34,305 nt of DNA, taken from assembly GCA_021399345.1 (NCBI GenBank), contig JAAFKI010000197.1, positions 1 through 34,305 of the forward strand. The letters are read 5' to 3'. This document shows positions 1 through 34,305 of this stretch, piece by piece. Below the pieces are notes generated by a model that was not told where the DNA came from, did not search any database, and worked only from the letters and a program-made list of their open reading frames with translations. A program made the translations under genes and the position numbers. The first letter of the stretch is position 1; each line of letters opens with the position of its first letter. The stretch comes from Candidatus Heimdallarchaeota archaeon. Lineage in GTDB: Archaea > Asgardarchaeota > Heimdallarchaeia > Heimdallarchaeales > Heimdallarchaeaceae.

Positions 1-1554
1 AATTTTGAAAACCAGAAGCTTAAACATATCATTCAGAGAACTACAGAGGATATTTTGCAGGAGATTGAAGAGAAAAAGGAAAATATAGAAAAAGCTAAAG
101 AAGATATACTTGGGTTTGATGAAAAAATAGAACTATTGCAAATTAATGCCAGTCAATTTCCAGAAATTAAGGAAATTCAAAAAATTAATGTCATTACTGA
201 AAGAACAAAACATTTAGATTCAATAATCAATAAAAAACAGAAGAATATTTCTGAAACTGGAGAAAAATTTTCACTAAAGATTCCAATTGAACTTAAAACT
301 ATAGAATCAAAAAGTAATGAATTTGAAAGACAAATTAAGGATAATGAGATTAAACAGAATAAAATACAAAAAGAAGTAGAAAAACTCGAAGAGGAAAGAA
401 GAGTCATTGATATAGATCTTGGAAACTTCAATAAGAGGAAGAAAAGTTTGGAAACTATTGCTGAAAAAGGTGGCCAGGCAAAGTGTGATGTTTGTGAACA
501 AGATATCCAAGAAGAAAAATTCAATGAACTATTGGAAAGATCTAAGCGCTCTATTCCTGCACTTACTAAAGGAATTTCAAAGAAGGAAGACTTGATTAAA
601 GCAAAGAAAACTGAAATAAAGACCATTGATCAATCAATATTTAAAATAAGACAAAATTCTGCAAAATTAGAAGAATTAATTGAGGATTTAGGTGAACTAA
701 AAGGATTTACTTCTGATAAAGGAAAATTATCTTCAGAAATAACTGAATCTCTTAAGAGCTACGCTGTGAAAAGTTTAGACGAAATGGCCAAGAAATATAA
801 ATTAAGCAATTTTGAAGAGCTTTTTGATCATGTAAAAACAATAGATGATGATATTAATAGAAGTACAGTTCAAAAGAGGCATATTAAGGAATCCATAGTT
901 AAAGATCATTCTACAATCGATAAGCTAAGTAATCAAATAAAGGAAAATAAAGAAAAAGAAGAAAAAACCGCTCAAATTGACTTAGAAATTGCATTATTAA
1001 ATGAAGTTCAAACCTATGTTGAGAAATTTATTGTAGAAGATTTGATTTCTAATAGAATGTTAGCAAATATACAACATTCAACAAGAGGATACATCTATCT
1101 ATTCACACGAGGGAGATATTCTGAATTATACTTGGAACCAACGAAAACAAAGACTCTGAATATGAGTATAAAAGATGAAGTATTGGGGTTCGTTAAGAGT
1201 CAAACACTACTATCAGGCGGAGATAAAGCAGCTATTGGTTTAGGGTTAAGAATTGGAGTTAGTGAGCTTTTAAAGAGAATCAGACCTCTCAAAACTTCAC
1301 CTTATCAACCTCCAAAGATGGATATTCTTGTTCTAGATGAACCTTTGGGATCTTTGGATGATGCAAGAAGAGCCAAAGTAATAGAAGGGCTCGTAGCGGA
1401 AGAGAAGTTTTCTCAAATATTCCTCATTACTCATACAAATATTAGGAATAGATTCAAAGCTCCTATTATTACAATTCAATCAAACCCCTCAGGTAGTTTA
1501 GCTTCATTCTACGCAGCTCCAACTGAAATCGAAGAAGAGGCAGAAGAAGAATAA
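1..1554 (+). CDS. rad50: Rad50/SbcC-family SMC-like ATPase, C-terminal part (5'-truncated by window edge)
   Basis: Frame is open from base 1. Long coiled coil with zinc-hook CxxC (KCDVCEQ), ABC signature LSGGDK, Walker B/D-loop ILVLDEPLGSLD and H-loop LITH. Confidence 0.85.
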   Translation, partial: NFENQKLKHIIQRTTEDILQEIEEKKENIEKAKEDILGFDEKIELLQINASQFPEIKEIQKINVITERTKHLDSIINKKQKNISETGEKFSLKIPIELKTIESKSNEFERQIKDNEIKQNKIQKEVEKLEEERRVIDIDLGNFNKRKKSLETIAEKGGQAKCDVCEQDIQEEKFNELLERSKRSIPALTKGISKKEDLIKAKKTEIKTIDQSIFKIRQNSAKLEELIEDLGELKGFTSDKGKLSSEITESLKSYAVKSLDEMAKKYKLSNFEELFDHVKTIDDDINRSTVQKRHIKESIVKDHSTIDKLSNQIKENKEKEEKTAQIDLEIALLNEVQTYVEKFIVEDLISNRMLANIQHSTRGYIYLFTRGRYSELYLEPTKTKTLNMSIKDEVLGFVKSQTLLSGGDKAAIGLGLRIGVSELLKRIRPLKTSPYQPPKMDILVLDEPLGSLDDARRAKVIEGLVAEEKFSQIFLITHTNIRNRFKAPIITIQSNPSGSLASFYAAPTEIEEEAEEE

Positions 1555-1616
1555 GATGGTACAATGTAACAGAAGCTTTCACAAGATTTTTCAATAATGT
1601 CCATAACATTAGTTTA

Positions 1617-3101
1617 ATGATACCAGGTACTCTACGACCTTTACCTAAAAAAGTAAAGGAAGTAAAAACAGCTGTTGATTTACTTCTTAGAACTGTTGAT
1701 TTTGATATTGAGAATACAAAAGACATCTTTAAGGATAGTTCTCTCTATACTTTTGAAGAAATAAATTCACATTATATGAGAATTATTGATCAATATACTC
1801 AAATTAGACCTCTCACAAAAGATGCAGACAAGCTTGTTGATAAGTACGTCAATGATTATCTTCTGAATGAATTAGTTTATGGTCAATTTACTAAGTTGGA
1901 AATGAGAGAAAATAGATTAAAAAATGATATTCAGCGACTTGATACCGTATTGATGTCAAAAAGGAAAAAATACATTGAAGAAATGATCCCACGATTTAAG
2001 GATGAAATATCCAGTAAACTCTCCTTTATGCAAGATTTATCATTTGATGAAATTCTAGAAAAAGGTCAACTTTATGGAGAAACCATAGGGGAGATAGTTA
2101 ACAAAATTAGTGGAATTAGAGATGAGTACATCAAGTTATCATCTGGTTCTTTTGATGTTTCAGAGTTTTATTCATACTTAGATGAAAGGTTAACTGGAGT
2201 AGAAGAACAAGTAACAGCTTATGATTTAATTTTGCGAACTTGTAAGATGCAGATGCTTTCAGAAGAAGCTGAAATGTATATTGAAAATGGAAATGTAATA
2301 AACAATGAGTTTGAAGTGGAAGCTTCTAGTGAATTAGTCCTTAAGGGAGATGAATATGTTAACAAAGCTACAGGAAAACTTGAGGAAATGATACTTCTTA
2401 GAGTAAATCTCCCCAGAAGAGGTATATCTAAAGAATTTTCTACTAATTTTAAGAATCTCTCAATCACTTTTGAGGAACATAAGAATAGTCTAGGAATTAT
2501 TATTGAGAGTCTTCAAACAAAAACAACTCGACTTTCTTCACAAATAGAAAGAATAAATGCACTCAAAGCGATAGCTGAATCTGATGGAGAGGAGATTTAT
2601 GAGGTTATAGAGATGCTCAATATTAAACGCAAAGGTGCGTTTAAAACTAAAGTAGGGGAAGGCTTTCCTGTTTTTGAGCTTAGTCCTTTAGGGAAAATTA
2701 AGATGCCTTTAGGTGTTGAATTTACAACCCCAATGATAGAAGAAATTCTAACCGTTTTAGATGAAATCGAAGGAACAACTTACAAAGATGATATGATACT
2801 AAGATGGAAGACAATGAAAATTGGAGAAATTACAGAAAACATTGGCAGGAAGATGGCTCCAGCTTACAAAAAAACCAAAGAAGTAACAATAAAATCTGGT
2901 AAGAAAATAGGTGAATTTAGCAAGAAAGCCTATGTTGGTACTAAGAATCTTTTCACATCAGACAAAGAAGGAAGAGATGCTAAAGAACCCAGAATAAAGA
3001 AGGAAAAGAAACCCAAAAAGGAAAAAGTAAAAGAGGAAAAAATAGAAGAGACAATCTCAGACGAAGAAATCGAAATACCTCCTCCACCAATAGAAGACTG
3101 A
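1617..3101 (+). CDS. Hypothetical helical/coiled-coil protein with Lys/Glu-rich, polyproline C-terminal tail
   Basis: 494-aa ORF, E/K/L/I-rich, no recognised catalytic motif. Ends KKEKKPKKEKVKEEK...EEIEIPPPPIED. Confidence 0.75.
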   Translation: MIPGTLRPLPKKVKEVKTAVDLLLRTVDFDIENTKDIFKDSSLYTFEEINSHYMRIIDQYTQIRPLTKDADKLVDKYVNDYLLNELVYGQFTKLEMRENRLKNDIQRLDTVLMSKRKKYIEEMIPRFKDEISSKLSFMQDLSFDEILEKGQLYGETIGEIVNKISGIRDEYIKLSSGSFDVSEFYSYLDERLTGVEEQVTAYDLILRTCKMQMLSEEAEMYIENGNVINNEFEVEASSELVLKGDEYVNKATGKLEEMILLRVNLPRRGISKEFSTNFKNLSITFEEHKNSLGIIIESLQTKTTRLSSQIERINALKAIAESDGEEIYEVIEMLNIKRKGAFKTKVGEGFPVFELSPLGKIKMPLGVEFTTPMIEEILTVLDEIEGTTYKDDMILRWKTMKIGEITENIGRKMAPAYKKTKEVTIKSGKKIGEFSKKAYVGTKNLFTSDKEGRDAKEPRIKKEKKPKKEKVKEEKIEETISDEEIEIPPPPIED

Positions 3102-3118
3102 TCTAAGGTGCAAAAAAT

Positions 3119-3916
3119 TTGAAGAACTTACTTCAACAAATAAAATATTTTATTTTTGATGTAGATGGTACACTTCTGTTGAGTAACAAAGTTCTTCCTT
3201 ATGCTTATGAAGTTATCAAATTAATACAAGAAAAAGAATTGGATTTCACGATTCTTTCAAACAATTCTTCATATTCAATAGCTGAAAACAAAGAAAGGTT
3301 AGAGAGAGTTTTAGGAGTTAAACTGGATTACTCAAATATTTACACTTCTACACAAGCATCCATTGATTATTTATTGAAAAATCACTATGACCAATGCTAT
3401 ATTGTGGGTACTCCTTCAATGATTGAAGATTTTGAAAATGCGGGGGTATTCAACACTGTGATAGATCCTAAAGCGATAGTTCTGGGTTTCGACAAGACTC
3501 TTACTTATGAAAAAATTTCTAACGCAGCTCTTTTGTTACAAGAGAAACCTGTAATTCCTTTCTTTGCAACACATCCTGACGATACTTGTCCTGTTGAGGG
3601 TGGTAAGATCCCAGATGTAGGTTCCTTTCTGAAAATGTTTGAACAAGCAACAGGTAGAACAGCTGATATTATCTTCGGAAAACCCAATGAAATGATTTTG
3701 AAACTCTGCTTAGGTAATTCTCAAGTAGGCTTTTCAGAAGTTTTAGTTATTGGAGATAGACTTGAAACTGATATTAAAATGGCTAATTCTGTGGGTATTA
3801 ATAGTGCACTAGTACTTACAGGAGAAACTCAAAGAGAACATTTAGAAAAAAGTGATATATCTCCCACATTGATATGGCAAGATCTGGAAATTCTTCTTAA
3901 TTTTTTAAATAAATGA
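3119..3916 (+). CDS. HAD-IIA family hydrolase (NagD-like sugar/nucleotide phosphatase)
   Basis: Motif I FDVDGT, motif II LSNNS, motif III FGKP, motif IV IGDRLETDI; also VLTG. TTG start. Confidence 0.9.
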   Translation: MKNLLQQIKYFIFDVDGTLLLSNKVLPYAYEVIKLIQEKELDFTILSNNSSYSIAENKERLERVLGVKLDYSNIYTSTQASIDYLLKNHYDQCYIVGTPSMIEDFENAGVFNTVIDPKAIVLGFDKTLTYEKISNAALLLQEKPVIPFFATHPDDTCPVEGGKIPDVGSFLKMFEQATGRTADIIFGKPNEMILKLCLGNSQVGFSEVLVIGDRLETDIKMANSVGINSALVLTGETQREHLEKSDISPTLIWQDLEILLNFLNK

Positions 3917-3917
3917 G

Positions 3918-4844
3918 TTATTTCAGAAATTTGACAATTTCCTTAAGTGAATCCCATTGATTTTCTGAATATAACCAGCCTAATACTACGCTATCAACTA
4001 GTCTATTATTCTGGAACTCCTTAATTAGTTCCATCCTCTCAAGTACTTCTTCCAACGAACCTATAATACCGAAATCATCTACTACCTTCAGTATCTCACC
4101 CTTTGGAACAGAAGTATATGGCTCCCATTTAAGTTCTCGAATCTCTCTTATCATTTGTGAAGAATAACCATGTTCTTTTAAAATCGATGTTGAACAGCCT
4201 TTAGCTATATCCTTGGTAATATTCCACAAAGTTTTGGAAATTTCTTGCTTATTTGATTGTATTTGCATCATTCCGTAGGGTATAATGGATTTATTTGAGT
4301 GACTTTCATCTTTTTTGTATACTGCTATTGCTCGATTGATATCAACATCAGCTATACTATTAAGTAGTAAATGTTCTGCTTTCTCTTTTGCATAGTTTAA
4401 CATTTTATTCCCAAGACCACCAAAAGCAACAGGTGGAAAATCATCTAACTTCAATTGCGTTTTTCTGATATGTGCAATTTCAAGTAGCTTATTCAATGAG
4501 CTCTTAAAACTGCTAAAGGGTTTTAGAGAAATATCTTCATCTTTGAATACATCTGGATTACCAATTCCTAAACCTAATCCAAATCTATTAGGGAAGTTAT
4601 TGTTAAGCCAGATACTTAAGGCAAAAAGTACTTCGAGAGAATAATAGAAAGGTGATGTTATTCCTGTCCAGATTTCAATATCCTTAACAGCCCTCAATAA
4701 TCTTCCAATATCCAAAAATGCATTATTTATAGGTGGATTGTCTCCTACCCAAATACTCTCAACACCTATTGATTTGGCGTCATGAGCATAAATTTCCTTT
4801 TCTTCTCCTGACATTCGTATTGGGATGGAAAGCCCCACTTTCAT
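3918..4844 (-). CDS. LLM-class (luciferase-like/Mer-like) flavin- or F420-dependent oxidoreductase, divergent
   Basis: MKVGL start, GVESIWVGD, GITSP, NRFGLGLGIG, PVAFGGLGNKML and C-terminal IIGSLEEV match the LLM TIM-barrel pattern. Confidence 0.7.
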   Translation of the reverse strand: MKVGLSIPIRMSGEEKEIYAHDAKSIGVESIWVGDNPPINNAFLDIGRLLRAVKDIEIWTGITSPFYYSLEVLFALSIWLNNNFPNRFGLGLGIGNPDVFKDEDISLKPFSSFKSSLNKLLEIAHIRKTQLKLDDFPPVAFGGLGNKMLNYAKEKAEHLLLNSIADVDINRAIAVYKKDESHSNKSIIPYGMMQIQSNKQEISKTLWNITKDIAKGCSTSILKEHGYSSQMIREIRELKWEPYTSVPKGEILKVVDDFGIIGSLEEVLERMELIKEFQNNRLVDSVVLGWLYSENQWDSLKEIVKFLK

Positions 4845-4904
4845 ATTGATAAAAGAAGTTTACTCATTCTTGTAGTTTGTGCTAGATTAATTTGTTCCAA
4901 TGTA

Positions 4905-4918
4905 AGTTTTTTATATAT
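4905..4918. promoter_or_regulatory. TATA-like element in the divergent LLM/nitroreductase intergenic region
   Basis: TTTTTTATATAT about 30 nt upstream of the ATG at 4949, a typical archaeal spacing. Confidence 0.45.
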
Positions 4919-4948
4919 CCGGTTTTTTTTTGTTAGTGAAGTGGTTTC

Positions 4949-5455
4949 ATGGAAAATATTCTTACAAGAAGAAGTATCAGGAAATTCCTTAGTACTCCAG
5001 TATCTGATGACGATATAGACACTATTCTTAAAGCTGCAATGAGCGCTCCTTCAGCTGGCAATAAACAACCTTGGGATTTCATAGTTGTAAAGGATAGAAA
5101 ATTATTAGACAAAATACCAGAAATTCATCCGTATGCGAAAATGGCTCAAGAAGCTTCAGTTGCTATCATTGTTTGTGGTGATACAAGACGAACAGATACT
5201 AGAGGTTTTTGGGTACAAGACTGTGCAGCTGCATCTCAAAATATCCTTTTAGCAGCAAATTCTCTAGGGTTGGGTAGTGTTTGGTGTGGAATTTATCCAA
5301 AGCAAGATTTATATGAAAAATTCCAAGAGATGTTTAACTTGCCAAAAGAAGTTTACCCCGTCTCTTTTCTACCCATTGGATATCCTGCAGAGGAGAAACC
5401 TCCTTCTGATCGTTATGATGAAAATAGATTACATTATAACAAATGGAAAGAATAA
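4949..5455 (+). CDS. Nitroreductase family protein
   Basis: RRSIRKF, APSAGNKQPWDF, DCAAASQNILLAANSLGLGSVW, IGYP. Confidence 0.93.
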   Translation: MENILTRRSIRKFLSTPVSDDDIDTILKAAMSAPSAGNKQPWDFIVVKDRKLLDKIPEIHPYAKMAQEASVAIIVCGDTRRTDTRGFWVQDCAAASQNILLAANSLGLGSVWCGIYPKQDLYEKFQEMFNLPKEVYPVSFLPIGYPAEEKPPSDRYDENRLHYNKWKE

Positions 5456-5484
5456 GCAAAAAAGAAGGAAAATTTAATTTTCTA

Positions 5485-6306
5485 TCAAGTCATCTTTATG
5501 ATAGCTTTTTCTCTATTAAAGATATTAGTTGCCAATTTAAAAAGAAAGATTATAATTACTACTAATATTGCTATTCCTCCAATAAGTGTAGCGATTGAAT
5601 TGAAGAAGAAACTAATTATTCCTGCTACAATTAGAAAAATTAATGGAAGAACAACCAGAGATCCTATCTGATATGAATCTCTAACGCTCTTTACTTTTGT
5701 TGAAATCATGATCATTAATTCTACACTTACAATTGAAATCAGTGGCCCAAAAACTAGTACAAAAATAATGGACAGGAAGTCAGGAAATAGAATCTGACCT
5801 ATGAAAGGATAGATTAGTATGTCTGTAATTATCATATACCCTCCAGCTGCAACGAATGTTGCAAAGATTGAAGGAATTAATGATGAAGTGATTTTAGCAA
5901 AAACTATCTCAGTTTCTGTTATAGGAGATGCCAAAATAGCTTCCATAGTCTTTCTCTCTTTTTCACCAACAATCGTTTCAGAAGCTGTTATTGCAGGAAT
6001 AATTATAGGAAGCATTAGAACCATCACGAACATTACATATGCCATCATAATTAGAGTTTGAGCATGCATATTCAGTGATTCCCAATTATTAACAGTAGAC
6101 GCGAATAAGTTGTTAATAAAATCAGGAAAAGTATCGTCTCCTTCAAAATCAGCTGGATTGATATTAGTAATGGGTAACAACCCGCTTAATGGGATCAGAA
6201 CAGCAAAAATAAGAGGAACCCCTATTATAGCTGAAAGCACATATTTTGATTTTGTAAACTCAATAAGATCCTTTTTGACTAAAGCCCAGATTCTTCTCCA
6301 CTTCAT
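5485..6306 (-). CDS. ABC-2 type exporter permease
   Basis: About 6 TM segments and IVGEKERKTMEAILASP motif; 4-bp overlap with the upstream ATPase. Confidence 0.9.
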   Translation of the reverse strand: MKWRRIWALVKKDLIEFTKSKYVLSAIIGVPLIFAVLIPLSGLLPITNINPADFEGDDTFPDFINNLFASTVNNWESLNMHAQTLIMMAYVMFVMVLMLPIIIPAITASETIVGEKERKTMEAILASPITETEIVFAKITSSLIPSIFATFVAAGGYMIITDILIYPFIGQILFPDFLSIIFVLVFGPLISIVSVELMIMISTKVKSVRDSYQIGSLVVLPLIFLIVAGIISFFFNSIATLIGGIAILVVIIIFLFKLATNIFNREKAIIKMT

Positions 6307-7292
6307 GATTCTTCCTCCTCTTGGTTTCGTGGAAGATTTTCACTCATCACTAGTTCCAGATATACTCGTTCTAATGTTGGATATTCATGTCTAACTTCAA
6401 ACATAGGAAAATTCTGTTTGATTAATTCATCAATAATAGTAGGAGTTTCTTTTTCTATTTCTTTGATGAAGATAGAGATAGATTTTCTTTCAGGATCAAT
6501 TTCTAAAACATCATAATTTCGTTCCTGGAAGAAGTTTTTGATTACATCATCCCAAACTGTAAATCTAAAAACTGTTGTTGTTTCATCTTTCTTTAAATCG
6601 CGAAGCTGATTTGGAGTTCCTTCAGAGATTAGTTTTCCATGATTAATTATTCCAACCCTCGTAGAAAGTTTTTCAGCTTCAAAGAGATTATGGGTACATA
6701 AGAAGAAAGTACGTTTTTCTAGTTTGGATAACTTCAATATTTGATCTCTCACAACTTTAGCAGATTCGGGAGCGAGCGATGCAGTTGGTTCATCTAGAAA
6801 AATTACAGGTGGATCATGTATCATCGATCTAGCAATAGCTACCTTCTGTCTCATTCCTTTACTTAGTGAACCGGCAGGTAAGTCAATTTTTTCAGGTAAA
6901 TCAAAAAGATCAATTAATTCTTCGATTCTTGGTTTAATTTCCTCTTTAGGGACATCATATAAGTTAGCGATAAATGTTAAATTTTGACGCACTGTCAATC
7001 TTTCATAAACTGCGGGAGTTTCAGTTAGAAGACCTACTATACTTCTTACTTGAGACGCATCTTCTACAACATCAAGTCCAAGAATTCGAGCTCCACCAAC
7101 AGAAGGTTGTAAAATTCCTGCTAAAAGGCGTGTAGTCGTGGTTTTACCCGATCCATTGGGACCAAGAAGACAGTAGATTTCTGATTTTTCTATTGACAGA
7201 TTAAGACCATCAACTGCTCTTAGGTGAGCTCTTTTTCCATCCTTTTTTATATCATAATCTTTAGTTAAGTTTCTAGTCTCTACAGCTAACAT
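6303..7292 (-). CDS. ABC-2 exporter ATP-binding subunit
   Basis: Walker A GPNGSGKT, signature LSKGMRQK, Walker B IFLDEPT, H-loop CTH, C-terminal TLERVYL. Confidence 0.95.
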   Translation of the reverse strand: MLAVETRNLTKDYDIKKDGKRAHLRAVDGLNLSIEKSEIYCLLGPNGSGKTTTTRLLAGILQPSVGGARILGLDVVEDASQVRSIVGLLTETPAVYERLTVRQNLTFIANLYDVPKEEIKPRIEELIDLFDLPEKIDLPAGSLSKGMRQKVAIARSMIHDPPVIFLDEPTASLAPESAKVVRDQILKLSKLEKRTFFLCTHNLFEAEKLSTRVGIINHGKLISEGTPNQLRDLKKDETTTVFRFTVWDDVIKNFFQERNYDVLEIDPERKSISIFIKEIEKETPTIIDELIKQNFPMFEVRHEYPTLERVYLELVMSENLPRNQEEEES

Positions 7293-7355
7293 CCCTTATC
7301 AAGTTCAATAAGTTTCATGAGAGTAATAAATCTTTAGAATTGAAATTAGATTTAT

Positions 7356-8609
7356 TTATCCACTTTTATCTATTATTTTTCGAAGAGTGTTAACTAACTT
7401 CCAGACATCTTCATAACTATTACTTAAGGGGGATGGTGTAAATCTTAAGAAATTTGGAGGACGAAAGTCATGAATCACATTATATTCCATTAACTCCTCA
7501 TGAATAGACAAAGCTTCTTCATGTTCAAGTGCTATATGTCCTCCCCTTTGATTAGGCAATCTAGGAGTACCGAGTTTGAAATTATAAGGTTCATCTGTAA
7601 GCAAATTATCAACTAGATAAATAAGATAGGATGTCATTTTCAGTGATTTCTCACGAATGTTTTCTATTCCTGCTCGAAGTATAAGATCTAATGACCCTTC
7701 TAAAGCTGCAGAACCTAATATTGCAGGAGAAGAGATTTGCCAACCACCTGCACCTCTAGATTGTTCAAAATGTAGATTCATTTTGAATTGCTTCTCTTTG
7801 ACATACCCAAACCATCCAGTTAGAGCTGCATCTTTATCAAAATGTTTCTCATTAACATATATGAAAGCACTAGATCCAGGTCCAGCGTTGAGATACTTAT
7901 ACGAACACCAGAAAGCAAAATCAATCCCCCATTCATCAAATTGGTGAGGTACAACACCAACTGAGTGAGAGCAATCCCAGCCAATCAAAACGTCCTTTTT
8001 ATGAGCATTTTCTGTTATCCCCTCAATATCTAATAGTTGACCACTTCTGAACAGAACTGAAGGTAAAATTACAAGAGCTACATCTTTAGTAATCATCCGC
8101 TTAATTTTCGCTTCATCAAGGAACTTTCCATCCTCACTCTTAACTAGTTTAAGATGTTTAACAGGATCTAGATTTTTGAGTTTTACTTGACTTTGTAAAG
8201 CATAGATATCGGTAGGAAAATTGAGTTCATCTGCGAGGATCTTATTTTTTTCTTCTGTTGGTTGATAGAAAGTACTTACAAGCGAATGAAGATTTATTGT
8301 AGTAGTACCAGTAGCTACAACTTCTTCAGGCTTGGCCCCAACAAGAGAAGCTGCTTTTGCTCCAAGTTTTTCTGCTTGATAAAACCATGGATTATCTTCA
8401 TGAATCCATCCTTGAACACCTAGGGTTTTCCATTCATCAAGAACACGAAGAAGAGTAGTCGCAGCATCTTTAGAAAGTAATCCTAGAGAGTTACCATTAA
8501 GATAAGTAGTATCAGTGGGGGTGAAGAATCTTTCCTTAAAGTGACTCAAAAGGTCTGTTGAATCCATTTTTTTAGCCATATTTACATTAAATTCATCAGA
8601 ATCGCTCAT
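7356..8609 (-). CDS. kynU: Kynureninase (PLP-dependent)
   Basis: YLNGNSLG, NFPTD, WDCSH, PLP-lysine motif FWCSYKYLNAGPG, GWFG, WQISSP, RGGH, DFRPP. ATG at 8609 is preferred over TTG at 8618. Confidence 0.93.
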   Translation of the reverse strand: MSDSDEFNVNMAKKMDSTDLLSHFKERFFTPTDTTYLNGNSLGLLSKDAATTLLRVLDEWKTLGVQGWIHEDNPWFYQAEKLGAKAASLVGAKPEEVVATGTTTINLHSLVSTFYQPTEEKNKILADELNFPTDIYALQSQVKLKNLDPVKHLKLVKSEDGKFLDEAKIKRMITKDVALVILPSVLFRSGQLLDIEGITENAHKKDVLIGWDCSHSVGVVPHQFDEWGIDFAFWCSYKYLNAGPGSSAFIYVNEKHFDKDAALTGWFGYVKEKQFKMNLHFEQSRGAGGWQISSPAILGSAALEGSLDLILRAGIENIREKSLKMTSYLIYLVDNLLTDEPYNFKLGTPRLPNQRGGHIALEHEEALSIHEELMEYNVIHDFRPPNFLRFTPSPLSNSYEDVWKLVNTLRKIIDKSG

Positions 8610-8683
8610 AGCTTTCAACTAGAAAAGTGATAGAAGAAATAAATACTTTATGGATAAAATTTTGAATATTTTTTTCTTCCCAA

Positions 8684-11600
8684 TTAAAGAGCTTCCTTTA
8701 GATATTTCCAAGTATAACCATTTTCAGCTGTAACTATGTCAGAAACTATACCTTCAGCAACCAGAAAGCCACCATTTCTTGAACCGCCTTCAGGACCTAA
8801 ATCAATTATTCTGTCAGCTTGTTTGATAATATCCATGTTATGATCAATAATCACTACTGTGTTACCTTCATTAGCTAACCTGTGTAGAACTGAAATCAGT
8901 TTATCAATATCATAAAAATGAAGTCCCTGTGAAGGTTCGTCGAGCAAGTAGATACTCTTATCATGGGTTCTTCGAGAAAGCTCTCTGCTTATTTTAAGAC
9001 GTTCTGCTTCCCCCCCAGAAATTGTTGTTGTAGGTTGGCCCATCTTCAGATATCCTAGTCCCACATCTACAGCTAATTGTAATGGTCGATGTATTTTTTC
9101 AATATTTGAGAAAAGTTCTGTAGCTTCTTCAACTGTCATTTCCAAAATATCTGAAATTGTTTTCTTCTTATATCTTACAGAAAGTATTTTTTTCTTGTAT
9201 CTTTTTCCTTTACATAAAGAACATAAAATCCAAACATCTGACAGGAAAAGCAATTCTATTCTTCTTTCTCCAAGTCCTCGACATTCAGAACATTGACCTT
9301 TTGAGGTGTTAAAACTGAAGTGACCTGAAGTTAATCCCTTAGCTTTAGCTTCTGGTAATGTTGCGAAGAATTGTCTAATCTCATCGAAAACTCCAAGATA
9401 AGTAGCTGGATTAGATCTTCTTGATTTACTTAAAGTAGATTGGTCTACAATTATTACTTTTTCAAGGTCATCATATCCAGAAATTGATTTATGTTTACCA
9501 ACTTCAGTCTTTTTTCCATGAACTTGTTTCTCTAAACATTTCTGAAGAGTATCAATAACTAAAGAGGACTTACCTGCACCAGAGACTCCAGTTACAGCTG
9601 TAATAAGACCTTTACCAAACTTAACATCAATATTTTTCAAGTTGTTTTGTGATGCTCCCTTAATTTCAATATATGAATTAGTTTTCCTATTTTTCTTAGG
9701 TGTTTTTATCTTCTTCGTTCCTTGAATATAACAAGCTGTTAAGATATCATCTCTTTTGAGAAGTTCTTCAGTTGGACCTATCGCTACAACTTCTCCTCCT
9801 TGGTCGCCGCCAAGAGGACCAAGCTCTATCAATATATCCGAGTTCTTGATTATTATATCGTCATGTTCAACAACTATTACATGGTTGGAGTTATCTCTTA
9901 ATTTTTTCAGAGTAGTGAGAAGATTATTTATGTCCTTGGGATGAAGCCCGATCGTTGGCTCATCGAGCACGTATGTGACTCCTATTAGTCCACTACCTAT
10001 TTGTGACGCTAACCTTATTCTTTGTGCTTCTCCATTTGATAATGTGCTAGACCTTCTATCTAAAGTTAAGTAACTTAATCCTACATCAATGAGATATTCT
10101 GCTCTTTTCTTAAGCTCTATTAAAATTCGTTCTGCAATTTTTGCTCTTCTCTTATCTAGCTTCATATTGGTTAAGAAATCTAGAAAATCATCCACTGCGA
10201 ATCTTGAGAGATCATTAATTGATATCTCACCAACAGTTATCGAAAGGACTTCTGGTTTGAGTTTCTTTCCAGCACAATCTGAACAGTTGTATTCACTGTA
10301 ATATTTATTCATTTTTTCCTTACTTTTCTTTGACCAAGCTGAATCTGACTCTCTATCCATCCAATCGTCCCAGCGTTTGATCAATCCTTCCCATTCTCCC
10401 TTTCTTGTGTATTCTGAAGTTGATCTAGCTCTCTCCTGAATCACTTTCAGTTCAACTTCCACACCTTTTGATCCGTAGAATATTCCATCCATTTGTTGTG
10501 GTGAGAGCTCTTTCATTGGCATGTCTAAGGTGAAACCAAAGTGCTTTCCTACTGATTCAAGCATAGCTCTTCTCCAAGACCTAGGGTTTGACATTCTCTG
10601 AGCTGAATACGGACCTATAGCTCCTTCACTGATTGATTTATCCCAATCTGTAATAAGTTTTCGAATATCAAATTGTCTGATTACTCCTAGACCTGTGCAT
10701 GTTTGACATGCTCCTGAATAATGATTGAAACTGAATAATCTTGGATGAATCTCTTCAGGAGCTTCAAAGTCATGATCGATACATTCTGCATAAATAGAGT
10801 AAGTGTGTTTCTCGCCATTGAGATATACTTCTGTTCTCCCCTTCCCTAGTCCAACAGCTGTTTCAACAGCTTCAGCTATTCTTGAGATGTTTTCTTTCTT
10901 TACATTTATTCTGTCAAGTGCAACCGATAAAGATGTTGATTTCTTTGTTTTTATTTCTTCATCAATCTGGTAATCCTTACCATCAACTACAACTCTATTG
11001 TATCCCTGTTTTCTTAACTCATCAATAGTTTTTTTGATGTTTTTCTCTTCACCATTTGATAGAGAAGCAGCAACAATAATGTTTTTGTCCTTATATTCTT
11101 TCGAAATAAGCTTGGCTATTTCATCTATGGTTCGTGATTTTAAAACTATGTTGCAGTGAGGACAATGAGGGATACCTATCTTTGCATAAAGTAATCTTAA
11201 GTAATCATAAATTTCAGTAGTTGTTGCAACTGTAGAACGAGGATTTTTTGATATGGAATGCTGGTCTATTGCAATGGAAGGAGTTAATCCTATTATATCA
11301 TCAACATCTGCTCTTTCAGCTTTTGAGAGAAACTGTCTTGCATAACTACTGAGGGATTCAACAAATCTCCTTTGACCTTCCGCAAAGAGAGTATCTATTG
11401 CTAGAGAACTTTTACCAGAGCCTGAAGGACCAGTTATTACTACCAATTTTTCTTTGGGAATATCTAAATTAATGTTCTTCAGATTGTTCTTCGAAGCTCC
11501 TCTGACATATAGAAAATTAGCAGGATCTAGATCTTCTTCATGGATGCTCCTCTTACCTTTATCTATAACTTGTACCTCATTGAATAAAACTTTACGAAGC

Positions 11601-14443
11601 GCTAAACCTGTGTAAGAAAGTTCATTTTCAGCTAACTCTTCTGGTGTTCCAAAATCAACCACATATCCCCCATTTTCCATCCCTCCTTCAGGACCCAAAT
11701 CTAACACATAATCACTCGATTTTATTACATCGAGATTATGTTCGATCATCAGGCAAGTGTTACCGTTTGAGACTAACCTTTGAAGCACAGCTAACAACTT
11801 CTTAATATCCTCAAAACTAAGCCCTGTTGTAGATTCATCAAGTATGTAAAGTGTTTGTCCTGTTGCTCTTTTGGACAATTCACGACTAAGTTTAATTCTT
11901 TGTCCTTCGCCTCCAGAGATTGTTGTACTGGGTTGTCCTAGTTGAATATATTCAAGTCCAACATCAACTAGAGTTTGAAGAATTCTGCTAATATTAGGAA
12001 TGTTCTCAAATACCTTAATGGCTTTACTGACGGTCATGTTTAAAATATCAGCAATGGAATGACCAGAGTACTTGATTTTTAACGTTTCATCATCATATCT
12101 TTTACCTTTACAAATTTCACATTCTACATCTACATTAGGCAGAAGAGTCATTTCTATGGTGTTATAACCATGTCCATTGCATGCTTCGCATCTTCCGATT
12201 TTAGTGTTGAAGCTAAATCTTGTTTTATTGTATCCTCTAATTTTTGCTGTAGGTAGAGACGCAAATAAATCTCTTATGGGGCCCATTACTTTAGTATATG
12301 TAGCTGGATTTGATCTTGTAGTTCTGCCAATAGGTGATTGATCTATAACAACTACTTTGTCTATATTTTCTGTCCCTTCAATCGACTCATACTTACCTTC
12401 TTTGTGAGTACCATTGTGCAATTTGTTAACTAATATAGGATACAATGTGTCTGCAACTAACGAAGATTTACCACTTCCCGAGACACCAGTAACAGCTGTA
12501 AAAGTTCCAATGGGGATGTTAACAGTGATATTTTTTAGATTGTTATGGGAAGCACCTTTTAAAGTAATGAAAGTTTCACTTTCTCTTCTGATTTTGGGAG
12601 TTTCTATTTTATCTAAACCAAGTAGATATCTAGCTGTGACTGATTCTTTTCCATCTTCTTCAGTAAGATTCTCTGGTTCTTTCAAGAATAGAAAATGTCC
12701 ACCTGCATCACCTGCATAAGGACCTAAATCTAATAGTAAATCAGCTGTTCTCATGGTATCTTCATCATGCTCTACAACCAATAAGCTATTACCACCATCT
12801 CTGAGAGTTTGTAATGAATTGAGTAGTTTTTCATTATCTCTATTTGCTAATCCGATCGATGGCTCGTCCAGGATATAGGTAACTCCTTGAAGTTTTGAAC
12901 CGATTTGAGTTGCTAATCTTGTTCTTTGACTTTCCCCCCCACTTAGTTCATTTGCTCCTCTATCCAGAGAAAGGTAATGTAATCCTACTTCAATTAGAAA
13001 AGATAATCTGTTTCTGATTTCTTTGAGTAAAGGTTTAGCTATAATAGTTTCTTCTTCATTCAATTCCACGTTATTGAAGAACTCTAAACACTTGTCGATT
13101 TCAAGTTTGTTCAATTCTGCTATATTTTTTCCTTTAAATAAAACTGCAAGACTTTCTGGTTTCAACCTGTACCCTTTACAATCAGGACAAGTAGATTGAT
13201 CCATCAATCTCTCTAGCATCTTTTTTCTATTTTCGGCTGAGACTCTTTGATAAGCTTCAGATGTTAACGGGATCATTCCTTTCCATCTAGCTGTCCACTC
13301 TCCCTTCCCACTCCATTTACTAGTTGCTGTATCCCAGCTCCATTGGAAGTGATATTCTTGTTTTCCTGTACCATAAAGCATGATATCTTGTTGTTCCTTG
13401 GTTAAATCCTTCCAAGGTGTAATGAGATTGAAACCATGTTCTTTTGCTATTTTATCAAGATTCTTTAGTCCTAAGGAGACATATGTAATATGTTTCTTTG
13501 TACTAGTCATTGTAGCTATTGCACCATCAGCTATGGATAGTTCTGGATGTGCTACAAATTTCTCAGGAACTATCTGAGAGATTTTGCCAATACCTCTGCA
13601 TCTTTGACATGCTCCAACAGCTGTGTTATGTGAGAAATCTCTAGGATTAAACTCATTCACAGCTATACCACATGTAGGGCATACTAATTTTGTTGAAAAT
13701 ATTCTTTGATTTTTTTCACCGATAATTTTTAACTTACCTGTTGAGAGATCCAAAGCTAAGTTGACACTATCAAGTATTGAAGGTTCATTTTTTCTTTCAC
13801 ACTTGTTTCTGTCAACAATGATTTCTATGTCATGAGCTACATATCTTTCAAGTGTAACTTCTTCATTATCTAGATTGACTTCTTTTCCATCTATAATGAG
13901 TCTTACGTATCCTTCTTCTTTCCACTGGGTGAGCTCTTTTCTATATTCACCCTTTCTTTTCTCAAACATAGGGGCAACTATCTTGATTCGTTGTCCATCA
14001 AACGAAGCAAAAATTTGTTCAATAACTTGATCTGTGGGTTGAGCTTCAATTTTATCTTTGCATGCTGGGCAATGTGGGATTCCTACTCTCGCAAATAGAA
14101 CCCTCATATAATCATAAATTTCTGTTAATGTTCCAACTGTACTTCTTGGGTTTCTAGATATGGTCTTCTGATCAATTGAGATGGTAGGTCTTAATCCATC
14201 AATGTGTTCTACATCGGGTCTATCAAAATTACCAATGAACTGCCTAGCATATGCTGATAAGGTTTCCATGTATCTTCTTTGGGCTTCAAGATAAATTGTA
14301 TCAAAAGCTAGAGAACTTTTACCGCTTCCTGAGATCCCTGATATAACTACTAGTTTATCATGCGGAATCTCCACTGAAACGTTCCTTAAATTATTCTCTC
14401 GTGCACCCACAACTTTTATCGAATCTTTCACCACAGCAGACAC
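8684..14443 (-). CDS. uvrA: Excinuclease ABC subunit A, double-length (two fused UvrA units)
   Basis: Four Walker A motifs ([32 protein letters not shown]), two KNPRST/RNPRST motifs, two RSNPATY motifs and two full sets of CxxC zinc fingers. Confidence 0.95.
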
Positions 14444-14509
14444 CCAAAATTGAGCAGATTCTTATAGTCTCCCCTCTTGATTTCACTATATAAATGTGAA
14501 GATTTGCTA

Positions 14510-14523
14510 AAAAACTTATAAAT
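14510..14523 (+). promoter_or_regulatory. BRE/TATA promoter of the MFS gene (probably leaderless)
   Basis: A-run followed by TTATAAA (14516-14522), 22 nt before the ATG at 14545. Confidence 0.5.
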
Positions 14524-14544
14524 TAGTAAGAAATTTCAATTGTT

Positions 14545-15813
14545 ATGAATTCTGTAGAAACTACTGAATACAAGGTTTATTCTTATCGTTGGATTGTTCT
14601 AGTTTTATTCGGTTTAGTAGCTTTAGTCACTCAAATGATATGGATAACTTTTGCTGCAATTGAACCATCTGCTGCACCATTTTATGGAGTGGGTTCAAAT
14701 GCAATTCTTATGCTCTCTTTAGTGTTTATGATTGTTTATATCCCCATGAATATTCCTGCGGCTATGGCTATTGATAAATTTGGTTTAAAATGGGGAACTG
14801 GTATAGGTGTTATACTCACAGGAATTTTCGGAATCTTAAGAGCAGTTTCTGACCAGTATCATTGGGTATTGATTTTCCAAATTGGGTGTGCTATTGGACA
14901 ACCTTTCCTTTTAAACTCATTTACAAAAGTGTCTACAAACTGGTTTCCAGAGAAAGAAAAGGCACTTGCAACAAGTTTGGGAACAATGTTTGTTTTACTA
15001 GGAGTATTACTAGGAATGCTTATTACACCTATGTTATTGATTCCTGCTGGGGATCCAACATTAGTATTGTATATCTATGGTGGTCTAGCACTTGCTTTTA
15101 TGGTGATCTATCTGATATTTGTTAAAGATAAACCTGAAACTCCCCCCAACGCTTACAGTGATAAAACTAAAGTATTCGAGACTAAAGGAACCTGGGATTT
15201 ATTCAAGAATAAAGATTTCAATATTTTGTTCATTATATTCTTATTTGGAGCGGGTGCATTTAATGCTGTATCAACAGGTATCGCACAATTGTATAATTCT
15301 GTAAAAGTGCTTATGCCTGCTAGTTGGACTTTAATCGAACCTGATGATCTTCTTGGTATCCTAGGAGGAATTATGATAGTCGGAGGTATCGCTGGAGCTA
15401 TCACTCTTTCAACGCTTTCAGATAAATATCGAAAAAGAAAACCATTTCTTATAACCTCTGCTATTGCAGGAGCAGTTTGTTCGCTGTTATTCTTCTTTGT
15501 TGAGTATTTTGTCAAATCCTTTTTACCTCTCTATATACTGCATTGTATTATAGGTTTCTTCTTTGGTTTTCTATTGATTGCTGCTTTACCAGTAGGGTTA
15601 ACTTTTGCAGCAGAGATAACTCATCCTTTGCCAGAGGAAACATCCAACGGTTGGTTAATGTGGATAGGACAGTTGGGTGGAATAGCTCTTATTGGAATAA
15701 TATTTGGTATGAAAACTGATGCATTCAATTTCATTATTTATGGAGCAATATTGGTTATAGCAACTATTTTTGCTTTTAGAATGAATGATTTAGATGCTTA
15801 TGAATTGAAATAA
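14545..15813 (+). CDS. MFS transporter, FLVCR/SLC49-like
   Basis: About 12 TMs. YKVYSYRWIVL N-terminus, IDKFGLK, WFPEKEKALAT, PETPP loop, SDKYRKRK, FAAEITHPLPEETSNG. Confidence 0.88.
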   Translation: MNSVETTEYKVYSYRWIVLVLFGLVALVTQMIWITFAAIEPSAAPFYGVGSNAILMLSLVFMIVYIPMNIPAAMAIDKFGLKWGTGIGVILTGIFGILRAVSDQYHWVLIFQIGCAIGQPFLLNSFTKVSTNWFPEKEKALATSLGTMFVLLGVLLGMLITPMLLIPAGDPTLVLYIYGGLALAFMVIYLIFVKDKPETPPNAYSDKTKVFETKGTWDLFKNKDFNILFIIFLFGAGAFNAVSTGIAQLYNSVKVLMPASWTLIEPDDLLGILGGIMIVGGIAGAITLSTLSDKYRKRKPFLITSAIAGAVCSLLFFFVEYFVKSFLPLYILHCIIGFFFGFLLIAALPVGLTFAAEITHPLPEETSNGWLMWIGQLGGIALIGIIFGMKTDAFNFIIYGAILVIATIFAFRMNDLDAYELK

Positions 15814-15815
15814 GC

Positions 15816-15846
15816 TTCTTTTTTCTCTCTTTTTTCTATTTTTATT
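15816..15846 (+). terminator. Oligo-T archaeal terminator
   Basis: Several T5-T6 tracts immediately after the MFS stop codon. Confidence 0.5.
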
Positions 15847-15918
15847 CAACTATTTTTGGTAAATCTCAATAAATTTATATTTCATAAAGAGAATTCTGAC
15901 TGGTAAGCTAGTGATATT

Positions 15919-16782
15919 ATGAGCAAAATAAGAGAAATTCATCATGTTCAGACAAGTAGAACTACAATGGAAGGCGCAGGAGTCAAATTGAAAAGAGCTT
16001 TCGGTGATGTTCACAAGAAATTAGATCCTTTTCTTTTACTAGATGATTTTGGTTCCGATAATCCTGATGATTATCTTGCTGGATTCCCTTGGCACCCTCA
16101 TCGTGGAATTGAAACTATTACATATATGTTGAGTGGTAGCGTAAAACATGAGGATAGTTTAGGAAACGCAGGAATTATTGAAACTGGTGATGTTCAATGG
16201 ATGACTGCAGGTAGTGGAATTGTTCATCAAGAGATGCCTGAGAAATCTAAAGGATTAATGTCTGGTTTCCAACTGTGGGCAAACTTACCGGCTTCTCACA
16301 AGATGATGGATCCGAGATACAGAGATGTCAAAAAAGAAGATATTCCCGTTGTCACTGTAAATAAAAATATTGAAGTAAAAATTATCTGTGGAGAAGTTGA
16401 AGGAGTTAAGGGACCAGTTCAAGATATAATTACAGATCCTGAGTATTTAGATGTAACAATGAAAGCCAATTCGGTTTTTACACACCCAATTACTCGGGGA
16501 AAGAACTCTTTTGCATATATTATTGAAGGTGAAGGATTATTTTCTCCCAAAAATGCTAGAATATTCAATAAAGACCAGCTAGTTGTTTTTGAGGATGGAG
16601 ATGTGGTAGAAATCTTAACTAATGGCAGTAAACTGCGATTCCTACTAATATCAGGAAATCCAATCGGCGAACCCGTAGCTTGGGGTGGGCCTATTGTAAT
16701 GAATACTGATGAAGAAATCAGAACTGCGTTTGCTGAATATAGAAACGGAACCTTCCTCAAACATGAACAAAAGGATGAATAA
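15919..16782 (+). CDS. Pirin family protein
   Basis: DPFLLLD, metal ligands in HPHRGIETITY and WMTAGSGIVHQE, FQLWANLP, GPIVMNT. Confidence 0.95.
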   Translation: MSKIREIHHVQTSRTTMEGAGVKLKRAFGDVHKKLDPFLLLDDFGSDNPDDYLAGFPWHPHRGIETITYMLSGSVKHEDSLGNAGIIETGDVQWMTAGSGIVHQEMPEKSKGLMSGFQLWANLPASHKMMDPRYRDVKKEDIPVVTVNKNIEVKIICGEVEGVKGPVQDIITDPEYLDVTMKANSVFTHPITRGKNSFAYIIEGEGLFSPKNARIFNKDQLVVFEDGDVVEILTNGSKLRFLLISGNPIGEPVAWGGPIVMNTDEEIRTAFAEYRNGTFLKHEQKDE

Positions 16783-17355
16783 CTAAATTGGATTTAATTT
16801 TCTATATTCATCCACTAAAATATCCATGACTAGATCATCAACATATCTTCCTGCTACAAATGAAGCTTTTCTTCTGACACCTGTTTCTTTAAAACCTAGT
16901 TTCTTGTAGATACGTCTGCCTGATTCTAAGAAATCATAAACATGTAATTCTATTCTATGAAGGTTTAGAATATCAAACCCTATCTTTAGAATACATTTTC
17001 CTGAATCAGTACCAAATCCCTTTCCCTGGTCTTTTGGATTATAAATTGCTATACTCATAAAAGCTGTACGACTAACATTGTTTACCCTCTTTAAAGCTGC
17101 TACACCAAGAAATTTGTCAGACTCCTTTTCTATTATTGCAAAATTATATGCCCCTCCTTTTTTCATTTCTTTAGTGACTTTCTTAATCCATTCTTCTCGT
17201 TGCTGTCTTGATTCAGGTATGTATCGACCTAAACCAATACGCATTTCATAAGTGTTCCAATGTTGCATTATGTCATCTAAATCATCCATTTCAACTGCTC
17301 TTAATTTGACTTTTTCACCAATATATGGTGAATTGGATTCTATTTCTGAAGACAT
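16783..17355 (-). CDS. GNAT family N-acetyltransferase (RimJ/RimL/SpeG-like)
   Basis: KVKLRAVE, acetyl-CoA loop QGKGFGT, LNLHRIEL, YKKLGFKETG. Confidence 0.9.
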   Translation of the reverse strand: MSSEIESNSPYIGEKVKLRAVEMDDLDDIMQHWNTYEMRIGLGRYIPESRQQREEWIKKVTKEMKKGGAYNFAIIEKESDKFLGVAALKRVNNVSRTAFMSIAIYNPKDQGKGFGTDSGKCILKIGFDILNLHRIELHVYDFLESGRRIYKKLGFKETGVRRKASFVAGRYVDDLVMDILVDEYRKLNPI

Positions 17356-17425
17356 CAATCAAAATTCTTCTACCATTTAATATGAATTTTCATAGAAACA
17401 AGAAAAAAAAGAAAAATGAAAAAGA

Positions 17426-18448
17426 TTATTTTCTTCTGCGTAACAGAACAAGTCCAACAATCATTAAAGCGCCAGTTCCAATGAAAACTAAGTCTAGAGA
17501 ACCGGTTTTAAAAACAGTATCATCTGTTCCAATTGAAGGATCATAAACAACTTCATCTTCAAATTGCTCAAAGCTTAGATAAGTTTGTAAAGTTCCATCT
17601 CCTAGAGATGAATAAGAGGCATTTACTGTTCTATACTGATATTGATTGGAAACATTGTATCTAGCTTGCTTAGCATAGGCAAAATGACCTTCTACATCTT
17701 CACCTGAAATCTTATACATTTGCTTAATAGCATCAGTATTCTGTACTTTAAGTTCTTCACCTGTTGAATTTGTCTTAGTTTCACAAGCAAGACCATTTGT
17801 ATCATTTAACTGATATGTGTTTTTCAGAGGAGTAATGTCAAATCTAAATGCTAAGTTGGTATCATTTCTTTGGAAAGGATAATTGTTCATAGCAACATCG
17901 AATTTGAGTTCAGTCTTGCCTAGTACTTGATATCCATCTACGATGGTGTCATCTAGATACATATGAGCTCTAATTTCAATTTCAAAACCACTAAAGAATG
18001 GTTCCATTATCAAATCTGAAGTAAAATTGAAATGAACTGCTGAAACTTCATCTGTTCCTAAAGTGTAATCTACATCAAATCCGCTAAAAACCCATCTAAT
18101 ACTTGATAAAGATAAAGTGTTGGGTTGTGGAGGCATAGGTGGGCTGGGATCATCTTGCCAGATACTTGTTTCATTATATTGGAAAACTCCATCTTCATTG
18201 AAATCTAAGTATTCTGTTAGTGATTTGAACATTACATTAAATTCAAAATCGCTATTGTCTTCAATATACTGGAATTTAGGTACCATTCCACCTGCATTGA
18301 CTTTAATTGTCACACTATCATAAGTGAGTGTTACTAGTTTATTCTGTTCTTCATAATTAAGCACCTTTGCATCAGCTGAAACTTGAGTTAATGTTATCAG
18401 CATTAGAAGCATCATGCTTAGACCAAATATTTTTGCTTTATGGTTCAT
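17426..18448 (-). CDS. Secreted, C-terminally membrane-anchored surface protein
   Basis: Signal peptide, beta-rich body with N-glycosylation sequons, DPSIG, TM helix and RRRK tail. An A-rich tract at 17396-17425 is T-rich on the coding strand (probable terminator). Confidence 0.8.
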   Translation of the reverse strand: MNHKAKIFGLSMMLLMLITLTQVSADAKVLNYEEQNKLVTLTYDSVTIKVNAGGMVPKFQYIEDNSDFEFNVMFKSLTEYLDFNEDGVFQYNETSIWQDDPSPPMPPQPNTLSLSSIRWVFSGFDVDYTLGTDEVSAVHFNFTSDLIMEPFFSGFEIEIRAHMYLDDTIVDGYQVLGKTELKFDVAMNNYPFQRNDTNLAFRFDITPLKNTYQLNDTNGLACETKTNSTGEELKVQNTDAIKQMYKISGEDVEGHFAYAKQARYNVSNQYQYRTVNASYSSLGDGTLQTYLSFEQFEDEVVYDPSIGTDDTVFKTGSLDLVFIGTGALMIVGLVLLRRRK

Positions 18449-18578
18449 TTAGTCACCATGTATAACTCCTCTCCCCTTCTTGAATAGGTTCTTATTTAAT
18501 CATCTAAATATCCTAACTTTAGAAAACTAAAGTAGGTAATGAAGTGGAACAAATATTAATAAGTATCAACTTTCTATT

Positions 18579-19415
18579 GTGCTAACAATGGAAGATAATG
18601 ACGATACTTTCAAAGAACTGAAGATATTCTCTAACACTATTAGAAGAGAGTTGGTTAGAGTTATCGGAGAATCCGGTTCTATTTCATTCAGTATGTTAAA
18701 AGACGAATTAACACTTACTGATGGTCGTTTATTCTTCCATCTCAAGAAGATAGAAAACTATCTCGAAAGGGATGAACAAAAATACTATAGATTAAATGAA
18801 GAAGGAAAAAGGATAAATTTTCAGCTATTTCACGATAAAGAAGTTTTGATATCAGATATAGTTGCAGGCAGTGAAGAAGATAAATCTATTAGTTTCCTGA
18901 ACCTAATAACACCTTCAGGAATGTTTTATTATTTCCTTGGAACAAAAACTAGAAGTTTTATCGAATTGCACATACTTCTCTTAGTGATCTGTTGGTTATT
19001 TGGTGTAACTAACAGTAGGTTCAGTTCAATCGAATCCATATTCGGAGGAGGTGCAATTGTTAATTCTCTTATATCAATAGCTCATTGGTATGTTTATCTG
19101 GGCTTAATTGCATTAATATTATGGATTCTTAAAACCAAATTTAATTACTTTGAACTATCAATCAGCGTTTTTATTGGTTTAATCCCCTATATTCTCTACC
19201 TTATTCCTGTAGGGATAATCTTCCTAGTGGGTGTAACAGTTCCTCAATGGGGAAGTATTCTCTTGACAATTTTATTCATAATTTGTAAAATTTGGTCTAC
19301 ATTGTTAATTGCTCAAGGAATAACAATCACTGCTAAACGTAAAAACTATGAATCCATACTTATTGCAGCTTCACTGATTCTAATAGATTATATCTACCTT
19401 CTATTTACTGTTTAG
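18579..19415 (+). CDS. ArsR-like winged-helix domain fused to a multi-TM (Yip1-like) domain
   Basis: FSNTIRRELV..I...GSISFSML...LT.GRLFFHLKKI...YRLNEEG, followed by about 5 hydrophobic helices. Alternative ATG at 18588. Confidence 0.75.
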   Translation: MLTMEDNDDTFKELKIFSNTIRRELVRVIGESGSISFSMLKDELTLTDGRLFFHLKKIENYLERDEQKYYRLNEEGKRINFQLFHDKEVLISDIVAGSEEDKSISFLNLITPSGMFYYFLGTKTRSFIELHILLLVICWLFGVTNSRFSSIESIFGGGAIVNSLISIAHWYVYLGLIALILWILKTKFNYFELSISVFIGLIPYILYLIPVGIIFLVGVTVPQWGSILLTILFIICKIWSTLLIAQGITITAKRKNYESILIAASLILIDYIYLLFTV

Positions 19416-19497
19416 AAAATAAATTGACAACTTTAGTTAACTGAATAAAAAGCATAATAAAAAAGAAAAACAATAATAATATGGAAAGTGCGAGTAC

Positions 19498-20148
19498 ATG
19501 GATAAAAGAAATCAACTAACAGTTCTGATTATTAGTTTAGTTATAATAGGCGGATCAATAGCAACACCCTTGACGATTCGAGATCATTCACTGATTTTAG
19601 ATGATTTCTTACATTCCCCTCTCTTTCCTATACTTGAAAATGAAGGAACCTTGAAGCTTTATTTTGAAAGCGATTTTACTGAAGAAAATACCACTTTACC
19701 TTTATCTCTTGATTACGGAATAAAAGCTTCTAATATATCTATTATAGTTCAAAGAATCTGGATTAATATTACTGATATAGAACTTATTGGTAAAAGAGCA
19801 GGAAATTCAGTTTTCTTCACCAGTGATGATGTATTTGATATTCTAGATGGTCTGTATGAAACACAGTTGTTAAAATCTGGTAACCTTACAGCTGCTGAAT
19901 ATTCAGGAATACAGCTTTTCTTTAATACAACAGTACTAATACAAACAAACGAGGATCTTTTCTACTTTGAACTTCAAGGAAAGGATTTTGTGGTTTTATC
20001 TTTCAATATGTTTGGACAAGAAAATAGTATGATAGATCTTAACATTGTTGAGGATACAATCAGTGAAGTGATACTAGATTTTAATCTAGAGATTTTATGG
20101 CAGAATAGCACAGTAAGAATGACAACGAAGGCTTTAGTACTAAATTAA
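19498..20148 (+). CDS. Membrane-anchored/secreted beta-sandwich protein, DUF4382-like
   Basis: N-terminal hydrophobic helix. IWINITDIEL, FDIL, GNLTAAEYSGIQL and LDFN resemble DUF4382 (recalled, not searched). Confidence 0.55.
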   Translation: MDKRNQLTVLIISLVIIGGSIATPLTIRDHSLILDDFLHSPLFPILENEGTLKLYFESDFTEENTTLPLSLDYGIKASNISIIVQRIWINITDIELIGKRAGNSVFFTSDDVFDILDGLYETQLLKSGNLTAAEYSGIQLFFNTTVLIQTNEDLFYFELQGKDFVVLSFNMFGQENSMIDLNIVEDTISEVILDFNLEILWQNSTVRMTTKALVLN

Positions 20149-20202
20149 ATCTACACAGTTTAAGGAAAAGACTAAAGAATTGTTCATTTTTCAATAAATT
20201 AT

Positions 20203-21045
20203 ATGGCTATCAATTACTCAACTATTCTACCACATGGTTTTAATTTAATAGAAGAAATTTATCCTAATCCTAATGATGAATGGAAACAGCTCATCGAAGC
20301 TATGAAATTAGTAGCTAAAGAGATTTATGAAGTTGATCCACAAGTAATCATTATTGCTTCTCCACATAATCTGAGGATAGATGGGCAAATTGGTATAATC
20401 ACCTCAGAATGGATTGAAGGAATTTGGTGGAATGATGAGAAAACAAAGAAAGCAGAACTAAAATTCAAAATTGACAGAAGTACATCCAATCTTATTTATC
20501 AAAGAGCGAAAATGATGGATTTGCCAATTGTGGCTGTTAACTATGGAGCTGCAGAAGGAGAATATTCATCAATGAAAATGGATTGGGGGACAATGATTCC
20601 TCTTTGGTATGTAAATGAGATTTACAAACAAAACAAGAAAGATGTTCCTCCTGTTGTCTTGATCACTCCATCTAGAGAAATACCCTGGTCTAATCTAGTT
20701 GATTTTGGGAAGATGATGAATGGAGTTTGTGTCAATAACAAAATCAAATCAGTTTATATCGCTAGTTGCGATCATGGTCATGCACATGATCCGGACGGAC
20801 CTTACGGTTATCATCCCGCTTCCAAGGTTTTTGATGATCAGATAACTGAGTTGATTCAAAAAAATGAACTGAATAAAATATTAACTCTCTCGCCAGAATT
20901 CTTAGACCATGCAAAACCTGATAGTTTTTGGCAAATGCTAATTTTGTTAGGAATTTTAGAAGTTTCAGATCTAAAAAATGATTTGTGTGTTTATGGATGT
21001 CCTGAATACTATGGAATGATTGTAGCTGGATTTAAGAAGATTTGA
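20203..21045 (+). CDS. LigB/class III extradiol dioxygenase-like (Memo/LigB fold) protein
   Basis: LPHG, IIASPH, DWGTMIPL, ASCDHGHAH, GPYGY, FDD, YYGM. Confidence 0.8.
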   Translation: MAINYSTILPHGFNLIEEIYPNPNDEWKQLIEAMKLVAKEIYEVDPQVIIIASPHNLRIDGQIGIITSEWIEGIWWNDEKTKKAELKFKIDRSTSNLIYQRAKMMDLPIVAVNYGAAEGEYSSMKMDWGTMIPLWYVNEIYKQNKKDVPPVVLITPSREIPWSNLVDFGKMMNGVCVNNKIKSVYIASCDHGHAHDPDGPYGYHPASKVFDDQITELIQKNELNKILTLSPEFLDHAKPDSFWQMLILLGILEVSDLKNDLCVYGCPEYYGMIVAGFKKI

Positions 21046-21090
21046 TTTCAAATGGATAGTTATATTGGTAAGACTTACATATTTTATTCT

Positions 21091-21099
21091 GTTTCACTA
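21091..21099 (+). repeat. Dispersed motif copy 1 (GTTTCACTA)
   Basis: Matches the first 8 nt of the GTTTCACTGA copies and overlaps the right arm of an 8-bp inverted repeat TGGATAGT(21053-60)/ACTATCCA(21096-103). Confidence 0.4.
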
Positions 21100-21147
21100 T
21101 CCAATAAAGAGAAATAGCTTCTTTAGAGATACATTTTTCTTCTTCAT
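21097..21147 (-). pseudogene. Possible 5' remnant of a secreted-protein gene (MKKKNVSLKKLFLFIG*)
   Basis: Basic-then-hydrophobic start like the local signal peptides, TATA-like element about 45 nt upstream, and a stop codon inside the GTTTCACT motif. Confidence 0.3.
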
Positions 21148-21404
21148 CTTTTCTAACTTCCATGATTCTCTTTCATAAGTTACATGTGGATATAAAACTA
21201 ATAATTTGGAGTCTATTTGAAGAAAAAAGGAAAGGGAATTTTTGAATCATATAAACTTCCCTTATCAACCAACTAAAAAGAAAAACTTCGCACTAATCTC
21301 TCCTTTAGTATTCCTGATACTGTTAATACATATGGTTTTTGTTTACAGTAGAAGAGAATCAAAAAATACAATAAAACCTAAAAAGCCAAAGTTGTTCAGA
21401 TGTA

Positions 21405-23084
21405 CTATCTTTTTCTTTTAGAACTAAATCGGAAATAACCAAATACAATTAGTGGGATAAGTACAACTAAAGAAAGAAATGAATAGTAAATATTCTTATT
21501 TCTATAAACTGGAGGTTCAGAGAGAGGATAAGGATCTTCAGTTCCTGCAAATCCGTCTATACTATAGCTACCTACTCCTAAATAGTCTTCCCAGTAATTA
21601 CCTTCTAGAGTTGACAAATCATACCAAAGATTATTTTGTCCATCATCTTTTGCTTGAGCTGTTCCATAATATTGATTGTTATTTCTGAAGGAATTATGGT
21701 GTATTGAATTGTTTTTCGAGTATAGATCCAGAACCACTCCCCAAAAAGGATTTGATTCAAAAGTATTATATGTAATTGAACAATACGATGTATATTCAGC
21801 TAATATTCCATACAAACCATTAGAAGTACTAATGGAATTTAGCACTTCAATACTATAGGAGTATCTAAGGTGGATTCCTCCTTCATTATTTGAGCTCAAA
21901 ATAGAGTCTTTAAACATTAGTTGATTTGAAAATAAAACACTAATAGCAATATGAGTATTGGAGATTATTTGGTTAGAAATAACCCCTTGGGTACAATTTA
22001 TTATAACCAGTTGTCCATAATTGCTTTTTCTGATTTTAAAATCTTGTAAGTTAATTAGAAAACCTAAGGGTTTTCCGTTAACCAAATTGGAACTTACTTC
22101 ATATGTCAAGAAAATTTCAACTTTGTCATCTGAAAATTCAAAACCACAGTTTTCTAGCTGATTTTGATAAATTCTTGAATTTTCAGATTTTTTAACCCAA
22201 ATTCCAATACCTGAAGTTGAACAATAGTTATTCTCAACAGAACAATTTTCTGAGGATGAAATGAAAATACCCCTTCCCGATGCAAAACAACTATTGTCAG
22301 TTACAATGACATCACTTGAATAAATAACAAAAATGTTGTTATTTAAGTTATCACTGCAATAATTGTTAGTTACATATGATGAATTCGAATCTACAAGTCG
22401 TATTCCTCCATTAATAGTGTTGTTATGACATGAATTCTTTTCTACAAAAGAACGTTTACTTCCGTCAAGTAAGAGTCCACCTCTCAGGTTATTAGTACAA
22501 GTGTTATTTGAGGCTATACTTGAATTACAGTTTGAAAGATACAGTCCAACCCAATTATTTTTTGTACAATAATTATTAGAAATAATAGGGTTATGTGAGG
22601 ATCCCACAACTATTCCATGCCAAGAGTTATACTTGCAGATATTTCCAGTAACAGTAGTGTAATTCGAATCTAAAACTCTAATACCATGATAGAGATGATT
22701 TGTACAAGTGTTATTGATAATTTGCGCTGTTCCAGCTGACACATTCGATACATGAATGCCATAACTATCTGCATCTATATAACAATCACTTATAATGAAG
22801 AATTTTGAAGTATTGATAATTTCTATTCCTGAAGTAACATTCGTTGTTATATTCAAGTTTTGAATTAAAAAAGGAGATTCTGGAGTTCCATTGCCTGGAA
22901 ATCCATAAAAAGAAAAAGCTGTATCATTTTTAATTAATATAGGGGCATGATTAATAAGAAGTAATAAAGAATGTGAATCACTGGTTTCATCTATGTTCTC
23001 TGCTGTATTAGTGACATTTTGAATGCTCACTAAAAAAAGAAAAAAAAGAAGAAAAGCTAGTACTTTTGAATATTTCACACTCAT
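21405..23084 (-). CDS. Right-handed parallel beta-helix (NosD/CASH/pectin-lyase-like) surface protein
   Basis: Signal peptide from ATG 23084, HAPILI, GNGTPESPFLIQN, many GI.L..S....I.NN.C..N repeats, GNYWEDY, DPYPL, C-terminal TM and KRKR. Confidence 0.88.
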   Translation of the reverse strand: MSVKYSKVLAFLLFFLFLVSIQNVTNTAENIDETSDSHSLLLLINHAPILIKNDTAFSFYGFPGNGTPESPFLIQNLNITTNVTSGIEIINTSKFFIISDCYIDADSYGIHVSNVSAGTAQIINNTCTNHLYHGIRVLDSNYTTVTGNICKYNSWHGIVVGSSHNPIISNNYCTKNNWVGLYLSNCNSSIASNNTCTNNLRGGLLLDGSKRSFVEKNSCHNNTINGGIRLVDSNSSYVTNNYCSDNLNNNIFVIYSSDVIVTDNSCFASGRGIFISSSENCSVENNYCSTSGIGIWVKKSENSRIYQNQLENCGFEFSDDKVEIFLTYEVSSNLVNGKPLGFLINLQDFKIRKSNYGQLVIINCTQGVISNQIISNTHIAISVLFSNQLMFKDSILSSNNEGGIHLRYSYSIEVLNSISTSNGLYGILAEYTSYCSITYNTFESNPFWGVVLDLYSKNNSIHHNSFRNNNQYYGTAQAKDDGQNNLWYDLSTLEGNYWEDYLGVGSYSIDGFAGTEDPYPLSEPPVYRNKNIYYSFLSLVVLIPLIVFGYFRFSSKRKR

Positions 23085-23127
23085 CTTCTCACATCTTTTC
23101 TTATTAATCTTATTGTGATATATTCCC

Positions 23128-24234
23128 TTATCTAGATAAACAGAAATCTTCACCATAATAGTTAGATCTCTTTGGAAAAGTAACTGTACTATATTCAGGT
23201 AGCTCTAGAAGGGCAAAGAGATTATGTGCTATATATGCTGTATAGAAAATACTATCGAAACTTGCAGTTGTGCTCAAATCATATCCTGGAGGGGTACGTT
23301 CAGAACTTCCTCCCCAAGAGTATCTAAGGAAACAATAAGTCCAGCATCCTAATTCATTGCCTTCATCTTCGTAAGCAATTTGATTTATATCTGCGGCTGC
23401 AGCTAAAAAGAAATGACTCTTAATACTCAAATCAGCTATTCCTGTATCCATTCCATAGCTATGACAACTGTCAAAAAAGAGGAATATTCTTTCAGCTTTA
23501 CAGTCATCAAAGATATTAGCAAGCTCTGTATGGTTGAGAAAGCCATCCTCTCCTCCTCCACCAACATCAGCATCTTCCATACACAAAGAGTATGCTCCCA
23601 CATTGTCTCCGTGTCCTGAGAAAATGAAGGCTATTATATCTCCTCCATCTGCGTTCGATACAACATAATTAAGTTCTGATTTTACATTGCTTTCTGTAGC
23701 TTTTCCTATGCCTTCCTCCGCGTCGTCTTCATACTGTTTAACGTAATCAAAATCTAAACCAGTTGAATTTGTTAAATGTTTATTCCATTCATCTGCATCA
23801 TTTTCACAGTACAAAAGAGTTGTGTAGTTATCATGTGCATAATCATTTATTCCAACTATTACTGCATATGTTTTCACAAATATTAGTTCGAAATCATATA
23901 TCCAAGGTTCTCCTATGTCCCTAGCTAAAACATGGACTGATTCAGACGTATAGTTGGTTTTTGAAACATGCAGTGTCAAGTAATCTGTTGTACTTACATA
24001 TTCTCTGAATTCGTAATGACCATTCCCTTCAGTTATATAAGTATCTAATGTGATACTGCCTTTTTTCAACTTAACAGTAGCTCCGCTGAGGTTGCCTTCT
24101 TCATATGTAATAGTTCCGTTCCATTCTACCCAATTCCAGAACGCAGAAACGTTGTTTGTGTTCAGAACTGAGGACAGCGAAAATATTACAAGGATTAATA
24201 ATCCTATCGTTTTTACATTTTTATTTACTTTCAT
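23128..24234 (-). CDS. Secreted caspase-family (peptidase C14) protease with N-terminal carboxypeptidase-regulatory-like beta domain
   Basis: YAVIVGINDY, LYCENDA, catalytic His FSGHG, catalytic Cys FFDSCHS; signal peptide; LSGATVKL...GNGHYEF domain. Alternative GTG at 24243. Confidence 0.85.
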   Translation of the reverse strand: MKVNKNVKTIGLLILVIFSLSSVLNTNNVSAFWNWVEWNGTITYEEGNLSGATVKLKKGSITLDTYITEGNGHYEFREYVSTTDYLTLHVSKTNYTSESVHVLARDIGEPWIYDFELIFVKTYAVIVGINDYAHDNYTTLLYCENDADEWNKHLTNSTGLDFDYVKQYEDDAEEGIGKATESNVKSELNYVVSNADGGDIIAFIFSGHGDNVGAYSLCMEDADVGGGGEDGFLNHTELANIFDDCKAERIFLFFDSCHSYGMDTGIADLSIKSHFFLAAAADINQIAYEDEGNELGCWTYCFLRYSWGGSSERTPPGYDLSTTASFDSIFYTAYIAHNLFALLELPEYSTVTFPKRSNYYGEDFCLSR

Positions 24235-24370
24235 TTTTTTCACTGATTATTTTTTTACCACATACAGTGGCATACTTATATTTAGATTTGAGTATTTAAG
24301 GTGCTAGAACATTTCATGACAAGTGAAAAAATGAATCTAGAAGCATTGAAATCCTTTTTTCTATTCATTC

Positions 24371-24494
24371 CTCCTTTCGTTCATGTATAAAGCTTTTATA
24401 GTAGTACGAAGGAGAAAAATTGGAGCTAGTGACTTTCCTTTGCTTTACTTTCGTTTCACTGATGAATTTAGTTTAAGGGTTTGAGCTAGCTCCA
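24371..24494. other. Two adjacent imperfect hairpins; the second contains motif copy GTTTCACTGA (24453-24462)
   Basis: CTCCTTTCGT/ACGAAGGAG around TATAAAG-CTTTTATA; TGGAGCTAG(24421-29)/CTAGCTCCA(24486-94) with inner TCCTT/AAGGG and TTCGTT/GATGAA. Confidence 0.5.
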
Positions 24495-24738
24495 TCATTC
24501 TTCGACAATCTTCTGTTATATCTTATTACTTAGTTGAAACCATTGTCGTTCTATGAATTGAATGCTCACATATTTAAACAGATTTCTTTATATAAACATC
24601 ATTGATACAAACTGAAAGACTATTATCCTGAAAATTTATCAAGAACATCATACAGATGATTTTCTTCTTCGAAAATCAATTCCTTTTCCCCAATATATTT
24701 AAGAAAATGTAATTATAATTTCTCACCAAATAGGAGTT

Positions 24739-25488
24739 ATGAAAATGGATCATATTGGTAAAGAATTCATGAAAAAAACTCAATATAAATTTGTTTCAAG
24801 CTCTGATCAGAGTCAACAACTTCCCCAACCACCTCTTGAGATGGAATATGCTCATAAGATGAGAAGTATAAATTTACCAAAACCTGAAGAGATAGAAATA
24901 GATGATTATAGTTTAAGAAAAGCTATTGAAGAAAGAAAAAGTGTTAGAAAATATTCAGATGAACCCATTACTTTGGAGGAACTCTCTTGGTTACTATGGG
25001 CAACACAAGGAGTCAAAGAAGTTCATGGAAATAATTCGGCTACACTACGAAACGTCCCTTCAGCTGGCGCTAGACATGCTATTGAAACTTTCTTGTTGAT
25101 TAATAATGTCAAAGACTTTGAACCAGGAATCTATAGGTATATAGCTTTGGAACATAAACTAGTAGAATATATTCTTGAAGAAGGAATAGATGATAAAGTA
25201 GCTGAAGCAGCTTATGGACAAAAGATGGTGAAAAATGATTCAGTAACTTTTATCTGGGTCGCAGATATTTATCGTATGTTCTGGAGATATGTTGAGCGAG
25301 GATACAGGTACATTCACATAGATGCGGGACATATTTGCCAAAATCTCTATCTAGCAGCTGAAAACATTAACTCAGGTGTTTGTGCTATTGCAGCTTTTCA
25401 TGATGAGATGTTTAACGATTTACTTAAGCTTGACAAAGATGAACAGTTTGTCGTCTATTTGGCATCCGTTGGGAAGAAAAATAAATGA
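24739..25488 (+). CDS. SagB/ThcOx-family FMN-dependent dehydrogenase (nitroreductase superfamily)
   Basis: RKSVRKYS, LEELSWLLWATQG, RNVPSAGARHAIE, PGIYRY, RYVERGYRY, DAGHICQNLYL. GGAG SD-like sequence upstream. Confidence 0.92.
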   Translation: MKMDHIGKEFMKKTQYKFVSSSDQSQQLPQPPLEMEYAHKMRSINLPKPEEIEIDDYSLRKAIEERKSVRKYSDEPITLEELSWLLWATQGVKEVHGNNSATLRNVPSAGARHAIETFLLINNVKDFEPGIYRYIALEHKLVEYILEEGIDDKVAEAAYGQKMVKNDSVTFIWVADIYRMFWRYVERGYRYIHIDAGHICQNLYLAAENINSGVCAIAAFHDEMFNDLLKLDKDEQFVVYLASVGKKNK

Positions 25489-26507
25489 TTGAAAATAAGA
25501 AGAAATTCTACTTTACTTTAGCTTCAATATTACTAGTTTCAGCTCTACTGACTGCACTAGTAGCAATAGTTGAACCTCAACTTATGCTAGGGCAAAATAT
25601 TATTTTCAGTATCTTAGTATTTACTTTCTTAACAGTAATTTTTGCTCTACTTATTCCTCCTGTTAACAAATTTGTGATAGATCTGTTGAAGCAAAAATAT
25701 CTCTACTATATACTCTCCTCTAGTATATTGTTGTTCCTCCCTTTGCTAAACTGGATTTATGCAATTGAATTCAAACAAGCTGGTATCTCATTCCTTATTT
25801 GGTATTTTCTACCTACAATTCTATTTATTGTCCCAGCTTTTTTTGAAAATTTTAGATTTGATTTCCTGTTTCATATAGCTGCTGTAGTGCTGTTTGCAGT
25901 TGGTTTTGATGGAAGATTCACGTCTGATACTCTTTCAGGTTTTAGTTCTTCTGAGTACAATTTTAACGCATTATGGGTAAGTTCATTAATTCTCCTACTC
26001 TATTCAATTCAGCTTAATGAGTTTGAAGAAAAGACCAACTGGAAACCTTCGAAAAAAGGAGTATTATATGCTTTAAATTTGAGTGCAATTCTTGCAATTA
26101 TATCAATTCCTATCGGTCTATTAACTAACTTTCTAGAATGGTCTCCTAATTTTTCTGATGTGCCAATGATTTTTATCTCATTTATTGGTATTTGGTTTAC
26201 AATTGCCCTCCCAGAAGAATTAATTGCAAGAGGAGTTATCCAGCATCAACTTACTAACAAAGTTGTTAAGAAAGATGGAAGGTATTTCAAATACTGGAAG
26301 TGGGGTATCCTAATTGTCGCTTCTGTTATCTTTGGTATAAGTCATTGGAATAATACTTCGCCAGAGTTTATTTGGGTCTATATTCTGCTTGCATCTATAG
26401 CAGGAGTTGCTTATGGTATTTGTTGGTGGAAAGGCGGTCTATTTTCAGCTATACTTATCCATACTCTAGTTGATTGGGTGTGGCAATTATTCTTTAAAAC
26501 AACCTAA
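25485..26507 (+). CDS. CPBP (Abi/CAAX) family intramembrane glutamic endopeptidase with extra N-terminal TMs
   Basis: EELIARG, FGISH, HTLVDW motifs; about 10 TMs; ATGA overlap with the SagB-type gene. Confidence 0.88.
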   Translation: MIENKKKFYFTLASILLVSALLTALVAIVEPQLMLGQNIIFSILVFTFLTVIFALLIPPVNKFVIDLLKQKYLYYILSSSILLFLPLLNWIYAIEFKQAGISFLIWYFLPTILFIVPAFFENFRFDFLFHIAAVVLFAVGFDGRFTSDTLSGFSSSEYNFNALWVSSLILLLYSIQLNEFEEKTNWKPSKKGVLYALNLSAILAIISIPIGLLTNFLEWSPNFSDVPMIFISFIGIWFTIALPEELIARGVIQHQLTNKVVKKDGRYFKYWKWGILIVASVIFGISHWNNTSPEFIWVYILLASIAGVAYGICWWKGGLFSAILIHTLVDWVWQLFFKTT

Positions 26508-26562
26508 TCATCCCACGGAATTATTTTTAAATGAGTTTTCTTGTTAGAAATTGGTTAATGAT

Positions 26563-27438
26563 ATGGTAAAAAAGTACCCTGTCTTTGTTCTTTGTGGTAG
26601 AGATGAGAAAAAGAGAGAAGTTTTGGAAGATTTAGACCCAAATGATGAATATAAAGTTAAAGCTCTTTTACCCTTCTTAGGCAAAAGAATAATAGATTGG
26701 CAACTAGAAGCCTTAAGAGAGTCTCCTTACTGTGGAGAAATATTCCTCTTAGGTATTCAAAAAGAGATGGCATCATTTGACTTTCCAGTCCATTATGTAC
26801 CAATTCCGCTTATTTCAACTTTTGGACAAAAACTACTAGCAGGTCTGGAATATACCAGATCACAAGGCCTAGACGATAATATGTTTGTTGTTTCTTCTTC
26901 AGATACCCCAGGCATTACAGTAGAGCCAATTAATGATTTTTTTGAAATACTTGATAATTATCTAGATTATGATTTCATCCAATCTGTTGTACCTGAAGAT
27001 GTTAGTAAAAATGTATTTTCTGATCACCAAAGAGTCGTAGCGAAATTCAAGGAAATAACAGTATTCACTGGGGAACTGTATGCTATGAGTGAAAAGGGAA
27101 TTAGAACTGGTCAAAAAATTATTGATGAAACTGGAAGCGGAAGACGTAGAATTAGAAAAGAAAACAGAGAAAAAAAGAGTAGTGCATTAACTCCTATTAT
27201 CAGAATTGTACTTAGAAAACCAAGAACATGGCCATTAATTATCAGATTTCTTTTAGGAAGAATGACTTTAGCTAAAGCAGAAAAACTTCTTGAAATAATA
27301 GGAAATGTCAAAGTCAAAGCAGTGATCATTAATGATGCCGCTTTTGGTATGGACATTGACCTAACAGATGACTACATGAAAGTCAAAAAATATGTAAGCA
27401 AAATAAAAAATGTTCCTTTTACTGAAGGGATAAGTTAA
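26563..27438 (+). CDS. MobA-like NTP transferase (NTP_transf_3-type), paralog 1
   Basis: VLCGRD, KALLPFLGKRIIDW, SSDTPGI, FGMDID. ATG 26563 (TTG 26551 is the alternative). Confidence 0.8.
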   Translation: MVKKYPVFVLCGRDEKKREVLEDLDPNDEYKVKALLPFLGKRIIDWQLEALRESPYCGEIFLLGIQKEMASFDFPVHYVPIPLISTFGQKLLAGLEYTRSQGLDDNMFVVSSSDTPGITVEPINDFFEILDNYLDYDFIQSVVPEDVSKNVFSDHQRVVAKFKEITVFTGELYAMSEKGIRTGQKIIDETGSGRRRIRKENREKKSSALTPIIRIVLRKPRTWPLIIRFLLGRMTLAKAEKLLEIIGNVKVKAVIINDAAFGMDIDLTDDYMKVKKYVSKIKNVPFTEGIS

Positions 27439-27455
27439 AGATTAGACTTAACAAG

Positions 27456-27488
27456 GTTTCACTGAACAATTTGTATTGTTTCTGTGAA
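27456..27488. repeat. Motif copy GTTTCACTGAA (27456-27466) forming the arm of an imperfect hairpin
   Basis: TTCACTGAACAAT-TTGT-ATTGTTTCTGTGAA between convergent genes; 11-bp direct repeat of 28584-28594. Confidence 0.55.
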
Positions 27489-27528
27489 TATAAACGGTTA
27501 GTATTTAATGAAGTCAAGTGGTAATATT

Positions 27529-28467
27529 TCAATCGAATACGATTCTCATAAATTCGCTGTTTCCCATTTCATATAATTTATCAGCTATATCTACCATTTG
27601 TTGGTGGTCAGTTGATTTTTCGTAGGTTGCGAAGCGGATATGAGATTGTCGAAATCGCCAAATAGATGTTAATATCGCAGCGTAAATGCAAAATAGATTT
27701 AAAGATTTTATTTCAATTGGTGTTAACGATTTCACTTCTTGGTATCCTTTTATTAGAGCTTTCGTGTAGCTCATATCAACTATTTTATCCATAGTTAGCA
27801 ATCCTGTTATGGCCATACCCAAATCGAAAATCAAGAGATAATTTGAAACATCCTCAAAATCAATAATTGCTACCAGATTTCCATTTTTTTGAATAATATT
27901 ATCTGGAAATATGTCACCATGAACCAATCCAGTTGGTAGTTGGTCTGGAATTAGTGCCTCTATATATTCTAATTTGGTTTTAAGCCACTCAATATAGGGA
28001 TGATCAATATCTGAGGAGGTTACTTCATCAAGATAAGATAAACCGTAGGGAGAAGCGGTTTGGATATTATCTGGACAGGGAATCTCATGTAACTGGGCTA
28101 TGCGCCTACCTAATTGTTCAACAAATTGTATTGTGGGTCTCTTCACTATCTCTCCGTCAAGAAATTTCTTTAAATAGACAGGTTTACCATTATGTTCGAG
28201 TACATATTCGTGATCTTTTGACAAAATCACTTGATTAGTTTGAAAATGGTGTTTGTGAAGGTAGATCAACAATTTCGTTAAGGCTAGGGTTTGTTGCCTA
28301 GTTACATATTCACAGATGGTTAGGATATGTTTCTGAGTTTTATTTTGGATAAAATAATTTGTACTAGATCCCCCCGACATTGGATAAAATTTGATAATTT
28401 TACCGAGTGAATATGCATTTGCAAATTTAGTAATTTCTTTTGAGGTGAGAATTGTATAATGAGCCAT
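27529..28467 (-). CDS. Homoserine kinase type II-like phosphotransferase (APH/choline kinase fold)
   Basis: MAHYTIL start, STNYFI, ILTICE, IAQLH, Brenner motif HGDIFPDN, IIDF, FDLGM, GYQEV, WRF. Confidence 0.8.
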   Translation of the reverse strand: MAHYTILTSKEITKFANAYSLGKIIKFYPMSGGSSTNYFIQNKTQKHILTICEYVTRQQTLALTKLLIYLHKHHFQTNQVILSKDHEYVLEHNGKPVYLKKFLDGEIVKRPTIQFVEQLGRRIAQLHEIPCPDNIQTASPYGLSYLDEVTSSDIDHPYIEWLKTKLEYIEALIPDQLPTGLVHGDIFPDNIIQKNGNLVAIIDFEDVSNYLLIFDLGMAITGLLTMDKIVDMSYTKALIKGYQEVKSLTPIEIKSLNLFCIYAAILTSIWRFRQSHIRFATYEKSTDHQQMVDIADKLYEMGNSEFMRIVFD

Positions 28468-28580
28468 CTGAAATGAACACTTTTAATTTGTTTTATATCT
28501 TTATAAGATAGTCGATTTCAAGGATGTCGACCTGCTGTAGATATGAAAGGACCCATGCAGTATTTCAGATGTACAAAATG

Positions 28581-28599
28581 ACTGTTTCACTGAAACAGT
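28581..28599. promoter_or_regulatory. Perfect inverted repeat ACTGTTTCA-C-TGAAACAGT (operator, parS-like or recombination site)
   Basis: 9-bp perfect arms with a 1-nt spacer in the divergent intergenic region, 34 nt before ATG 28634. Confidence 0.6.
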
Positions 28600-28633
28600 A
28601 AAAAACTAGTAGTGTAATTATATTAGGGATAAG

Positions 28634-29449
28634 ATGAAAATACCTATTTTGATATTTGCTGGAAGAGATGAAGAAAAAAGGGAATTTTTGAAAGAATTGG
28701 ATCCTGAAGGAAAATATAAAGCCAAAATTCTATTTCCGATGCATGGTAAAACTGTAATAGAATGGGTTGTTGAAGAATTTCAAAAATCTTCTATGGTAGA
28801 GGAAATATATATTCTTGGACTAACAAAAGAGGATATTGATATAAAAGGTAATGTTCATTATGTTCCTATTGGTCTCAAATCAACCCTTGCTGAGAAATTC
28901 AATGCGTGTCTTGATTATTTAGAACAACATGGAAAATTCAATGATTTTGTCATTTTCTGTAGTAGTGATTGTCCTGGAATCAAAGTTAAAACTATTGAAT
29001 CATTTATAAATTTTGTACAGGAAAATAAGGAACTTGATTTTATCATCTCCTTGATTACTAAAGAGACTATTGAAGAAGTTTTTCCAGATTCAGGTAGAGG
29101 TCTTGCGATATTGAAAGATATTAATGCAATTCAAGGTGAATTAATGATGATTAGCTCAAAGGCTATCAAAAAATATGGGCATGTGATTGATAGTTTTATG
29201 CGGTTAAGAAAGAAGAGGTCACTGGGACCCTTTCTAAGATATGTTGCTAGAAGACCTTTAGCTTGGTCAAAATTAATCAAAATCGCTCGGGGGAAGGGTA
29301 CTCTAGATGATGCGATAATCGCTTTTCGTCGAGCTTTTCGACTTAATGCTGCAGCACCTGTTTATGATGATCCAGGTCTTGGCTTAGATATGGATTTACC
29401 AGGAGATTATGAGCGTTTGAAAGATTATGTTAAGAAAACAAAGATGTAA
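28634..29449 (+). CDS. MobA-like NTP transferase, paralog 2
   Basis: IFAGRD, KILFPMHGKTVIEW, SSDCPGI, LGLDMD. Confidence 0.8.
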   Translation: MKIPILIFAGRDEEKREFLKELDPEGKYKAKILFPMHGKTVIEWVVEEFQKSSMVEEIYILGLTKEDIDIKGNVHYVPIGLKSTLAEKFNACLDYLEQHGKFNDFVIFCSSDCPGIKVKTIESFINFVQENKELDFIISLITKETIEEVFPDSGRGLAILKDINAIQGELMMISSKAIKKYGHVIDSFMRLRKKRSLGPFLRYVARRPLAWSKLIKIARGKGTLDDAIIAFRRAFRLNAAAPVYDDPGLGLDMDLPGDYERLKDYVKKTKM

Positions 29450-29475
29450 TTAGAATAATTGGGATTGTGAAAAAA

Positions 29476-30309
29476 ATGAAAAAATATCCGGTTTTCCTTA
29501 TGGCAGGAAGAGATAAAGAAAGAAGAGAAATTATGCAAGTTTTGGATCCAGAAATGAAATATAAATCAAAATGTCAGCTGGATCTCTTGGGAAAACCTAT
29601 CATTCAATGGGTTATTGATGAGCTGGAAAAATCGAAATACGTTGATCAAATCTATATTTTAGGGCTTTCTGAGGAGGATCTTCAGCTGAAAGGGAATTTA
29701 GAATACATTCCTGTTGAAACAACAGCTGAGGTTTATGACAAGTATAGAGTCGGTTTTGACTATTTGATAGAAAAGGGAAGATATCATGATATGGTTATAA
29801 TGTGTGGTTCGGACATTCCTGCTGTCAAGATAGAAAGCATAGATGAATTTCTTCAAGTAGTGTCTGAAAAGGAACATTATGATTTTCTTTGGGGAGTCGT
29901 TCCAATAGAAATAGCTGAAGCTGAGTTTCCTGAACCTGATAGGACAGTAGGTCATTTTAAAGATCATAGTTTATTCCCAGGCGACATTTTTGCTTTAAGT
30001 TACAGAGCAATTGAAACTGGTGAAGATACCATTCGGCAATTTTCTGATAGTCGGAAAAAAAGGTCTTTCTGGACAGTTGTTTGGTTTATAGCTAAGAAAC
30101 CAAGAACCTGGTTAAAAATAATCAAAGTATTCCTTAAAAGAGCAACAGTAAAAGATGGTATTCGTATTTTTGAAATTGCGTTCGATTGTAAAGCAGATAT
30201 TGTGATTATAGAAGATTTAGGTTTTGGATATGATATGGATTTGATCCAAGATTATAAAAGATTAGAAAAATATGTATCAAAAACCAAGTTGAAACCAGAT
30301 AAGAAGTAA
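29476..30309 (+). CDS. MobA-like NTP transferase, paralog 3
   Basis: LMAGRD, KCQLDLLGKPIIQW, GSDIPAV, FGYDMD. ATG 29476 (GTG 29467 is the alternative). Confidence 0.8.
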   Translation: MKKYPVFLMAGRDKERREIMQVLDPEMKYKSKCQLDLLGKPIIQWVIDELEKSKYVDQIYILGLSEEDLQLKGNLEYIPVETTAEVYDKYRVGFDYLIEKGRYHDMVIMCGSDIPAVKIESIDEFLQVVSEKEHYDFLWGVVPIEIAEAEFPEPDRTVGHFKDHSLFPGDIFALSYRAIETGEDTIRQFSDSRKKRSFWTVVWFIAKKPRTWLKIIKVFLKRATVKDGIRIFEIAFDCKADIVIIEDLGFGYDMDLIQDYKRLEKYVSKTKLKPDKK

Positions 30310-30312
30310 GGT

Positions 30313-30993
30313 TTATTCAACCTTTTTTTCTATTGTTTGAGTTTCTAGAATTTTAGGTTTAATGAATGAGAATACTCCTAAAATTACTGCAAGCAAGAGA
30401 GCATACTTACACATAATACTAGGTACCTTAGTGGCAAAATAACTATCTACCCAGACCATTAAATACATTGGAACCAGAAAAGATAGATAACCTATCAACA
30501 CAAATAGACTGGATTTTCTATCAACCTTATTTCTACGAAATATTAAGTGAGCAGCAAGAAAGAATATACTATAAACTAAGATGCCCATATAGTAAATACC
30601 ATAGTAAAAAGAATGATGGACTGAGTAGACTGCATAAAAAGGATTACAACTATCAAGAACTACTGATCCTGGTGTAACTATATAATATAACGAAAAACCT
30701 GTAGCAGCTGCAAATCCTATCCAATAATCTGGGAATTTCCATCCAACAACCTTAGAACTAAGAAAGTAACCCATAGGTGGAAGGAAAGTAATGATTGTGT
30801 AAGCTATTTTACCTGTAATGTTTTCGTTAACCCCTATACAGATAAGAAATTCTGCTAACTGATACAGCTGTAAAAGAACCAGCATCATTGCGATTGACCA
30901 GAAGAATGGATGCTTCCTATTGAAGATAATAACAGCTACTAGTATGAAAAACTCTATCCCAAAGAAGATAATCGAGAGAGTACCTGGAAGCAT
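30313..30993 (-). CDS. Uncharacterised ~7-TM membrane protein (stand-alone HisKA_7TM-like)
   Basis: About 7 hydrophobic segments; LQLYQLAEFLIC, ITFLPP, PSIMC. Confidence 0.7.
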   Translation of the reverse strand: MLPGTLSIIFFGIEFFILVAVIIFNRKHPFFWSIAMMLVLLQLYQLAEFLICIGVNENITGKIAYTIITFLPPMGYFLSSKVVGWKFPDYWIGFAAATGFSLYYIVTPGSVVLDSCNPFYAVYSVHHSFYYGIYYMGILVYSIFFLAAHLIFRRNKVDRKSSLFVLIGYLSFLVPMYLMVWVDSYFATKVPSIMCKYALLLAVILGVFSFIKPKILETQTIEKKVE

Positions 30994-31114
30994 TAGATGC
31001 TTCTTTTCATTATGTCATATAAATGCTTCTAAACGGACTGTGGAGTATTTTGCACAATCGTTGCAATGGACTCTTTAAAAAGGCAGCCACATTTTTTATA
31101 GGTGGATAAATATC

Positions 31115-31969
31115 ATGAAGAAGAAATTTCCCATTTTGTTAATGTCTGGAAAAGATAAAAATATCCGAAGAGAAATAATGCAAGTGTTAGACCCTGATGA
31201 AAAGTATAAAGGGAAATGTCTTCTCCCATTTCTTGGTAAACCTGTTATTGCATGGGTTGTGGAGGAATTAGTAAAATCTGAATATGTTGAAGGGATATAC
31301 TCTCTAGGTGTATCTAGAGAAGATATTGATTTTGGTGACCAAGTAGAATATGTTCCAGTAGATTTCCTTGCAGATTTACATGAAAAATATCTTGCAGGGT
31401 ATGAATATCTTAAAGCGCAAGGGAAAGAATTTGATGACTATGTAGTTTGTATGGCAGATACACCAGCAATAACTGTAGAAAGAATAGATGAATTTCTGAG
31501 TCAACTTTCTGAAATGGAAGGTTATGATTTTGTTTTGCCTTTAGTACCTTACGAATTATCTAAAAAATGGTTTCCTGATGCAGGAAGAGTAACTGGCAAT
31601 TTTCGTGATTATGAAGTCTTTCCTGGTGAAATGCTTTCTTTCAGTGCTAAAGGGATTGTTGAAGGGCAGAAAATAATTGAGGATATAAGCATCTTACGAA
31701 GAAAAAGATCATTTTGGGCAGTTGCTTGGTATGTTTTCAGACGTCCTGCAACTTGGGGAAAACTATTGAAAATCGTCCTAAAATTAGCAAAACTGAAGGA
31801 TGCCATTAGAGTATTAGAACTGGCTTTCAAAATCAAGATGGGTTGGATGATCATTGAAGATCTTGGTTTCGGTCTAGACATGGATGTTTCTCAAAATTAT
31901 GAACAATTGGAAAGATATATGCTAGAAACTAAATTAAAAGGCAAGGAAGTTACTCGTAGTGAAATCTAG
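31115..31969 (+). CDS. MobA-like NTP transferase, paralog 4
   Basis: LMSGKD, KCLLPFLGKPVIAW, MADTPAI, FGLDMD. AGGTG SD-like sequence upstream. Confidence 0.8.
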   Translation: MKKKFPILLMSGKDKNIRREIMQVLDPDEKYKGKCLLPFLGKPVIAWVVEELVKSEYVEGIYSLGVSREDIDFGDQVEYVPVDFLADLHEKYLAGYEYLKAQGKEFDDYVVCMADTPAITVERIDEFLSQLSEMEGYDFVLPLVPYELSKKWFPDAGRVTGNFRDYEVFPGEMLSFSAKGIVEGQKIIEDISILRRKRSFWAVAWYVFRRPATWGKLLKIVLKLAKLKDAIRVLELAFKIKMGWMIIEDLGFGLDMDVSQNYEQLERYMLETKLKGKEVTRSEI

Positions 31970-32031
31970 AACCTCTTACGTTACTTATTCCCATAATCTT
32001 AATTAGCTTGTAACACTAAATATTATCTACT

Positions 32032-32988
32032 ATGAAGAAAAAAACAATTCTATCCTTTTTTATCTTGGGTTTCTTGTTTGCTTCAATAATAACTTCCAAT
32101 CTTTCAAAGGGGTTGGTAGCTTCAGATCAATTAGAGGTGAATAATGGAAGCTATGTTAAAGGGGACTATTTAATTACAAATGACACTCATACTAATGAAC
32201 TACTTTGGAACATGGAAATTGAGGTTGAGAAATCGTTCAAACCAAGAGATTCGAGTAATAAGCTTACCCAAATTAAAGTAACTTATAACTACACTACTAA
32301 TACAGAATATGCATTCATAGAAAGTATGGATATTTTTGAATTAACTCATCTAATCTTTGAACATAATAGGACAACCTTATTGGCTGGTGCAAGACTTTTT
32401 ATTGCTAATTCTACTTGGAGTGTAGAGATTTCAACATTACATCAGAATAGTGTTATAGATTTAGTTAACGAAAATAAAACCAGAATTACCTATGGTAATG
32501 GAACTTCTTATAATTTTGAGGAAGTAGCTCCGTCAGAATCTGTTTACACTGAAATAACCAGTTTAGTAAACTTCTGGCAAAGTTTTAATTCTTATATTCT
32601 GGAAGAATGGGCATGGACATTCCTTGCTATTTCACCTACAGCTGAAATAGGCGATACTATTACTTATACTGAAGCTTTTGGAAATGTTGTTGATACACCT
32701 GAACTACTCTTCTTAAATCTGGGAACTTATAATACAATACAAGTAGAATATGTAAACACAACTACTTTCGGCTTAGAAATATTCAAGACTGTAGAGGCTC
32801 ATTATGAATCAAAAACAGGTTTGCTTATCAAATCGACTGAAGGTTATCCTGATTACAATATAACTATGAGATTTGTACCTACAGAAATAAAAATTACGTC
32901 AAATATTCTAACTTTAGTGCTAGGAATTTCAATAGCTGTTATTGTAGTTGCAGGTATCACAGTGGTTTATCTTAAGAAGAAGAAATGA
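32032..32988 (+). CDS. Secreted C-terminally anchored surface protein, tandem paralog A
   Basis: Signal peptide, ASDQLE, NRTT, WTFLAISPTAEIGD, YESKTGLL, TM and KKKK; many NxS/T sequons. Confidence 0.82.
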   Translation: MKKKTILSFFILGFLFASIITSNLSKGLVASDQLEVNNGSYVKGDYLITNDTHTNELLWNMEIEVEKSFKPRDSSNKLTQIKVTYNYTTNTEYAFIESMDIFELTHLIFEHNRTTLLAGARLFIANSTWSVEISTLHQNSVIDLVNENKTRITYGNGTSYNFEEVAPSESVYTEITSLVNFWQSFNSYILEEWAWTFLAISPTAEIGDTITYTEAFGNVVDTPELLFLNLGTYNTIQVEYVNTTTFGLEIFKTVEAHYESKTGLLIKSTEGYPDYNITMRFVPTEIKITSNILTLVLGISIAVIVVAGITVVYLKKKK

Positions 32989-33055
32989 ATTCTTCTTCCT
33001 TTAGTTTTTTTATGCAAAAAATTCTTTAACTCGATTGCTCATTTGTAATATTAAC

Positions 33056-33991
33056 ATGAAAAACAAAGCAATTATATCTTACTTATTAGCGGGAATACTC
33101 TTATTTTCAATAATCTCCTCTGACTTAACTAAAGGAATATTAGCCTCTGATCAATTAGAAATAAAGGTTGGAAGCATTGTAGATGGGAAACTGTTAATAT
33201 CAACCTCTGTAGCAGCTGACGTACTACAAGCTTATGTGACCATATCTGATGAGAAGGTATTCATACCAGCAGATATATCCGATCTAATAGTTCAAATTCA
33301 AGTGATTATCAAACCAGTTGAAGATTATGGATTTGGTTTATTAGAAGACCCTACTGAACTTCGATTGAATTTTCTCGCCTTTTATGATAACAGAACTACT
33401 ATCATACTGGGTAGTTTGTATACAGAAAATGCAACTGAATCAATTGAAATGACAGTTCTACATGAAACTAAATATTTTGATATGATAAACCCTGATAATA
33501 GAAAAATAACTTTTAAGAACGGTACTACAGCTTTGGCTGGTTCCATTGAACTTGCTGATCCCAAATATATCTTATTAGAAGAATTCAGTTTAATCTCTGA
33601 TTCATACCTAAATCTCATTAAATGGACAATTTTTGCAATATCACCTACAGCTGTTATTGGAGATGATATAAGCTATACTCCCGTACTAGGTTTAGTCATA
33701 GGTACTCCAGCTGTCACAACTACTAATGGTGATACCTATGACGCAATCCTTGTTGAATACTATGACACAAGGTTTTTCAACACCTGGGGGATTGCTTATG
33801 AAGTACATGCTTACTATGAAGCAGCTACAGGTTTTTTGGTTGAGCTTCATGAAGAACTTGATCAAGGCACTTGGAAGTTTATACCTGGAACTATAGATAT
33901 AGTAACTGGAATTCCTTTTGCTATTGAAGGAGTTATTGTTGGATTAGCAGCAATTGGACTGATAGCGACCTACATACGTAAAAGAAAGTAA
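33056..33991 (+). CDS. Secreted C-terminally anchored surface protein, tandem paralog B
   Basis: Signal peptide from ATG 33056, ASDQLE, NRTT, WTIFAISPTAVIGD, YEAATGFL, TM and RKRK. Confidence 0.82.
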   Translation: MKNKAIISYLLAGILLFSIISSDLTKGILASDQLEIKVGSIVDGKLLISTSVAADVLQAYVTISDEKVFIPADISDLIVQIQVIIKPVEDYGFGLLEDPTELRLNFLAFYDNRTTIILGSLYTENATESIEMTVLHETKYFDMINPDNRKITFKNGTTALAGSIELADPKYILLEEFSLISDSYLNLIKWTIFAISPTAVIGDDISYTPVLGLVIGTPAVTTTNGDTYDAILVEYYDTRFFNTWGIAYEVHAYYEAATGFLVELHEELDQGTWKFIPGTIDIVTGIPFAIEGVIVGLAAIGLIATYIRKRK

Positions 33992-33997
33992 TATCTA

Positions 33998-34041
33998 CTT
34001 TCAATCTTTTTCTTTTTACCAATTTTTTCCTTTTATTTTTA
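33998..34041 (+). terminator. Oligo-T terminator after paralog B (similar T-tracts at 32990-33011 after paralog A)
   Basis: Multiple T5-T6 runs directly downstream of the stop codon. Confidence 0.5.
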
Positions 34042-34125
34042 GATTATTCTTTCATTTTAAAATCTGTAACAATTTCAAGAGTTTCACAAAGTTCTTAAAA
34101 CTTTAATCCAATATGTGTAATTACA

Positions 34126-34305
34126 ATGAACAGAAAAAAAACAATTTTGACATTTGCTGTATTGGGGTTGTTTATAACTTCAATATACGTAGCTGACGTT
34201 TCTAAGGCTATCTTAGTTTCAGATCAGCTTGATTTGGTTGTGGGGACTTATGTAAATGGAAAGCTCCTTTACACAAATTCTACTCTAACTGATCACCTTC
34301 TAGGT
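34126..34305 (+). CDS. Tandem surface-protein paralog C (3'-truncated by window edge; not in ORF track)
   Basis: Manual translation MNRKKTILTFAVLGLFITSIYVADVSKAILVSDQLDLVVGTYVNGKLLYTNSTLTDHLLG aligns with the N-termini of paralogs A and B. Confidence 0.85.
   Translation, partial: MNRKKTILTFAVLGLFITSIYVADVSKAILVSDQLDLVVGTYVNGKLLYTNSTLTDHLLG

Follow-up and report, generated by a model that had tools for sequence, protein, structure and literature searches.

Does the word GTTTCACTGA, which stands on both sides of a minus-strand kinase gene in an archaeal gene array, mark the ends of a mobile module, and if so of what kind? The DNA studied here (the window, a 34,305-nucleotide stretch of a Candidatus Heimdallarchaeota archaeon, genome G000) carries three exact copies on the plus strand, at 24453, 27456 and 28584, at the positions that an earlier sequence-only reading had given and all outside ORFs of at least 80 aa, and the ORF layout confirms its observation that two minus-strand islands sit among plus-strand gene runs. 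Three exact copies compare with 0.11 expected (0 of 100 shuffles gave three); one-mismatch matches number six against an expected 3.2, a count reached in 10 of 100 shuffles, and we judge these near copies to be at chance level. A random order-3 genome holds ∼34 comparable words that occur three times within 4.2 kb, or ∼0.36 per 34-kb window, so the local triple on its own is weak evidence. Genome-wide, the 10-mer occurs 18 times where Markov models expect 7–10, 12 of the 18 copies lie inside ORFs, and outside the window only 3 of 15 copies fall between genes, which is no enrichment. These counts, together with flanking arm sequences confined to a single locus (see below), lead us to reject a genome-wide repeat family, and with the motif near its background frequency the proposed cassette system is not supported on a genome-wide scale either. 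What remains to be explained is the pair of copies around the kinase gene, where the following features are found.

26551–27438, plus strand: NTP-transferase paralog 1 (P1; Pfam NTP_transf_3), left host flank of the putative integration site
27456–27466, plus strand: left copy of the 11-bp core (putative attL core), a single copy at the same place in G006
27467–27497, plus strand: putative P' arm derived from the element, matching in inverted orientation the arm that closes inserts in relatives
27495–28553, no strand assigned: kinase unit common to G001 and G005, 94% nucleotide identity
27529–28467, minus strand: small-molecule kinase of APH fold (Pfam APH, 2e-27), a relative of type II homoserine kinase
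28552–28583, plus strand: 32-nt right-end spacer, conserved in G009, G013 and G018 and absent from the G001-type kinase context
28584–28594, plus strand: right copy of the 11-bp core (putative attR core)
28634–29449, plus strand: NTP-transferase paralog 2 (P2; Pfam match; conserved P1–P4 array)

The copies at 27456 and 28584 do extend, as had been claimed, to an identical 11-mer direct repeat bracketing the kinase gene. The P1-P2-P3-P4 array is kept throughout the family, the core lies ∼40–50 bp upstream of the P2 start codon, and throughout the genus empty sites keep a related word, GTTKCACTG, upstream of a TATA-like P2 box. An inverted repeat had been ascribed to each of the four main copies, and this holds for three of them: the 28584 copy is a perfect 9-1-9 palindrome with the core at the centre of the 19 bp spanning 28581–28599, the 27456 copy forms an imperfect hairpin (DNA fold z −2.2), and the 24453 copy is enclosed by a 70-nt hairpin, whereas the 21091 near copy has none (fold z 0.0). 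No known RNA family was matched in 20900–28800 (Rfam), and a tRNA gene as target was rejected, there being no tRNA gene anywhere in the window.

The test of an insertion set beforehand was an empty site in which a lone motif copy stands between P1 and P2, and G006 has it; in the alignment, 10 bp bridge window positions 27439 and 28583. In at least 11 other members of the family the P1–P2 gap measures ∼92–118 bp, and most of them have a related word at the same place. Where the site is filled, its contents vary: the kinase lies between cores in G000, G018 and one metagenome contig, the kinase plus 533 bp extra in G009, a Zn-dehydrogenase gene in G024 and, in order, a 55-bp unit, the kinase, another and near-identical 55-bp unit and NACHT-LRR/STAND genes in G013. 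The empty site of G006 and the differing inserts of relatives, bounded by the same core, thus bear out the suggestion that the kinase module is a recombination insert. Such inserts open with the core and 11 nt followed by an inverted arm, and finish with one conserved arm and 8 nt ahead of the core; the arms, ∼20 nt long and inverted around the motif, are common to the inserts of relatives and limited to the P1–P2 locus in 25 genomes of the genus. Complete arm-core-arm junctions separate the tandem inserts of G013 (L015 15863–15949 and 17046–17132). In the window, the 27467–27497 arm, which occurs once in the G000 genome, is kept in G000, G009, G013 and G024 regardless of the sequence behind it, while the right end of the kinase insert has no clear arm; the 32-nt spacer at 28552–28583 is possibly a degenerate P arm. 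Because the left junction of the G009 insert has a partial copy of the host-side flank where the arm is expected, it is not explained by a single simple integration. Two exact patterns for a free or circular form with this core matched nothing in viral contigs and, in metagenome contigs, one contig only, which has the window's own structure; an integrase-based scan of the viral contigs was empty.

The inserts of G024 and G013 contain C-terminal tyrosine integrase fragments that read toward the motif. The G024 fragment, 68–71 residues long, aligns with the final 50 positions of PF00589 (E 4.9e-4) and shares 59% identity with a 314-aa integrase from G012; G013 keeps two remnants (12 codons and 35 residues), and in both genomes the stop codon of the integrase is found 6 nt past the arm. 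There are intact relatives, the full-length PF00589 proteins P0001 (81% identical) and P0002 (74%): the sequence downstream of P0001 matches the G013 remnant locus, and directly after the P0002 gene stands the same arm-centre-arm layout with a different centre. The relatives in G012 and G046 combine PF00589 with a SAM-like N-terminal domain and a Y-x-x-R motif, an integrase type named the pNOB8 type (review PMC8371274). The sequence-only reading had expected a recombinase encoded elsewhere, in the manner of integrons; instead, tyrosine integrase remnants sit inside the same-site inserts of relatives, beside the core. The window itself has no integrase remnant: tblastn over its whole length with two integrases of the family gave nothing significant, and a domain scan of ORFs from 17426 onward gave no PF00589 match. 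Neither a PF00589 match nor any other kind of integrase was found in the genomes of G000 (88.6% complete), G013 or G009. No HUH/Y1 transposase (REP- or IS200-like) was found in five genomes searched.

We therefore favor, at a probability of roughly 80% and from comparison of sequences, the reading that the 27456 and 28584 copies are attL and attR cores duplicated by site-specific integration of a mobile element with a pNOB8-type (Y-x-x-R) tyrosine integrase. The attB site would be the 11-bp word in the promoter-proximal spacer between P1 and P2, and attP would lie directly after the integrase stop codon, with two inverted ∼20-nt arms around a ∼30-nt centre holding the core; recombination between attB and attP would insert the element and leave one core copy on each side. 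The element in the window would since have decayed to the integrase-side arm (27467–27497), the kinase gene and the 32-nt right-end spacer, and because the integrase is gone the module is probably frozen. Other inserts occupy the same site in relatives, some of them in tandem and parted by complete arm-core-arm junctions. Core direct repeats around an insert, with a single core in the empty site (G006), are what a tyrosine-integrase element should leave, and inverted arms around a core, putatively binding arms, are found at the G013 junctions and at the site downstream of P0002; a tyrosine recombinase gene inside the element beside the att site is lacking in the window and in G000, and G024 and G013 have remnants only. 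The insertion as judged against empty sites, the direct repeat, the common arms, the integrase remnants and the intact relatives with a matching site layout are observed directly, and catalysis by the integrase, the order of events and the entry of the kinase into the element are inferred.

The kinase is the sole gene surviving in the insert. NCBIfam homoserine-kinase models match it below their own cut-offs, and its match to PDB 2ppq is 1e-23. In G001 and G005 the shared kinase unit is found at another locus, adjoining GH4 glycosidase genes. The kinase is 89–94% identical to those of genomes whose P1–P3 genes match only 64–73%, which speaks for a mobile kinase; homology to the other locus (G001 type) ends ∼30 bp short of each core, however, so the kinase itself was not moved by crossover at the core. 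The comparison shows the kinase to be a recent, horizontally circulating arrival in the nucleotidyltransferase cluster, one that should not be taken for an ancestral companion of the four NTP-transferase paralogs.

A second reading, which we consider improbable, is that non-autonomous modules (the kinase, the 533-bp ORF, the dehydrogenase and the 55-bp unit) are exchanged at the core by an integrase supplied in trans, so that the site would resemble integron cassettes or the accretion of cis-mobilisable elements at the attachment site of an ICE. Several short inserts do lack an integrase, the tandem units of G013 are parted by full arm-core-arm junctions and include the two near-identical 55-bp units, and kinase identity is about equal (92–94%) to close and to distant genomes, as if the gene had been repeatedly exchanged. 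However, the integrase remnants of the G024 and G013 inserts lie in cis, the array has no integrase beside it, nor did G000, G009 or G013 yield one, the arms occur at one locus only in 25 genomes of the genus, and crossover falls at the palindrome centre, unlike in attC, where it falls at one end. In Streptococcus thermophilus, integrase-less att-flanked segments (ICESt1/CIME) form tandem arrays with full att junctions in a bacterial, conjugative system; the att-flanked segments without integrase and the tandem junctions of G013 are alike, and no mobilising element was identified here. It is correspondingly doubtful that the P1–P2 spacer is a working platform at which modules without an integrase are captured, stacked and swapped at the 11-bp core by a pNOB8-type integrase in trans; if it were, Asgard archaea would have their own counterpart of integron or CIME accretion, different from either one. 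The modules named for such a platform are the kinase, dehydrogenase, small secreted protein and NACHT-LRR genes.

Much less probable again is an operator: a protein would bind the motif, for instance as a parS-like or HTH-dimer site kept near several promoters, and the kinase would have entered by non-specific recombination with the repeat as a by-product. The related word kept upstream of P2 across the genus, the resemblance of the 28581–28599 palindrome to a dimer site and the third copy in a regulatory-looking region would all suit an operator, but the left copy lies downstream of both neighboring genes in a convergent spacer, and the motif is not enriched between genes outside the window (3/15 copies). 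Moreover, the repeat exists only where an insert is present, with a single copy where it is absent, and several independent structural variants pivot on the same 10–11 bp, with shared arms and integrase remnants. Target-site duplication by a DDE-type transposon with terminal inverted repeats can be dismissed as scarcely credible: despite the 10–11 bp direct repeat around the inserts and inverted repeats near their ends, the inverted arms stand 8 and 11 nt back from the repeat rather than abutting it, the target word is identical every time, neither the window nor the examined inserts showed a transposase (and five genomes gave no Y1 transposase), and the enzyme remnant adjoining the arm is a tyrosine recombinase.

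The integrase-mediated insertion that we favor makes this an ordinary kind of archaeal integration site and not a new cassette or recombination system. Elements of the classical (non-suicidal, pNOB8-type) archaeal integrases are alike in the Y-x-x-R motif, the core duplicated at both ends and the whole integrase gene beside attP, and intergenic att sites are documented in archaea (both PMC8371274). In contrast to such elements, the target here is a promoter-proximal word between paralogs rather than a tRNA gene, all copies at the P1–P2 locus have lost the integrase, and several differing inserts are found at one site. The Heimdallarchaeum elements HeimV1 and HeimM and the aloposons share the archaeal group and integrase-bearing site-specific integration, but they integrate at tRNA genes and measure tens of kb, some with giant genes (PMC8813620), whereas here a 1.1-kb remnant occupies a non-tRNA site. 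Integron attC cassettes, including those of archaeal integrons (Ghaly et al., 10.1101/2022.02.06.479319), are likewise short modules of variable content parted by imperfect palindromes; here, however, there is no integron integrase or attI and no integrase beside the array. Whereas attC crossover is at the 3' end (G/TT of the R' box), the insert boundaries lie in the middle of the imperfect palindrome, the core departs from GTTRRRY, and the modules bring their own upstream regions and point either way. The pdif/Xer modules of Acinetobacter plasmids have 28 bp sites (11-6-11) in alternating orientation. They too are small gene modules bracketed by short recombinase sites, but the cores here are direct repeats in one orientation and no Xer-type gene was found. 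The kinase locus thus does not reveal a new recombination system; it does provide Heimdallarchaeota with an att site defined by core and arms and with an integrase family to match. Few mobile elements have been mapped in this group, those described integrate at tRNA genes, and here one non-tRNA site has gathered different cargo in sister species, NACHT-LRR genes included.

The remaining copies of the motif belong to a different block of the window.

21027–24646, no strand assigned: separate 3.6-kb insertion with a remnant ORF, a beta-helix gene, a caspase gene and an upstream region (Pfam NosD/Beta_helix, Peptidase_C14)
21091–21099, plus strand: near copy of the motif, judged a chance match, within a remnant of coding origin
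24423–24492, plus strand: conserved hairpin or double-operator element holding the third exact motif copy (24453–24462; RNA fold z −3.9)

The beta-helix and caspase pair had been taken for a second motif-bounded module. The block was genuinely inserted, since G013, G024 and G006 lack it and the junction falls cleanly within the final codons of a LigB-like gene, but its breakpoints (21026/21027 and 24646/24647) lie 64 and ∼185 bp from the motif copies, which are thereby rejected as its ends; no direct repeat was seen at the breakpoints. Nor do the near copies qualify as members of a system. In addition to their chance-level count, the one at 21091 lies in a 43-aa minus-strand ORF that matches a segment of a 305-aa G012 ORF in which the motif has not been retained, and the one at 24237 shares bases with the GTG that putatively starts the caspase ORF. 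The remnant ORF (21032–21163) was also considered as a restriction-enzyme fragment, an identity that found no backing, as its 305-aa G012 relative has no Pfam match. Neither the 24453 copy nor either of the near copies is related to the kinase-site system, and elements homologous to the hairpin around 24453 stand upstream of the caspase modules of G005, G001, G020 and G008, where the motif is only partly retained.

Two copies of an 11-bp direct repeat, the core, at 27456-27466 and 28584-28594 flank a kinase gene between two nucleotidyltransferase paralogs, and the best reading is that they would be the left and right cores (attL and attR) of a decayed integrative element.

Genes and sites of the region
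20203-21045, LigB-like gene
21405-23156, minus strand, NosD/beta-helix gene
23128-24243, minus strand, caspase C14 gene
24739-25488, nitroreductase gene
25485-26507, CAAX-protease-like gene
26551, 28634, 29467 and 31115, starts of the MobA-like NTP-transferase paralogs P1-P4
27467-27497, integrase-side arm, occurring once in this genome
27529-28467, minus strand, APH-fold kinase gene, related to type II homoserine kinase

At 26551-31969 the four MobA-like nucleotidyltransferase paralogs, diverged from one another, form a tandem array, which is kept in three of the five searched genera of the family. P2 weakly matches a pseudomurein-biosynthesis model.

Three exact copies of GTTTCACTGA occur in the window, all on the plus strand (24453, 27456 and 28584) and all outside ORFs of at least 80 aa, against an expectation of 0.11; none of 100 dinucleotide shuffles reached three. 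One-mismatch matches number 6 versus 3.2 expected, so the inexact matches at 21091 and 24237, which the sequence-only reading had counted alongside the exact ones, carry no weight. That reading named a motif frequency at background as an outcome that would refute it, and genome-wide this is essentially what was seen: in the whole assembly (3.27 Mb, 33.5% GC, 88.6% complete; the window is its contig C144) both strands together hold 18 copies versus 7-10 expected under Markov orders 1-5, and 12 of the 18 lie inside ORFs. In a random order-3 genome ∼34 words of comparable kind occur three times inside 4.2 kb, or ∼0.36 per window. The local cluster had to be judged by comparative evidence.

The P1-P4 array is kept across the family, with P2 following P1 after ∼92-118 bp in most genomes. 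The empty site with a single motif copy that the sequence-only reading called for does exist: the P1-P2 spacer of one relative (G006) has exactly one copy, and its alignment to the window reaches 27439 and restarts at 28583, with 10 bp between. A related word, GTTKCACTG, occupies the same position in more distant genus members, a few bases upstream of the P2 TATA-like box, which indicates that the target is an old promoter-proximal host sequence. The perfect 9-1-9 palindrome at 28581-28599 is missing from empty-site relatives outside the clade of the window's genome and is, on this comparison, a derived state of that clade. In this five-genome clade sequence is inserted between two core copies, and the cargo varies: the kinase in the window's genome, in G018 and in one metagenome contig; the kinase and a further 533 bp containing a small ORF in G009; a Zn-dehydrogenase gene replacing the kinase in G024; and in G013 a 55-bp unit, the kinase, a near-identical 55-bp unit and a large insert with NACHT-LRR and STAND/TPR genes that runs on into a second contig. 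The part of this large insert on G013 contig C159 (L022 1524-6593) encodes defence-like cargo: a NACHT-LRR protein of 1134 aa, along with nSTAND3/TPR fragments.

When aligned on the core, insert ends share a conserved ∼20-nt arm, 8 nt and then the core, and insert starts share the core, 11 nt and then an inverted copy of the arm; a full arm-core-arm unit, an imperfect palindrome, joins neighbouring inserts in G013. Among 25 genomes of the genus, the other arm occurs at the P1-P2 locus only. In G024, a 71-codon ORF reads toward the core and ends 6 nt from the arm; it matches the final 50 positions of the PF00589 model (E 4.9e-4) and has 59% identity with the C-terminal end of a G012 protein of 314 aa, which has PF00589 and a SAM-like N-terminal domain. 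Full-length integrase relatives contain the Y-x-x-R motif, a pNOB8-type signature (PMC8371274), and a glycine in place of its conserved arginine marks the G024 ORF as a pseudogene fragment. In G013 the final 12 codons survive at the equivalent position, and a fragment of 35 residues lies deeper in its insert. Searching a database with the G024 fragment recovered two integrases that are intact, one 81% and the other 74% identical to it. The gene of the latter is followed directly by the arm, a ∼30-nt centre of different sequence and the inverted arm, and the sequence downstream of the former matches the G013 remnant locus; carrying an arm-centre-arm site immediately behind the stop codon is therefore a property of the integrase family, in which the centre would set the target. 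A metagenome contig (L090 4237-5273) is a candidate active element: it encodes a 319-aa family member that is intact, and behind the gene lies an arm-centre-arm site whose centre differs. Searches found no integrase in the window's genome (88.6% complete), G013 or G009, and no Y1 transposase in five genomes.

The kinase module failed the defining tests of an integron, a pdif module and a DDE transposon; its workings match those of classical tyrosine-integrase elements, of which it was classed as a degraded member. Elements described so far in Heimdallarchaeum integrate at tRNA genes (PMC8813620), and intergenic att sites are known from other archaea (PMC8371274). The attL/attR reading explains the single copy in empty sites and the repeat in filled ones, as well as the shared arms, integrase stumps, varied cargo and tandem junctions. 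It accounts less neatly for three features: the kinase insert has no clear right arm, part of the host-side flank is repeated where the G009 insert begins on the left, and G013 has two near-identical 55-bp units. They suggest later core-to-core deletions or exchanges at the site.

The kinase gene also lies at a different locus, beside GH4 glycosidase genes, in three other genomes (G001, G005 and G023). Homology to the window spans 27495-28553 in G001 and G005, a 1,059-bp unit that is 94% identical to both and ends ∼30 bp inside each core; in G023 it stops at 28497. Identity to the kinases of the three genomes is 89-94%, against only 64-73% for their P1-P3, and among clade members the kinase is more diverged (92-93% identical) than the neighbouring P1 (97-98%). 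The gene therefore circulates horizontally in the genus. The high identity of the unit beside much less similar host genes points to recent horizontal spread by a route with sharp ends.

The sequence-only observation is partly confirmed, and the recombination module it proposed is partly supported, for the kinase but not for the beta-helix and caspase pair. The 3.6-kb segment 21027-24646, with the NosD-like beta-helix and caspase genes, is absent from G013, G024 and G006 and is by this comparison truly inserted, but one end is 64 bp and the other ∼185 bp away from the motif copies proposed to bound it. The junction falls in the final codons of the LigB-like gene, where five new codons take the place of the last three. 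Neither a flanking repeat nor a recombinase was seen at this insertion. The 21091 near copy lies within a 43-codon minus-strand remnant ORF (21032-21163) with ∼80% DNA identity to an interior stretch of an ORF of 305 aa in G012, G008 and G004, which has no Pfam family and in which the motif is lost or changed; the remnant is probably a gene fragment brought in with the insertion.

A 70-nt hairpin (24423-24492; RNA fold z -3.9) has the 24453 copy in its loop, and this copy matches the arm-core junction at 17 of 19 positions. The motif word varies in relatives' hairpins, so the exact match is probably coincidental. With an adjoining palindromic TATA-like stretch, the hairpin also precedes caspase modules of G005, G001, G008 and G020, on their upstream side.

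TATA-like palindrome plus 64-70-nt hairpin
window, 24385-24492
locus L076, 5021
locus L079, 2874, minus strand
locus L080, 4229 and 8206

Neither the stretch nor the hairpin has an Rfam match. The hairpins have invariant CTAGCTCC ends in several genus members and may be a regulatory site or small RNA; G020 carries two tandem beta-helix/caspase/hairpin modules.
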